Notes under the pieces: generated by a model
The model's database searches: none
What the model saw: the letters and a program-made list of their open reading frames with translations, nothing else
Told to the model about the DNA's origin: nothing
NCBI GenBank assembly: GCA_963809485.1
Contig: CAWEJX010000020.1
Coordinates: forward strand, 384,001-448,000
Direction: 5' to 3'
Length of the DNA: 64,000 nucleotides
Source: an uncultured Acidobacteriota bacterium
Lineage (GTDB): Bacteria > Acidobacteriota > UBA6911
Shown here: piece by piece, positions 1-64,000 of the stretch
Position numbering within the stretch: the stretch's first letter is position 1
Layout: each line of letters begins with the position of its first letter
Position numbers and translations under genes: made by a program

Positions 1-1059
1 TATGAACAGCGGAACGGCGTGAATGCCGCTGTCTTTATGCAGTTTTTCGAACAACTGGGCTTTGAACGGCCAATCGAGCACTCGTGCCAGTTTCTCCGGA
101 CCGGCCCGGAGTCCATCCAGAGTCCTGCGCCATGTCTCACAGACCTGTGGGGCAAAGGAAGGCATGTATTCATGATGCTGGTGACGCTCGGCGAGTTCTA
201 GATAGTGCGCCTGGAGATCGACTGCCGTGATCGTGCGGCCATCGGCCAAAGACAGCGGATGTTGCAGATCCCCTGAAACGCGGTGAAGGGCCTGAACAGG
301 ATCCTGCAGTTGAACCTTCCGGCCGGGTTCAAGACCCGCTTCGGCCATGGCCACCACCAGCGAGGTTGCACCGAGCTTCAAATAAAGCGCTGTCTCGCTA
401 TGTAAAGATTCCCCGCATATGACATGAAGCCGCCAGTAGCCGGGGCCGGCCAGGCTCTCGTCGCGCGTGTGAAAAATTCCACGGTAACAGCCGGTTGAAT
501 CATCACTGATGGGCTTCGAAAAGAAGAGAGAGCGAGGCGATAGGCAGAATGCCAGCCGGTTCGGTGAAAATGGACTGAAGCCGCCCGCTCCTGTGTAGAT
601 GATTCTTGTTACCAGATGCGGGATGAGGTCCGGGGCCAGGGAGTCGGGCCGGGTCCGGGTCAGGTAGGATTCATGCTGCCCCCATGTGCTGGGCACTCCG
701 CCGTTCAAACCTACATTCGACCGGAAAAGACTGATCTCGCAGTCGCCGTCCCGTTCCTCGAGCGCGGTCGCCAATTCGTTCAGCAGGTTCTCTCCAGCTT
801 TCACCTGGGCGACCGCCTCACGCAAATCGGGGGTTTCGGCTGCACACCATTCGGGGTGCCCGCCGGTATCGACATAAAATCGAGCGCCGGAGGTTGTAAA
901 GATCCCCTTGCCGCATGTTGCGGGCAGAAACCGCCAGCGTTCTATCGCCAGAGCGGTGAGCCGCTGGAGAATGGTCTGGCGGTCCATCGGAACGCCCTCC
1001 TTTGATGTTGCGGACACTGCAAATTCCGTTTCTATCCCCATGATTCGGTCCGTCGGCAT
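1..1059 (-). CDS. Pup-ligase/deamidase (PafA/Dop) family protein, PafA-like; 3' end lies outside the window
   Basis: Not in the ORF track because there is no stop in the window. Manual translation gives an open frame of 353 codons from ATG 1059 (AAGGAG upstream): MPTDRIMGIETEF...GARFYVDTGGHPEWCAAE...STWGQHESYL...LIPHLVTRIIYTGAG...RGIFHTRDE...WRLHVICGES...LYLKLGATSLV...LDWPFK. These match the ordered PafA/Dop motifs. Confidence 0.9.
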   Translation of the reverse strand, partial: MPTDRIMGIETEFAVSATSKEGVPMDRQTILQRLTALAIERWRFLPATCGKGIFTTSGARFYVDTGGHPEWCAAETPDLREAVAQVKAGENLLNELATALEERDGDCEISLFRSNVGLNGGVPSTWGQHESYLTRTRPDSLAPDLIPHLVTRIIYTGAGGFSPFSPNRLAFCLSPRSLFFSKPISDDSTGCYRGIFHTRDESLAGPGYWRLHVICGESLHSETALYLKLGATSLVVAMAEAGLEPGRKVQLQDPVQALHRVSGDLQHPLSLADGRTITAVDLQAHYLELAERHQHHEYMPSFAPQVCETWRRTLDGLRAGPEKLARVLDWPFKAQLFEKLHKDSGIHAVPLFI

Positions 1060-1228
1060 GATTATGGGCCTCTCCTTGTTGCCTCGACAGGGTCCCCGAA
1101 GTCCGTGCTCAGCAAAGGGTGCATGAGAACCTCAGAAAGCTGTTTTTCTATCGGCTCAACCTTCCACATTCCTGAATGCATCAAGTGCCCGGCGCGAGGT
1201 TGCCGCTAAAGCCTCAGTTGACAAACCG

Positions 1229-2326
1229 CTATAGAAGCCGCCGCCGCTCGTCTTCGGAAACCGGGGGACCTTCCATAACTTCAATGATCCGGCAGCCACG
1301 ACGGCTGGCGGCATCGATCAGGTCTATATAGTGCAACTCCCCGATCTCCTGCAGAGCGCTCTTGACCATGCCCTTGTATTTCCGGGTGATCCCGGCCGTT
1401 TCCGAGTCCAGGTAAATATTCAACGCCGCTCTGGCAATCATTGATTCTTCCTTGCTGGACTTGGCTTCCTGGAGGTCGTCAATATCATCCCGAATCCATG
1501 TCTCAACCAGGCGGCGGTGTTTTGAGGTCGCGTCCACCCATGTGTTCTGCGGGTTAAGCTCGAAAATGGACCTCTGAACAGGGATGCAGTCGTCGCAAAT
1601 GCCGTCGAAAAACTCGAAGCGCGTGTCGAGCATGACCATTACGGGCACTCCCTCATCCAGGATGACCTCCCGGGCAGCCTGAAACCATTCCGCCTCGATT
1701 TCGGGATACACAATTTCATCCTTCTCTATCAGCATCGTTCCCAGGGACAGGGAGTCCCATGGGTCCCCCCCGGTCCACATACCGATCGTGCGGCCGTCCG
1801 GCAATAGCATGAAATCAGGTATCAGGCAAAACGCACCTAGATTCCTGCTGATGACCTCCTCCCTGTTAAATTTGAACATGGTGAGTTCTGTCGCCCGCGC
1901 GACGCGAGCTTGCGGCTGATGCAACACAAATGCCAGGGATGCATCCATCCGCAGCAGGTCGTGGATCCGGGTGCCCTGGGGCAGAAGCCTGTGAATCCGA
2001 GCCATTTGATCTGCCGAGGGCTCGGCATCGCTGCCATGCTTGTACAGGCTTGAGACAGTAGAAAAACCCGACGGTATGGAGCATTCCGGTTTATGGAATC
2101 CTTCGGGGGACGTTTTGTTTTGAGGCTGTGAGGCATCCGGAGCAGCGGCACTCGTCTCCGCGCGGTCCCGGCGTCCTTCAATGGACCCGATGATGAAGAA
2201 TAAACATAAGGTCGCTACCAAAACGGCGAATGACAGCAACAATTTGGGGCCGTCAATCACTATAGTTAGGTCGTCGTCGGGCGTTTTGCTTTTTGCATTC
2301 GGCGGTTTCATAAAGGCCCCTTTCAC
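1229..2326 (-). CDS. Hypothetical protein with a single N-terminal membrane anchor
   Basis: 365-aa ORF with hydrophobic segment LLLSFAVLVATLCLFFIIGSIEGRR, a low-complexity linker and then an unrecognised domain with CDDC. The start overlaps the upstream stop (GTGA); an alternative ATG is at 2311. Confidence 0.7.
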   Translation of the reverse strand: MKGAFMKPPNAKSKTPDDDLTIVIDGPKLLLSFAVLVATLCLFFIIGSIEGRRDRAETSAAAPDASQPQNKTSPEGFHKPECSIPSGFSTVSSLYKHGSDAEPSADQMARIHRLLPQGTRIHDLLRMDASLAFVLHQPQARVARATELTMFKFNREEVISRNLGAFCLIPDFMLLPDGRTIGMWTGGDPWDSLSLGTMLIEKDEIVYPEIEAEWFQAAREVILDEGVPVMVMLDTRFEFFDGICDDCIPVQRSIFELNPQNTWVDATSKHRRLVETWIRDDIDDLQEAKSSKEESMIARAALNIYLDSETAGITRKYKGMVKSALQEIGELHYIDLIDAASRRGCRIIEVMEGPPVSEDERRRLL

Positions 2327-5300
2327 AGAGTGATCACGGCGCGAAATCCATGCGCCCGGCCCCTTCCATCATCATCCGCGTCGATCCAATCCACGGATTG
2401 AAGCTTGTCCGCCCCGTTGTTGCCCCTGCTTCCGACAAGAGCACGCTGACCGCCGGGATTCCGGTCGCGCGTCCATTCCCCGGATGCGGAGACCGCCCAA
2501 TCAGGGACAGACTCACCCAGACGGCGCCGGTAATGAATCAGGTTCCCCATAAGGTTCCACTCGAGGGCGGATGGCAGTCCCACAACCGTGCAATCCAGTC
2601 CAAGCAGCTTCGCGGTTTCCGGAAGAGCATTTCTCTGAAGGACATTCCACGAAACCAATTTGGGCCGGTTGCACAGCCGTTCGGAAGGCTTCTCCACATA
2701 TCTGTGTTCGGTCGATCTCCGGCCATGGGTCCGCAACTCGACCGCCACCCAACGCCCTGTCATCCTGGAGGATCCATTGGGGCCCGATGCCCGGCAGGGA
2801 TTTTCCAGCGGGTAATGCCATTCGGGATATTTCCGGAAGGGCTCCATCCCCTCCAAATCAAGTGAGGGGAGATAGAAAATATCAAAATCCAGCGACCTCA
2901 GTTGCTCGTATTTTTCAATGGATACATCTTCGGGCACGGGATGCATCTCACAGGACCGGCCCAAAAATCCGCCGAGCCATTGAAACATTCTGTATCGGAT
3001 GATTTGGCGCAACAACCAGCCGGGAGTGTGGTCAAAAAGCCCGGCGATATCCGAAACTTCACCACGCTCGGCCAACCACTTCGCCAGTGTTTGAAGCTTT
3101 TTCCGAACGGGCCAGTGTCCGCGGTAATTCAAATGGTGCGCATTCTGACGGGCTTTCTCCGATTCGAGGGCCAGGCGGGCAATGCGCACAAATCTTTCAT
3201 CATCGGGATAGAACTCTGCCGGCGTGCTTTCCCCGAGATGCACCTTTCGCCCCTCCGATACATCCTTCACCAGACGCGCTGCAACCTGCCGTATCGAGTC
3301 CTCGAGCGACAGGCCAATATCGGTGTTCTTCACAACCTTGTATTGGGAGGCATGCTGTTCCAGCCTCCCGTAGAAAGCATCTGCTTTTTGTCGGATATGG
3401 GAAAGCTCTCCGCCGGTTGCGGCTTCCTGCATCATCCGGAGCCAGGCATCATTGCTCTGGGACAGGCTGAGAATTTCTTTGTAGCCGCGCAATTCCCCCA
3501 GCGCTTCAGTCTCGCCCAACAGGGCTCCCATGGAGGGGCGGACTTGCGAATAATACGGCTCCTTTAGCCTCAGGCCCGACAGTTCCTGCTCCAGTAATCC
3601 CTCGGTGACCTTGAAGATGCTGTAAGCCGCTCCCATGAAGGCGTTCATTTCGACAAACGACCGTACCCAGAGCAGAAACGCGTCGGGATTCAGGGTGAAG
3701 CTGTTGCAGCTTTCCAGATAGCTCTGCACGGCAGCCAGCCGTTCTCCGTGTAACGCTTCCAACTGCTCCAGCGTCATTGCGCGAATTTTGAGTCGCCACT
3801 GCCAGATATCATGGAAATCGACCCAATGGATTGCGTCCCGTATTTCGGCCCGGACAGGCGCAGCAATGCGTTTGCCGAAATGAGCATGGCACTCGCGGTA
3901 AATTTCCTGCATGAATATGCCGACGGGGTGCTTCGGCTTCCCGATCCAGCGGCGTCCATCCGGTCCGGCGCATGTCTGTCCCGTCCTTGCAGCCTCATCC
4001 CAGGATTCGTCCTCTGATTCGCTGTCAACGGTCCCGTAGGAAGGCTGCAGGTTCCGGACCTGGAAAAGCCAATCCTTCGGAACCTGGCCGAGAAATACAA
4101 ACCTCTGGGTTGCATCCAGGGTAACCAGCTGGTTCTCGTAAGCCCTGAGGATGCCGGTGGCGCCGGATGCTCCCGTAATGGCCGCCTTGCCCTGTTCACG
4201 CATGACAATAGCGGTGTGACATCCCGGGCTGCCGATTTCCGTAATGGCCCCGGCGCAGCGACCGAGAACCCGTTCCCACAGGTTGGTGGTATTGGGAACA
4301 ACCAGAATGTCGCCCGGCCACACCTTCTGTTCAGCCTCATCCAGGGATCCTGCGACACACAATCTTCCGTCGGCGACGCCGGGGGATGCCGTAAAGCCTC
4401 CAAGGAACCAGCGCGACCGGCTGCAAGCGCGATCCAGACTCACTGCGACAAGACTGCACGTTTCCTCTCCCCACGCGGTCTCGGGCCTCACCTGCAATAT
4501 GGCGATTCTCCCATCGGCCTCGACGGCGAACTCCACATCCACATACTTCACCTGCTGATTGCCGCCAAAATAGTCCCCGATATAGCGGACCCGATGAGCC
4601 AGGCCCCTCACCTCGGTGGAACTCAATGCGAAATTGGCTCGTTCTTCAAACTCCGTCACGCAGGCGACGGTTGTGCCGAGCAAACCATCGAAGAATATCT
4701 TTTCGGATTTCTCGCCGAGAGTGCGTTTCACGATAGTCAAATCTACCGGATCGACAATCCATACGTCGGGTGTCGCAGATCCGCGGACCTCCCCCTCGCC
4801 CAGTCCATAATTGGCATGAATGCGGATCATGGGGGCTCCGGTCTCGAGATCCACCGTGAAGGCGGTGCCCGCCGCCCGCGCGTCTACCATTCTTTGCAGT
4901 ATGACGGCCATTTCCGTTCCGGCATGTTTGATGCCGCGGGAGTTGCGATAATGGACCGCGTTGATCCCGAACGCGGATATCCAAACCCTGCGCACAGATT
5001 CGATCACGGATTGAAGGCTTCCCTGATTCAGGCAAGTTTCATACTGGCCGGCAAAGGACGCCACCTGACCGTCTTCTGCCTTGGCCGAACTGCGCACGCT
5101 CACGCGGAAATGATCCCCGGCAAACCCGGCCCTCAGGGCATCATAGCCAGCTTTGATGCTTGCGGCAGTGCTTTCGGGAATGCCGGCAGCCTTCATCGCC
5201 TGCCGGATTTTCTCCGCCTGGCCATGGACCTGCTCTTCATCCCTCAGGCCATCCAGGTCGGCGATCAAGCAGGTCAGCTCTGGATTTTCGTTGAAAAAGC

Positions 5301-5475
5301 AGCGATAGGCTTCCGTGGTAATGACGAAAGCAGGAGGTATCCGAACACCGGGAAGAGGCAGTAGTTTCGCAAGATTTGCCGCTTTGCCGCCGACAAGGGA
5401 AAAATCTCTTGCCGCCTCGTCATAAAGCGTCACAACCAGCGGTTTGTTTGAGAATGTTTTGGAGGGATCGGACAT
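2323..5475 (-). CDS. PEP-utilising dikinase-like protein (ATP-grasp + phospho-His swivel + non-canonical C-terminal half)
   Basis: PPDK_N motifs VGGKAANL, VRSSAKAED, SFAGQYET, GLGE, DVEFA, ILQVRPET; mobile domain GCHTAIVMRE. No recognisable PEP/pyruvate TIM barrel follows. Confidence 0.85.
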   Translation of the reverse strand: MSDPSKTFSNKPLVVTLYDEAARDFSLVGGKAANLAKLLPLPGVRIPPAFVITTEAYRCFFNENPELTCLIADLDGLRDEEQVHGQAEKIRQAMKAAGIPESTAASIKAGYDALRAGFAGDHFRVSVRSSAKAEDGQVASFAGQYETCLNQGSLQSVIESVRRVWISAFGINAVHYRNSRGIKHAGTEMAVILQRMVDARAAGTAFTVDLETGAPMIRIHANYGLGEGEVRGSATPDVWIVDPVDLTIVKRTLGEKSEKIFFDGLLGTTVACVTEFEERANFALSSTEVRGLAHRVRYIGDYFGGNQQVKYVDVEFAVEADGRIAILQVRPETAWGEETCSLVAVSLDRACSRSRWFLGGFTASPGVADGRLCVAGSLDEAEQKVWPGDILVVPNTTNLWERVLGRCAGAITEIGSPGCHTAIVMREQGKAAITGASGATGILRAYENQLVTLDATQRFVFLGQVPKDWLFQVRNLQPSYGTVDSESEDESWDEAARTGQTCAGPDGRRWIGKPKHPVGIFMQEIYRECHAHFGKRIAAPVRAEIRDAIHWVDFHDIWQWRLKIRAMTLEQLEALHGERLAAVQSYLESCNSFTLNPDAFLLWVRSFVEMNAFMGAAYSIFKVTEGLLEQELSGLRLKEPYYSQVRPSMGALLGETEALGELRGYKEILSLSQSNDAWLRMMQEAATGGELSHIRQKADAFYGRLEQHASQYKVVKNTDIGLSLEDSIRQVAARLVKDVSEGRKVHLGESTPAEFYPDDERFVRIARLALESEKARQNAHHLNYRGHWPVRKKLQTLAKWLAERGEVSDIAGLFDHTPGWLLRQIIRYRMFQWLGGFLGRSCEMHPVPEDVSIEKYEQLRSLDFDIFYLPSLDLEGMEPFRKYPEWHYPLENPCRASGPNGSSRMTGRWVAVELRTHGRRSTEHRYVEKPSERLCNRPKLVSWNVLQRNALPETAKLLGLDCTVVGLPSALEWNLMGNLIHYRRRLGESVPDWAVSASGEWTRDRNPGGQRALVGSRGNNGADKLQSVDWIDADDDGRGRAHGFRAVITL

Positions 5476-5887
5476 ATTTCAAGCCCCGTTAAATCAAGCT
5501 GCTTTCAAGCCTGAGCACAGCATTGGGATTCCTTCCAGGCGCCAAATAGATTTCTTCGCTCCGGCCCGCATCGCATCTCTTATGCCGCCTCTGACCCCTT
5601 TAGCTTAAAACAGCCATCGCAGCCAACCTGCAGAAGCGGGCAAGTCACACAACAATGCTATGCAACCCGCTCAAGTTCATGGGCATAGAGCAGCGACAAA
5701 TTTTCAGATAACATGAAATCACAGGGGATCACATACGGTGGATAGATGGAGTATGGCGTGATGGCAAAAGTGGACCGTAGATAGTTTAAATGTGTGGCCT
5801 CCATAAGTCCTCTTTCCTAACAATTACACTTTCGAAAACCCCGTGTTCTTTGCCATACTCTGGGACCTGTTCGCATGGAGGGCCTCG

Positions 5888-7384
5888 ATGAATCTGGCAC
5901 ATAACCTTGAATCTTCGGCGCTGTTTTATCCAAACCACCCGGCTGTCCGGGAACCGGGCGGGGAGACGACCTATGGACAGCTCAACGAAATGGCAAGCCG
6001 CGTCGCATCCGGTCTTGTTCAGAAAGGCATCGTCCCCGGCGACCTGGTAGCCCTTTGTGCCCCGAATACCGCTGAGTGGCTTGCCGTTTACTTCGGCATC
6101 CTCAAAGCCGGGGCAGTTGCCACGACGATCTCCTGCCTGCTGACGGACCACGAATTCTCGAACTTGATTCTCCACTCCAGGCCGCGAGTCGTTTACGCAG
6201 ATGAATCCAGGCTTGAAACACTGAAGCGCATCCGTTCCTCGGCAGGGATTGAAATGATACTTTGTCGCAACGGAGATATCGATCTTGGGGGTTTTATGGC
6301 TCAGGGCACCCCTGCTTTCCGCAGCATTGAACGAGAGCGGCGCGACCCGATCGCAGTTCTTTACACAGGTGGCACGACCGGCTTTCCCAAGGGGGTCATG
6401 CTCACTCAGGAAGGAATGGATTTCTCCTGCCAGTCCAATCTGCTCTACGAGCGTTACACGCATGCGGACACGAGCCTTTGCTTCCTCCCTTTCAACCACG
6501 TCTTCGGGCAGATCTATATCATGCACCCGACAATTCTCAGCGCCGGCTGCCTGGAGCTCATGCCGAGTTTCGACATGGATCGCGTGCTTTGGCTTCTGGA
6601 GAATGACCGTCTGACCCGCTTTTATGCAGTGCCCACTATATTCACGCGGTTTATCGACATCCCCGACATCGGCAATAAATTCCGGAAGGTTCGATACTGT
6701 TTTTCCGGCGGGGCTGCGATGTCTTCCGGCCTTCTTAAATATTGGAAAGAACGAACCGGCATCACCATTGCTGACGGCTATGGGCTGACCGAATTCATGC
6801 CCATTACGTACAACAACTATCACCTTGAGCACCATGTATCCGGATCTGTAGGACGGTCCGTATCGGGTGTGGAACTGGAAATAAGGGATGAAAAAGGAAG
6901 GCAGGTGGCCGACGGGGAGAAAGGGGAAATATCAGTCCGTGGAATCAGCGCAATGAAGGGGTACCTGCGCGATCCTGAAGCCACCCGCGAAACCTTCTGG
7001 CCCGACGGCTGGCTTCGGACGGGCGATATCGGCGTGGTGGATTCGAGAGGCTTTGTTTACATCGTGGACCGGCTCAAGGACATGGTGATAACCGGGGGCG
7101 AGAATGTCTATCCGCGGGAAATCGAGGAAGCTATCTACTTGATGCCCGAAATTGAGGACTGTGCGGTCATAGGCGTACCGGACAAGCAGTGGGGAGAACG
7201 CGTTGTCGCCTATCTGGTGTTCAGGAAAGGCCAGCGTATTGAAATTGGCGAATTGAAAGACTCGCTAAAAGTCCGGCTATCGGCCTTCAAGCTGCCCAAG
7301 GAATATTTCATCGTGAAAGAGCTGCCGAAAAGTCCTCAGGGGAAAATACTCAGAAAAGAAGTACGCAAGCTGTACGCGCCGTAG
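5888..7384 (+). CDS. AMP-binding acyl-CoA synthetase (long-chain fatty-acid-CoA ligase family)
   Basis: YTGGTTGFPKG, GYGLTE, RTGD, DRLKDMVITGGENVYP, PKSPQGKI; GGAGG before ATG 5888. Confidence 0.9.
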   Translation: MNLAHNLESSALFYPNHPAVREPGGETTYGQLNEMASRVASGLVQKGIVPGDLVALCAPNTAEWLAVYFGILKAGAVATTISCLLTDHEFSNLILHSRPRVVYADESRLETLKRIRSSAGIEMILCRNGDIDLGGFMAQGTPAFRSIERERRDPIAVLYTGGTTGFPKGVMLTQEGMDFSCQSNLLYERYTHADTSLCFLPFNHVFGQIYIMHPTILSAGCLELMPSFDMDRVLWLLENDRLTRFYAVPTIFTRFIDIPDIGNKFRKVRYCFSGGAAMSSGLLKYWKERTGITIADGYGLTEFMPITYNNYHLEHHVSGSVGRSVSGVELEIRDEKGRQVADGEKGEISVRGISAMKGYLRDPEATRETFWPDGWLRTGDIGVVDSRGFVYIVDRLKDMVITGGENVYPREIEEAIYLMPEIEDCAVIGVPDKQWGERVVAYLVFRKGQRIEIGELKDSLKVRLSAFKLPKEYFIVKELPKSPQGKILRKEVRKLYAP

Positions 7385-7524
7385 TATCCATTGTTTCATT
7401 CTCTGGCGAAGGCATTTTCTGCTGTTTGGCGACACCTGCACGAATGAACTCACCCAATCGCTTTGAGCTATTTGCGAGTAAGCGTCCGGCTTTTCCCGAG
7501 GTTTTGACCAGCTCCCGATTGCGC

Positions 7525-7986
7525 CTAATCATGCCCTGATCCCTTCTCCTGCCTCACAGTGACCGTCAGGTCGACTGTTTTCGTATTTCCCTTGTTGTCT
7601 TCGGCAATCAAACTGTAGACAGTATCCGTTTGGGGCATGGTGGCAACACAGCGGGAAATCGACGGCCAGACACTTTCGACCGGCGCTGGTTCAATGCGAA
7701 CGCTCTCGGCGTTGGTTACGCTGTAGCAGAGCTGGGCGGTTTCGCCCCGGAGGATGGTCGAAGGCACCGCATAAAAGGACAATATTCTGATGCCGCCGCC
7801 ATAGGCTTCGGCAAATGCTCGGTCACGCGCCTCGACAGGTGCCTTCAAGCGCTGGATCAGCGCTTGATTATTTGTCCATCGAAAATAATAAACGAAACCC
7901 AGATAAATCAAGGCCACGGCAACAGTCAGGCAAGCAAAAATCCAAGTTTTGCGCATGTCGAAATTCTCCGACAAAACCATCTTCAA
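7525..7986 (-). CDS. Hypothetical membrane-anchored protein with an Ig-like beta module
   Basis: N-terminal TM helix, then ILSFYAVPSTILRGETAQLCYSV...SRCV...YSLIAED. The true start may be the later Met (MRKTW). Confidence 0.65.
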   Translation of the reverse strand: MKMVLSENFDMRKTWIFACLTVAVALIYLGFVYYFRWTNNQALIQRLKAPVEARDRAFAEAYGGGIRILSFYAVPSTILRGETAQLCYSVTNAESVRIEPAPVESVWPSISRCVATMPQTDTVYSLIAEDNKGNTKTVDLTVTVRQEKGSGHD

Positions 7987-8301
7987 TTTGCAGATTCGGC
8001 ATTATAAGACCAAACCGACAGCTTTGCGGATCAGTCAAAATATAGATCCATTCTCAAACCTCTCGGCTTCGCCTGCGCCAGGCGCTGGTGGTATTGGGGC
8101 GGTTCTGCTGCTGATCGGTGCTGTCAATTCATTTGCCGTGCCCATCACTTAGGGCTATCTGCCTGCATCGTTTCCGTGGATCCTGGCATCTCCGTTCATG
8201 CTGCATGTTACAAGTCACAGGTCAAAAGGTGATCCTGAGCCGATCCTATGCATGCCGGTCCGCAACTCTTCCCGTTTGGCCAAAAAGATCCTGCTATCCG
8301 C

Positions 8302-11073
8302 TCATACCATGGTTTCGCGCCCGAATCGCCGACGAAGCGCAAATTTCCAGATCTCTATGATGAAGAGCACAAGCAGAGCGGCTCCCGCGGCCAGCCCCAG
8401 GTCGGGCCATGGCATCGGCACTGTTCCAAATATCCGATTGCCTATCGGAGTGTAGATTACGGCCAACTGCAGGGCCGTGGTGAGCAGGATAGCCCCAACC
8501 AGCGGCCGGTTCCCTAGAAGCTTCATCCTGAAGATCGATTCTTCCTCCGAACGCGATTCCAGGGCTACCGCCAGCTGCGTCAATACTAGCACCGTGAAAA
8601 CCGTGGTCTGCCAGGCGGGATCTCCCAGGCGCCAGAGTTCCCAAGCTGTCGTGATTGCAGTCAGGCTCATAAGGATGCCGATCACGAGGATGAACAGAGT
8701 CATCTCGCGGCCGAACACTCCCGCGGACCGCGAGCGGGGAGGCCGCCTCATCACGTTTCGTTCCGCAGGTTCGACGCCCAGGGCCAGCGCCGGCGGCCCG
8801 TCTGTGACCAGGTTCATCCAGAGGATCTGAAGCGGAAGCAGCGGCAGTGGCATGCCAAGCAGCGGCCCAAACAACATCACCGCGATTTCGCTGGCATTGC
8901 AGGTCAAAAGGTACCGTATGAAGCGGCGGATGTTGTCATAAATGATCCGGCCCTCTTCGACGGCGGAGACAATGGTGGCGAAATTGTCGTCCAACAGAAC
9001 CATGTCGGAAGCGCTCTTTGCGACATCCGTGCCGGTGACCCCCATCGCGACGCCGATATCCGCTTTTTTGAGGGCAGGCGCATCGTTGACACCGTCGCCG
9101 GTCATGGAGACCACATCTCCCTGTTTCTGGTATGCGTCGATGAGCTTGAGCTTGTGTTCGGGCGAGACCCGGGCGAATACGGAAATCTCGCGCGTGGCTT
9201 CCACAAGCTCTTCCACCGGCATCTGCTCGATCTCCTGGCCGGTCAGGAACCGGTCGTTACGGGAAATGCCGATCTGCCGCGCGATGTGCTGTGCGGTCAG
9301 GGGGTGATCTCCGGTGATCATTGCAGTGCGGATGCCGGCGTTGTGGCAGCTCTCCACGGCCATCCGGACTTCCGGGCGGGGAGGGTCGATCATTCCAAAA
9401 AGCCCGAGCAACGTAATGCCTCGCTCCAGTGCTTTTTCTGCAGTCTCGTCAGGCGGCAGTTCCCACGTGCGAATGCCGACGCCGAGAACGCGCATGCCTT
9501 TCTGCGCCATACTGTCGTGCGCGGCCATGATTCTCGATTCCCAGGTTGCGTCGAGTTTTTCGCGCCTCCCATTCACCCAGACGTGGCTTGTAATGGAGAG
9601 GAGCCCGTCGATGGCTCCTTTGGTGAAAGCGATGTACGGAGGAACCGCTACAGTGTCCCTGCGCTCCCAGAACGGCCTCAAACCCGGCGGAAGCTCGCTG
9701 TCCGCCTGCGGTGTGCGGTGCAGCGTGGTCATCCGTTTGCGCACAGAATCAAACGGGACTTCCGCGATGCGCGGAAACGCGCGGTCCAGGTCCGGCTTCA
9801 TAAGGCCCACGCAGGCCGCGGTCAGGACCAGGGCTCCCTCGGTGGGATCGCCCACTGCACGGTAGCGTTCCTGTTGTGTCTGGTCCTTCGATAGAGCGGC
9901 ATCGTTGCAGAGCGCTCCGGCAATCAGGAGCAGATCGAGGGTGGGCTGCACATTGGCATGCGGGACATCGGCTTGCGGATCAAGCGTAAAGCACGCTTCA
10001 TTCGGAGGCTGGCTGAGCTCAATCGAGTGGTTCGCGATGTCCAGGGCCACAACGGTCATCCGGTTCAGGGTAAGGGTTCCCGTTTTGTCGGAGCATATGA
10101 CCGTTACGGAGCCGAGGGTTTCAACGGCCGGAAGCTTACGGATCAACGATTTCCGCTTCAGCATGCGCTGCGCCCCGAGAGAGAGGGCGATGGTCACCAC
10201 GGCCGTAAGAGCTTCCGGCACGGCGGCTACGGCGAGGCTCACGGCCGTCAGCAGCAGTTCCTCGATTTTGCTCTGACCACGGATCCACCCCAAAACAAAA
10301 ACAACTGCAACCAGGCCGAGCGCAGCCTGGGCAAGCAGCTTGCCGAGCTTGTTCAAACGCTGCTGCAGGGGAGTCGATTCCCGGGTAACAGACTGCATCA
10401 TGCTGGCGATATGGCCGAGTTCGGTACGCATGCCGGTTTCGGTGACAACGAACTCGCCCCGGCCATAGGTGACGACCGTCCCGCTGTAAATCATGTTTCG
10501 GCGGTCCCCCAGGGCTTTCTCGCTCTCGAACAGAAGTCCACCGTCCTTTTCCACAGGCTCGGATTCCCCGGTCAAAGCCGACTCGTCTACGCGCAGGTTG
10601 ATTCCCTCGAGAACCCGTCCGTCGGCAGGTACGATATTTCCGGTTTCCAGCACGATGATGTCCCCCGGAACCACCTCTCGTGCGGATATTTCTCTGATGC
10701 TGCCCTCGCGGCGCGCGCGCACCGTTGGAACAGCCATCCGTTTCAGCGCCGCCATGGATTGTTCGGCTTTGAATTCCTGAATATAGCCAAAGACGGCATT
10801 CAGAATGACGATGACCAGGATGACGATAGCCTCCAGCCAGTCCCCCAGCAGGGCTGAAACAAGGGCTGCAATCAGCAGCAATATGGTTAAAACCCCCGTC
10901 AGCTGCTCGGCAAGTATCTGCCAGCGCGTCCGGCCGTCCTTACCGACCAGTTCGTTGAATCCTTGCTCATGGAAACGCTTTTCAACTGCCGCTTCCGATA
11001 GCCCCTGCAGCGGATCGCTGTCGAGCCGCCGCAAAACGTCGGAAGCTGTAAGCCTGTACCATTCAGTCCGCAT
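8302..11073 (-). CDS. Cation-transporting P-type ATPase (type II, Ca2+-ATPase-like)
   Basis: LTGES, PEAL, phosphorylation motif [31 protein letters not shown]. Confidence 0.95.
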
Positions 11074-11109
11074 ATCTGCTCCAGTGAGGGGGGACAGTCA
11101 CGGTCGAAT

Positions 11110-11463
11110 CTAATCTTGTCGTCCAAAGAGGCCGAGACTCTTGACCACCTTCGTCTCGATCGGGAAACCCGCGTTCAGGTGCTCCACGCGGTATCGCACC
11201 AGCGGATAATAGAGCTTTGCCAGCGCTTTCACCGCAGGGTTGGTTGCCTTGTATGTAAAATTCGTTCCCATGAACATCAAAGGGAAATCCAGCCCGGAGA
11301 TGAGTTCCTTGGTCTTCTCCGGAATCCAGGGAGCATCTTTCGGCACATACCGATAATTCAGCGGCGCCCAATCCTCAAGGCTTTTCGGCTCCTTCAGGCC
11401 CAGACTCACGGCAAGCCGGTAGAGTTCAGTCCCCGGATAGGGTGTATAGATATTAAAGCCATT
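11110..11463 (-). pseudogene. C-terminal remnant of a (B12-binding-type) radical SAM protein
   Basis: FNIYTPYPGTELY motif and the following helix. No CxxxCxxC, and the upstream frame looks non-coding. Confidence 0.65.
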
Positions 11464-11683
11464 CGCCTGCCTTTCAGGATCCCGAAGGTTGAGCAAAAAT
11501 CTCTCCGGGATAACGCTGTCTGTTCTGCCGAGTGTCCGGACGAGGGCGGCTTCAGGATATGGAAATTCCAGGCTCCGGGTCAACATTTTCCGGGCGTCCG
11601 GTTCTAGACGCAATCTGTGACTGCGTAGATCGGATATTGCTGAATGCTTATAGCGGCTTGTGCTATTCCCTAAGAGCCCATCC

Positions 11684-11895
11684 CGAAAGGCCGACTTCAC
11701 GCTAACGGCATTCCACCGGACACACGATTTCCTGGGCTATGGCATCTTCGAATTGCCTTTCGGTCCGAACAGATTGCTGGGCAAAAACACGCATGGTGTC
11801 TTTGCGCGGCTGATTGAAGGCTGGCAGCTTGGCGCCATGTTCGACGTCAGTACTGGAGCCCCGCTGAATGTTATTGGCCGAACTTCCATCAGCAA
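11684..11895 (+). pseudogene. Internal fragment of a TonB-dependent receptor barrel
   Basis: YGIFELPFGPNRLL...LIEGWQLGAMFDVSTGAPLNV resembles YDLPFGKNRHFL...LVGGWTITGFLRYQSGAAL of the receptor at 40.7-44.2 kb. Confidence 0.65.
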
Positions 11896-12066
11896 TATCC
11901 AACCCGTCACCGTCGTCACGGCTGGTGCCCCCGGATACTCCCCCGGATACTGCGGACAACCTGCAGCGTCTGTTCCGCGAAAACGGCTGGACCGACGGGC
12001 TTCCGGTTATCCTTCCTAAGAAAGCGCGCGTGGCCGAAATGCCCAAGGGAACCAGCCACAAGCCCG
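11896..12066 (+). pseudogene. Internal fragment of a UGSC-family protein
   Basis: LQRLFRENGWTDGLPVILP...VAEMPKGTSHKP matches LQKMFLEKRFTDFLPVILP...VDEMLKATSHQP in the gene at 53027-54718. Confidence 0.7.
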
Positions 12067-12072
12067 CAATTT

Positions 12073-12270
12073 CAGATGACGGAATTGGAGCTGGATCCGC
12101 CGAAATACAATGAAGTTCTGGTCAAAGTATCGGTCTGCGGCGTCTGCCAAACCGATGAGGTCGCGCGCCAGCAGATCATCCCTGTCCCGCTGCCCTCCGT
12201 CTTCGGCCACGCGGGCTTCGGCGGCGTCGAGGATACCGGGCCCGGCGTGACCGATTTTAAAAAGGGGACT
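12073..12270 (+). pseudogene. N-terminal fragment of a Zn-dependent alcohol dehydrogenase
   Basis: EVLVKVSVCGVCQTD...LPSVFGHAGFGGVEDTGPGVTDFKKG, a decayed C-H-T-D / GHE GroES-like domain; truncated. Confidence 0.75.
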
Positions 12271-12362
12271 GCGTCGGCTTTTCTTAAGGCTGCTGCGGCG
12301 CCTGCGAGGCTTGCCGGACCGGCCGCCCGTGGTCGTTGAAACGGAAGCTTGCCCCTCATTCT

Positions 12363-12520
12363 TCATCGTTTCAGGAAAAGCCGCGGTGCAAAGTCCTTCA
12401 GATCGCGACGCCATGTCTGCCACTCATGATCGGTTCCGGGGGATTCGTAGTAGACGTGTTGAATATTCGCCTTCAAAAGCGATTGATGCAGCCGCTGGAT
12501 TCCGGTGCCATACCCAAATG
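12363..12520 (-). pseudogene. C-terminal fragment of an alpha/beta-hydrolase esterase
   Basis: HVYYESPGTDHEWQTWRRDLKDFAPRLF, similar to the C-terminus of the esterase at 37663-38922. Confidence 0.7.
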
Positions 12521-12673
12521 CTTCATCTCTTGCCTCCTTGTTTACGCTCAATTTTTAAGGCAGCGGCGCCTTGAACTCCTCACTTATGAAGGAGAGCGGA
12601 GTTCCACAAATTTCACGATTAGCCCGACGTTTTCGGCTGATCTGTTCCTCGCATTTTGCTCCCCCTGCGCCGG

Positions 12674-12760
12674 TCAATATCTGCCGTATTCCTTCGTAAA
12701 TTCAATCATAGCTTTCAGGTTTTCCGGTTTCACCTCGTCCGTGGAACTCCTCTGCCTCAT
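12674..12760 (-). pseudogene. Probable C-terminal remnant of a uroporphyrinogen-decarboxylase/MtaA-family protein
   Basis: Manual translation DEVKPENLKAMIEFTKEYGRY* resembles the PEN..AM..KEYG.Y terminus of that family. Confidence 0.5.
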
Positions 12761-13113
12761 CCCGACTCAGCCTCAAAACTGAATGGAGCTTCTCAAATCC
12801 TGGCAATCGGCAAGGGTGACAGCAGCGTTGCAGCGGCCACGATTTAAAATAGTCTCCCCAGTCCAGCCTCCGGGGAATGGCTTTCGACCTCAGAGGTTTG
12901 ATGAAGGCCATTCTCTCCTTTTTTATCCCTATTATTCTATGAAATCTTCGGTTCAGGCACCTTCATTTCCGAAGGAGGCACATCGGGATTATGAGGAGCT
13001 TCCAAGATCCTTTTATCAAAGTCTCAAAAATATCCTCAAATGGATTCAGGGGACTGATGTAAAATTCCACCACAGGAAAATTCATCCATTTGCATTAACG
13101 CCTGGAGATCACT

Positions 13114-14406
13114 ATGAGCCGAGTTGTGAGATTATCTTCTGCGCTGCTGTTCATTCTCTTGTTCGGTATATCGTCCATGGTATCCGCGGCAACGATGCCC
13201 ACGGCGAAACCGGAGGAGATGGGATTTTCCTCGGATCGCCTGCAAAGGATCCATGAGCTGATGCAGCGAAATATGGACGCAGGAAACTTTGCCGGCGCCG
13301 TCACACTGGTTGCGCGGCAGGGCCGCATTGTGCATTTTGAAACGCACGGCCTGATGGATCTGGATGCGAAAAAGCCAATGGCAAAGAATGCCATTTTTCG
13401 GATCATGTCGATGACAAAGCCCGTGGTCGGGGTCTCAATCCTGATGCTTCTGGAAGAGGGCAAAGTCAGGCTCAACGATCCGGTGTCGAAGTACATTCCT
13501 CAATTCAAAGACATAAAGGTGGCCGTTCCCTTGCCAAGCCCGCCTCCATCCGCCTATGGGCCGTCTTCGCAGACACCTCAGGATCCCAGGTTCTACTCAG
13601 TGCCGGCTGACCGCGAAATTACGATTCGTGACCTGTTGACTCACACATCGGGGCTCGTCAGCGGTCCGATCAGCATGAGCCAGAATTCAAAAATCAGCTA
13701 TAAGCAGGGCGAGACCCTGGCGGATTACATCCCCCGGCTCGGCGGCATACCCCTCGAGTTTCAGCCTGGCACGAAGTGGGCATACAGTGCGCAGGCAGGA
13801 ATCGATACTCTGGCTCGCATCGTGGAGATCGTCTCAGGGCAAACCTTCGATCAGTTCCTGCGCCGCCGCATCTTCGAACCTCTCGAAATGGCTGACACCT
13901 GCTTCTTTCCTGCCGAAGCACTCACGCCTCGAATCGCGACCCTTTATAGAAAAACCCAAAATGGTTTGCAGAAGCAGGACAATCCGGCCTTTATGAACGG
14001 CACCTATTTCTCCGGCGGAGGCGGATTGTTCAGCACCGCCCCGGACTATTTAAGGTTCGGCCAGATGCTGGCCAATGGAGGAGAACTCGAAGGCAGGCGG
14101 GTGCTGGGTCGCCGGACGGTTGAGATGATGGCGTCCCTTCATATACCGGACACGCTTCCGGGCAGGACGCCCGGCGAAGGCTATGGCCTGACGGTGCGCG
14201 TGATCAGCAACTCAGGCGCGGCCGCAACGGCGTTGTCCGTCGGCAGCTTCGGCTGGAGTGGCGCTTTCGGTACGCACTTCTGGGTGGATCCGAAAGAAAA
14301 AATCGTGGCGGTTCTAATGACTCAGGGAGGCAGTATGGAATCGGCTGCCGATTTTGAAACGGCCGTCATGCAAGCCGTCATTGACCAGCCAATAGTGTGC
14401 CGGTGA
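13114..14406 (+). CDS. Secreted serine hydrolase, beta-lactamase class C/AmpC-like family
   Basis: Signal peptide; SMTK (SxxK), LLTHTSGL, WAYS, WSGAFGTHFWVDP. Confidence 0.9.
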   Translation: MSRVVRLSSALLFILLFGISSMVSAATMPTAKPEEMGFSSDRLQRIHELMQRNMDAGNFAGAVTLVARQGRIVHFETHGLMDLDAKKPMAKNAIFRIMSMTKPVVGVSILMLLEEGKVRLNDPVSKYIPQFKDIKVAVPLPSPPPSAYGPSSQTPQDPRFYSVPADREITIRDLLTHTSGLVSGPISMSQNSKISYKQGETLADYIPRLGGIPLEFQPGTKWAYSAQAGIDTLARIVEIVSGQTFDQFLRRRIFEPLEMADTCFFPAEALTPRIATLYRKTQNGLQKQDNPAFMNGTYFSGGGGLFSTAPDYLRFGQMLANGGELEGRRVLGRRTVEMMASLHIPDTLPGRTPGEGYGLTVRVISNSGAAATALSVGSFGWSGAFGTHFWVDPKEKIVAVLMTQGGSMESAADFETAVMQAVIDQPIVCR

Positions 14407-14436
14407 AAACACTCCTATCTGCGCAAAGGAGAATCC

Positions 14437-14517
14437 ATGAACCCGGAAGCCGCTCTCTTTTTGTTGATCGCGCCGGTTCTAGCCTGCGTCATTGTGCGTC
14501 CGTTCATGCACTCCTAA
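14437..14517 (+). CDS. Candidate 26-aa hydrophobic small protein
   Basis: AAAGGAG shortly upstream of ATG; MNPEAALFLLIAPVLACVIVRPFMHS*. Confidence 0.35.
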   Translation: MNPEAALFLLIAPVLACVIVRPFMHS

Positions 14518-14584
14518 TCAGCCGCGAAGTCGATTAGCGAGAAGCCGATTAGGTTGTTATATCCCAACAAATTTGGTTATAACC

Positions 14585-14980
14585 AGTCAGGTGCCTCCGG
14601 CAAAGCCGGAGGCTTGAAAGATTTGTACCGCTCAAAGCGGTTGGAGGAGTTACGCCGGTCTTGAACGCTGACTTACGCGGGCAAAAGCCGATGAGGCGAT
14701 TCCGATCCCCGCAGGGGCCAGCGCTCCGCGCTGGACAGTTTTCTGCGGCGGCACCGTGGCAAACGCCGTGCGGCAAGGAGATGAAGGGTATGAGAAACCG
14801 GGCGTTTGCCACAGTGCCGCCGCAGAAAACTCCATCGGAAGCGCCTCATCGGCTTTTGCTCGCCGACCCTCGCCGAACAAATCGGCGTTTGTCAGCGCTT
14901 TTATCAGCGTTTCTCAGCGTTTCAAAATACGGAGCTGTCAAACTCCTTGAGTCCACCGGCAGAGCCGGGGGTTTACCAAT
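14585..14980 (-). mobile_element. Non-autonomous IS200/IS605-like hairpin element, copy A
   Basis: Near-identical to 62091-62476. Terminal hairpins CCTCCGGCAAAGCCGGAGG and CCACCGGCAGAGCCGGGGG, nested internal inverted repeats, no transposase. Confidence 0.8.
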
Positions 14981-15013
14981 GTAAATACGGACTACCGGGC
15001 TGCGGCGCCGGGT

Positions 15014-16303
15014 TTAGAGTTTCTTGATACCGCTGTTTGACAACAGAAACGCCATGGCAGTCGCTGCCAGCACGCAGGCCAATGCGAACAGCGTATGAGA
15101 GGGAGAAAATTTCGAAGCGAAGTATCCGGCCACCAGATTACCCACCGGCATCCCGCCTCGGAATGCCAGCATGAAGATGCTCATCACCCGGCCGCGCATC
15201 TCCTCCGTGACGGTTAGCTGCACCAGCGAATTGATCGCAGAAAACATCGTAATCAGGCACATCCCGCAAAGAAACAGGCAAAGGCAGCTGAGCGGCAGGA
15301 ATCGCGTCATTGCGAAGATCCCGAGCAGTGCGGCAAAGATCAACTGCACGCGCAGCGCCAGCAGTCCGTGATTCTTGCGCTGAGCCAGACTCGCATATAT
15401 CAACGCGCCGAGGATCGACCCGACCCCGGAGATAGAGAGCAGGTAGGAATATCCTTTGGCATCGAGGTGAAACGTGTCCTTCGCGATCACCGGCAGCAGC
15501 GTCAACAGCGGGATGCCGCAAAAAGTGCCGACGAAGCCGAGCGCGGAAAGCTGCCAGAGCGCCCCGCGCTTGCGGACAAAAGAAAACCCGCTCCGGATGC
15601 CCGCGAGCACCGATTCGTTTGTCTTCTGCGGCAGAAACGTGGCCCGGATCAAATACAGCCCCAGAATTACGGCCATAAACGACAAGCCATTCAGGAAAAA
15701 ACACGTGGCTGCGCCGAACGCAGCCATCGTTACGCCTGCGACTATCGGACCCACCACCCGCGCCAGATTGAATTGAATCGAATTCAACGCCACCGCGTTG
15801 GGAACCACCTTTCGCTCCACCAATCCCGGAATCAATGCCTGATAGGCCGGCCCTCCAAACGACATGGCCGTGCCCGCCACAAGCACCAAAATCATCATGT
15901 GCCCTATGCGCACCACCTTGACATACACCAGCAGCGTCAGGATGAAGGCGCACGTCATCTGCACGTATTGCGATCCCAGCAGAATCCGGCGGCGGTCGAT
16001 GCGGTCGGCCACCACGCCGCCGATGAGCGAAAACAGCATGAACGGCAGATCCTGGAGGAATCCGAGCAGGCCCAAAAAAAACGCAGATTTCGGGCCGGCC
16101 ATCTCCAGCACCAGCCAGGACTGAGCCACGCTCTGCATCCACGTTCCGGTTGTGGACGTGAATGCGCCCGCCCACATCAGACGAAAATCGCGGTAGTAGA
16201 ATGCCTGGAACGTACGCTTAAAGAATCCTGACTCCGATGTCTCTCCTGCCTCTTCCATCATATCCATATATTTGACCGCGGATTTCCGCGGATCAACACG
16301 CAT
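15014..16303 (-). CDS. MFS transporter
   Basis: About 12 hydrophobic segments; GGVVADRIDRRRI (motif A); MRGRVMS. Start uncertain (16303 or slightly downstream). Confidence 0.9.
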   Translation of the reverse strand: MRVDPRKSAVKYMDMMEEAGETSESGFFKRTFQAFYYRDFRLMWAGAFTSTTGTWMQSVAQSWLVLEMAGPKSAFFLGLLGFLQDLPFMLFSLIGGVVADRIDRRRILLGSQYVQMTCAFILTLLVYVKVVRIGHMMILVLVAGTAMSFGGPAYQALIPGLVERKVVPNAVALNSIQFNLARVVGPIVAGVTMAAFGAATCFFLNGLSFMAVILGLYLIRATFLPQKTNESVLAGIRSGFSFVRKRGALWQLSALGFVGTFCGIPLLTLLPVIAKDTFHLDAKGYSYLLSISGVGSILGALIYASLAQRKNHGLLALRVQLIFAALLGIFAMTRFLPLSCLCLFLCGMCLITMFSAINSLVQLTVTEEMRGRVMSIFMLAFRGGMPVGNLVAGYFASKFSPSHTLFALACVLAATAMAFLLSNSGIKKL

Positions 16304-16541
16304 CTTGGATCCGCCAGAACCCTGAGGCGAAATCTTTTTTGACTGGATGTTTGGCCGTAACGCCGCACATTTCATCGACATCGCGTGCCGACAGCATGCT
16401 ACATGCCCGCCCAATACGGGTTCCCTCATCCGTCATCATTTTTCGCGACCAGGGCGCATCCGCCGCGTTGCCGGGCAACGCACCGACATTAAGGCGTTGG
16501 CGGTTGCCCCCCAATCGACCAATGTCGCACGGGAATAATCC

Positions 16542-17004
16542 TTATGTGGGCGGGACACTGGAAAAGGCGGGCATTCTTGACATGGCGATCTGAAATACCG
16601 GCCTGTCGATTTTTCTGAAAGCAGAGCCCGCCATGTTTGACTCCGGCAGGCACATGAATAAAGCAGGTTTTGGTAATCGTCATCTTTTTGCCGTCGACGA
16701 CTAAATCGATTTCCGCTCCCAGATTGTTCGGATCGTCCATATTACTGCCGACAAAGCCGAGTATCTCATCGTGGTCAGGGTGGCTGTGTTCAGGATGAAC
16801 CTTGGGTACCGAGCCTACCACCCATACGGCTTCAACGTAGAACGATCCCGGGATAATTCTGTCGTCAATGTAGATCACTCGCCTGAGGGGATCTTCATTC
16901 GGCGTCTTGGGCGTATCATCGTCAGTTTCGAAATCGTGGACTCCCTTAGGCACTTCAAGATTGGTGCAAACAACCGCTTGGGGTTTAGCCTCAGCCTTTA
17001 CCAT
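16542..17004 (-). CDS. Cupin-like protein with an apparent 1-nt frameshift near 16620
   Basis: HSHPDHDEILGFVG...VPAGVKH. The alternative frame continues FRKIDRPVFQIAM...PT*, matching the paralog at 26142 (IRKVKKPIVFLEV). AAGGAG before ATG 17004. Confidence 0.7.
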
Positions 17005-17375
17005 ACGCAACTCCTTTATTGAATCAGATGCGGCGATTATTTAACCACGGATTTCTGCGGATATTGACAGATTTTCACGAATTAATATTGGAGCCGGTCT
17101 GATCCGCAAAAATCTCAAGCAGGCTTCGGCCGGTCATTTTGATGAATGCACCGATATGCTTCAGGAAGTGACAGGGCCTTTTGCTATAAAGGGAGTCGGC
17201 CCAAAGCTCCTTGGCTTTTTTTCGAGAGCCCATAGGGACCGGTGTGGGGCGCCGTGCCGGCAGCACAATCATGATGTACCGCCGACCGATCTGGGTGAAT
17301 CGCATACTGTGTCAAACCCCTGGTCAGCATGCCTTTGTCCACCACGGCATCCGCCTTTTCAGGTGGACGCACCTA

Positions 17376-17445
17376 TGTATGCCGGCGTTCCATGATCCTG
17401 GAACTGTCAAACCCTTTGAGTCGCCCAGCAGATCCGGCGGATTAA
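17376..17445 (-). repeat. Degenerate IS200/IS605-like left-end remnant
   Basis: tgtatgYcggcgttcca...ctggaactgtcaaac is shared with 20469-20527; ctgtcaaac...gagtc..cc.gcaga matches the element ends at 14.9 and 62.4 kb. Confidence 0.6.
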
Positions 17446-17460
17446 GAGTATGTTTGGCTT

Positions 17461-19851
17461 TTACCCTTTGCCCAGAGCTTGAAGGACTTTGTCCGGAGTT
17501 GCCGGCGATTCGATCCACTTGCCGATCGCGTTGTGGATAGCCATGATGACGAGGTGCGTGTTCGCCAGGGAATGGCTGATGCCGCTGCCTCCGTAACAGG
17601 CGTTGCTGGCGCGCGTTTCCAGAAGCTCCAGGTCCACTCGAGGCATGTCCAGCATGCCGACCTTCTTGTACTCAAACATATTCGTGCTGAGTTTCACTCC
17701 GGTCTTCGGGTCGTAGACATACTCTTCCAGAAGCTGGCATCCTTTGGAGAAATCCATCACCTGGTCGATCTGGCTCTCCAGCGACGTCCGTCGCAAAATC
17801 TTCCCTGGATCCGCAACCACGCCGAACCGGAGGATTTCCACCTCCCCGGTTTCCGTGTCTACGGCAACCTCGCAGGTGGCGACATCCATGACATCCAACC
17901 CCTTGCCGCGTTGGGCCCAGATGGAGGCAGGAGGTTTGCCTGAGTAAGTCGCGAACAAGTTCGCCCGGACGGCTTGCGCAAGCGGAAGTCCCTTGCTTGG
18001 GTCGGCCTTGACGACGACTTTGCCATCCTTCATATCCAGGTCTTCGGGCTTCAGCCCCTTCAGTGGATTGGGCTCGGCCTGCTTTTGGGGGCCTCTCCCC
18101 ATTCCGCCAGCCATCGGAGGATTGTTGGCTTCCTCGACCGCCGTTTCCAGGATCAGCTTTTTCAATTTATTCGCGCATTCTTTAATCGCCCAGGAGGATG
18201 CGGTCGACCCGTCGCTGCCGCCTCCATAAGGCCTATATATTTCATGGGAATCAAGGTCAATGCGGATATCCTTGTACTCGAGGCCCAGCTCTTCGGCTAT
18301 GACCATCGCGTTGCATTCCAGGCCATAGTGGCCGATATTGGGGCCTTTGGACGGCAGATGCACGATGCCGTTTCGCAGCTCAAGTTTGGTGTTATAGACC
18401 ATCCCCGCGTGGCGCGGGCACTGGTTGTAACGGAAGCTTGCTCCGTGCAAACGGCCGTCGGGCAGCTTTTTGGCGCCGGCTTTATGCCAGCTCCAGTTCG
18501 TCATCTTTTTGACGGCCGCGACACACTCTTCATAGCTGGGCACCGGATTGGGGTCGGTCTGAGATTCAGGTCCGTGGAGATTCAGTGTCGCGATGTCTAT
18601 CGGATCCTTGCCCAGCTTGTCGGCAATCCAATAAAGCCCCACCATCAGGGAATCCCAGCCCATTGGATTATGCTGGCCGCTGACGTACATTCTTCCGCAA
18701 TTGCTGTCGACAATATCCATGTTCTGTTTGACGTTCTGGCACCGCGTAGTGAAATAGGGGCCATACGTCTGATCAATTGTGTTGCCGAAACTGGAACTGC
18801 CCCGGACGCCGCCGTCCGCAACGGATAAATCGTCGATGGCCGTAATCAGGCCGTTGCTTTTGAAGCCGATCTTCAGATGTACGTAGCGCTGGCACAGATT
18901 GAAGTCGTACATCTCGTAACGGTTATTGACGCAACGCACGGGGCGGCCGGTCCTTCTGGCAAGCAGAGGTGTCACCAGCTGGGTTTTGCGATTCCCCCAA
19001 TCGCAATATCTGCCTCCCAGGAAATTGCCTTCCCGAAAAATTTTTTCCGGGGGTATACCGTACATGTCTGCGATCGAATCTTCGGTCCAGGCAGGGATAC
19101 CTTCAGCGCGCAGACTCTTTCCTTCGCCGTGATAGGCATCATCGAACCACCAGGCGACAGAACCCGTTGGATTGGGAATATGGCCGGAAAAGGCGGCCGT
19201 GTTGACGTCATATTCGATGATATGGTCCGCTTCGCGGAATCCGGCTTCGATATCTCCCTCGCTGACATTCGAATAGGAAACGTTGCCCTTCTTAGGGGGA
19301 TTTTTGCTGCCGCCGGGTGTTTTAAAACCGCCGCCTCCTCCGCTGTCTTTGGCGTAAGGAGGAGCCGGCCGGATCACGGGCGCGTCCGGTTCCCGTCCTT
19401 TGCGCAGGTCCACAACATGGGGCAGCACTTCCCACTCCACCTTAAGCGCGCGCAAAGCCTCTTCGCAGATGTCCGCATTTTCGGCTACGACGATGACGCC
19501 GACTTCGGCCCCTTCCTGATCCGCGATGTTGTCCAGAAAAGCCTGGCGAGGTCCTCTGGTCATTCCGCCGCCATCGCCGCCGCTCAGCTTCTTGACGTCC
19601 TCATCTTCCCAGGTGAGGACGTCGACGACTCCCGGAATTGCCCTGGCTTTCGCGGTATCGATCGACTTCACGTAAGCGTTCGCGTAAGGGCTTTTGAGAA
19701 ACTTGGCCTCAAGCATGTCGGGAACGACATAATCGATGCCGAATTTTGCGACACCGGATGCTTGCGACCAGGACAATACTCCCGGAAGATTCGGTTTCCC
19801 GACGACTTTGAATTCTTTTCTGGTTCCGTTTATTCCTGCTAAGTCCGCCAT
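17461..19851 (-). CDS. Xanthine dehydrogenase/CoxL-family molybdopterin-binding subunit (divergent, orphan)
   Basis: KSPYANAYVKSIDT...IPGVVDVLT, LLARRTGRPVR, IAEELGL, EVAVDTETGEVEI, PATPDKVLQAL. Confidence 0.85.
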   Translation of the reverse strand: MADLAGINGTRKEFKVVGKPNLPGVLSWSQASGVAKFGIDYVVPDMLEAKFLKSPYANAYVKSIDTAKARAIPGVVDVLTWEDEDVKKLSGGDGGGMTRGPRQAFLDNIADQEGAEVGVIVVAENADICEEALRALKVEWEVLPHVVDLRKGREPDAPVIRPAPPYAKDSGGGGGFKTPGGSKNPPKKGNVSYSNVSEGDIEAGFREADHIIEYDVNTAAFSGHIPNPTGSVAWWFDDAYHGEGKSLRAEGIPAWTEDSIADMYGIPPEKIFREGNFLGGRYCDWGNRKTQLVTPLLARRTGRPVRCVNNRYEMYDFNLCQRYVHLKIGFKSNGLITAIDDLSVADGGVRGSSSFGNTIDQTYGPYFTTRCQNVKQNMDIVDSNCGRMYVSGQHNPMGWDSLMVGLYWIADKLGKDPIDIATLNLHGPESQTDPNPVPSYEECVAAVKKMTNWSWHKAGAKKLPDGRLHGASFRYNQCPRHAGMVYNTKLELRNGIVHLPSKGPNIGHYGLECNAMVIAEELGLEYKDIRIDLDSHEIYRPYGGGSDGSTASSWAIKECANKLKKLILETAVEEANNPPMAGGMGRGPQKQAEPNPLKGLKPEDLDMKDGKVVVKADPSKGLPLAQAVRANLFATYSGKPPASIWAQRGKGLDVMDVATCEVAVDTETGEVEILRFGVVADPGKILRRTSLESQIDQVMDFSKGCQLLEEYVYDPKTGVKLSTNMFEYKKVGMLDMPRVDLELLETRASNACYGGSGISHSLANTHLVIMAIHNAIGKWIESPATPDKVLQALGKG

Positions 19852-20468
19852 AGTATGCACTTCCTTTCATTTGCCTGGAAGGATCGCGGGATTTTTATCG
19901 ATGCAGATCTCCGCTTCATATCCGGATTCATTTTAGAGCAGTATTCCACCGCGTTTGTGTCCGTGCCCCCTGCGCTACGCAGCGCAAACAGGACCATATC
20001 TTAAAGCCCCCGGACCAATGGCATTATATAACCATGGTGCAAAGCCATGCTCGCAAAATCATCCATTGGGAGCCGTGAACGGCAGTCATGGAGTTCTGAC
20101 GACCGGGGAGGATTTTGGGTTTTCACGGTTTTCCGGATGTTCCCGGATAATGGATATCCAGCCGTATAAGCGTTTATGGCTGCCCGGATTTTTGTCCAGA
20201 GGTTGCCAAATTTGTCAGATGTTTGCTTTCACTGCCGTATCCATGATTTCAGCCGGGAAAGCCTCCGGTTTTCGGAAAGCATGCAGAGGATGAAAAACGC
20301 GCAAGAAAGGCTGCCACATGGAAGCAATCCAACGACCTCCGGCAGGGCCGCGGGCTTGATGGGGCATAGCTCAAGCCGGCCGGATGAACTGCACTGCCTC
20401 CAGCCGCTGGCATGCGCAGGTGAGTCGACCGTTGCCCTATTGATCAGCGTTCCTCAACGTTTTATCTG

Positions 20469-20527
20469 TGTATGTCGGCGTTCCAGGACCCTGGAACTGT
20501 CAAACTCCGTGGGTCCCCCGGCAGAGC
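20469..20527 (-). repeat. Degenerate IS200/IS605-like left-end remnant
   Basis: ggaactgtcaaactccgtgggtcccccggcagagc, preceded by tcagcgtt/atctgtgt 10-mer-like units as in the full elements. Confidence 0.6.
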
Positions 20528-20624
20528 GGATTGTTTTGCGGCAGAATCCTGTCGCCGGATATGGCTCTAAAACGCACGGCACCTGATGCAAACTGGAAAT
20601 CGACAAGGCATCGGGGCCTTAATC

Positions 20625-20653
20625 TTGACATCGGGTTGAAATCGCTATACCTT
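20625..20653 (+). promoter_or_regulatory. Putative sigma70 promoter of fur/perR-katG
   Basis: TTGACA-17 nt-TACCTT, 37 nt upstream of the GTG start. Confidence 0.55.
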
Positions 20654-20690
20654 CCCTATTCAGGATTCAGTTCCGATTTAGGATTTAGCC

Positions 20691-23386
<2,696 letters not shown>

Positions 23387-23412
23387 TCCCGGCAACAGAA
23401 CCTCTGAGTACA

Positions 23413-23446
23413 GGGGGGCGTTTCAAAACAGCGTGAAACGCCCCCC
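23413..23446. terminator. GC-rich hairpin after katG (likely terminator)
   Basis: GGGGGGCGTTTCA-8 nt-TGAAACGCCCCCC; no clear U-tract on the + strand. Confidence 0.55.
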
Positions 23447-23464
23447 GCAACAAGCAAATCCCCC

Positions 23465-23559
23465 TAAACGCTGACGTACGCTGACCTTCGCCGACGAACG
23501 CTGAAAAAATATATTTTTTGTCAGCGTTTATCTGCGTTTGTCGGCGTGTGTCAGCGTTA
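23465..23559. repeat. Palindromic cluster of 10-bp units (4 x ACGCTGAC-like, AT spacer, 4 x TCAGCGT-like)
   Basis: aacgctgacg tacgctgacc ttcgccgacg aacgctga ... tcagcgttta tctgcgtttg tcggcgtgtg tcagcgtt. Confidence 0.8.
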
Positions 23560-23663
23560 AAAGGAGTGTATGAAAATCAGGACCTTGGCTCCTATACATT
23601 TATGTTTATCCGCTATGCGGAGCCGGCGGATTCACGCAGGGCAAAGGACAGGGCCGGCAAGGC

Positions 23664-25697
23664 TCAAGGTTTGCCGTCAGACGCATTCTCTTTTTTTGTA
23701 AGGGTGACCGAATTCGGGTCCACAGTGATTTCCTTGAGCTGCGTCATGACCTCCGGCGTTCCGCCCTCCTGGTAGCGGGCGCCCAGGTGTTTGGCAAGAA
23801 ACTTTTCCGCCGCCGCATACAGCGCCATGCTGTTCAGCGGCCGCGCAAAGCCGTGCCCTTCATCGGGCGCGACAATATACTCAACCGGAAACTTCCTGTC
23901 GCGCAGGGCTATTACAATCTGGTCGGATTCGCGCTTGTTTACCCGGGGATCGTTGGCTCCCTGAACAACCAGCAGAGGCGTTTTGATCCTCCCGGCGGAG
24001 TTCAGCGGAGACTGACGTTCCAGCCGGGCTTTGCCTGCCGGTGTGTTCGGATCTCCCATTCGTTTATAAAACATCATTCGAATTTGTTCCCAATATGGAG
24101 GAATGGATTCGAGCAGAGTTATGAGATTGGACGGCGCAACGTAGGCGACCGCCGCGGCGTAAAGGTCCGGTGTAAAGGCAACACCCGCAAGCGTGGCGTA
24201 GCCTCCATAGGATCCGCCCATGATCCCGATTCGTTTCGGGTTTGCAATACCCTTTTCAATGAGATACCTGGCTCCCCAGGTAACATCATCCTGCATTTTC
24301 TCGCCCCACTGGAGATTTCCGGCGTTCAGGAATTTTTTGCCATACCCGGCCGATCCGCGGAAATTCGGCTGCAAAACGGCATAGCCGCGGTTGGCAAGAA
24401 ACTGGACCAGACCGTCATATCCCCAACTGTCGCGCGCCCACGGACCGCCATGAGGCAAAAGAATGGCGGGCAATCCTTTTGGCGGCAAACCCTTGGGAAC
24501 CGTCAAATAGGCCGGAACTTCCAGACCGTCGGAGGACCTGTATCGAACCGGCTGCATGGATGAGAGATACTGACGGTCCAGTTTTTCGCGTATGCGGAAT
24601 TGCAGCGTCAATTGCTTTGTCTGGCGGTCGAACAGGTAGGTTTCGCCCGGTTCCATATCGCTGGAAGCCTCTATCAGCCAGAGACGCTCATCATTGGTAT
24701 GTGAACCAAAACCAATTTGTTTGCCGCCCAGTTTTTTCTGAAGAAGTTTGTAATCGGCCTCGAACGATTTGTTTTTCCAATAAAACCTGGTTTTGTCGTC
24801 GACATACGTGGTGGCGATGAGCTCGTCGGTCAGTTCCGATACAACTGCGCCGCCGAAATCCACGCGCTTCAAGGGATCGGATTCGAATACCTGAGCCTCT
24901 CCCGTATGCGGATCCATCGATTCCAGCCTTGTAAGGTCCACGGTATCTCCCCGATTGGAGGCAATATAGACGCGCTGGTTGTTCCTGTCGAAAACGACAG
25001 GATCGCAGGATTCGAAAACGTTGCATGAATATATCTTCTTGAATTCTCCCGGATCGACACGAAGGATTTCCGTATCTCCGGCGTCAGTGGATCGGGTGGC
25101 CAGACGAAGCTGATCCTTGTGGTCGAAGATCCAATTCGTGATGCGATCGGTGTTCTGCCGGAGGAGTGTCCGTTCACCCGTGGAAATCCTGATTTTGTAA
25201 AGGTCGTGCCACGCCTTGTCGCGATCGTTCAGTCCTGCATAGAGGATGTCCGGTTCGGTCCGGGGAACCGCATAGAGGGCAGCACGTATACCGGCCGCCG
25301 CGGTTATGTTTCGGGACAAAGGCGCGGCGTCGCCTGGCTGAGGAACATCGGAAGGATTTACGGCAAAAATGTTATAGTTCTCGTCGCCTGCTTTATCCTG
25401 AACGAAAAGGATAAACTTCCCGTCGCGGCTCCACAGGTATCCGGGTATCGGCCTCTTTGTATCGGCGCTTACTAACTTGGCTTTGTCGAACGGATCTTCG
25501 GTTTTCTTTACCCAGATGTTCCGCGTACCGTTCCACGGTTTGATGAAGGCAATGAACTTGCCGTCGGGCGATATTTGGGCATTTGTGATTTCGGGGTCAC
25601 CGAAGAACAACTCACGATCAATGATTGGCGGCTGTTGGGCGGCGAGAGGCGAAAACAAAACAACTATCCATAGTAAGGCTAAAGATACACGTTTCAT
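23664..25697 (-). CDS. Secreted S9 (prolyl oligopeptidase-family) peptidase
   Basis: Signal peptide; HGGPW, NFRGSAGYG, GGSYGG, QGANDPRV, DEGHGF; AGGAGG before ATG 25697. Confidence 0.95.
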   Translation of the reverse strand: MKRVSLALLWIVVLFSPLAAQQPPIIDRELFFGDPEITNAQISPDGKFIAFIKPWNGTRNIWVKKTEDPFDKAKLVSADTKRPIPGYLWSRDGKFILFVQDKAGDENYNIFAVNPSDVPQPGDAAPLSRNITAAAGIRAALYAVPRTEPDILYAGLNDRDKAWHDLYKIRISTGERTLLRQNTDRITNWIFDHKDQLRLATRSTDAGDTEILRVDPGEFKKIYSCNVFESCDPVVFDRNNQRVYIASNRGDTVDLTRLESMDPHTGEAQVFESDPLKRVDFGGAVVSELTDELIATTYVDDKTRFYWKNKSFEADYKLLQKKLGGKQIGFGSHTNDERLWLIEASSDMEPGETYLFDRQTKQLTLQFRIREKLDRQYLSSMQPVRYRSSDGLEVPAYLTVPKGLPPKGLPAILLPHGGPWARDSWGYDGLVQFLANRGYAVLQPNFRGSAGYGKKFLNAGNLQWGEKMQDDVTWGARYLIEKGIANPKRIGIMGGSYGGYATLAGVAFTPDLYAAAVAYVAPSNLITLLESIPPYWEQIRMMFYKRMGDPNTPAGKARLERQSPLNSAGRIKTPLLVVQGANDPRVNKRESDQIVIALRDRKFPVEYIVAPDEGHGFARPLNSMALYAAAEKFLAKHLGARYQEGGTPEVMTQLKEITVDPNSVTLTKKENASDGKP

Positions 25698-26141
25698 GGG
25701 CATCCTCCTGTTATACTGCTGAAACGATTTCCGGCCGCATTGGGTTCCTGGCTTCAAAGACTTTCGAATCAGACTCTCATAATCAAGATACAGTTCCCGA
25801 ACCGGCGATCGGCCGCGCCCTTCTGCAGAATCACCGGCAGTTCCCGGAGGCGGCGTGCCGGAACCGTGTCCAAGGTGAATGATCGAAGCCTGGCGCACTC
25901 GCAAATCAGAATCGCCTGGTTTTACTCCCAAGCGGAAAACCGAAAGTCGGGCGAAAGCCGGAGCACACAAAAATGTCCGCTTGTCCCTGAAGGTGCGTGT
26001 GTAGCAATATTGGTATACCTAAACGCCCCGCCAGTCAATAAACGAAGCGGCAGGCCGTGACGGGCATCGGCAATCAGGATGTGGAGCCTGAATATATCAA
26101 AGCGACCTATGGCAAAATCATCATTTCCAGGAGGCAAGGAT

Positions 26142-26624
26142 ATGGCATCCAAGAAAAAATATGCGAAATGCATCTTATCGAAAAAATTGATCAGGGAAAT
26201 TCCGTACTATACAGGGAAATCCATCGTGGCCCATGACGGAGAACTGAATGCGGATTGCAGCATGGCCTATCACTGCATTTCAAAGCCTATTTCCTTTGAC
26301 GAACCCCATTCGCACAATTTCGTGGAGATGCTTTGCTTCATCGGGGGAAATCCCAGGAATGTCATGGATTTGGGAGCCGAAGTCGTTTTCTACCTGGGCG
26401 GCGAAAAACACGTCATTACCAAATCGGCCGTGGTGGCCATACCTAAAGGATTGGTCCATTGCCCCATAATTATCAGGAAAGTCAAAAAGCCGATTGTGTT
26501 CCTGGAAGTCTCTCTAACCCGCATATGGAAACCGGCGGGAGCCCCGAAGAAAAGAAGCATACCGGGCAGGATTTTGGAAAGCGGGAAAAGCGGCAAAACA
26601 AATTTGAAGCGATCCGCAAAATAG
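26142..26624 (+). CDS. Cupin-like protein
   Basis: PHSHNFVEMLCFIGG...LGAEV...IPKGLVHCP; paralog of 16542-17004. Confidence 0.75.
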   Translation: MASKKKYAKCILSKKLIREIPYYTGKSIVAHDGELNADCSMAYHCISKPISFDEPHSHNFVEMLCFIGGNPRNVMDLGAEVVFYLGGEKHVITKSAVVAIPKGLVHCPIIIRKVKKPIVFLEVSLTRIWKPAGAPKKRSIPGRILESGKSGKTNLKRSAK

Positions 26625-27194
26625 GCCTGAGGATCGAACTCTTTCTATGTCAAAACCTCCGGCAAAGCTGGAGGCCTGATTGAATATTGGGCAAAGCGGC
26701 TGAAGGCGATCCTTCGGCTTCAGCCGCAGACACACGCTTAGTGTTTTTAAATCATCGAAATCGGAAATGCCAGGATTCACAGCAGCAAGATTCCTGGAAG
26801 CGAAGTGGATTGGGCACCAGTTCTTGAAGTGCAAGCCGTCCTTGTCTGCCCTTTATCGCAATAATGCCAAAGATTCTGATCTTCATCACAAACACTCCCC
26901 TGCCGGAATCAACCCCTTGATAAGCCTTGTTTTATGTGCAGTTTAGCTGGCTCCCCTCACAATCTGGATTGACCCGGGCAATTGCCGGGATTTCTCCCCC
27001 GAAGAAAACCAAAGGCCGCAATCAAAACGGCCGATAAGGGAAAGAGGCAGGTTTAAGCAGCCTGCCTGTTGTGCTCTATCGGCTGAACAGCTGTGATCTG
27101 TCCAGGATGGTTGCGCGGATCCCTCCTTTAAGGGCTGGCACGTCAAAGCAAAATCCGCGGAGCAACAGGTTCGCGACTTCGGAGGAGGCCATCA

Positions 27195-27818
27195 GTGAAC
27201 ACATCTTCATTTGTTGATTATTACGATCTCATGCAAATCAGCCCTAATGCGGACGACGATACCATCCAGCAGATCTTCCGCCACCTCGCAAAAAAATGGC
27301 ATCCCGACGTTAGTCAAGGCGATCCGGAGCGGTTCAAACTCCTTGTTGAAGCCCACAAGACACTGACAAATCCTGAAAGACGCGCGGCCTATGACCTCAG
27401 ATATCAGAGGTTCTGGGAGGCCAAGTGGAATCTGGCGTCCGATGCCTCCAACAGCCGTTCATTTGTGGACGACAGCGAGGTGCGCGAAGGCCTGCTATCC
27501 TTATATTACGTGCAGCGCAGGAGCAAGATGAACGATCCCGGCCTCGGAGAAATGGAAGTTGCCCGTCTTCTGAGGATACCGATCCACCTTGTCGAGTTTC
27601 ACATCTGGTATTTGAGGGAAAAGGCCTGGATCGAGCGGCTCGAAAACGGCCAACTCGCTATTACGGCGCTTGGCGTCGATGAGGTCGAGAAAGGCCGCTT
27701 GCGGCTCAGCCCGGATCGTCTCCTGACCGCTCATGGTTCCGAGCTTGAAAAAGATGGGTGGAAAGAAAATCCGGATCCGATCCGATCTTTTCCGGTCCAC
27801 AGCGAGAATTGGCGGTGA
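27195..27818 (+). CDS. J-domain (DnaJ-type) protein with an unrelated C-terminal domain
   Basis: DYYDLMQIS...LAKKWHPD...LTNPERRAAYD; GGAGG before GTG. Confidence 0.88.
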   Translation: MNTSSFVDYYDLMQISPNADDDTIQQIFRHLAKKWHPDVSQGDPERFKLLVEAHKTLTNPERRAAYDLRYQRFWEAKWNLASDASNSRSFVDDSEVREGLLSLYYVQRRSKMNDPGLGEMEVARLLRIPIHLVEFHIWYLREKAWIERLENGQLAITALGVDEVEKGRLRLSPDRLLTAHGSELEKDGWKENPDPIRSFPVHSENWR

Positions 27819-28248
27819 GCAGGGGACGGGCCAAATAATTCCCAAGTTTTGCTCAGAGGTTCAGGGATTTTGAAAACTCCTGCATCAGCGAATACCGACA
27901 CACTCCGAAAAGGCGCTGATATACCTTAACCATTGAGGTAATGGTCAGCATGTCAGTGGCTAAGGCGAGTGCTGTCGCTCATCCGACGGCTTTGAATGTC
28001 CTGCCATCACACTTCCGGCTTCTCCGCAGGTTGTTGACCTAATTGCGCGAAATCAATCAGGCAACCGCTTTCGGACAAATATGCGAATTACGCGGTCCGT
28101 CCCCCTGATTTCACCCCCTGATTTCAGGAACGTGGGCATGATATGCTATGTTCCTAAAGGAGTAGCGAAGCCATTTTCAATAGCGATATTGAGATGCAAC
28201 AGACAGGAAAATCCTTCGCCGGAGATTGGCAACCACGGGAGGTATCCG

Positions 28249-30405
28249 ATGCTCGATCGAAAGGCATCCTGGGTCATAGTCTTCACAATCCTTCTCTTCA
28301 CCATCCAGTCATCGGCCGGAGCCTTGACTGCAGAGGGACAGACGGCCTTGGTCGATAATCCATTTTTCAAACCGTACACCACGCCCTTCGACGTCCCTCC
28401 GTTCGACGCCATCCGGAACGCTCATTATCTACCGGCCTTCGCCGAAGGGATGAAGCGGCAGCTCGCGGAGGTCGAGGCAATCGTCAACGCTCCCGCACCC
28501 CCGGACTACACAAACACGTTCGAGCGGCTGGACAAGACGGGCAAGCTCCTGTCGGACGTCAGCGCCGTGTTCTTCAGCCTGCAGTCGGCCAACACCAACG
28601 ACGAGATGCAGGCGATCGCCCAGGAAATTGCCCCGAAGCTGGCCGCCCACCGCGACAGCATCAACCAGAACCAGAAACTGTTCAAGAGAATCGAGGCTGT
28701 GTACGAAGCGCGTGAGAAGCTGAAGCTGAACCCTGAGCAGAAATACCTGCTCGAGGCGCTTTACAAAGATTTTGTCCGCGCCGGCGCCAAACTGGATGAG
28801 ACACAGAAGGCCAGGCTCAGGGAGATCAACCAGGAGCTCTCGGTGCTCCGTGTCAAGTTCAGCAATAACGTGCTCGCCGATACCAACGCCTTCAAACTCG
28901 TAATCGACAATCCCGCGGACCTGACCGGACTGCCGCCCGCAGTGATCGCCGGAGCCCAGGCCGATGCCCGGCAAGCAGGGCTCGAAGGAAAGTGGATCTT
29001 CACGACCCAGAAACCCAGCATGATCCCCTTCCTGCAATATTCCGAAAACCGCCCGCTCCGGGAAAAGCTCTACACCGCCTACTTCATGCGCTGCAATCAC
29101 AGTGACGACAGGGACAACAAGGAAATCCTCCGGAAAATCATCAATCTGCGGCTCGAGCGCTCGAAACTGCTCGGCTATTCCAACTATGCCGCTTACGCTC
29201 TTGAAACCAACATGGCCAAAAATCCGGAGACTGTAAACAAGTTCCTGAAGCAGCTGTGGGACGGAGCCCTGCCGATGGCGAAGAAGGAAGCCGCAGAACT
29301 GCAGGCTCTCAGCCGCAAGGAGGGCGGAGATTTCGCGCTCGAGCCCTGGGACTGGTGGTTCTACGCAGAGAAGCTCCGGAAGGCCAGGTACGAGTTCGAT
29401 GAATCTGTTCTGCGCCCCTATTTTATGCTCAACAACGTCAGGGACGGCATTTTCGCGCTCTGCGAGAAGCTCTACGGAATCAGGTTCGTCCCGCAGAACG
29501 ACCTGCCCAAGTATCACCCGGACGTGCAGACGTTCGAGGCACAGGAGGCCAACGGGAGCCACATCGGCATTCTGTACATGGACTTCTTCCCGAGAAGCGG
29601 TAAACGCGCTGGCGCCTGGTCCGGAAGCTTGCGGGACCAGCACAGAGTCCAAGGGAAGAACGTTCCGCCGATCGCCACTCTGGTCGGCAATTTCTCGAAG
29701 CCGACGCCCGACGAGCCGTCCCTTCTGAGCCTCGACGATGTCAATACGTTCTTCCACGAGTTCGGGCATGCATTGAATACCCTCTTCTCCAACTGCGACT
29801 CCGTTTACCGGGCCGAATCTCTGGATTCGGTGGAGCTGCCCTCGCAGATCATGGAAAATTGGGCGCTGGAGCCGGACCTGCTCCGGGTGTACGCAAAGCA
29901 CTACAAGACGGGCGAGATCATCCCTCAGAAGCTGATCGACAAGCTCAATCAGAGCCGGCTGTTCAACCAGGGATTCGAAACCGTCGAATACCTCGCGGCC
30001 TCCATACTCGACATGGACTGGCATACGGTCCCAGAGCCAGTGAATGCCGATGTGAACGCGTTCGAATCCGCGTCGATGAAGCGGATCGGCTTGATCCATG
30101 AGATTTTACCGCGCTACCGGAGTCCATATTTTTCGCACATCGTCGGGGGGTATTCGGCAGGGTATTACAGCTACATTTGGGCCGAGGTTCTCGACGCCGA
30201 TGCGTTCCAGGCATTCAAGGAGAAGGGATTGTTCGACCGCGCCACGGCGATGGCTTTCCGCAAGAGCATCCTCGAAAAGAGCGGCACCGATGACGCCGCC
30301 GCGCTCTACCGGAAGTTCCGCGGCACGGATCCCAAAATCGAGCCGCTGCTGAAGCGTCGCGGGCTGCTGCCGGAGAAGGCCGCCGCCGATCCTCAGTCAA
30401 AATAG
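28249..30405 (+). CDS. M3 family metallopeptidase (peptidyl-dipeptidase Dcp-like), secreted
   Basis: PPFDAI, KRAGAW, FHEFGH, VELPSQIMENW, GYYSYIWAEVLDADAF; GGAGG before ATG 28249. Confidence 0.95.
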   Translation: MLDRKASWVIVFTILLFTIQSSAGALTAEGQTALVDNPFFKPYTTPFDVPPFDAIRNAHYLPAFAEGMKRQLAEVEAIVNAPAPPDYTNTFERLDKTGKLLSDVSAVFFSLQSANTNDEMQAIAQEIAPKLAAHRDSINQNQKLFKRIEAVYEAREKLKLNPEQKYLLEALYKDFVRAGAKLDETQKARLREINQELSVLRVKFSNNVLADTNAFKLVIDNPADLTGLPPAVIAGAQADARQAGLEGKWIFTTQKPSMIPFLQYSENRPLREKLYTAYFMRCNHSDDRDNKEILRKIINLRLERSKLLGYSNYAAYALETNMAKNPETVNKFLKQLWDGALPMAKKEAAELQALSRKEGGDFALEPWDWWFYAEKLRKARYEFDESVLRPYFMLNNVRDGIFALCEKLYGIRFVPQNDLPKYHPDVQTFEAQEANGSHIGILYMDFFPRSGKRAGAWSGSLRDQHRVQGKNVPPIATLVGNFSKPTPDEPSLLSLDDVNTFFHEFGHALNTLFSNCDSVYRAESLDSVELPSQIMENWALEPDLLRVYAKHYKTGEIIPQKLIDKLNQSRLFNQGFETVEYLAASILDMDWHTVPEPVNADVNAFESASMKRIGLIHEILPRYRSPYFSHIVGGYSAGYYSYIWAEVLDADAFQAFKEKGLFDRATAMAFRKSILEKSGTDDAAALYRKFRGTDPKIEPLLKRRGLLPEKAAADPQSK

Positions 30406-30516
30406 GTTGCTTTAGTCCGCTGTGCAGAGTGAATGCCCTTCAGCATTGCTGCTGCGGATGGACAAAGGCAGATAGTGCTCGGATTTCCCGCGATAAAGAA
30501 ACCTATTGGGGTAGCT

Positions 30517-30804
30517 TCAGTTTAGTTTTTGGAGCTTTTCGCCGATTGTGACGACACGGTAGTGTTCCTTGGGCTTGTCCTCCTGGTATACCCAGATATC
30601 GCCGGTCTTGGGATTGAAGAAGAAAAAGCTTTCATCAACATGGTCATCCTTCCTGTGTTGAGGTGTGAACTGAAAGCCTTCCAGTGCCGATGTTGCCTGA
30701 GCTTCTGTCGCGGACGGATGGAAAACCATACGCTCGACAAGCAGGGTTGCCGCGCTCGTTCCCAGAGCGAGCGCAAAAAGCACTATCCAAGAAATATTCT
30801 TCAT
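30517..30804 (-). CDS. Small exported hypothetical protein
   Basis: GGAGG before the start, signal-like N-terminus MKNISWIVLFALALG, then FFFFNPKTGDIWVY. Confidence 0.6.
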   Translation of the reverse strand: MKNISWIVLFALALGTSAATLLVERMVFHPSATEAQATSALEGFQFTPQHRKDDHVDESFFFFNPKTGDIWVYQEDKPKEHYRVVTIGEKLQKLN

Positions 30805-31016
30805 GCATTTCCTCCGCAGAGATGACAGGCTGTCTGGATCACGTGGTTCCTGAGCCGTCTCAACATTCGAATCGCGAATAATGGATACTTTCCCAACCAA
30901 TTCTGCTTCCCATTATAAAAATAAACGGATCTGAACAGCATGTGAAGTGACGGCTTACGCCGGCAAGAGCCGATGACCTTGGCCTTGGGCATCATTGACT
31001 TTTGTCAGCGCGCTTT

Positions 31017-32510
31017 TCAGCGTCTATCAGCGTTCCATGATTCCGGAATTGTCAAACTCTGTGAGTCCCAGGCAAAGCCGGAGGCTGATCGATGGATACG
31101 CTTCTCGCGCCCGGACTGCGTTGCCATCATCTTTTCGAGTGCAGCCACACGGGCGTCCAGTGCCGCGTTCTGGGCTTGAAGCGCCGCGATCGTTGAGTCT
31201 TTCTGCTCAAGCACAGCTTTTTGATCCTCAATCGATTGTGCCTGTTGAACCGTGTAAAGCGTCAACTCCTCGATCTTTTCAAGCATCTTCATCTGAAATC
31301 CGCTTACATTCAGTCCCCGGTCCCGGATCTCGGCGGCGGCTGGGATGTTTGGCAGGTGCTTTTCCCTGGCGATGAATTCCTTAAGCTCATCGATACCCAT
31401 CAGGTTGTAGTTCGGATCGAAAACGTAGTCCGGCACGGAAGCCCCGGGATCTGTCCAGATAAGGTCTCCGTCGATCCGCACATTGCCTACAACGTGGAGT
31501 CGTTCCAGCGGCTCAGTCGTATTGATACCGACATTGCCCGTATTCAGGATGGACACTCTTTCAGTCGTAATATCACGATCCAGGAATGCGAAGCGGCCGT
31601 TCTGGCTGGCGTCAGCGGCGACGAAGGCCATTGCGCCATACTCGATGGCGGTGCCGCCCACCAGTCCCCGGAACTGCACTTTGCCGAGATAGTCGCCGGC
31701 CTGGATGTCTTCCGGAACCGCCTGGGTTCCCCTAGACCGTTCAAGCAGAAACGTCGGAGCGAAAGTGCGGGTGAAGGGATCCTCGGTGCCATAATACCGC
31801 CTCAACCTTGCTACCGCCTGTGTTCCTTCAACGGTCAGCTGCCTGTCCGGATTTGTGACTCCGATTCCGACATTTGTTTCCGCGATAGCTCCATTGATGC
31901 CATTGACGCCTCCCAGGATCAGGCTGTTGCTCCGGGTGACCTTGGCCTGATAGCCCAGCGCGGTTGCGTTTGTGATACCGGCAGATCCGTCGGAATTGGA
32001 CCCTATGAAGGAATTGCCGTTTTCAACCGTGTTGGAGTAACCGGAGTTAGCCCCGAAGAAAGAATTGTAGGATCCCGCAGTGCTGTAGAGGCCGGCGCTT
32101 CTTCCAAAAAACGAGTTCGCGGAACCCGTACTGTTCGCCCTCCCTGTCAGCCGTCCAAAGAATGAGTTATCCAGGCCGTGAGTATTGGCCCCGCCCGCGG
32201 TCTCTCCGAAGAATGCGTTGGAATGTCCATTTTTATTGTAATAGCCGGCGCCGGAACCGAAGAACGAATTCCATCGGCCGGCCGTGTTGGAATAACCGGA
32301 GCCGGAACCGAAGAACGAGTTATAATCGCCCGCTGCGCTGGAGTAGCCCGCATCGGCCCCGAAGAAAGAATTATTGCTGCCCGATACTCCGGCCTCATAG
32401 CCAAACGAAGTGATATCGCCGGTTTGAATCTCAGTTGCCTGCATCCAGCCTCCGCTGGAGACCAGGAAAAACATTGTAAGGGCCATAACTGATAGCCAGT
32501 TGTATTTCAT
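31017..32510 (-). CDS. Secreted tail-fibre-like/trimeric adhesin-like protein
   Basis: Signal peptide; about nine 14-aa NSFFGxxAGxxNT repeats; GNVGINT..P..LHV motifs; PDYVF...KHLPNIP...LEKIEELTLY; C-terminal coiled coil. Confidence 0.8.
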   Translation of the reverse strand: MKYNWLSVMALTMFFLVSSGGWMQATEIQTGDITSFGYEAGVSGSNNSFFGADAGYSSAAGDYNSFFGSGSGYSNTAGRWNSFFGSGAGYYNKNGHSNAFFGETAGGANTHGLDNSFFGRLTGRANSTGSANSFFGRSAGLYSTAGSYNSFFGANSGYSNTVENGNSFIGSNSDGSAGITNATALGYQAKVTRSNSLILGGVNGINGAIAETNVGIGVTNPDRQLTVEGTQAVARLRRYYGTEDPFTRTFAPTFLLERSRGTQAVPEDIQAGDYLGKVQFRGLVGGTAIEYGAMAFVAADASQNGRFAFLDRDITTERVSILNTGNVGINTTEPLERLHVVGNVRIDGDLIWTDPGASVPDYVFDPNYNLMGIDELKEFIAREKHLPNIPAAAEIRDRGLNVSGFQMKMLEKIEELTLYTVQQAQSIEDQKAVLEQKDSTIAALQAQNAALDARVAALEKMMATQSGREKRIHRSASGFAWDSQSLTIPESWNADRR

Positions 32511-32739
32511 TGGGGTGCTCCTCTCAGTGGCAGTCCGGCCTCAATAATAAGCCGGAATCTTTAGTCCCATACTCGCGTAATCCGGGATCCGGATAAAACA
32601 GTCCAGCTGTTTGTTGATTATAGCAGGGTTCAAGCATCTATGAATCCGCTGCGGATGAGGATACTCGACAGCTCTGAATCCCCTGTTTGCGCTGCCTGTG
32701 CGGTTTGCCTGTGGTCCAGCCAGTTTGAAATCCGATTCA

Positions 32740-33672
32740 TCAGTGTTTTGCGCTCGGGTGAGGGACCGGACCGAGCGTCCTGGCCGCATTTTTCAACAGG
32801 GCTCGGATCCAGATGTGCCCGGGATCCTGATCCTGATAGCGGTGCCATTGCAGGCAATGGGTGACTTTCGGAATGGCGAAAGGAGGGCGTATCAGCCTGA
32901 GCGGCAGGTGTTGTGCGCAAATCCGCGCCATTCGGCTCATGACCGTGGCGATTCGGCTGGTCCCCACAACCAGGCGGCAGGCGACTTCAAAATCCTGCGT
33001 GACCACCTCGATTTTTCTAGTCTCCCCGTAGCGGGCGGCAAACCATTCCTCAAAAATAGCGGGAGCGTGGCCGAAATGGACCGCAATATGCCCGAGTTCG
33101 AGAAACCGGCTCCGGGAAATCGAGTTTCCAATTAAAGCGTTGTTGCGCCACACCACACAGGTGTGCGTATCCTCGAAGAGCGATTCCTTCGGATGTGCCG
33201 CCAGCGCGTGGACAGCAGGGCGGATGAGGAAATCGACGTCTCCCTTTTCAAGCTTCTGGTCGATATTCTCATCCAAACGCACCAGCTCGAACCGGACTCC
33301 GGGCGCCCGCTGCGCAGCCTCCTGCATCACGCCGGGCATCAATACAGCAGTCACATAGTCGGACACCGCCATACAGAACTTGCGGCTGGAGGCAGCGGGA
33401 TCGAACTCCGCTTTGGAAGCGACCGTGTGCTGGATCTGGACCAGGCAACTGCGCACAGGTTGCACCAGGCTTTCAGCCAATGGAGTCAAGACCATCCTGC
33501 GACCCGCCGGAACCATCAGTTCATTCCCGAAGTATTGCCGAAGGCGAGCGAGAATAATGCTGGTCGCCGGCTGGCTCAAATGGAGCCGTTCCCCGGCGCG
33601 CGTAACACTCTTTTCCGTCAGCAATGCATCCAGCGCAACAAGCAGGCCAGGATCGAATTTGCGAAAGTCCAT
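32740..33672 (-). CDS. LysR-family regulator (NodD/DntR-like)
   Basis: LLVALDALLTEKSVTRAGERLHLSQPATS HTH; C-terminal LQWH...DPGHIWIR. Confidence 0.93.
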   Translation of the reverse strand: MDFRKFDPGLLVALDALLTEKSVTRAGERLHLSQPATSIILARLRQYFGNELMVPAGRRMVLTPLAESLVQPVRSCLVQIQHTVASKAEFDPAASSRKFCMAVSDYVTAVLMPGVMQEAAQRAPGVRFELVRLDENIDQKLEKGDVDFLIRPAVHALAAHPKESLFEDTHTCVVWRNNALIGNSISRSRFLELGHIAVHFGHAPAIFEEWFAARYGETRKIEVVTQDFEVACRLVVGTSRIATVMSRMARICAQHLPLRLIRPPFAIPKVTHCLQWHRYQDQDPGHIWIRALLKNAARTLGPVPHPSAKH

Positions 33673-33768
33673 GGCGCCCTCAGGTAGTCGAGCCCCGCGG
33701 GAAAGCGTGGGGTGACAATGTATTTAAAAATCAAATCAGAATATATATTAAACATTCATTTTACAAAT

Positions 33769-33787
33769 AATATCAATGCCTGATATT
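33769..33787. promoter_or_regulatory. Putative LysR binding site
   Basis: AATATCA-5 nt-TGATATT inverted repeat containing T-N11-A, in the AT-rich divergent intergenic region. Confidence 0.5.
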
Positions 33788-33927
33788 TATGCCATCAGGG
33801 GCGGCAATTTATGTCTGTTTCCTGCCGCCTGAATCGGGAATTTTGGGTTTTGGCAATGGCGAAAATGCCGGCTGTCCAGGTGCATGGCTCTCATGGTAAC
33901 CCTCTGGATAAATCAGGAGCGTGTCTG

Positions 33928-34758
33928 ATGGCGACTCAGAAATCGGTGCCTCTCAAACCGGAAGAACAATCCAGAGCCTGCGCCAAATTTTACCGGGACC
34001 CTGTGCCGCCCGATCCCGCGCATCTGGCGATGATGGATACGCCATGCGATCCCTCAAAGGCTATTTATCCGGAACAGATGAATGAGCTTCTCAAACCGGG
34101 CGCCCTGCAGGTGGAAATCGGATGGTGCAACCTGCCGAACGGAGCGGGATTTATCGCCAACCGGAATATTTACGCAAACATAACCGCTGAGATGATCGAC
34201 TGGTGGTTTGCCTGGCATCCGCTTGAGGATCTGCGCTACCGCGTGTGGTATCCGCCTCAGCATGCCGGAATAGCGTTAAGCCCCGAATCCCGCAGCAGAA
34301 TTCTCGACCCGTCGATACCGGTTCGGGAGAAAAATTGGGGCGTTACCCACCATGTTACCGAGGACTGCGGTTGCGGAATGGAAAATATCGAAATCACATT
34401 CCTCTCGCCAAGGGATTTCGGCTTCGACATAACGCTTTGGAAGGAACCGTTTGTTTCGACTTTCGCAGGCGGTTTCGGCTGGTCCCGCAGGGCGGATGAT
34501 GCTGAACATGCCATCAAAACGCCATCGCTGATGTGCCACATTTTTCGGCAGGTTCCAGGCGGCCTCGAACATCGCACACGGTTCTGGATGGGTTACCGGG
34601 CGTCCCAGGGCAAGCCGGAGCTGGTCCTGCCCCCGGGCATCTCAGTTCCGGCGATTGCGGTTCAGGGGCTCGCAAGGCACAACGTGCTGGAATTCAGCAA
34701 CCTTGGAGCCCTTTTGCCGGAAATCCATGCAGAATTCGGCGGGCAGATGACCGCTTAG
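33928..34758 (+). CDS. PhlG/phloretin-hydrolase (DAPG hydrolase) family protein
   Basis: ITAEMIDWWFAWH, RYRVWYPPQH, HHVTED, RTRFWMG, HNVLEFSNL; AGGAG before ATG 33928. Confidence 0.88.
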   Translation: MATQKSVPLKPEEQSRACAKFYRDPVPPDPAHLAMMDTPCDPSKAIYPEQMNELLKPGALQVEIGWCNLPNGAGFIANRNIYANITAEMIDWWFAWHPLEDLRYRVWYPPQHAGIALSPESRSRILDPSIPVREKNWGVTHHVTEDCGCGMENIEITFLSPRDFGFDITLWKEPFVSTFAGGFGWSRRADDAEHAIKTPSLMCHIFRQVPGGLEHRTRFWMGYRASQGKPELVLPPGISVPAIAVQGLARHNVLEFSNLGALLPEIHAEFGGQMTA

Positions 34759-34792
34759 GTGTATACCGTGTTGAAATCAGTTCGGAGGGAGC

Positions 34793-35014
34793 ATGAGTGC
34801 CAACATTGAGATTGATTTGGATGAGTGTACCGGCTGCAAGACCTGCGTCGACGCCTGTTTTGTGGATGTGATGCGATGGGACGAGGAGCAGGAGAGGCCG
34901 ATCGTTGCGTATGAGCGGGATTGCGTTTGGTGTTTTACGTGCGAAATCAATTGCCCGGCCCAATGTATCAACATCATACCCCAAGTGCCCGGACAGACGG
35001 TCAACCCTTACTGA
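34793..35014 (+). CDS. 2x[4Fe-4S] ferredoxin (AprB-like, short)
   Basis: CTGCKTCVDAC and CVWCFTCEINCP. Confidence 0.92.
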   Translation: MSANIEIDLDECTGCKTCVDACFVDVMRWDEEQERPIVAYERDCVWCFTCEINCPAQCINIIPQVPGQTVNPY

Positions 35015-35048
35015 ACGCTGGTGTCGCAGAACTTAAGAGGAGTCAAAC

Positions 35049-37298
35049 ATGGGCGAAAAGGCAAAGAACGCAACAATATATGATTCGGACGTGCTCATTA
35101 TCGGCGGCGGATTCGGCGGCCTTGCGGCGGCGATCAGAATCAAAGAGCTTTCGCCGGAAACTAGCGTGCTGCTCGTAGACAAGCAGACGATTGGATGGGG
35201 AGGAAAAGCGAATAAGGGGGCCGGAGTTTTATGGGTTCTTATGCCCGGCGACAATATCGACGCCTTCGTCGATTTTCATGTGAAGAACATCGGAATTTAC
35301 CTGAACGATCAGGATCTGCTGTACGCAATGGCGCGGGAATCCTTCGGGGCAGCTCAGAAACTGGCGGAATGGGGCGTTAAAGTAATGAAAACCCCGGAAG
35401 GGAATCTGGATGCCAGCCCTCTGCCTTTCGGCTGGTCGATGGCGGCAGCAGATCTGGACATGATGCAGCCGCTCAGGGCAAAGGCCTCGAAACTTGGAGT
35501 GAGACTGCTGGACAAAACCCAGGTGGTCGACCTGTTGAAACGGGACGATCGCGTTATCGGTGCGGTCGGCTTCAACCTTCTCGACGGCCGCTTCACTCTC
35601 TTGAACTCAAAAACCACCCTACTGGCGAATGGCGATTGTGATTTTGGAGTCATGCGCATGTGGGCCAATGCCTGCGGAGATGGCATCGCAGCTGCCTACA
35701 ATGCCGGAGCGGAGATGCGGAACGCGGAGTTCGGAAATTTCTACGATGTTGTCAACAAGGGTACGGGCATTCCCATTGTTTTCGGTTTCAACGCACTCTA
35801 TAACGCCCAAGGTGAGAATATAAGCTCCAAATACATTCAAGGCCCGCAGCCGGATATCCCGATTTCCATTATCTTGGGAATGGAGAAGGAGATCATGGAG
35901 GGAAGGGGGCCCATATATTTCGACATGGCTGAGTTCGCCAAAAGATCAGGCGGTGGGGGAATCTTTCAATGGGATAGGCCCCATTCCAAGGCGTTATTCG
36001 GGCGTGAATTTGCAAAAATGCAGAAGTATGGTCCGCCGCAGGCTGCCAGGACCGAGGTTTCTCTCGGGTTCACCGGCGAACTCTCGGCCGTCAAAGTCGA
36101 CCGTGACATGAAGACAACCCTTCCAGGCCTTTGGGCAATCGGCGATACGAGTTACGCGGGTTCCGCATGGGCCGGCGCGGCGGAGGCGCCTCCGGGAAGA
36201 TTGAGAGGCTCCGGATTGATGAATGCCCTGATCGCGGCTTTGATGGCTTCTCCATCTGTGGCCAGGCATGCGAAAGAGGCCCCGGCTTCCCTGCCTGATG
36301 AGCATGAGATAGAGCTTCTGAAAGAGAAATTATTTGCGCCTTTGAACCGGCGCCACGGCTACTCAGCTTCAGAAGCCATACGGAGCATCCAGGAAGTGGT
36401 TGTGCCTGTGAAATACAGCATGCGCCGGAACAAGGAGCGGCTGGAGGAAGCCTTGTCCAAGGTGGCGGCAGTCCAGGAAAAGCTGCCCGAGCTCTATGCA
36501 GAGGATCCGCACGGTCTGGCCAAATGCCATGAAGCTGCGTGCATTGCACTATGCGCCGAAATCGGATTTCGGGCAGCTCTGGCCCGCACTGAAAGCAGGG
36601 GTTGGCACTACAGGGAGGACTATCCTCAGCGGGATGACGAGAACTGGCTCAAGTGGATCATCGTCAAAAAAAGCCAGGATAAAATGGCTGTCACCACCGA
36701 GCCCATTCCTATGGAGCGCTATAAAATCAAGCCCACCCAGACGACGACCGTAACGGACGCTGTCGTGGATCACGACGAGCTTGTCGGCGTTACGCCCGAG
36801 ATGATCGACTGGTGGTGGGTCAATATGGAAAAGGGATATCCCTTGTGGGAGCCCAACGATCACAAATCATTCGTATGGGAAGTGCCGCCGCCCGTTGGCG
36901 GGTACCTTGGCGCCATCCAGATAGCGGAGGAAAAGATGGGGCCGATGCCGGCCATGAAGATCCGTATACGGTGGGACGATCCGGACACCTGTCCCGTTCC
37001 GGGCATTTACGAGCATGCAATCGTGGCAGCCGGGATCAATCCCGAGGGGAAGGTGCAGGCCATGATTCTCCACGAATGGGAGAAGAGCCCCCGCGGGACA
37101 AGGATGCGCTCCACCATGCATTTCCCCGGCCCCGTTCCTTCCGGCTTCGCCGAAATCTGGAAAGCGCACGACAGGGCGGAGGTATCCACGTTCCCAAATT
37201 TCCTGCCCGACCTTTATCGGTTGTGGCAGGCTGTAAAAGACCCGGCAATCAACAGGCAGTGCTCATTGAAGAGAAAGAAGTCCGCCGGACAAAGCTGA
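35049..37298 (+). CDS. SdhA/FrdA/AprA-family flavoprotein fused to a C-terminal PhlG-like domain
   Basis: DVLIIGGGFGG, GDGIAAAYNAGAEM, TTLPGLWAIGD, ARTESRGWHYREDYP, then in frame GVTPEMIDWWW...LWEPNDH...HDRAEVSTFPNFLPDLY. Confidence 0.88.
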   Translation: MGEKAKNATIYDSDVLIIGGGFGGLAAAIRIKELSPETSVLLVDKQTIGWGGKANKGAGVLWVLMPGDNIDAFVDFHVKNIGIYLNDQDLLYAMARESFGAAQKLAEWGVKVMKTPEGNLDASPLPFGWSMAAADLDMMQPLRAKASKLGVRLLDKTQVVDLLKRDDRVIGAVGFNLLDGRFTLLNSKTTLLANGDCDFGVMRMWANACGDGIAAAYNAGAEMRNAEFGNFYDVVNKGTGIPIVFGFNALYNAQGENISSKYIQGPQPDIPISIILGMEKEIMEGRGPIYFDMAEFAKRSGGGGIFQWDRPHSKALFGREFAKMQKYGPPQAARTEVSLGFTGELSAVKVDRDMKTTLPGLWAIGDTSYAGSAWAGAAEAPPGRLRGSGLMNALIAALMASPSVARHAKEAPASLPDEHEIELLKEKLFAPLNRRHGYSASEAIRSIQEVVVPVKYSMRRNKERLEEALSKVAAVQEKLPELYAEDPHGLAKCHEAACIALCAEIGFRAALARTESRGWHYREDYPQRDDENWLKWIIVKKSQDKMAVTTEPIPMERYKIKPTQTTTVTDAVVDHDELVGVTPEMIDWWWVNMEKGYPLWEPNDHKSFVWEVPPPVGGYLGAIQIAEEKMGPMPAMKIRIRWDDPDTCPVPGIYEHAIVAAGINPEGKVQAMILHEWEKSPRGTRMRSTMHFPGPVPSGFAEIWKAHDRAEVSTFPNFLPDLYRLWQAVKDPAINRQCSLKRKKSAGQS

Positions 37299-37478
37299 GA
37301 CGGTGATGGAGAGTTGCCGAAAGGTAGAGTCATGTCGCCAGTGACCTTTGGATGAAGCGTGGTGACTATTGTCCGCAGAGCAGGAGGCTTTACGCTCGCT
37401 GGCCACTCAAAGGGGCTGATCCCAACCGATAAAGGATAAAACCGGTTTCACGCTTTATAAAAACTATCAAAGCTATTT

Positions 37479-37576
37479 GAACCGCAGAATGTCGAATAAA
37501 GAATGATGAATATCGAAGTTTGGTCCTCGTTTCTGGGGTTCGACATTCGACATTCAATATTCGATATTCAGTATTC
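37479..37576. repeat. Palindromic 7-bp-unit repeat (GAATRTC ... GAYATTC)
   Basis: gaaccgca gaatgtc gaataaa gaatgat gaatatc gaagt ... ttc gacattc gacattc aatattc gatattc; related copy at 47338. Confidence 0.8.
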
Positions 37577-37662
37577 CTCTGGGTTGTCGTCACAAGACCG
37601 GCGATAAAGCATGCTCCGGTATTTGTCAAATTGATGCTGCCTTGCCGGAATCCCTGCTACGT

Positions 37663-38922
37663 CTATCGCGACCGTGCCTGCGAACGGAAGAGCATCGGCG
37701 CCGTGTAATTCAAGTGATTACGCCAAACGCTGAAAACATGGCCGCCGGGGTAATCAGCCCATACGGCGTTGATGCCCTTGTCCTTGAACAGCTTCACCAA
37801 TCGTTTTCCGGGCGGCAGCATTGCTGTCTCCTGCCGGCCGGCGCCAAGGAAGAGAAGACGCAGGTTCTTCTTTGTTTGCTCCGGATTTGCCAGCAACTCC
37901 TTCCACGGAGACTGAGTTTCTATCTCGCCCGGCATTTGCGGCCCGATACCGCCGAATCCCCCGCTGTAGGCCAGAACATAATGAAACAATTCCGGGTGGG
38001 CAAGCCCGATCTGGATGCTTTGAAACGCGCCCATCGACAGGCCGCCAATGGCCCTGTGGTCCGGGTCGCTGTAAACGCGGAAGCCGCTCTCAATCATGGG
38101 AAGGATCTGCTCGAGCAGTTCCTTTGTGAAAAAGGTGAAGTTGAGCATGCCTGCCGGGCCCGGTTGCAGGACAGCCCTGAACGGCCCGACCGATGCACTC
38201 TGTATCGCATGCCCATGCGGCATCACGACGATCATCGGCACGGCCTTGCCCTCCGCGATGAGGTTATCGAGAATGATATTGGCTCGCCCGTTCATCACCC
38301 AGCCGGATTGGGTTTCACCGTTTCCATGCAGGAGGTAATAGACGGGATACTTCTTGTTTGTCCTGTCGTAGTCCGGCGGCGTATACACCCAAAGATAGCG
38401 ATGGACGTCCATCGCCTTAGACTCGTAGAGAATCATGCGGACCTGCCCATGCGGCACCGGACGCGCATCATAGAACGCCGGCGCATCCCCCGGAACTTCC
38501 ACGAAGCTCGAGACGGCTGCGGGCCCCGCCGAGCGATGCATGAGGCTGATGTTGGCGGGATCGGGAAACTCGACGCCTTCTGCGCGAAAGTTGTATATCC
38601 AGATCTCCGGCGGCAGCGGCCCGATCGTGACGCTCCAGACGCCTTCGTCATCTTTCGTCATCGGCTGGGAAGGTTTTCCCTGCAAAACCTCGCCAACAAG
38701 TTCGACTGCCGTTGCTTTGGGAGCGCGCAGCCGGAATGTCACGGTCCGGTCGGGATGAACTTCGGGAGACCGCAGCGTTGGAGGGAGCGGTGCTCTGGGT
38801 GCCTCGGCGGTAGCGGATTGGGAGGGATTCCCGGTTTTCGGGCCTGGCGCCGTCTGAGCAACCAGTAGGGATACAGACAGAATCACCATCAGGGCCAGTG
38901 CAAAAGCGGCTCTAATCCCCAT
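37663..38922 (-). CDS. Secreted esterase (N-terminal Ig-like/CBM48-type module + Fes-like alpha/beta hydrolase)
   Basis: Signal peptide; VTFRLRAPKA, VYTPPDY, YLLHG, GLSMG, GGHVFSVWR. Confidence 0.9.
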   Translation of the reverse strand: MGIRAAFALALMVILSVSLLVAQTAPGPKTGNPSQSATAEAPRAPLPPTLRSPEVHPDRTVTFRLRAPKATAVELVGEVLQGKPSQPMTKDDEGVWSVTIGPLPPEIWIYNFRAEGVEFPDPANISLMHRSAGPAAVSSFVEVPGDAPAFYDARPVPHGQVRMILYESKAMDVHRYLWVYTPPDYDRTNKKYPVYYLLHGNGETQSGWVMNGRANIILDNLIAEGKAVPMIVVMPHGHAIQSASVGPFRAVLQPGPAGMLNFTFFTKELLEQILPMIESGFRVYSDPDHRAIGGLSMGAFQSIQIGLAHPELFHYVLAYSGGFGGIGPQMPGEIETQSPWKELLANPEQTKKNLRLLFLGAGRQETAMLPPGKRLVKLFKDKGINAVWADYPGGHVFSVWRNHLNYTAPMLFRSQARSR

Positions 38923-39195
38923 ATTCGCAGTCCTCCTTCACGAGTCGGTAGAAGCAAATTCTGATTTTGCTTGCCCCGGCGTCGTCAACGCGCAGCATCG
39001 TTTTCCAGTCACGCAAGCAAAGCAGCAACCCATTGTCCGCACACACGGGACACAGTACTTGTGAAGCCGGCTCAACCGGCCTATGGTCCATCCTCTTCCT
39101 GCGGATTTCCCATTGCGGATCCGAGCATAGCATGCAATGCGCTTCCTTGAGAAAAGCCATCAACCGCGAAGTCTCCGGCTTTTCCGGAAGGATGC

Positions 39196-40545
39196 CTATT
39201 TCCGAAATCTGCTCAGATCGAAAGCGTCCGCCATTGCCTGATTGCCCGCGTCATTGGGGTGGATATGGTCGCCGGGATCGAATTCAGGCCGCAGGCGAAC
39301 GGGCCGGGACGGATCCCGGAGGACGGCATCAAAGTCCACGACTGCATCGAAAAGGCCGCTTGTGCGGATCCACTGATTCACGGCCTGCCTTATCTGTTCG
39401 CCACGCTCGGACCATGTCGGGACGCCTTCCTGGGGCGTAACCGTCGCCCCAATCACCCGGATTCCATGGGTATGCGCTCGTTCGATGATCTGTCGATATC
39501 CCGCGATAAGATCCTCGCCCGTAAGCGCGTCGGGACCCTCCGACCGTCCACGTATATTGATGTCATTAATGCCTTCCAGCAGGATAAGCCATTTCACCCC
39601 GGCAATGCTCAGCACATCGCGATCAAAACGCGCAAGCGCACTCAGTCCGGCTCCGTCCCGCAGCACCTGGTTTCCCGATATGCCCAGATTGACAACCGAA
39701 ACGTGTTGAGTTCTTTTGCTGGAATGCAAACGCCGCGCTAGGAGAGCCGGCCATGCGCGGTCCGTATCCAGTGTGGTCGCATATCCGTCGGTGATGGAAT
39801 CCCCCAATGCCACAATTGCGAATGCATCGGCCGGCGCCAGTACATCGATACTGGCCAGCCAAAGATAAGCAAATGTGGTGGCGGGCTCGGGCATGATTTC
39901 CTGTCCGGCAACATTGCCCTTGGACAGGTAGGTGGTATGAAGTCCCAGCCTGTGATTCGTCGGCGCGCCTGTGTCGTGCGGCAGGTATAACGAAACGGCA
40001 AGATCCGTCAGCGGAGCTATCTCCAAATCTATCGGATCGCTGACCGCTAAAACACCCGGGAGCAGTACGCATGAAGGCTTTCCGTTAAATGTAATGGCCC
40101 GGTCTGTTCCGGGAACGATCGCGCCGCCGGCTTTGTGAACCGCGATGTGCGCAGAACCGACCTGTACCAACGGCTTCCCCTGCGAGTTGCTGAGATTCAC
40201 GCGAACCCGCCGGCCGCCCAGGCTCGTGCGGACAATCATCCGCACGGTCTGATCCTGCAGGTTCGAAGGCATATCGAACATGATCGGAGAGCTGTCGCGG
40301 CTCCCGGATTGGCGCACGGTCGCGGACTGCTGCGGAGTTTCCTGTTTTCGGGATGAATCCGGTGATATTGGGGGACCATTCCGATCGGGCCCATCGGGAA
40401 ACCTCACAGGAACCAGTTCCTGAGCTGTCGCCCATGTACAAATCCATCGTTCGCTACTTTTCTGGGTATTGCGGGAATACGAAGTTGCCATCAATGGCAC
40501 AAGGAGCATGGCAACAGCAAGGAGGGGTGTGCGTTTTCGCATCAT
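39196..40545 (-). CDS. Secreted SGNH/GDSL hydrolase
   Basis: GDSITDG, GISGN, EGIND, DHIHP; start approximate. Confidence 0.9.
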   Translation of the reverse strand: MMRKRTPLLAVAMLLVPLMATSYSRNTQKSSERWICTWATAQELVPVRFPDGPDRNGPPISPDSSRKQETPQQSATVRQSGSRDSSPIMFDMPSNLQDQTVRMIVRTSLGGRRVRVNLSNSQGKPLVQVGSAHIAVHKAGGAIVPGTDRAITFNGKPSCVLLPGVLAVSDPIDLEIAPLTDLAVSLYLPHDTGAPTNHRLGLHTTYLSKGNVAGQEIMPEPATTFAYLWLASIDVLAPADAFAIVALGDSITDGYATTLDTDRAWPALLARRLHSSKRTQHVSVVNLGISGNQVLRDGAGLSALARFDRDVLSIAGVKWLILLEGINDINIRGRSEGPDALTGEDLIAGYRQIIERAHTHGIRVIGATVTPQEGVPTWSERGEQIRQAVNQWIRTSGLFDAVVDFDAVLRDPSRPVRLRPEFDPGDHIHPNDAGNQAMADAFDLSRFRK

Positions 40546-40668
40546 ATGGGATCGAGCCTTTGCCCGGGAACTCGTCAGTGTCGGAGACGGCGGACGGGGA
40601 ATTTTTAGGCCGATGCATGGCGGATTCCTGACCCGCCATGCATCCTCCCGCAATTAAACTAGAATAAA

Positions 40669-43600
40669 CTAGAAATCAAGCGCCATATTCATCTGTATCT
40701 TTCGGGAGCCTTGAGTGGTCGTAATCTGCCCGAAAGTCGGAATGCCAACCATCGTTGACGGGTTTCCCCAGCGCACGATATTGAATGGATTGACAAAATC
40801 AGCGCCCAAACGGAAATTGACCCGTTCTGTGATGGCAATGGCTTTTGAAATCGAGAAAGATTCGGATTTCATCCAGGGTCCCCGGGCCCAGTCCAGATAT
40901 CGGGCAGTATTGCCAAACGAGAATAGGGCAGGGCTCGTAAATGCTTCCGGATTCAAATAGACGTCCGAGTACGGATTCCAGGTGCTGAAATCCGTCTTGG
41001 CATAAACCGGCTTCCCATTGTAATTGGCGTACACCATCGGAATGAAGGAGGAGTATCCGAGCGTACCCGCAAAGGGGTTGATCCCCCAGACTTGCAGCGC
41101 GGCACCCGACTGGTAACGCAGGAACCCGGTGATAGTCCAACCCCCCACCAAGCCGTCGACCAGCCTGGAAGCGGATCCCAGGAAGTGCCTGTTCTTTCCG
41201 AACGGCAGATCGTAGGAGAAATTCAGGCCGAAAATCGCGGCCGGCACCCCGGGATCGATCGCGGTTGGGTTGGACCCGGGGTATTGGCGCGAGCCTTCGG
41301 CGAAATTGGCATAGGTGGTGCTTCCTCCCGAGGAATTGGTGAGGCCCTTCGCCCATGTGAAAAAGCCCAAGGCAGACAAGCCTTTCGAAAAGCGCTTTGT
41401 CGCCTTCAACTGAAGCGAATGGTAGCTCCCCTTGCCGATGGGCAGCAGTGCAACGTCGCCCTGCACAAACGTGTACTGGGGATAAGGCTTCAGCGACTGT
41501 GCAACGGTATTGGCACCCTGCTGTTCGGCAAATCCCGGATAGGGCTCTTTGAATCCCGAAGCCTGTGCCCAGGGCGAATTGATCGGCTGAATGAGCAGAA
41601 AGCCAAGGCCCAGTTTGTCTTCAGGCACGTAATTGAATTGAGAAACGCCGCTGCCGACCGTGAGGTGCGTCGATCGGCTTCCCAGATAGCTCGCCTCTAA
41701 AGAAAAGTTTGGCAGCAGTTCATGTTGAACAACGAGGCTCCAGTTTACGACCTGCGGCAGCCTGGCAGCATCACGGGGGATATAGCTGATTGCCTGGCCG
41801 TTCAGAAATGTGGGATCAATAAGCGGCGGTTTCTTGAAGTTCTGAGGGAAGGGCTCCTCATTCCAGTAAAAGATGGGAGTGAAGCCGTCCGCAGAACTGA
41901 AAGTTGGCGTACCACTGTACCCGAGAGCGCCCGTAGTCAGGAACGGCTGAACGTTTCCGCTGTTGGAGAAGACGATTCCGGCAGATGCGCGGACAATCGT
42001 TTTCGGATTCAGCTGGTATGCAATTCCAAGGCGGGGCCCAAATCCCTTGCGCCAGGGATCCTGGAACTGGCCGCCGATTTTTCCGGTTCCTGTTCCGGCA
42101 TAGGCGAGCGCGCCGGGAAGGTTCCCCGCACCCGCGTTGGGGATGTCGGGTTGAAAGCTCGTCATGTAATCGTTCACCTCATACATGGGCGAGTTGTAGT
42201 CCCACCGCAGACCGTAGGAAACGGTCAGGTTCTTGGTGGCGCGCCATTCATCCTGAGCAAATATCGCGTATTGCCGGAATCGCAGCTGGGTCGCGAGAGA
42301 AATGTAGGCGCTTGCCTGGTTGACTGCGCCGAGCAGGAAAGAAGCAAAAGCGCTCCCGGCATTCTGATCCGCAGTTGTGGCCGTTGAAGAATTCGAGAAT
42401 GTGAAGGATCCGGACTGTCCTCCGAAATGGCGGTCCTCATTGTTCAGCTGAACGGAAAAGCCAAACTTCATGGTATGTTTGCCGCGGATCCAGGAAAGGT
42501 TTTCGTTAAAGCCGAAACGATGTTCCAGCCAGTCTTCGTCATAGGATCGTGCCAAAGGCGGCAGGCGCACCGACTCCACCCGAAAAGCTGATGGAGGGAA
42601 AAGAACCATCGTCGGCCGGAATGCCTTGAATTCCCAAGTTTCTGATCCCAGCCCTGTCCCACAGTCTTGTTGGCTCCGCGGTTATAATAATTATCCGCTG
42701 AGAACGTAAAATGGTTCACCACCGTATTGGTGATGATGTAATCGTGATTCAGGCGCACCTTCCAGCTGTTTGCCAATTGGTCCGTAACCAATGATCGATG
42801 GGGTTGGTTTGCGTTTCCCCCCATACAGGCTGAGGAATACGCCCGACTTCCCAGATAATCCGGTGATTGATTCGTTTGCTGTACATCACCGACAGTTTTT
42901 GTTTGTCGGAAAGGCTGTGGTCTACCTTTATCAGAGGGGAGTACACATTGAGGTAGGGCCATTTGTCATTCGCCCTGGACAGGAAGTTATTTGTTACCCC
43001 CGGCATGTCAGGCGGCGGAAGGTATTCCATAATCTTTTTGGCGGCATCGCTGATGCGCTCGGACGGGATTATGTTGTCTTTAAACGGATCCCGGACGATG
43101 GCTCCCCCTTCACCAATACGTGTGGTTTCCGGATCATATATGGTCACTCCGAGTTCGCTGAAATCCCCAGCCCTCTCTTTGAGCGACGGGATGGTCACCA
43201 GATCTCCCGCTGGCTCCCATCCTGGAATAGAAGAGCCCCAGGCTGCCAAAGAAGAAGGTTTTATCCCTTCCGTTATATACTTTGGGAATTACCACAGGTC
43301 CGCCAAGGGTGAATCCCCCTTCGTTTTGACTAAAGGGCGTCACATCCTTTGCGAAAAATTCCTTTGCGTTCAGCGCGCTGTTCCCAAGGTGGTCGAAGAT
43401 GCTCCCGTGAAGCTGATTGGTGCCCGATTTAATGGTGACATTGGTAAACCAGTTGCCGAATCCTCCGTATTCGGCATTAAATCCGTTTGCCACGACACTG
43501 AATTCACCGACCTGCTCGATGAGAGGGGATATCTCCGAATAACCGCCACGGGCGATGCCCCACTCGCTTGCCGGCCCTCCATCGAGAAAGACCTCCGTAT

Positions 43601-44162
43601 CTCCGGCTGCGCCACCGGTTGCATCGAGGCACGAACGAATCGCCCGACGTGAATCCGGGCAGATTCTGCAAAAGATCCGTAATGGAGCGTTGGTAGACCG
43701 AAACGATCAGGGGCAGCTTCTCCACAGTCGCTGACGGAAGCGCCGGTGGAATTACTGGTTGCCGAGACATCGAGCAGCGGCGCCTCCGCCGTTACCATGG
43801 ATATCTCGGTCACCGTTCCAATCTGAAGCATCGGCATCCACCCGGACCTGTACCTGGGCGCGCACCTCCACCGGCTCCCGGGAAAAGGTGGAAAAGCCTT
43901 CCGCCTGAATAACGACCCTGTAGGTAGCCACGGGAAGATTGGGCGCATTATACAATCCATCGCTGTTTGTGACCAGTTCGTAGGTACTGTTGGTGGCAGT
44001 CTGAATTATTTTTACCTTCGCGCCTGGAATGACTGCGCCCGAGGGGTCCTTGACCAGGCCCTGGATGGTCCCGCGATCGATTTGCGCAATCAGCGGGGTT
44101 ACCGAACAAAGGATTCCTGCTATGCAGAGAAACCACAAAAAATATCGGATACTTCGACGCAT
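40669..44162 (-). pseudogene. TonB-dependent receptor with carboxypeptidase-regulatory-like N-domain, broken by several frameshifts (assembly error or decay)
   Basis: Consecutive ORF pieces: signal + GTIQGLVKDPSGAVIPGA; NAEYGG...IKSGTNQLHGS; QDEWRATKNLTVSYGLRWDY; terminal RKIQMNMALDF. Confidence 0.85.
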
Positions 44163-44300
44163 ACCTGCCTCCTTTATCCTGCAAACGATGGCATGGTTTG
44201 CTCTTCACAACTCAGTGTAAGAAGCATTGCACGATTTCACTGGATTCAAATCTGGTCTGCCATGCTATTTCTGTAGCAATCGATTTGTCAAGCTTAAAAA

Positions 44301-44327
44301 TATTACATATATCATATATATGTAATA
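44301..44327. promoter_or_regulatory. Perfect 11-bp inverted repeat, candidate operator in the divergent promoter
   Basis: TATTACATATA-5 nt-TATATGTAATA; related half-sites nearby (about 44330 and 44507). Confidence 0.55.
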
Positions 44328-44597
44328 ACATATTACAAAACAGGTACTAGTCATTGCACATGGGCGCTGACAATCTGTCACCACGCAATAGGAGTTTTGT
44401 GCATTTTGGATTCCAATGTCACTATTTATGGGCAAGAGAGGATAGATGTATTGAAGAAAAAGCATTGACATAAGTTAATACATCCTGATAGTGATTGGCA
44501 CTGTAAATATGTAATATTCATTTGCTGCCAAAATGAGGACTTTTCCGGAAGCATGTCCCAACTTCCGAAACGTGCCTGGCTAAGAAAAAGGCATATC

Positions 44598-46100
44598 ATG
44601 AAAAACCAGGTTCAGCTTATTGCATACGTCGACCGCTTTTCCGGCGGAGGTTTCGGCGAATTAAATAGCCTGTTAAAAGGACCACTGGCCGGAGTCTTCG
44701 GCGGAGCGCACCTTTTGCCCTTTTTTACTCCCATCGACGGCGCCGATGCCGGATTTGACCCGATCGATCACACTCAGGTGGACGCACGCCTGGGAACATG
44801 GGAAGACGTGCGGGCTTTGAGCGGCACGGTCGAGCTTGTCGCGGATCTTATTGTGAACCACGTTTCCTCGTCGTCCCCGCAATTCCTTGATTTTTCAAAG
44901 AAGGGTCCGGCCTCGCAATATGCGGGCATGTTTCTCACCTTCGACCGGGTCTTCCCGGAGGGCGCGCGCGAATCGGATACTTCTGGGCATTTATCGGCCG
45001 CGCCCCACGCTTCCTTTCAGCCCCGTCACGCTGCACTCGGGCGAGAAGGAAATTGCTGTGGACTACATTCAATCCGGAGCAGGTGGATATCGATGTCCGC
45101 CACCCTCAAGCGGAAGCTTATCTGGATTCGATCCTCCGGAAGTTTCAGGCTGCGGGCATAAAGATGATACGGCTCGATGCCGTCGGGTATGCGATCAAAA
45201 AGCCCGGAACCAGCTGTTTCATGATCCCGGAAACCTTCGACTTTATCGCCGAGCTGACCGCAAAGGCCCGTGCGCTGGGCATCGAGGTCCTGGTCGAGAT
45301 TCACAGCCATTATCTGAAGCAGATCGAAATCGCCCGCCAGGTCGATTGGGTATACGATTTTGCACTGCCGCCGCTGGTGCTGCATGCGCTTTTTAGCCGC
45401 GATGCCCGTCCGCTGGCTCGATGGCTTTCCATCAGTCCGCGCAATGCGGTCACTGTCCTGGACACGCACGACGGCATCGGGGTGATCGATGTGGGCGCCG
45501 ATGCAGGCGGCAATCCGGGTCTCCTGTCGCCGGCCGAAATCGACAACCTCGTAGAGACCATCCACCAGCGAAGCCGGGGCCAAAGCAAGCAGGCAACCGG
45601 AGCGGCTGCCAGCAATCTGGATCTGTACCAGGTGAACTGCACTTTCCTGGATGCGCCTGGGAGGCCGGGAAACCGATTACCTGATTGCCCGTGCCCTCCA
45701 GTTCTTCGCGCCCGGAATTCCGCAGGTTTACTATGTCGGCCTTCTGGGAGGGACCAACGATATGGAGCTTCTCGCCCGCACCGGAGTGGGGCGCGACATC
45801 AACCGGCACTATTACACGGCTGCGGAAATCGATGCCGCACTCAGGCGTCCCTTGGTGCAAAAGCAGATCGAGTTGATACGGCTCCGGAATACGCATCCCG
45901 CATTCGCGGGCGAATTCCAGGTGGATGTTCCGACCGAAAGCCAGATACGAGCTCCAGTGGAGGCTGAAAGAACACTGGATAAAGCTTCACGCGGATTTAT
46001 CTGTTCCGAGCGCTTCCATCACGGGCACAGGAATCGAGCCATTGGACCATGTCGGATGCTGCGGATCACGGACTCAGTTCTGAAGAGGTACTCCTCATGA
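44598..46100 (+). pseudogene. gtfA: Sucrose phosphorylase (GH13_18), frameshifted
   Basis: MKNQVQLIAYVDR, ADAGFDPIDH, IYRPRP, RLDAVGY, EIHS, LDTHDGIG, NLDLYQVNCT, PGIPQVYYVG, GRDINR, spread over at least four frame segments; end approximate. Confidence 0.88.
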
Positions 46101-47358
46101 GCACACCGGCTGCCCCAAAACACAATCTGACGGCAATCAAGTGGCTCACGTTTCTGATGTTCATGATGTTTGCCATGACCACGGACTCGGTGGGAACCAT
46201 CATCCCTGAGGTCATCAAGGAATTCCATCTGAGCATGGTGGCGGCTGGAGCTTTTCACTATGCCCCCATGATAGCAATCGCGGTGGCGGCAATTTTCCTC
46301 GGGTATCTGGCGGATAAGCTTGGCCGCAAGAAGACCATCATTCTGGGACTCGTTCTTTTCGCGCTGAACTCCTACCTTTTTGCCGTGGGGAATTCATTCG
46401 CGTTTTTCCTCGCACTGCTTGTTATTTCCGGCGCCTCGATCGGAATCTTCAAAACAGGAGCTCTGGCGCTGGTTGGCGACATCTCGCTTTCCACTTCGGA
46501 ACACACCACCACCATGAATACGGTCGAAGGATTCTTCGGAGTGGGGGCAATCATCGGTCCGGCAATCGTGGCAAGGCTCCTGACGTCGGGACTTTTCCTG
46601 GAAGTGGCTGTACGTGATCGCGGGAACAATCTGTGTCCTGCTGATCCTGACGGCCCTGCTGGTGAAATACCCGAAGACCGTGAAGACAATGGATGAGCCG
46701 ATCGACTTCAAGCGCACGATGCGCATGATGAAAAACCCCTACGCTTTGGGATTTTCGCTTGGGATTTTTCTTTACGTTGCCGCGGAGTGCGCCGTTTACG
46801 TCTGGATGCCCACACTCCTGGCGGGATATTCAGGCTCTTTTGCTTTTATGGCGACCTATGCCATCTCCGTTTTCTTTATCCTGCGCGCGATCGGCCGTTT
46901 CCTGGGAGCATGGGTGCTGGCGCGATTTCACTGGACATCCGTCATGGCTCTTTTCAGCCTGGCGATTCTTGTCTGTTTTGCAGGCGCAATAGCAGGCGGT
47001 TTATCGCTTTGCCGTCTGGCTCATGCCTCTGTCCGGGCTTTTCATGTCCATGATCTATCCGACACTCAATTCGAAGGGCATCAGCTGCTTCCCGAAAACG
47101 GAGCATGGCGCCGTCGCCGGCGTGATCCTGTTTTTCACCTGCGCCGCTGCCGCTCTGGGGCCTTTGGCCATGGGAGCCGTCAGCGATGCATTCGGCCATC
47201 CCAAATACGGCTTTGTTCTGGCAACCGTATTCGCAGCGCTCCTGTTTGCGGGACTGCTTCTCAACTGGATATACAACCCAGCCGGAGAACGTCTGGCCAA
47301 GCTGGATTCGAGTGAATATCGGGCAGGAGGGTCCCTGGAACCGCAGAATATCGAATAG
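46097..47358 (+). pseudogene. MFS sugar permease (FucP-like), frameshifted
   Basis: LADKLGRKK, FLYVAAE, GLFMSMIYPT in three overlapping ORFs. Confidence 0.82.
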
Positions 47359-47425
47359 GGAATGTTGAATTTCGCAGTCTTTCTGCGGTTCGACATTCGA
47401 AATTCGATACTCAATATTTCGCGGT
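47338..47425. repeat. Palindromic 7-bp-unit repeat, second copy
   Basis: gaaccgca gaatatc gaatagg gaatgtt gaatttc ... ttc gacattc gaaattc gatactc aatattt cgcggt. Confidence 0.75.
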
Positions 47426-47549
47426 ACTTATGTTCCCGGCTGCTGTCAGAACATCGGAGAAAGGGCTTGCATCCGTATTGGTCAAACGGATGCGGCCTCA
47501 CCGGCGGAGCCGGTGGATGTCTCATTGGATCAGGAAAGGATCGTAGCAA

Positions 47550-48385
47550 ATGCATTTGAAAATCGCGGTGCTTACCCTGAGCGGTATGCTGATCAGCGTC
47601 CCGGCGCAGTGCCAACTCGTCGAACAATACAATCCGCCCCAGTCCAATTGCTGCCTGGCAATGGCCGCCAGGAGTCTTGCAGATCAGTTGCTGGACTGGA
47701 ATCAAATCGGCCGGTATCGACCGGAAAACCAGGCAGTTGAAGAAGCAGCCTCCCGATCCGAAGCGGGTGCTATTCATGGGAGACTCCATTACGGATTTCT
47801 GGAAACTCGCCGAGTCCTTTCCCGGCAAGCCTTATGTCAATCGCGGCATCAGCGGACAGACCACGCCCCAGATGCTGGTTCGCATGTATCCCGACGTGAT
47901 CGATTTGAAGCCCGCGGCCATGGTGGTTCTGGCCGGGATCAACGACGTTTCTCAAAACACAGGACCCGCAACAGCGGAAATGGTCGAGCAGAACATCATG
48001 GCCATGACGGAGCTCGCTCAGCATCACGGCATCAAGGTGATTCTCTGCTCAATTCTGCCGGTTAGCGATTACGCGTTTCTCAATCAGCAGAGCGGCCGGG
48101 GAGTTCGGCCTCCGGCTGCTCCAGGCGGCCGGGCGGCAATCCGTTTCGTTTGAGAGAAGGGTGACCGACACGCATCCGCCGGGCGACATTCTGAAACTGA
48201 ATGCCTGGATGAAAGATTATGCTTCGCGGGTGAATGCAGTTTACGCGGATTACTTCAGTGCTCTGGTGGACGACCGGGGGTGGCTGAAAGAAAGCTGCTC
48301 CGTTGACGGCATCCATCCCAACGCCGAAGGATACAAAATAATGGCGCCGATCGTTGAAGCCGCGATCCAAAAGGCGCTCCCCTAG
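47550..48385 (+). pseudogene. Secreted SGNH/GDSL hydrolase, frameshifted
   Basis: Signal peptide; GDSITD, RGISGQTT, GIND, DGIHP in three frames. Confidence 0.82.
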
Positions 48386-48439
48386 CCCCCGAAGGCGGCT
48401 GCGGCGCAACACGTGCAACTGATAAGAATGGAGTTGGAT

Positions 48440-49798
48440 ATGAGAATACCTCGGATCGTAATACTGACAGTTCTGATCGCCATGCTTCCTTATGGCGCTC
48501 TGCCTCAACCCCCTGCCTCCCCTTTCAAAGCCGGAGCGGCCAAGGTCGACATCACCCCGTTTGAAAATGAGCTGCCGAAAAATATCGAGGGAATCCTCGA
48601 CCGACTCTACTCCAGGGCGATCGTTGTGGATAACGGCGTCACCAGCGCGGCGCTGATTACGGCGATGTCGGCATGATTCCGGAGACCGTTTGGAAAAGCC
48701 TGTCGCAGAGAATGGAGAAAGAGCTGGGCATACCGGCTCAAAATGTGATATGAATCCGCAACTCATACGCACGCCGCTCCCATGAGGCCGGTTGGCGATT
48801 TTGAGGGCAAGATCTTCCAGTCCGCAAAAATGGCGCCAAGGAAAAACTCCGGCCCGCGCGCCTGGGCTACGGGACGGGTGTTTCCTACATTAACGTCAAC
48901 CGCAATATCATCGACCCCAAGACCACGCCGCTGGTGGGAAGGCCCCAACTATGAGGGTCCATCGGACAAAACCGTGGCGGTGGTCAGGTTCGAGACTGTC
49001 GATGGCGAGCCGATCGCGGTCTACTACAACTACGCATGCATGCGGTGACCGTGGGCCAGCTGGACATGATCAGCGGCGATGCTCCCGGCGCCGCGTCCCG
49101 ATATATCGAGGATTCTTTCGACGACAAAATTATTGCGGTGTGGTCCACGGGAGCCTGCGGAGACCAGAATCCAATCTATTTCCAGCAGACCTATGACCTG
49201 CGCGAGATACGAATCAAGGATTATGCGAAGCGCGGGGAAGACATCAGCAACTCCATGCCTCCCGGCGGACAGGGATTGAACAAGCAGGATCCTACGGTCA
49301 TGAGGCTGATGAACCAGCAAAAACAGATGATCCTTTCGATGGGCCAGTTCCTGGGTGAAGAGGTCCTGCACGTCATGCGGGGCATGGAACGCATGTCAAC
49401 CGGAGGGAAAATATTCGGAAGCCAAAAAATGGTCAGCTTCCCCGGCCGGGACAGGACGAACACAGGCCGCGCCGGATACGAGGGCACTTACAAGGACGGG
49501 AATCCGGTCGAAATCCGGTTGGGACTTCTACTGATCGATGACATCGCGGTCGGGACCATGCAATTCGGAGGTTTTCAACCTGATCGCGCAGCGTCTGAAA
49601 AAGGAATCTCCATTTGCCAGGACCATGATGGTAACCATAACCAACGGCATGTCCAATTCCGGCTATATACCCAATGATGCGGCATTCGGCTATCAGACGT
49701 TCGAAGTCCTATCGTCGCGATGCAAGCCCGGATATGCGGAAAACGCCATCGTCAACGGCATCCTGGACCTGATGGCCGAGTCCAAGCGTACCCCATAA
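48440..49798 (+). pseudogene. Neutral/alkaline ceramidase-like amidohydrolase, frameshifted
   Basis: AGAAKVDITP...ILDRLYSRAIV, ATHTHAAP (by frame joining), YYNYA.H, GACGDQNP, GYIPND. Confidence 0.72.
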
Positions 49799-49811
49799 TC
49801 GAAAATATTTC

Positions 49812-49855
49812 GGTAATCCCCGGCTTTGCCGGGCTTTCAGAGTTCGACGGCTCCG
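49812..49855 (+). repeat. Degenerate IS200/IS605-like left-end hairpin
   Basis: ggtaatccccggctttgccggg..cagagttcgacggctccg, compared with the reverse complement of the copy A end, ggtaaacccccggctctgccggtgg..ggagtttgacagctccg. Confidence 0.6.
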
Positions 49856-49929
49856 TTCCTGCGGGCGTTCCGACCTATGGGTTTGGCTGGGGATGAGGGA
49901 CCTGCCTTCTCGGTGCTGACGGCACCTCT

Positions 49930-50898
49930 TCATTGGGTGGCACGAGACCGGGTGTGGGCAAAATTCAGTGTGCTGTTGGAAAGTGGCGGAGTCGCCGATG
50001 GGTGGCCCGCAACATCCGATCCCATACGGTTCGCCAGTTCCATGGTGCTATGAATGTCCCACCCGAGAGCAAACCCGAACAGGATCCCGGCCGAGCATGC
50101 ATCCCCGGCGCCCACCGGATGTGGTGTTTCCTCCGTAGTTGCAGGGGTGGTCCTATCAAATTCTCCATCACGGGTCAGGACGACAGTTCCCTCAACGCCT
50201 CGGGTCACCACGATCGCTTGAGCGGGAAAGCGTTTGAGGAGCACTTCCATCCTCCGCCGGACTCCGTCAAGGGTTTGACCGGCGGAGCAGGAAATCCCCA
50301 ACAGATCAAAAATGGCAAACAGTTCGGACTGGTTCGCTTTGATGATAGTGGCAGTTTGGCAGCTATAGGCAACAATTTCCGGGGAATATCCGGCCTCCCC
50401 CGTCAGCGTATTTTGCCTGAGATTGACATCGTAGAGGCGAATCGCCTGCGGAGCATTCTGCAAAAAATTACGGATCGTACCGCGGGACACAGGGGATCGT
50501 TGTGCCAGGCTGCCAAAGCATATGGCCGAACACTGGCCAGCCAGTTCCTTGAGTGCGGGCCTGTCGGTCATGTAGTCCCACGCCGCTCCAGATTCTATCT
50601 GGTAGCCGGGTTCCCCATTTCGCATGAAGACCGATACCACACCGGTCGGGTGGCTGGGATCCTTTCCGATATAACGGGTCGACATCCGAAACCGGTGAAG
50701 CGAGTCAAGGATTCTTAATCCTCTTTGATCGGAGTTGATACAGCTTACGATAATTCCATGGCCGACGTCGAGCCAGCTGGCCAGTCGATGCGCATGGACA
50801 GCAAAGTTCAGCGGGGCTCCCCCCAGGGTCTCGCTTCCGTCTTCAAAGACATCGTAGAGGACTTCCCCAATCCCTACAAAAATCGATCGATTCATCAT
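49930..50898 (-). CDS. PfkB-family carbohydrate kinase (fructokinase-like)
   Basis: GIGEVLYD, GGAPLNFA, FGSLAQR, DVNLR, VGAGDA. Confidence 0.9.
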   Translation of the reverse strand: MMNRSIFVGIGEVLYDVFEDGSETLGGAPLNFAVHAHRLASWLDVGHGIIVSCINSDQRGLRILDSLHRFRMSTRYIGKDPSHPTGVVSVFMRNGEPGYQIESGAAWDYMTDRPALKELAGQCSAICFGSLAQRSPVSRGTIRNFLQNAPQAIRLYDVNLRQNTLTGEAGYSPEIVAYSCQTATIIKANQSELFAIFDLLGISCSAGQTLDGVRRRMEVLLKRFPAQAIVVTRGVEGTVVLTRDGEFDRTTPATTEETPHPVGAGDACSAGILFGFALGWDIHSTMELANRMGSDVAGHPSATPPLSNSTLNFAHTRSRATQ

Positions 50899-51399
50899 TG
50901 CCACCTTCAAAGCGCAGATACTCGGGAAACGATCCGCAACCGGCTTGAAGCCCGGAATCGATGCCGGACCGCTTTCCCCAGATTGGGAGCAACTCATGGC
51001 GCAACATGAGCCACAACGTTGATGGCACTGGTTCACAAAATCAGCTGATCAGATTTGCCTTCCTCACGACGAACACTTTCTCAAAATGGCAAACAACCAT
51101 TAAAATAATGTCAGATCATTTTTGCTATATTTGATAGATTAATGTCAATAAAAAGTATCAGGCACCTTACAGGTTTCGTTTCGCAGTCAATTATATTATC
51201 GGACCTCCAAAAAACCATAAAAAATCTATGTCGTTTAAAAACATTAACTTAACAAAATAATCCTTTTAATGACGAACACTCATCAGCCAATCCGATCACC
51301 TGAGAAAAAGTTGTATTGACATTTCTCAATCTGAATTTGTACTATCAGCTTTATCAAGGAGGAGTGGTGAGCGACCAGGAATTAATTCAGCCTTGGAAC

Positions 51400-52525
51400 A
51401 TGAAAAACCGGCATCGCGACGAACCAAACATCGCCAGGTTTTTGAACATGTTTCTGGCGGATATTGAATCGGGAAGGCTCAAAGAGGGAGAACGTCTTCC
51501 TTCTGAAACTGAATTGGTTAGGCAGTTCGCCACATCACGTCCCACAGTTGCCCGCGCATTGCGCGATCTCCAGAATTTGGGACTGGTTGAACGCAAAGTC
51601 GGTTCGGGCACCTATGTGCGCAGAAGCGCAGAAACCGATGGAATCGTGGCGCTTTGGGCTATTGATACCCGGGCTTGGCAGCACCGAGATTTTTGAGCCG
51701 ATCTGCGGCCAACTGGCTCGCATGGCCCAGAGACAGCACCATACGCTTCTTTGGGGCGATTTTGGTGACAGGCGCGGCGAGGCGGATCCGGAATTGATCG
51801 AACAGGTCTGCGACAGTTACATCCGGCAGACGGTCGCCGGAGTGTTTTTTGCCCCCCTGGAATTGACAGAGGACAAGGATCGGATCAATCAATCCGTCAT
51901 TGCGGCGCTGGAAGCCGCAGGGATTCCCATTGTCCTGCTGGACCGGGATATTGTGGCTTTTCCGCAGCGGAGCCGTTTCGACCTCGTCGGCATTGACAAT
52001 CGTCGCGCTGGTTTTCTTGTTGCGGACCATTTGATAAGCCTCGGATGCAGGCGAATCGACTTCCTGTGCACGACCGGACTCCGCCCCTACGGTGATGCTG
52101 CGCATCGCCGGATATCGCGAGGCTCTGTTGAGCAGCCGGAATCACGCCCGATCCACGATGGGTTCACAGCGGCGAGCCTACGGACGAGAAGTTTGTTCAG
52201 CGAAATCGTAGCCAATGGGGCAACAGCCATCATTTGCGCCAACGATCTGACCGCGGCCAATTTGATGCGGACTCTCGACACGCTGGGATGTCCTGTTCCT
52301 CAAAAAATACGCGTGGTCGGATTTGACGACGTCCGTTATGCGGAACTGCTGCGCCCGTCTCTGACCACGATTCACCAGCCATGTGTGGATATCGGCACCA
52401 TCGCAATGCAGGTGATGCTGGAGCGCATAGAAAATCCGGCATTCCCTCCACGCGATATTCTCGCCCAGCCGACCCTGATCGTGCGGCAGTCCTGCGGAGC
52501 TACAGGAAGATCTTCAAACAAATAG
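51400..52525 (+). pseudogene. GntR-HTH / LacI-type sensor regulator (AraR-like), frameshifted
   Basis: RLPSETELVRQFATSRPTVARAL in one frame; IVLLDR, ICAND, VVGFDD, LTTIHQP in another. Start approximate. Confidence 0.82.
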
Positions 52526-53026
52526 AATGGGCCCGGAAGATGGATATGCTGAACAAATCAGCAGGGTTCATTTGCCTGGCCAACTATCCTGTTATTTGCA
52601 GGCCGGCTCGGAAGGCCAGCCCATTGATTTGGATGCGGAGCCTATAACCGCCTGGATCAACAAAACCTTCCCGTTTCTCATCCTGAATACGTGGTAATCA
52701 GGGAGGCTGCCTGCAAAATGCACGAATGCAACCACAAGTCCTGCTTCTGGATCCACAAGAAATCGGCGCCTCGGGCTTTCGATGATTCCATGGCATACCA
52801 CCCGAAACCGATCTGTGCCTGTTGCGGGAGTTTTTCAGGTCTCCAATGTGTATTGGGGCCATGATTCTGCAGGATAGATATGGAAAGCGCCAAAGTCTGC
52901 ACCAAAGGCGCAAAAACGGGGACGCAGGATCCCGGAGTTTGCAGACGTGGTTTGAGTGTAACTATGGTATTTTTAAAGCGTCGTTGTATGAAAGTAGTGT
53001 TAATTCGGGAGAGGGAGGAGTCAGGA

Positions 53027-54718
53027 ATGAGACTGCGCGTGATAGTAATTGCACTTTTGTGTACCGGCCTGTTTTGCGGTCTGCAGGGCGCAGGCAACCA
53101 GGTCAGTGCGCAAGGAGAGAAGGCTGCACCGGTCGAGCAGAAAATCACGGTGCTAAATCCGCTGGGGACGCCGCCCCCTGTGGCGTTGAAGGCCAAGGCG
53201 GAGCGGCTGAATACGCTGGACGGCAAGACCATATACTTTGTAAATACGGGCTATATCGGGACTGATCGCCTCATGAGCGTCATGATGGATTGGTTCAAGG
53301 CCAACTATCCAAAAGCCAATGTCGAGTATAAAGTGAGCAAAGGCGGAATGACCGGCGTAGATAAGGCTTTGTGGGCGGAAATTGGTGAAAAAGCGGACGC
53401 CGCGATCCTCGGGTTGGGGCATTGAAGCGTCTGCGCGCCGGGGGCAGTTGCCCTCGCCATCAATATTGAGTCCACAATGAAAAAACCCGCAGTGCCTCTC
53501 CTCATTTATGATTTTGCCCAACAGGGATCCGAGGTCGCTTTAAGCAAGGGGATGCCCGGCCTCCGGATTCAATATTTTCGCGGTCCGGTCTGGGCCAAAA
53601 CGCCCGATCAACTCAGGAAGCAGATTGTCGATGGCAATAACCCGATCACCAAAAGGCCGGTGATGCAGGAATTGGTGGAAAAACTTACCAAACCCCTGAC
53701 TGCCGAAGAAAAGAAAACGGGGGAGATTAAACGGGATAAGGGGCCGGCGACTTTTACCGGCACTCCGAGAGAACTTCAGAAGATGTTCCTGGAAAAGAGA
53801 TTCACGGACTTTCTGCCCGTCATCCTGCCGACGGAAGGCCTGGTGGATGAGATGCTGAAAGCCACCAGCCACCAACCCGACGAAGTGCTCGGCAAAATGA
53901 ATCCCGGATCCGAGGCCGGCGAGACATGGACCTATACGGTAAGGGACGCGGCTGTCAACGCAGTTATGGCAGGCGCCAAACCGGAATATTTCCCGATCAT
54001 TCTGGCCCTCGGTTCGACGGGCATGACGGCGGTTAATGTCTCCGATAACGGATTTATGGCGGGCGCCGTAATCAATGGCTCCATCCGCGATGAAATCGGG
54101 CTCAATTACGAGATTGGCGCCGTGGGCCCCTATGCACACGCCAATACGACCATCGGAAGGGCCTGGCACCTGCTGTCCATTAACGGAGGGAATTGCGGAA
54201 AAGTCGGGACTACCTACATGGGCACCATAGGCAATGCCATGAATCTGATTGGCGTTATCATCGCCGAGAATGAGCGGGATTCTCCGTTTCAGCCTCTTTC
54301 TGTAAGGCGGGGATTCAAGCCCGGCGAAAGCGTCGTCACCCCCTTCATCGGGTGGGGCATTCTTTCCGCCAAGAACTGGAAAGCCAATGTCTGGGGCCCG
54401 AACATGGATTACCCCAAGATCGCCAAGGACATCTACAACACTCAGGATATGATGTTCGGTACTTGCATTGTCCTGAGTCCCCCGATTGCCAATTTCATCA
54501 AAGATGCCGGGTATGATACGGTGGAGAAATTCACCCAATGGGTCACAACGCCGGAAGGAGGCGCTGCCGCTCCTGCGCCTGCTCCCAAAGGCCCTGGAGG
54601 CTTCGGCATGCCCGGCGGCAATGTCACTGTGGTTGTTACCGGTGGGTCCAACAACAACTACTGGAGCATCGGCGGCATGCGGCCCTCTCAGTCGGTCCAG
54701 ATCGACAAGTGGCGGTAG
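53027..54718 (+). CDS. UGSC-family selenoprotein (Sec at TGA 53423-53425), with signal peptide
   Basis: ORFs 52880-53425 and 53477-54718 share a frame. Read-through gives ILGLGH-U-SVCAP (UxxC); downstream TDFLPVILPT, AVNAVMAGAKPEYFP, ANTTIGRA. Confidence 0.85.
53434..53458 (+). promoter_or_regulatory. Candidate bacterial SECIS hairpin
   Basis: GGGCA-GT-TGCCC core with a G-containing apical loop about 20 nt after the UGA. Confidence 0.55.
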
Positions 54719-54921
54719 TTGTCGGCGAAAGTCACAGGCGGCAGTGTCGGTGCACTGCCGCCTGCACAACGGGCTGCCTGCCGGCCGGCAGGGCTAGTGA
54801 CGAAGTATTTGCTGCAGCTTCAGATTCGCGCAGAACGCCGGGGCAAACCATCTGCCCGCGTCACGGCCATGAGCGCCCGACGAAGACCAACGTCAGGCGC
54901 AACGGACATGAAAGAATGGCC

Positions 54922-56262
54922 CTAATCCCGTCCGGCGCTGCCATAATCCTTCAGCCGATATTGAAGTGTGCGCAGGCTGATTCCCAGCTCTTCAGCAGCC
55001 GCTTTCCGGTCTCCGTTGTTTCGGGCGAGTGATTCGAGAATTGCGGTCCTTTCAACCTGTGCGAGCAGCCCGGCTTTCCCCGGTTTTGAGCTCCCGGCTT
55101 CGCGCCTTAGCGGCAAATCATCGATTTCAATCACTCCGGGCTGCGAGACAATCATGGCGCGTTCGATCGCGTTCGCCAGTTCCCGGGCGTTCCCCGGCCA
55201 ATCGTGGCTAAGCAGCAATTCCAAGGCTTCCTGGCTTATGGCGGGTTTCAGTTTCCCCATACGTGCCGAAATCCTCATGAGGAACGATTCCGCCAGTGGA
55301 AGGATATCGTCCCGCCGCTCGCGCAAAGGGGGCAAGGGAATAGGAAAGACGTTGAGCCTATAGAACAGATCTTCGCGGAAGGACTTGTTCGCAATGGATT
55401 GATGGAGATCCTTGTTTGTTGCTGCAATCACGCGTACATCCACCGTAATAGTCCGTTCCCCCCCGATGCGTTCGAACTGCTGCTCCTGGAGTACGCGCAA
55501 AAGCTTGGCCTGTAAACCGGCTCCCATCTCGGCAATTTCATCCAGGAAAAGAGTCCCTCCATCCGCCAGCTCGAAACGGCCGCGCCGGTTTTGAGTGGCT
55601 CCGGTAAAAGATCCTTTTTCATGGCCGAAAAGCTCGGATTCAAGCAGTGTTTCGGGAATTGCGGCGCAATTGACTGCAACGAAAGCATGCCCGCTGCGCG
55701 GACTCCGCCGATGAATGAATCGGGCTACTATTTCCTTGCCGCTTCCGGATTCGCCTGTCAGCAGGACCGTCGTGGGCTGCGCCGCCACCTGATTGGCAAG
55801 CTGGAAGACCCGTTTCATGCTCTCGCTCTCCGCAATCACATCCTGTGGGAGCGCAGCGTCCGTCTCTTCTTGATACAACTGACTTCGGTCACGCATCGTC
55901 CGACCGCGCAGAATTCTGCCCACAACCAGCCGCAGTTCTTCGGGACTTTTCAGGGGCTTTGTAAGATATTCCTCGGCGCCGAGCTTGATCGCCTCCACTG
56001 CCGTCTCGATAGAACCATAGGCCGTGAGCACAATAATTGGCGTCTCCGGCGATTTTTCCTGCATCCAGCGGATCAATTCAATACCGCTCATACCGGGCAT
56101 GCGTTCATCTGTTATTACCAGGCTGAAGCTTCGGTGCGACAGCAACTGAGAGGCTTCCATGCCGTTTGCAGCGGTCACAACCTCATAGTCCTTCGCAAGA
56201 GATCCGCTTAGGAACTGGCGTTGACCGGGCTCATCATCTACCGCGAGAATGCTGTATTTCAT
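54922..56262 (-). CDS. Sigma54-dependent response regulator (NtrC/AtoC/ZraR family)
   Basis: Receiver domain VDDE/TDERMP; GESGSGKE, GSFTGA, LFLDEI, WPGN, Fis-type HTH. Confidence 0.95.
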   Translation of the reverse strand: MKYSILAVDDEPGQRQFLSGSLAKDYEVVTAANGMEASQLLSHRSFSLVITDERMPGMSGIELIRWMQEKSPETPIIVLTAYGSIETAVEAIKLGAEEYLTKPLKSPEELRLVVGRILRGRTMRDRSQLYQEETDAALPQDVIAESESMKRVFQLANQVAAQPTTVLLTGESGSGKEIVARFIHRRSPRSGHAFVAVNCAAIPETLLESELFGHEKGSFTGATQNRRGRFELADGGTLFLDEIAEMGAGLQAKLLRVLQEQQFERIGGERTITVDVRVIAATNKDLHQSIANKSFREDLFYRLNVFPIPLPPLRERRDDILPLAESFLMRISARMGKLKPAISQEALELLLSHDWPGNARELANAIERAMIVSQPGVIEIDDLPLRREAGSSKPGKAGLLAQVERTAILESLARNNGDRKAAAEELGISLRTLQYRLKDYGSAGRD

Positions 56263-56313
56263 TGCTTCGCCTATAAAGAAACTGAAAATCCCGAAAGCGG
56301 GATCGATCGGCTG

Positions 56314-57603
56314 TCAGGCCATCGGGATTATGATGGAACAACGCGCTCCCCCTTGAGGCAGGTTTTCCAGATTCAACCTGCCGCCGAGGCTTTCGACAAT
56401 CTGTTTTGATACCGCGAGTCCCAATCCTGTCCCGCGCACTTTGGTTGTCACGAACGGCTGGAACAGTTCGTCCGAGGTTTTTGAACCCAGTCCCGCACCG
56501 GCATCATCGACTTGAATGATCAGCAACTTGTCATCAGCCTTGCGCACTGCAGTCAAACCAACAATCCCGTTGGCCGGACTGGCATCGATCGCGTTCATAA
56601 GCACATTCAGGAGGATCTGGCGAAGGCCCGCGGGATCGGATCGCACATTAAGTGGATTGGCATTCAGAGACAGTTCAAGGGATGTGCTGGATGCCTCCAA
56701 TCGGGATTGCAGCATAGTTTTGAGGTCCGACAGTAATTCCGCCAGGTTGAATTCGCTGACCTGGGGCTCTTTCTTTCGCGCGAAACCCAGCAAATCGGTC
56801 ACCAGTTTCTCCAGGCGCTCCGCTTCGTTCACCACGGTTCGCAGCTGCCTTTGGGCGGAATGGTTCACAGGCAGTTCTTCCTGGGCCAGCTGAGTCAATC
56901 CCTTCATCGCGCCCAGAGGGTTCCGGATTTCATGTGCCAAGGATGCAGCCATGGTCCCCAGGGCCTTCAACTGAACCTCCGCCGCCTCATGAGCCTTCAA
57001 TTCCATAAAGCGGCTCAGCATGCGCATGAGATAGATTGAAAGAACGACGAGCGCCACAATTGCCAGTCCCGAGACCGCGAGCTGTATGTAGGCCATCCGT
57101 CGTATGAAATCTGCATCTGCCGAATAAAGGCCCATGCGTATGCGCCAGCCGGTTGTTGTGTGACCGGTTTCGCCGCGGAGGTTGCGAGGAGGCGGCAGCG
57201 CCTCTTCGAAATAAAATATCCCGCTCGCTTTAGTCCCTGCTGATTCCGGAGATGCCGTGGTCGCTCTGCCCACCCTTGCAAGAAAATTGCCGTCCTGATC
57301 CACAAGGGCCAGAAAAGCCGCAGAAGCCGAATAGGTTTCGTGGTTGGCTTCCAGAACGGACTGCCAGTATGCGGGATTATTCCGTCTCCCCGGCCCGCGC
57401 ACCTGAGCCTCAATCGCAGAGGCAATCTCGTGTCCCCGCTGGGAGAGATAGGAGGCTCGAAGGCGGGAAAGCGTCGCCAATGTGAAAAGCGCGCTTGTCA
57501 GAAGCCCGAGGCACAAGGCACAAACCACAATAACAATCAGCCGGCGCGGGGCCGAATTGATCGTATTGTATCTGCTAATGGAAGGTGAGGCCGTCATGAG
57601 CAC
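56314..57603 (-). CDS. Sensor histidine kinase
   Basis: Two TM helices; LAHEIRNPL, NAIDA, DAGAG, GTGLGL. Confidence 0.95.
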   Translation of the reverse strand: MLMTASPSISRYNTINSAPRRLIVIVVCALCLGLLTSALFTLATLSRLRASYLSQRGHEIASAIEAQVRGPGRRNNPAYWQSVLEANHETYSASAAFLALVDQDGNFLARVGRATTASPESAGTKASGIFYFEEALPPPRNLRGETGHTTTGWRIRMGLYSADADFIRRMAYIQLAVSGLAIVALVVLSIYLMRMLSRFMELKAHEAAEVQLKALGTMAASLAHEIRNPLGAMKGLTQLAQEELPVNHSAQRQLRTVVNEAERLEKLVTDLLGFARKKEPQVSEFNLAELLSDLKTMLQSRLEASSTSLELSLNANPLNVRSDPAGLRQILLNVLMNAIDASPANGIVGLTAVRKADDKLLIIQVDDAGAGLGSKTSDELFQPFVTTKVRGTGLGLAVSKQIVESLGGRLNLENLPQGGARCSIIIPMA

Positions 57604-57869
57604 AACACCCGATGGATATTACCCATGATGCGCCGAATGATTTGCCTGCTCATGAGAGTAGATCCGCTCCTGACCCCCAAAATAGGAATCTTAAAACAGT
57701 TCGGCGCCGACACTTGGCTGCCCTTATCCTTTTAATAAACATTCCTTTATTCAATAAGCAAGAAATATTCCGCATCGCACCAAACTATTACTTGAGGTCC
57801 ATTCTCTTTGAATTATTGGTTTTGGCCGACGCATGCCCTTACCCGGCTTTTTCAAGCATTGTGTCTAAG

Positions 57870-57995
57870 TGCAGCTTCTGCATCTATGCTGCAGAAGCTG
57901 CAGCGGATCCTTTGCCGGATTATGGCTTCGTTTCTCCCAAGCAGTTGATTATGCATCACATGCATATCCGATCTGAAACGGGAACAGATCTTGCA
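57870..57995 (+). promoter_or_regulatory. Putative sigma54 promoter with upstream activator sites
   Basis: GGGAACAGATCTTGCA (GG-N10-GC) at 57980-57995; TGCAGCTTCTGCA (57870) and its exact reverse complement TGCAGAAGCTGCA (57890) about 100 bp upstream. Confidence 0.6.
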
Positions 57996-58058
57996 GCACA
58001 GCCGTTGTGTGAAAGCAAAAAACGAACGGGTATCAACCCTATGCAATGGAGCAAAACA

Positions 58059-58652
58059 ATGAAGCTTGTCAAAACCTTTATCGTACTGTGCCTGATTGTG
58101 ATTGTTGCAGCACCCTTAATGGCTCAAAACGGCCCGGGGAGGCGTAATGGATGCCAAAATGGCGGCGCAAACTGCCCGCTGGCGCAAACAGCCTTAGCTG
58201 TTCAACCCCTGAGTTCAGAGGAAGCGGCCCATCTTCTATATATGAGAGAAGAGGAAAAGCTTGCGTTGGACATCTACCAGGCTCTTTATTCAAAATGGGA
58301 TGTGCGGATTTTCAGCAATATCGCCGCCAGCGAGCAACGCCATTTTAACGCCCTCGGGACCCTTATCCGCCGCTATGGGCTGCCTGATCCGGCGCAAACG
58401 GCGGCAGGAGTCTTCACCAATCCCGACCTTCAGAAGCTCTATAACGACCTGCTGACCGATGGCGGGCTTACTCTTATGGATGCGCTGCAGGCAGGGGTAA
58501 CTATCGAGGAGACGGACATCGAGGATCTGACAGCCGCAATCGCAGCCACGCATAATAGAGACTTCCTGACGGTTTATGGGAACCTGCTTAATGGATCCGT
58601 GAACCATCTTTCAGCCTTCAGTAGTCATATTGAAGCCGTAAACTTCAGGTAA
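58059..58652 (+). CDS. Exported DUF2202 (ferritin-like) protein
   Basis: Signal peptide; LLYMREEEKLALDIY, FSNIAASEQRH, IEETDIEDL, GSVNHLSAF. Confidence 0.85.
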   Translation: MKLVKTFIVLCLIVIVAAPLMAQNGPGRRNGCQNGGANCPLAQTALAVQPLSSEEAAHLLYMREEEKLALDIYQALYSKWDVRIFSNIAASEQRHFNALGTLIRRYGLPDPAQTAAGVFTNPDLQKLYNDLLTDGGLTLMDALQAGVTIEETDIEDLTAAIAATHNRDFLTVYGNLLNGSVNHLSAFSSHIEAVNFR

Positions 58653-58844
58653 TGCTTTGCCTCGGAAATGCGGATGGATTGTATTGCAGACGCCGGCGAG
58701 GCGCCCGCGGCAGATTTGGGACTCCGCCAGGAGTCCCGAAACTGCTGAGGATCCAGGAGAAAAAGGAGTGAGACCCAATGGCCGGCGAGTCGTCTATACA
58801 ATTTTCCAGGTCTTAAGGCTCGAGCTGCCATGATTAATGTTTGA

Positions 58845-59150
58845 GGGCTGAACCAGGGTCAGCTCATTCAACAACAAGCCCATATTCGGAATCAGATCCG
58901 GCAAATGGAACAGGAACATGAACGCATGATGAGCGACCTGGATGCGAATCAACAACAAGCCTGGCAGGAGCAAATCCGGAATATGAATCAGCTGCGTCAG
59001 CAGCTGAATCTGCAGCAGCAACAGATGGAGGATGAAGCAAAAGGCAATCCCGATGCAAAGCGCGTTGCCGAACGCGCGCGAGCAGTGGAGAGAACGATGG
59101 ATGAGTGGAGGAAGCAATACGGCGTTCTCTCTTCCCAGGCGGAGCTTTGA
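58845..59150 (+). pseudogene. Gln-rich coiled-coil ORF, probably the C-terminal remnant of a longer gene
   Basis: Coding-like frame begins right after a TGA (GLNQGQLIQQQ...MEQEHERMM...) with no clear RBS or signal peptide. Confidence 0.45.
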
Positions 59151-59352
59151 TCCAAACCTGATCGGGGGTGATTCCCTTTCACGAGACAGCCCTGAATCCG
59201 GCCTTGCCTCAAAGGAAGGGCAATAATGTGTGGCGTTGAGCTGGTAGCAAGGCCGGCCCATCTTCCCATTCGCGAGTTTTCCTTTATAGCCAACTATAGT
59301 ATTATCTTCAGGGTAGCGTCCAAGCTCGATTACGGCTCCGAGCCGGATTGAT

Positions 59353-61542
59353 ATGCAAGCCTATTCTCGAAGGAAATTCCTGAAAATCTCAGGCGCCGTC
59401 GTAGGCGGTGCAGCCGTTACCGCAACTAAAAGGGTGCTGGCCGGCAAGGAGATCATCTCCGGATCCGGCATCCAGATGATTCCTACTTTCTGTGATATCT
59501 GTTTCTGGAAGTGCGGCGCTATCGCCTATGTCAAAGATGGAGAGCTGTGGAAGGTAGAGGGTAATCCGCTGGATCCTCTCAGCCGGGGACGGCTGTGCCC
59601 GAGAGGCACAGGAGGCATTGGCGCCCATTTCGATCCTGACCGTTTACGGGCTCCTCTCATGCGCAGGCGCAAGCGCGGTGACGAAGAGTGGACTGCAGTT
59701 ACATGGGACGAAGCCCTCAACTCCGTTGCGGAGAAGATGCAGAAGATAAAGGCTGAATATGGGCCGGAAGCCCTTGCTCTTTTCTCCCATGGCATCGGCG
59801 GGACTTTTCTCAGACACGCATTGAAGGCCTATGGCGTGATAAACATCGCCGCCCCATCCTTTGCACAGTGCAGAGGACCGCGAGATGTCGGATTCAAGCT
59901 TACCTTTGGAGAAGACGTAAGCTCGCCGGAAAGAACCGATATCCGTAACGCAGACTGCCTTGTGCTCATCGGGTCTCACCTGGGCGAGAACATGCACAAC
60001 ACGCAGGTGCAGGAATTTGCAGAAGCGGTCGGCAGGGGCGCCAGCATCATTGTTGCAGATCCCCGATTCTCTGTAGCCGCGGGGAAAGCGAAGTTTTATC
60101 TCCCGATACGGCCGGGGACCGATCTTGCTCTCCTGCTGGCATGGATGCAAGTACTGGTGGCCGAAAACCTTTACGACAAAGAATATGTCGCGAAGCATGG
60201 CTTTGGCTTCGAGCAGTTTGCCGCATCCGTTGCATCGTGCACACCCGAATGGGCTTATCCGGAAACAGGCATTGAGCCGGAATTGATCCGCTCAACCGCA
60301 CGGGAGATGGCCCGGTGCAAACCTGCCACGCTGGTGCATCCGGGCCGCCATGTCACATGGTACGGGGATGATGCTCAACGCAGCCGCGCCATAGCTCTGT
60401 TGAACGCCTTGCTGGGCAGTTGGGGGCGCAAAGGCGGATTTTATTACCCGGTCAGCATGGACGTTCCCGGTTACGCCTATCCGGAATATCCGAAAGCGCA
60501 AAAGGACAAGGCCGATAATCCCGGGGGGAAATATCCTTTCGCCGACGAGTCAATCACCACCGGAATCCGCGAAGCGACCCGGTCTGGAAAACCCTATACA
60601 ATCAAGGGATGGTTCGTCTACGCAACAAACCTTATGGAGGCGCTGCCGAATGCGCAGGAAACCATACAGGCGATGCAGAACCTGGACCTGATGGTGGTCG
60701 TGGATGTGATCCCCAGTGAAATTGCCGGCTGGGCCGACGTGGTTTTGCCGGAATCCGTTTATCTCGAACGGCACGATGATCTGAATGTCGAATGGTTTCG
60801 CGAACCTTTTGTCGCTCTGCGCCAGCCTGTGGTCCATTCTCCTCATGATCAGAAACCCAACTGGTGGATCGCGCGAACGCTGGCGAACAAGCTGGGACTC
60901 GGGAACTATTTCCCTTGGAAAGACATCGAGGAATATCTCGATCACAGGCTTTCAGCCGCAGGACTGAGCTTCGATGAGCTGAAGAAGAAAGGCATCATCC
61001 GCGGCGCTAAGCAACCCGTTTATTTTGACGAGGGCGTTCCGGACCACTTTTCCACCCCATCAGGGAAAATCGAGTTCTATTCCCTGCAGCTCGAGAAGGC
61101 TGGTATGGCTCCGGTACCGCAATACAAGCGTCCCGCGGATGGCCCGTCAGGGTATCTCCGGTTGCTTTACGGCCGCGCCCCTGTTCACTCTTTCAGCCGG
61201 ACTCAGTCCAATCCGATTCTGTCGGATGCAATGAGCGAAAATGCAGTTTGGGTACACCCGCAAGTCGCCAGGAGGCATGGAATTCAAAACGGAGTTCGCG
61301 TTCGTTTGAAAAACCAGGATGGCGTCCTCAGCAATCGTGTGCTCGTAAGAGTCACGGAGTGTATCCGGCCCGATTGCGTTTACCTGGTCCATGGATTTGG
61401 GCACACGGCCAAGGGCCTCAGGCATGCTTTCGGCAAAGGGGCGAGCGACGCCCAGTTGATCACCCGATACGCGACGGATCCTCTGATGGGAGGGACCGGA
61501 ATGAATGTCAATTTCGTAACCTTCGAGATCGAGGAGGTGTAA
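59353..61542 (+). CDS. psrA: Polysulfide/thiosulfate reductase catalytic Mo-bisPGD subunit (PsrA/PhsA)
   Basis: Tat signal SRRKFLK; CDICFWKC...LCPRG Fe-S motif; PSFAQCRG (Cys Mo ligand); GENMHNTQ. Confidence 0.88.
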   Translation: MQAYSRRKFLKISGAVVGGAAVTATKRVLAGKEIISGSGIQMIPTFCDICFWKCGAIAYVKDGELWKVEGNPLDPLSRGRLCPRGTGGIGAHFDPDRLRAPLMRRRKRGDEEWTAVTWDEALNSVAEKMQKIKAEYGPEALALFSHGIGGTFLRHALKAYGVINIAAPSFAQCRGPRDVGFKLTFGEDVSSPERTDIRNADCLVLIGSHLGENMHNTQVQEFAEAVGRGASIIVADPRFSVAAGKAKFYLPIRPGTDLALLLAWMQVLVAENLYDKEYVAKHGFGFEQFAASVASCTPEWAYPETGIEPELIRSTAREMARCKPATLVHPGRHVTWYGDDAQRSRAIALLNALLGSWGRKGGFYYPVSMDVPGYAYPEYPKAQKDKADNPGGKYPFADESITTGIREATRSGKPYTIKGWFVYATNLMEALPNAQETIQAMQNLDLMVVVDVIPSEIAGWADVVLPESVYLERHDDLNVEWFREPFVALRQPVVHSPHDQKPNWWIARTLANKLGLGNYFPWKDIEEYLDHRLSAAGLSFDELKKKGIIRGAKQPVYFDEGVPDHFSTPSGKIEFYSLQLEKAGMAPVPQYKRPADGPSGYLRLLYGRAPVHSFSRTQSNPILSDAMSENAVWVHPQVARRHGIQNGVRVRLKNQDGVLSNRVLVRVTECIRPDCVYLVHGFGHTAKGLRHAFGKGASDAQLITRYATDPLMGGTGMNVNFVTFEIEEV

Positions 61543-61544
61543 CC

Positions 61545-62084
61545 GTGGCCCGCTACGCCATGGTGATTGACACAAAAATATGTGTCGGCTGTATGGATTG
61601 CGTCGTGGCCTGCAAAGCCGAGAACCAGGTTCCCCGAGGTTTCGATCGCGACTGGATTGCCTATGACACAAAAGGAATCTACCCCACGCTGCGAATGGAG
61701 ATCCGCAGCGAGCGCTGCAATCATTGCGACAATCCGCCCTGCGTGTACTGCTGCCCGTGCGGAGCCAGCCATGTCCACGAGCGTGGCGGTGTTGTGCTTG
61801 TCTATCATGAGAAATGCGTGGGATGCAAAGCCTGCATGGCCGCGTGCCCCTACGATGCGCGCTTTGTGCATCCGGAGGGCTATGTGGATAAATGCACCTT
61901 CTGCATCCATCGCGTCGAAAAAGGAATGGACCCGGCCTGTGTTTCCGTATGCCCGACCCATTGCATGTATTTCGGGGATCTGGAGGATGCGAACAGCGAG
62001 GTCAGCCGATTACTCAACGAACGGCCCGGCCACCGGCTGCTGGATTCGGCGGGAACAAAGCCACAGATCTGGTACCTGGATTAG
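61545..62084 (+). CDS. psrB: 4x[4Fe-4S] electron-transfer subunit (PsrB/NrfC)
   Basis: CVGCMDCVVAC, CNHCDNPPC..CP, CVGCKACMAACP, CTFC...CP; GAGGAGG before GTG. Confidence 0.9.
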   Translation: MARYAMVIDTKICVGCMDCVVACKAENQVPRGFDRDWIAYDTKGIYPTLRMEIRSERCNHCDNPPCVYCCPCGASHVHERGGVVLVYHEKCVGCKACMAACPYDARFVHPEGYVDKCTFCIHRVEKGMDPACVSVCPTHCMYFGDLEDANSEVSRLLNERPGHRLLDSAGTKPQIWYLD

Positions 62085-62090
62085 GAGTCT

Positions 62091-62476
62091 AGTCAGGTAC
62101 CTCCGGCAGAGCCGGAGGAATGAAAGATTTGAACCGCTCAAAGCGGTTGGAGGAGTTACGCCGGTCTTGAACGCTGACTTACGCGGGCAAAAGCCGATGA
62201 GGCGCTTCCGATCCCCGCAGGGGCCAGCGCTCCGCGCTGGCCAGTTTTCTGCGGCGGCACTGTGGCAAGCGCCGTGCCGCAAGGAGATGAAGGGTATGAG
62301 AAACCGGGCGTTTGCCACAGTGCCGCCGCAGAAAACTCCATCGGAAGCGCCTCATCGGCTTTTGCTCGCCGACCCTCGCCGAACAAATCGGTGTTTGTCA
62401 GCGCTTTTGTCAGCGTTTCAAAATACGGAGCTGTCAAACTCTTTGAGTCCCCCGGCAGAGCCGGGGGGTTACCAAG
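62091..62476 (-). mobile_element. Non-autonomous IS200/IS605-like hairpin element, copy B (inside the psr operon)
   Basis: Near-identical to 14585-14980 but lacks one 10-bp unit. Confidence 0.8.
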
Positions 62477-62505
62477 GTAATTACCAAATCCCGGAGTAAC
62501 GCCCT

Positions 62506-63465
62506 GTGAACCCGATACGCGAACTCATCACAACCCGGCACAATGAATTGGTGGATCCTCTGCTGAAAGTCTGGGGGGTAGAGATCGCGATTTATCTCTT
62601 CCTCGGCGGCATGGTGGCCGGAATGATGGTTATCCTCGGCTATTTCCTTTTCAAGGGACGCCACAAGGAGCTTCGTTGCTCCTGTGCGCTTCTGCCCGGA
62701 TTGTGCATCGTTCTGCTGAGCGTCGGGATGCTGGCCTTGTTTTTGGATCTGGAGCACCGGTGGTATTTCTGGCGGATGTATCTCACCTTCAAACCGGCTT
62801 CTCCAATGTCCTGGGGGGCATGGATTCTGATGCTCGTTTACCCTGCCCTCCTGGCCGCAGCGTTTTTGCGCCTGCCGGATCTCATCAAAGATCTATTTCC
62901 GTCCTTGGGACGTGCCGTCGAAAAATCCCTGGCCAACGCGGCTTTTGTCAGGACCGTTGGGATTTCGAATATGGTTCTGGGTGCCATGTTGGGCATCTAT
63001 ACGGGGATTCTATTAAGCGCTCTGGGCGCTCGGCCGCTTTGGAACAGCTCCCTTCTGGGGCCGCTTTTTCTTGTCTCCGGGCTTTCTACCGCAGCGGCCT
63101 TTGTGCACCTGATTGCGCGGGACCCCTATGAACGCGTTTTGCTTGCCAAAGCCGACAATGGATTCCTGTCCATCGAGCTTTTCGTGATCTTCCTTTTTGC
63201 AATTGGCCTGCTCAGTTCGACGGATGTACACATCAACGCCGCCATGTTGATTCTCACCGGCCGTTTTGCGCCCCTCTTTCTGGTTCTCGTTGTGGGATTG
63301 GGAATTGTAGTCCCTCTGATCATTCAGTCTCTCGCGGTAAGTCATCGCATCAGGCACACACCCATAGCCCCTGTCATGGTGATTGCCGGCGGCTTTATCC
63401 TTCGCCTCGTCATTGTTTATGCGGGTCAGGCGAGTCACTGGAACGTAATCTCGGCACTGAAATAA
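62506..63465 (+). CDS. psrC: NrfD/PsrC membrane anchor
   Basis: WGVEIAIYLFLGG, LFLDL, SPMSWGAW, YTGILL...RPLWNS. Confidence 0.9.
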   Translation: MNPIRELITTRHNELVDPLLKVWGVEIAIYLFLGGMVAGMMVILGYFLFKGRHKELRCSCALLPGLCIVLLSVGMLALFLDLEHRWYFWRMYLTFKPASPMSWGAWILMLVYPALLAAAFLRLPDLIKDLFPSLGRAVEKSLANAAFVRTVGISNMVLGAMLGIYTGILLSALGARPLWNSSLLGPLFLVSGLSTAAAFVHLIARDPYERVLLAKADNGFLSIELFVIFLFAIGLLSSTDVHINAAMLILTGRFAPLFLVLVVGLGIVVPLIIQSLAVSHRIRHTPIAPVMVIAGGFILRLVIVYAGQASHWNVISALK

Positions 63466-63475
63466 GGAGATGTCG

Positions 63476-64000
63476 ATGAGCGAAGAAACCAATTCATCCG
63501 TGATCGGGAATTCCGGCACATTGGGAACAAGCAAAACTGCACCCGGTCCCAAGCCCTATTCCAACCCCTATGCCGCCGGTTTCGGATTGGGTCTGGTGCT
63601 CCTTGCTGCGTTTGTAATCGCGGGGCGCGGTCTGGGCGCTTCGGGCGCTTTCAGCTCACTGGTTGCCGCGGCCGCACATGCCATAGCCCCGCAACATACC
63701 GCTGCAAATGGGTTTTACGCGGAATATCTCGGCGACGGGACCGGGAGTCCCCTGATGGACTGGCTGGTTTTTGAGGTTCTGGGGATTTTTGCCGGCGGGC
63801 TGATATCGGGAGCACTGGCGGGCAGAATTGTGAAATCGATAGAGCGCGGGCCATCCATCACCAACAAAAGGCGCCTGATTTTCGCCTTCATCGGCGGATC
63901 TCTCATGGGGATCGGAGCCAAACTGGCGCGCGGCTGCACCAGCGGTCAGGCGCTGACGGGCGGGGCGTTGCTTGGGGTTGGCAGTTGGGCGTTTATGCTG
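63476..64000 (+). CDS. YeeE/YedE sulfur-compound transporter (runs off the window)
   Basis: Manual translation: PYSNPYAAGFGLG...GRGLGASG...GGSLMGIGAKLARGCTSGQALTGG; AAGGAG before ATG. Confidence 0.88.
   Translation, partial: MSEETNSSVIGNSGTLGTSKTAPGPKPYSNPYAAGFGLGLVLLAAFVIAGRGLGASGAFSSLVAAAAHAIAPQHTAANGFYAEYLGDGTGSPLMDWLVFEVLGIFAGGLISGALAGRIVKSIERGPSITNKRRLIFAFIGGSLMGIGAKLARGCTSGQALTGGALLGVGSWAFML

What the first reader, a model, noticed from the sequence alone, without database searches (positions are those of the whole stretch)
1..5475. Hidden PafA-like ligase in a probable non-actinobacterial genome, co-oriented with a novel dikinase and a membrane protein
Seen: an unlisted minus-strand frame (1059 to <1) keeps the PafA/Dop active-site motifs (GIETE, YVDxGxHPE, HESY, TRDE, RLHV, LDW). 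The DxGxHPE spacing and the absence of a long Dop loop resemble PafA (ligase) rather than Dop (DHAHPE). Its upstream neighbours are not arc/dop/pup/prcBA but a PEP-type dikinase and a membrane protein, and no GGE/GGQ-ending peptide lies directly upstream. Known: PafA ligates Pup/UBact through a gamma-glutamyl-phosphate. Inference: this is a divergent protein- or peptide-tagging system, possibly coupling phosphorylation and isopeptide ligation and possibly proteasome-independent.
Basis: partly seen in the sequence, partly recalled or inferred. Interest (0 to 1): 0.85.

Follow-up and report, generated by a model that had tools for sequence, protein, structure and literature searches.

The report
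Extra Pup ligase in Ubl–Pup island
The hidden gene is a real PafA-type protein-tagging ligase, but it is a spare copy attached to a larger proteasome-free gene island that holds both a ubiquitin-like and a Pup-like tagging set, and its tie to the neighbouring dikinase is not conserved.

Summary
Window 1..1059 (-) is the first 353 codons of a 541-aa Pup_ligase protein (PF03136, E 3.9e-74). It is of the PafA type: no Dop loop, D-x-G-x-HPE spacing, and a position on the ligase side of the tree. The genome is acidobacterial and has HslV but no 20S proteasome.

Left of the window, 9.4-16 kb downstream on the same strand, lies a ten-gene operon: RING, E1, E2-like, YbjN-like, Ubl, JAB, Mpa, Dop-like, a Pup-like peptide ending GGQ, and PafA-like. 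It recurs in at least five acidobacterial families. The focal gene is one of three PafA-like paralogs. It is followed by an uncharacterised 630-aa protein, and a second paralog has the same kind of partner.

The dikinase and most of the membrane-protein gene are missing from the only other genome with a focal ortholog. That genome has also lost the operon's own PafA, so the focal type is its only intact ligase. A complex model places the Pup-like tail in the focal active site (0.75 against 0.02).

Most likely this is a paralogous Pup ligase of a dual-tag, proteasome-free system. It is a new variant of a known kind.

The parts
1..1059 (-). First 353 codons of the focal PafA-type Pup_ligase paralog. 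The full gene is G000:C20:383434-385059, 541 aa, and continues 567 bases left of the window.
   Evidence: PF03136 E 3.9e-74. Full-length translation. On the PafA side of the tree. dN/dS 0.16 against G006.
1060..1228 (-). 169-bp spacer between the membrane-protein gene and the focal gene, with an AAGGAG-type ribosome site about 9 nt before the ATG.
   Evidence: Sequence read. The spacer is also kept in G006 (blastn). The promoter/terminator scan of the plus-strand L009 locus covering this region found no more sites than chance.
1229..2326 (-). 365-aa protein with one N-terminal hydrophobic helix ('TM365'). No family assigned.
   Evidence: No Pfam or NCBIfam hit. In G006 only the last 57 codons survive, at 75% aa identity.
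2323..5475 (-). 1050-aa dikinase-type protein: an ATP-grasp PPDK_N domain, a swivelling His domain, and an unassigned C-terminal part of about 590 aa. Its stop overlaps the TM365 start by 4 nt.
   Evidence: PF01326 E 9.5e-78 and PF00391 E 5.4e-14, with no PEP/pyruvate-binding domain hit. All NCBIfam matches are far below cut-off. The C-terminal part has only 3 other clusters.
1403..5542 (.). 4.1-kb block (dikinase plus TM365 codons 1-308) present here but replaced by 46 bp in the nearest genome that carries a focal ortholog.
   Evidence: blastn of the G006 upstream flank: L015 1823-2300 matches C20:385403-384922, and L015 1582-1777 matches C20:389737-389542.
5476..5842 (.). Divergent intergenic region. 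The next gene (5843-7384, +) is an acyl-CoA-synthetase-like ORF, so the dikinase is the first gene of the minus-strand run.
   Evidence: ORF list. The acyl-CoA-synthetase name rests on my reading of the translation. No family search was run on it.

Best explanation
The focal ORF encodes an intact PafA-type carboxylate-amine ligase. It is one of three PafA-like paralogs, alongside one Dop-like gene, in a roughly 24-kb island of an acidobacterial chromosome that has no 20S proteasome.

The core of the island is a ten-gene operon: RING E3, ThiF-type E1, an E2-like protein with an HPN...C motif, a tandem YbjN/chaperone-like protein, a 94-aa Ubl ending DAG, a JAB peptidase, an Mpa/ARC-like AAA unfoldase, a Dop-like gene, a 66-aa Pup-like peptide ending GGQ, and a PafA-like ligase.

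The focal gene and the 630-aa protein after it form an add-on two-gene cassette. A second cassette of the same kind (a 573-aa PafA-like protein plus a 660-aa homologue of the 630-aa protein) lies at the other end of the island.

Proposed mechanism, inferred by homology:
1. The Dop-like enzyme deamidates the terminal Gln of the single Pup-like peptide.
2. The focal ligase binds that peptide's C-terminal helices in its C-domain groove.
3. It phosphorylates the terminal Glu side chain with ATP.
4. It transfers the peptide to target lysines.
5. The 630-aa partner probably acts as a specificity factor or dedicated target.
6. Tagged proteins are handled by the Mpa-like ATPase without a proteasome.

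The dikinase and membrane protein are lineage-specific neighbours, not conserved parts of the system.

Shown: family membership, PafA-side placement, gene content and synteny, absence of a 20S proteasome, and the indels in G006. Inferred: use of the Pup-like peptide, ligase activity, and the partner's role.
For: Family and type:
- PF03136 at E 3.9e-74.
- The conserved catalytic motifs are kept: GIETE, D64 within VDTGGHPE, HESY, TRDE and RLHV.
- The one-residue insertion plus Gly after the catalytic Asp, and Ala at position 15 of Hecht et al.'s Table 1, are PafA states (PMC7947786 section 6, read; alignment).
- There is no Dop loop.
- In IQ-TREE the focal clade (6 rows, SH-aLRT 100) sits inside a 24-row clade of operon-type ligases (100). 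That clade is sister to the canonical PafA-like proteins (98) and lies apart from both Dop clades. FastTree gives the same placement.

Context:
- All four Pup_ligase genes lie in C20:363-385 kb.
- The neighbours include an Mpa-like gene (pup_AAA 303.6 bits), ThiF, JAB and Prok-RING.
- There is one Pup-like gene in the whole genome.
- The operon is syntenic in G001, G006, G023, G117, G242 and G278, and partly in G287, L039 and L051.
- A Pup-like peptide was found in 9 of 9 loci that include the Dop-PafA junction.
- A Ubl ORF was found in 9 of 9 loci that include the YbjN-like-JAB gap.

No proteasome:
- G000 has a single PF00227 hit, which is HslV next to HslU.
- Six other operon-type genomes each have a single unlinked hit, and G278 has none. 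Three of 3 canonical loci have two hits between dop and pafA.
- Operon-type Mpa proteins end RY[IL] plus 3-4 further residues. Canonical ones end ...SRYL.

Cassette:
- The 630-aa and 660-aa proteins are 30% identical over 641 aligned columns, E 9e-69.
- Each follows a PafA-like gene. The same pairing is seen in G006, L041, L048, G023 and L051.

Use of the Pup-like peptide:
- G006 has a clean 1.4-kb deletion that removes codons 3-470 of the operon's PafA. The focal ortholog is therefore its only intact ligase, beside an intact Mpa, Dop and Pup.
- The complex model scores 0.75 against a best control of 0.02. The mark was reached by 58 of 80 solved complexes and 2 of 110 mismatched pairs. The three runs agree in at least 94% of their contacts, and the partner's pLDDT is at least 64. 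Pup residues 33-66 contact ligase residues 64-68 and the C-domain helices.

Selection: dN/dS is 0.16 for the focal gene and 0.21 for the partner.
Against: - No biochemical or expression data exist. No listed sequencing run holding the region is on record as RNA.
- PafA-Pup and Dop-Pup complexes have been solved, so the complex pass may reflect likeness to known structures rather than binding by this copy.
- The focal gene is 12.9 kb from the Pup-like gene. It is separated from it by opposite-strand and unrelated genes, and by 280 bp from its own partner.
- The focal clade sits on a long stem (0.62).
- The TPEC motif, invariant in all other ligase and Dop rows aligned, reads AAET here. The alpha-loop matches neither the PafA nor the Dop signature.
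- NCBIfam PafA scores 204 bits for the 353-aa part, and 244-254 bits for the full-length paralogs, against a cut-off of 551.
- The Dop-like gene of G000 carries a 1-bp insertion that splits it. Unless this is an assembly error, deamidation of GGQ would fail in this very genome.
- The whole Dop-like clade has unusual residues at conserved sites: GADVE, HLE and HLNF.
- The partner family is not bound to Pup ligases. G178 has a strong member but no Pup_ligase gene. Of the 14 metagenome loci, 10 show no Pup_ligase homologue within the DNA held. At least six of those ten have a MoxR-like AAA_5 gene next to the partner homologue. Several are near-duplicates.
Confidence: 0.65

Rival explanations
1. 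The focal clade is a neofunctionalised ligase. It keeps the ATP-grasp-like chemistry but no longer uses the Pup-like peptide. Instead it ligates another carboxylate, for example a different peptide or a residue of its 630-aa partner, or it acts only on that partner.
For: - The stem branch is long (0.62) and the clade is small and distinct.
- The TPEC motif is relaxed within the clade: AAET, AAES, VGES, with TPEC kept in one member. The alpha-loop matches neither signature.
- The partner of unknown function is found at 3 of 3 focal loci where the downstream DNA could be judged. These are G000, G006, and P0005/P0123, the last inferred from equal contig length and source.
- The gene lies 12.9 kb from the Pup-like gene.
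Against: - The C-terminal Pup-binding domain is kept.
- The complex model places the Pup-like tail in the active site.
- In G006 the focal ortholog is the only intact ligase next to an intact Mpa, Dop and Pup.
- There is only one Pup-like gene, and no other small ORF ending G[EQ] on the minus strand nearby.
Confidence: 0.2
2. One reading: the dikinase, membrane protein and ligase form one functional module, in which phosphoryl transfer by the dikinase is coupled to isopeptide ligation.
For: - All three genes are co-oriented. The dikinase stop overlaps the TM365 start, and opposite-strand genes bound the dikinase-TM365-focal-630aa run on both sides.
- Logan contigs from 4 runs of 4 studies, 90-97% identical, bridge three junctions. 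X2 record 8 bridges focal to TM365. X2 record 9 and X3 record 17 bridge the 1403 boundary. X5 record 27 bridges TM365 to the dikinase.
- The TM365 3' remnant in G006 implies that the adjacency predates the deletion there.
Against: - G006 keeps the focal gene and its partner under purifying selection without the dikinase. G001 and G023, which carry the core operon, also lack a dikinase ortholog: their best matches are 28-38% identical and cover the N-terminal domains only.
- The dikinase C-domain family has 3 other clusters, while the ligase has several hundred relatives. None of the three shares a contig length with focal orthologs.
- A 169-bp spacer and a separate ribosome site precede the focal gene.
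- PafA chemistry needs no separate kinase. This follows from the established two-step PafA mechanism, which I recall and which the reference list of PMC7947786 cites.
Confidence: 0.08
3. The island is decaying in this lineage, and the focal gene is a redundant duplicate with no current function.
For: - The Dop-like gene is frameshifted in G000.
- G006 has two deletions.
- The distribution is patchy. Pup_ligase-family matches to the focal protein were found in 3 of 24 genomes of the genus, and in 5 of 136 other genomes of the class.
Against: - The focal ORF is intact in G000, in G006 and in four further metagenome clusters at 58-91% identity.
- The catalytic residues are kept.
- dN/dS is 0.16.
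- The core operon is conserved across at least five acidobacterial families.
- The frameshift may be an assembly error.
Confidence: 0.05

Closest known systems
PafA, the Pup-protein ligase of Actinobacteria (Corynebacterium glutamicum structures 4B0T and 4BJR)
   Same: - The same Pfam family.
- The alignment runs unbroken over residues 3-340 (E 1.8e-39).
- It has GhExE, the catalytic Asp followed by a one-residue insertion and Gly, HPE, TRDE and RLH.
- It has no Dop loop.
- It falls on the ligase side of the tree.
- It is predicted to hold a peptide ending GGQ or GGE in the same groove.
   Different: - 204 bits against the 551-bit equivalog cut-off (N-terminal 353 aa only).
- An insertion of about 65 aa after the LDW helix and a C-terminal tail of about 50 aa, both shared with other Gram-negative PafA-like proteins.
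- The alpha-loop signature residues are not kept.
- AAET stands in place of TPEC.
- It is not adjacent to pup or prcBA, and the genome has no 20S proteasome.
Dop, the depupylase/deamidase (Acidothermus 4B0R, Mycobacterium 5LRT)
   Same: It gives the best PDB sequence match (E 2.7e-48, 168 bits) over residues 53-339 and 415-489. The active-site cradle is shared.
   Different: The focal protein lacks the Dop loop of about 32 extra residues and the D-H-A-HPE arrangement. It lies outside both Dop clades. A separate Dop-like gene exists in the island.
Canonical Pup/UBact-type proteasome loci of Gram-negative bacteria, here the acidobacterial genomes G051, G052 and G084
   Same: They hold an Mpa-like ATPase, Dop and a PafA-like ligase of about 570 aa with the same C-domain insertion.
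   Different: - Those loci have two PF00227 proteasome genes between dop and pafA.
- Their Mpa proteins end in ...SRYL.
- The G052 Dop passes the Dop equivalog cut-off, at 512 bits against 492; G084's scores 487.6, just under it.
- The island here has none of these features and adds a ubiquitin-like module.
- That UBact peptides end R[T/S]G[E/Q] is recalled and was not tested. The peptide here ends RQxGGQ.
Proteasome-less Pup ligase neighbourhoods of Plesiocystis and Rhodopirellula (Iyer, Burroughs and Aravind 2008, PMC2588565; passages read)
   Same: The Pup ligase and Pup occur outside Actinobacteria with no linked proteasome genes, and beside a membrane protein.
   Different: Those ligases carry four inserted transmembrane segments. 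The focal protein has none, and its link to the membrane protein is not conserved. Acidobacteria are not mentioned in that paper (0 occurrences).
Prokaryotic E1-E2-RING-JAB-Ubl operons (Burroughs, Iyer and Aravind 2011, recalled and not held; and the Caldiarchaeum type, passages of PMC11354881 read)
   Same: - Prok-RING_1, ThiF and JAB hits.
- An E2-like HPN...C motif.
- A 94-aa Ubl with a weak YukD match (E 0.077).
   Different: Here that module is in one co-oriented run with an Mpa-like ATPase, a Dop-like gene, a Pup-like peptide and PafA-like ligases. I could not check whether the 2011 paper already describes this fusion.
PEP synthase, rifampicin phosphotransferase and PigC-type dikinases (for the upstream neighbour)
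   Same: An N-terminal ATP-grasp domain and a swivelling His domain. The best NCBIfam matches are PEP synthase models at 289-295 bits.
   Different: All matches are far below cut-off and cover residues 12-467 only. The 590-aa C-terminal part has no family and only 3 other clusters.

Membership tests
Pup_ligase (PF03136), carboxylate-amine ligase fold | Profile match above the gathering score | tested here: met
   250.7 bits against 25, E 3.9e-74, residues 5-346. The C-terminal profile positions 362-440 match at C20:383593-383856.
Pup_ligase (PF03136), carboxylate-amine ligase fold | GhExE nucleotide/metal motif, the catalytic Asp before HPE, and the HExY, RDE and RLH motifs | tested here: met
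   GIETE, VDTGGHPE, HESY, TRDE and RLHV are present in the focal protein and its five orthologs.
PafA (TIGR03686 equivalog) | Score at or above NCBI's equivalog cut-off of 551.3 bits | tested here: not met
   204.3 bits for the 353 aa inside the window. The full-length focal protein was not scanned. The full-length paralogs score 243.9 and 254.4 bits.
PafA (TIGR03686 equivalog) | PafA states next to the catalytic Asp: a one-residue insertion, Gly at position 11 and Ala at position 15 of Hecht et al. Table 1 | tested here: met
   V-D-T-G-G-HPE-W-C-A-A. The insertion, Gly and Ala are PafA states, while Val at position 9 is the Dop state.
PafA (TIGR03686 equivalog) | PafA alpha-loop signature (H, W, E, G, S, S, A, R, S at positions 25-33 of Table 1) | tested here: not met
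   By my transfer of the alignment to the numbering of Table 1, only 1 of 9 positions (Ser at position 29) has the PafA state and 1 (Phe at position 25) has the Dop state. The region is FFSKPISDDSTGCY.
PafA (TIGR03686 equivalog) | Groups with PafA rather than Dop in a tree | tested here: met
   It is sister to the canonical PafA-like rows with SH-aLRT 98, and both Dop clades lie outside. No actinobacterial sequences could be included. The canonical references are acidobacterial proteins typed by NCBIfam.
PafA (TIGR03686 equivalog) | Gene adjacent to pup and the proteasome genes | tested here: not met
   The nearest Pup-like gene is 12.9 kb away. The genome has no 20S genes.
PafA (TIGR03686 equivalog) | ATP-dependent ligation of Pup-Glu to lysine | not testable with these tools
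   Only a complex model is available: 0.75 against a best control of 0.02. Like complexes have been solved.
Dop (TIGR03688 equivalog) | Dop loop, a D-H-A-HPE active site and a score at or above 492.3 bits | tested here: not met
   201.6 bits, with the alignment starting only at residue 53. The loop is absent and the focal protein has D-T-G-G-HPE.
Pup / UBact modifier (for the 66-aa peptide of the island) | A small protein of 50-90 aa ending G[EQ], next to a ligase gene | tested here: met
   66 aa ending GGQ, lying between the Dop-like and PafA-like genes. It is conserved in 9 of 9 loci. It has no Pfam or NCBIfam hit. The criterion comes from PMC2588565.
PEP synthase / pyruvate phosphate dikinase (for the upstream neighbour) | A PEP/pyruvate-binding C-terminal domain and an equivalog score | tested here: not met
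   Only PPDK_N and the mobile domain match. The best NCBIfam score is 295 bits against a cut-off of 598, covering residues 12-467.
Known anti-phage defence systems (PADLOC 2.0) | A match of the focal ligase, its partner or the dikinase to a defence model | tested here: not met
   0 families for each of the three. ThiF and JAB match only the E1 and JAB parts of the E1-E2 and JAB models, with E values from 5e-12 to 5e-4.

The most novel reading that the evidence does not exclude
The island is a proteasome-free 'dual-tag' machine. A complete ubiquitin-like cascade (E1, E2, RING E3, Ubl, JAB) and a complete Pup cascade (Mpa, Dop, Pup, PafA) are co-transcribed and act on each other or on shared targets. 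The add-on cassettes, each a PafA paralog plus a 630-660-aa partner, work as exchangeable targeting modules: each ligase-partner pair directs the single Pup-like tag to a different client for unfolding or segregation by the Mpa-like ATPase. The patchy spread, the TIR-Sel1 neighbour and the likeness of the E1 and JAB genes to CBASS/Bil parts would also fit a conflict or stress-response role.
Probability: 0.25. Interest if true: 0.85.

Novelty: new variant of a known kind. Interest (0 to 1): 0.6.

Why it matters
Pupylation is studied almost only in Actinobacteria, where one ligase feeds a proteasome. This locus differs in five ways:
- It has three ligase paralogs for one modifier.
- It has no 20S proteasome.
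- Its Mpa-like ATPase does not end in the docking motif; extra residues follow it.
- Each spare ligase is paired with an uncharacterised partner.
- The Pup genes share one co-oriented run with an E1-E2-RING-Ubl-JAB set.

If the two tagging chemistries work together, this would be a bacterial case of cross-talk between two unrelated protein-tagging systems. It would also offer a tractable way to ask what Pup tagging does without a proteasome.

G006 keeps only the focal-type ligase, while G001 and G023 keep only the operon type. These natural variants give ready-made comparisons.

The rare dikinase, with its 590-aa domain of no known family, is a separate and smaller curiosity.

Tried and rejected
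**Partner fold.** The AlphaFold2 model of the 630-aa protein (10-row alignment) has mean pLDDT 70.9. Foldseek against the PDB gave no match at E <= 0.001, and the best TM-score was 0.16. Its fold remains unassigned.

**Partner family.**
- Pfam found nothing for the partner at E <= 10. Scanning all 10 members of A1 gave one chance-level hit.
- The protein atlas returned only unnamed clusters, plus one in which 18% of members carry DUF5682. I treated this as a lead and did not follow it.

**Promoters and terminators.** The scan around the focal gene found no more sites than shuffled sequence.

**Expression.** No RNA holder was listed for the island, so nothing can be said about expression.

**Sequencing runs.**
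- No run held more than 0.20 of the sampled words, so the source sample was not available.
- As a result I could not check the 1-bp insertion in the Dop-like gene against reads.
- Stretches of the window without contig cover are not evidence of anything.

**Defence reading.** PADLOC gave nothing for the focal ligase, its partner or the dikinase.

**Literature.**
- Eight counted searches found no open paper describing Pup ligases in Acidobacteria or a combined Ubl-Pup operon.
- The paper most likely to describe the Ubl half (Burroughs et al. 2011, PMC5938088) is not held. Prior description therefore cannot be excluded.
- Supplements of PMC7947786 and PMC2588565, which hold their alignments and species lists, were not opened and may bear on this.

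**Contigs of distant orthologs.** I compared contig lengths as a weak proxy.

**Rejected idea.** I considered that the 297-aa protein might be the Ubl. Its model (pLDDT 80.8) matches the YbjN and type III chaperone folds instead.

Full report
**1. The observation**

The ORF listing gives a minus-strand ORF from 1059 to the left end of the window: 353 aa with an ATG start. It matches Pfam Pup_ligase at E 3.9e-74 over residues 5-346. All six named motifs are present.

- The window is G000:C20:384001-448000. The gene runs on to C20:383434, giving 541 aa.
- An AAGGAG-type ribosome site precedes the ATG.
- Against its ortholog in G006, dN/dS is 0.16.
- The two upstream genes are as described. One is a 365-aa protein with a single N-terminal hydrophobic helix and no family. 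The other is a 1050-aa protein with a PPDK_N domain and a swivelling His domain, plus a 590-aa C-terminal part that matches nothing.

**2. PafA-like or Dop-like**

NCBIfam scores the window part almost equally for PafA (204.3 bits) and Dop (201.6 bits). Both are far under the equivalog cut-offs, and the Dop alignment starts only at residue 53. The best PDB sequence match is Dop (168 bits, against 139 for PafA). That alignment again skips the N-terminus: focal residues 19-52 stand where Acidothermus Dop has residues 17-82, so there is no Dop loop.

Hecht et al. 2020 list the positions that separate the two enzymes (PMC7947786, section 6 read).
- Next to the catalytic Asp the focal protein has the PafA-type extra residue and Gly, and Ala at position 15.
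- Its alpha-loop fits neither enzyme.

In an IQ-TREE tree of 36 rows the focal clade (6 rows, SH-aLRT 100) lies inside a 24-row clade of long ligases (100). That clade is sister to canonical PafA-like proteins (98). Canonical Dop and the operon's Dop-like clade fall outside. A 67-row FastTree agrees. No actinobacterial sequences were available. The canonical references are acidobacterial proteins, one of which passes NCBI's Dop cut-off.

**3. The organism**

The only close hit in genome contigs is a MAG titled 'uncultured Acidobacteriota bacterium', at 87% identity. The genome search places G000 in a phylum where 16 of 401 sampled genomes, counting G000, have a Pup_ligase gene. The island lies on the same 1.36-Mb contig as the 16S rRNA gene, so it is not a stray contaminant contig.

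**4. What lies left of the window**

All four Pup_ligase genes of the genome sit in C20:363-385 kb. Reading downstream from the focal gene on the minus strand gives the following:

| Gene | Evidence |
|---|---|
| 630-aa protein, no family | |
| TIR-Sel1 protein (opposite strand) | |
| glyoxalase-like protein | |
| Prok-RING_1 protein | |
| ThiF-type E1 | |
| 171-aa protein with an HPN...C motif conserved across the eight orthologs printed; I read it as an E2 signature (motif recalled) | |
| 297-aa protein; model (pLDDT 80.8) is two YbjN / type III chaperone-like domains | |
| 94-aa ORF ending DAG, with a weak YukD match | |
| JAB peptidase with an intact HxH...D motif | |
| Mpa/ARC-like AAA ATPase, pup_AAA 303.6 bits | |
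| Dop-like gene, split in two frames | |
| 66-aa peptide ending GGQ | |
| 558-aa PafA-like gene | |
| 283-aa unknown protein | |
| M50 peptidase | |
| 573-aa PafA-like gene | |
| 660-aa protein | |

The 630-aa and 660-aa proteins are homologous: 30% identity over 641 aligned columns, E 9e-69. The island therefore holds two cassettes of the form 'PafA-like ligase plus a 630-660-aa partner' around a central operon.

**5. Conservation of the central operon**

The run RING - E1 - E2-like - YbjN-like - Ubl - JAB - Mpa - Dop-like - Pup-like - PafA-like is syntenic in several places.
- Three genomes of the same genus: G001, G006 and G023.
- Three genomes of other acidobacterial families: G117, G242 and G278.
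- Partly in G287, which is a short contig.
- In a far more divergent form in G231.
- Two metagenome contigs, L039 and L051.

The Pup-like peptide was found in 9 of 9 loci that include the Dop-PafA junction. All nine end RQxGGQ. The Ubl ORF was found in 9 of 9 loci that include the YbjN-like-JAB gap. It ends at DAG or EAG in four loci and carries a short extension in five. G000 has one Pup-like gene in the whole genome.

**6. No proteasome**

G000 has a single PF00227 hit. Its translation and the HslU-like gene next to it identify it as HslV.
- Six other operon-type genomes each have one unlinked hit, and G278 (83% complete) has none.
- The three canonical loci examined each have two proteasome genes between dop and pafA.
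- Canonical Mpa proteins end ...SRYL. Operon-type ones have RY[IL] followed by 3-4 more residues.

I recall that proteasome docking needs the Tyr-X at the very C-terminus. If so, these ATPases cannot dock in the known way.

**7. Is the dikinase part of it**

G006 has the focal ortholog and its partner but no ortholog of the dikinase. G001 and G023 also have none.

blastn shows that the DNA on either side of a 4.1-kb block is only 46 bp apart in G006. The block (window 1403-5542) holds the dikinase and TM365 codons 1-308. The last 57 codons of TM365 remain as a remnant, so this is most simply a deletion in G006.

Logan contigs from four wetland or soil runs, 90-97% identical to the window, bridge three junctions: focal to TM365, the 1403 boundary, and TM365 to dikinase. 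Close strains therefore keep the arrangement.

The dikinase's C-terminal part has only three other clusters, at 51, 43 and 43% identity. None is on a contig of the length that carries P0005 or P0006.

The adjacency is real but narrow. The ligase persists without the dikinase.

**8. Does the focal ligase use the Pup-like peptide**

Three lines point that way.
- The C-terminal domain that binds Pup in PafA and Dop is kept.
- The complex model scores 0.75 against a best control of 0.02. Runs agree in at least 94% of contacts and the partner's pLDDT is at least 64. The mark was reached by 58 of 80 solved complexes and 2 of 110 mismatched pairs. Pup residues 33-66 lie on the C-domain helices and reach residues 64-68 at the catalytic Asp. 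Like complexes have been solved, so this shows likeness and not proof.
- G006 has a clean 1.4-kb deletion of codons 3-470 of the operon's own PafA-like gene. Mpa, Dop and Pup are intact there, and the focal ortholog is the only full ligase in that genome. G001 and G023 show the reverse pattern, with the operon ligase and no focal type.

**9. Points against, and loose ends**

- The focal clade sits on a long stem. It has AAET where every other ligase and Dop row aligned has TPEC.
- It is rare. Five other clusters at 58-91% identity turned up in the protein search. One of 136 other genomes of the class has it.
- The Dop-like gene of G000 has a 1-bp insertion relative to G006 and L039. I could not check it against reads.
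- The whole Dop-like clade has odd residues at conserved sites: GADVE for GhExE, HLE for HPE, and HLNF for HENY. Yet every Pup-like peptide ends in Gln and should need deamidation.
- The partner family is not bound to Pup ligases. A profile search found 474 representatives at E <= 0.001. Seven of 401 phylum genomes have it, including G178, which has no Pup_ligase gene.
- Of the 14 metagenome loci, ten show no Pup_ligase homologue within the DNA held. At least six of those ten have a MoxR-like AAA_5 gene next to the partner homologue. L044, L049 and L050 look like copies of one locus and should not be counted separately.

**10. Comparison with what is known**

Pup ligases outside Actinobacteria, including proteasome-less ones next to membrane proteins, were reported in 2008 (PMC2588565, passages read). 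Hecht et al. list several phyla with sporadic homologs and do not mention Acidobacteria. NCBI already names relatives 'PafA2 family protein' in Terracidiphilus, Blastocatellia and other MAGs.

E1-E2-RING-JAB-Ubl operons in bacteria are known from Burroughs et al. 2011, which I could not read. My eight counted searches found no open paper on the combination.

I file the focal gene as a Pup_ligase family member of PafA type, but not as a PafA equivalog. I file the island as a new variant of known kinds.

**11. Verdict**

The gene is ligase-like and the system is proteasome-free. The dikinase coupling is not supported, and the system is not self-contained.
- Interest is 0.6. This is less for the focal gene alone than for the dual Ubl-Pup, multi-ligase, proteasome-free island it belongs to.

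Noticed in passing
G000:C20:370640-372350 (L012 5640-7350, left of the window): The Dop-like gene of G000 is split by a 1-bp C insertion near C20:371544 relative to G006 and metagenome contig L039. It is a single frame in G001, G006, G023 and L051.
   Followed up: partly
Dop-like genes of L028, L030, L032, L051, L055 and L057: The operon's Dop-like clade has G-A-D-V-E for GhExE, HLE for HPE and HLNF for HENY, yet all the Pup-like peptides end in Gln. Either this is an altered deamidase or it has another role.
   Followed up: partly
L012 10333-10617 (-), between the YbjN-like and JAB genes: An unlisted 94-aa ORF ending ...QPNIDAG is conserved in 9 of 9 loci. In five of them it carries a short C-terminal extension. 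It gives a weak YukD hit (E 0.077) and is a likely ubiquitin-like modifier of the E1/E2/RING/JAB set.
   Followed up: partly
L012 11544-12059 (-): A 171-aa protein with no family hit has an HPN(I/V)...(I/V)C(I/L/V)G motif conserved in all nine copies. I read it as an E2 (UBC-like) active site. The motif is recalled, and no structure was predicted.
   Followed up: partly
L012 7356-9047 (-) and its orthologs: Operon-type Mpa-like ATPases end RY[IL] plus 3-4 residues, while the Mpa proteins of the acidobacterial loci with proteasome genes end ...SRYL. The docking-type motif appears to be internalised where there is no 20S proteasome.
   Followed up: yes
G006:C78 (L028 2819-3088): G006 has a clean 1.4-kb deletion of codons 3-470 of the operon's PafA-like gene, directly after the Pup-like stop codon.
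   Followed up: yes
window 2323-5475 (-): The dikinase has a 590-aa C-terminal part with no family and only 3 other clusters in 5.8 billion proteins. Its substrate is unknown. The swivel-domain His is present in a G-C-H-T-A context.
   Followed up: partly
L012 15015-15923 (+): A TIR-Sel1 protein on the opposite strand lies between the focal cassette and the operon. It is conserved in G006 and L039. PADLOC gives only a weak PDC-S66 match (E 2.3e-4).
   Followed up: no
L009 660-930 (-), the 280-bp spacer between the focal gene and the 630-aa gene: The spacer holds three copies of an ACGCTGA(C/G)A word and an 8-bp GC-rich hairpin (CCTCCGGC-TTT-GCCGGAGG). This may be a regulatory site or a transcript end.
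   Followed up: no
L040, L042, L043, L045, L046, L050: Distant relatives of the 630-aa protein (about 27-31% identity, 705-753 aa) have a MoxR-like AAA_5 ATPase gene of about 320 aa next to them: directly upstream in five loci and directly downstream in L043. In L042 a Ser/Thr kinase-TPR protein follows.
   Followed up: partly
one search hits such as P0097 and P0100; G242:C148: Many relatives of the ligase are 690-820 aa long, and some carry C-terminal TPR repeats. The G242 copy lies in an open frame of 1178 aa. These may be fused substrate-recognition parts.
   Followed up: no
window 6319-6552: Metagenome contig depth jumps about ten-fold here, with many loose ends. This is the conserved core of the acyl-CoA-synthetase-like ORF, which is shared by many organisms. 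It is not a feature of this genome.
   Followed up: no
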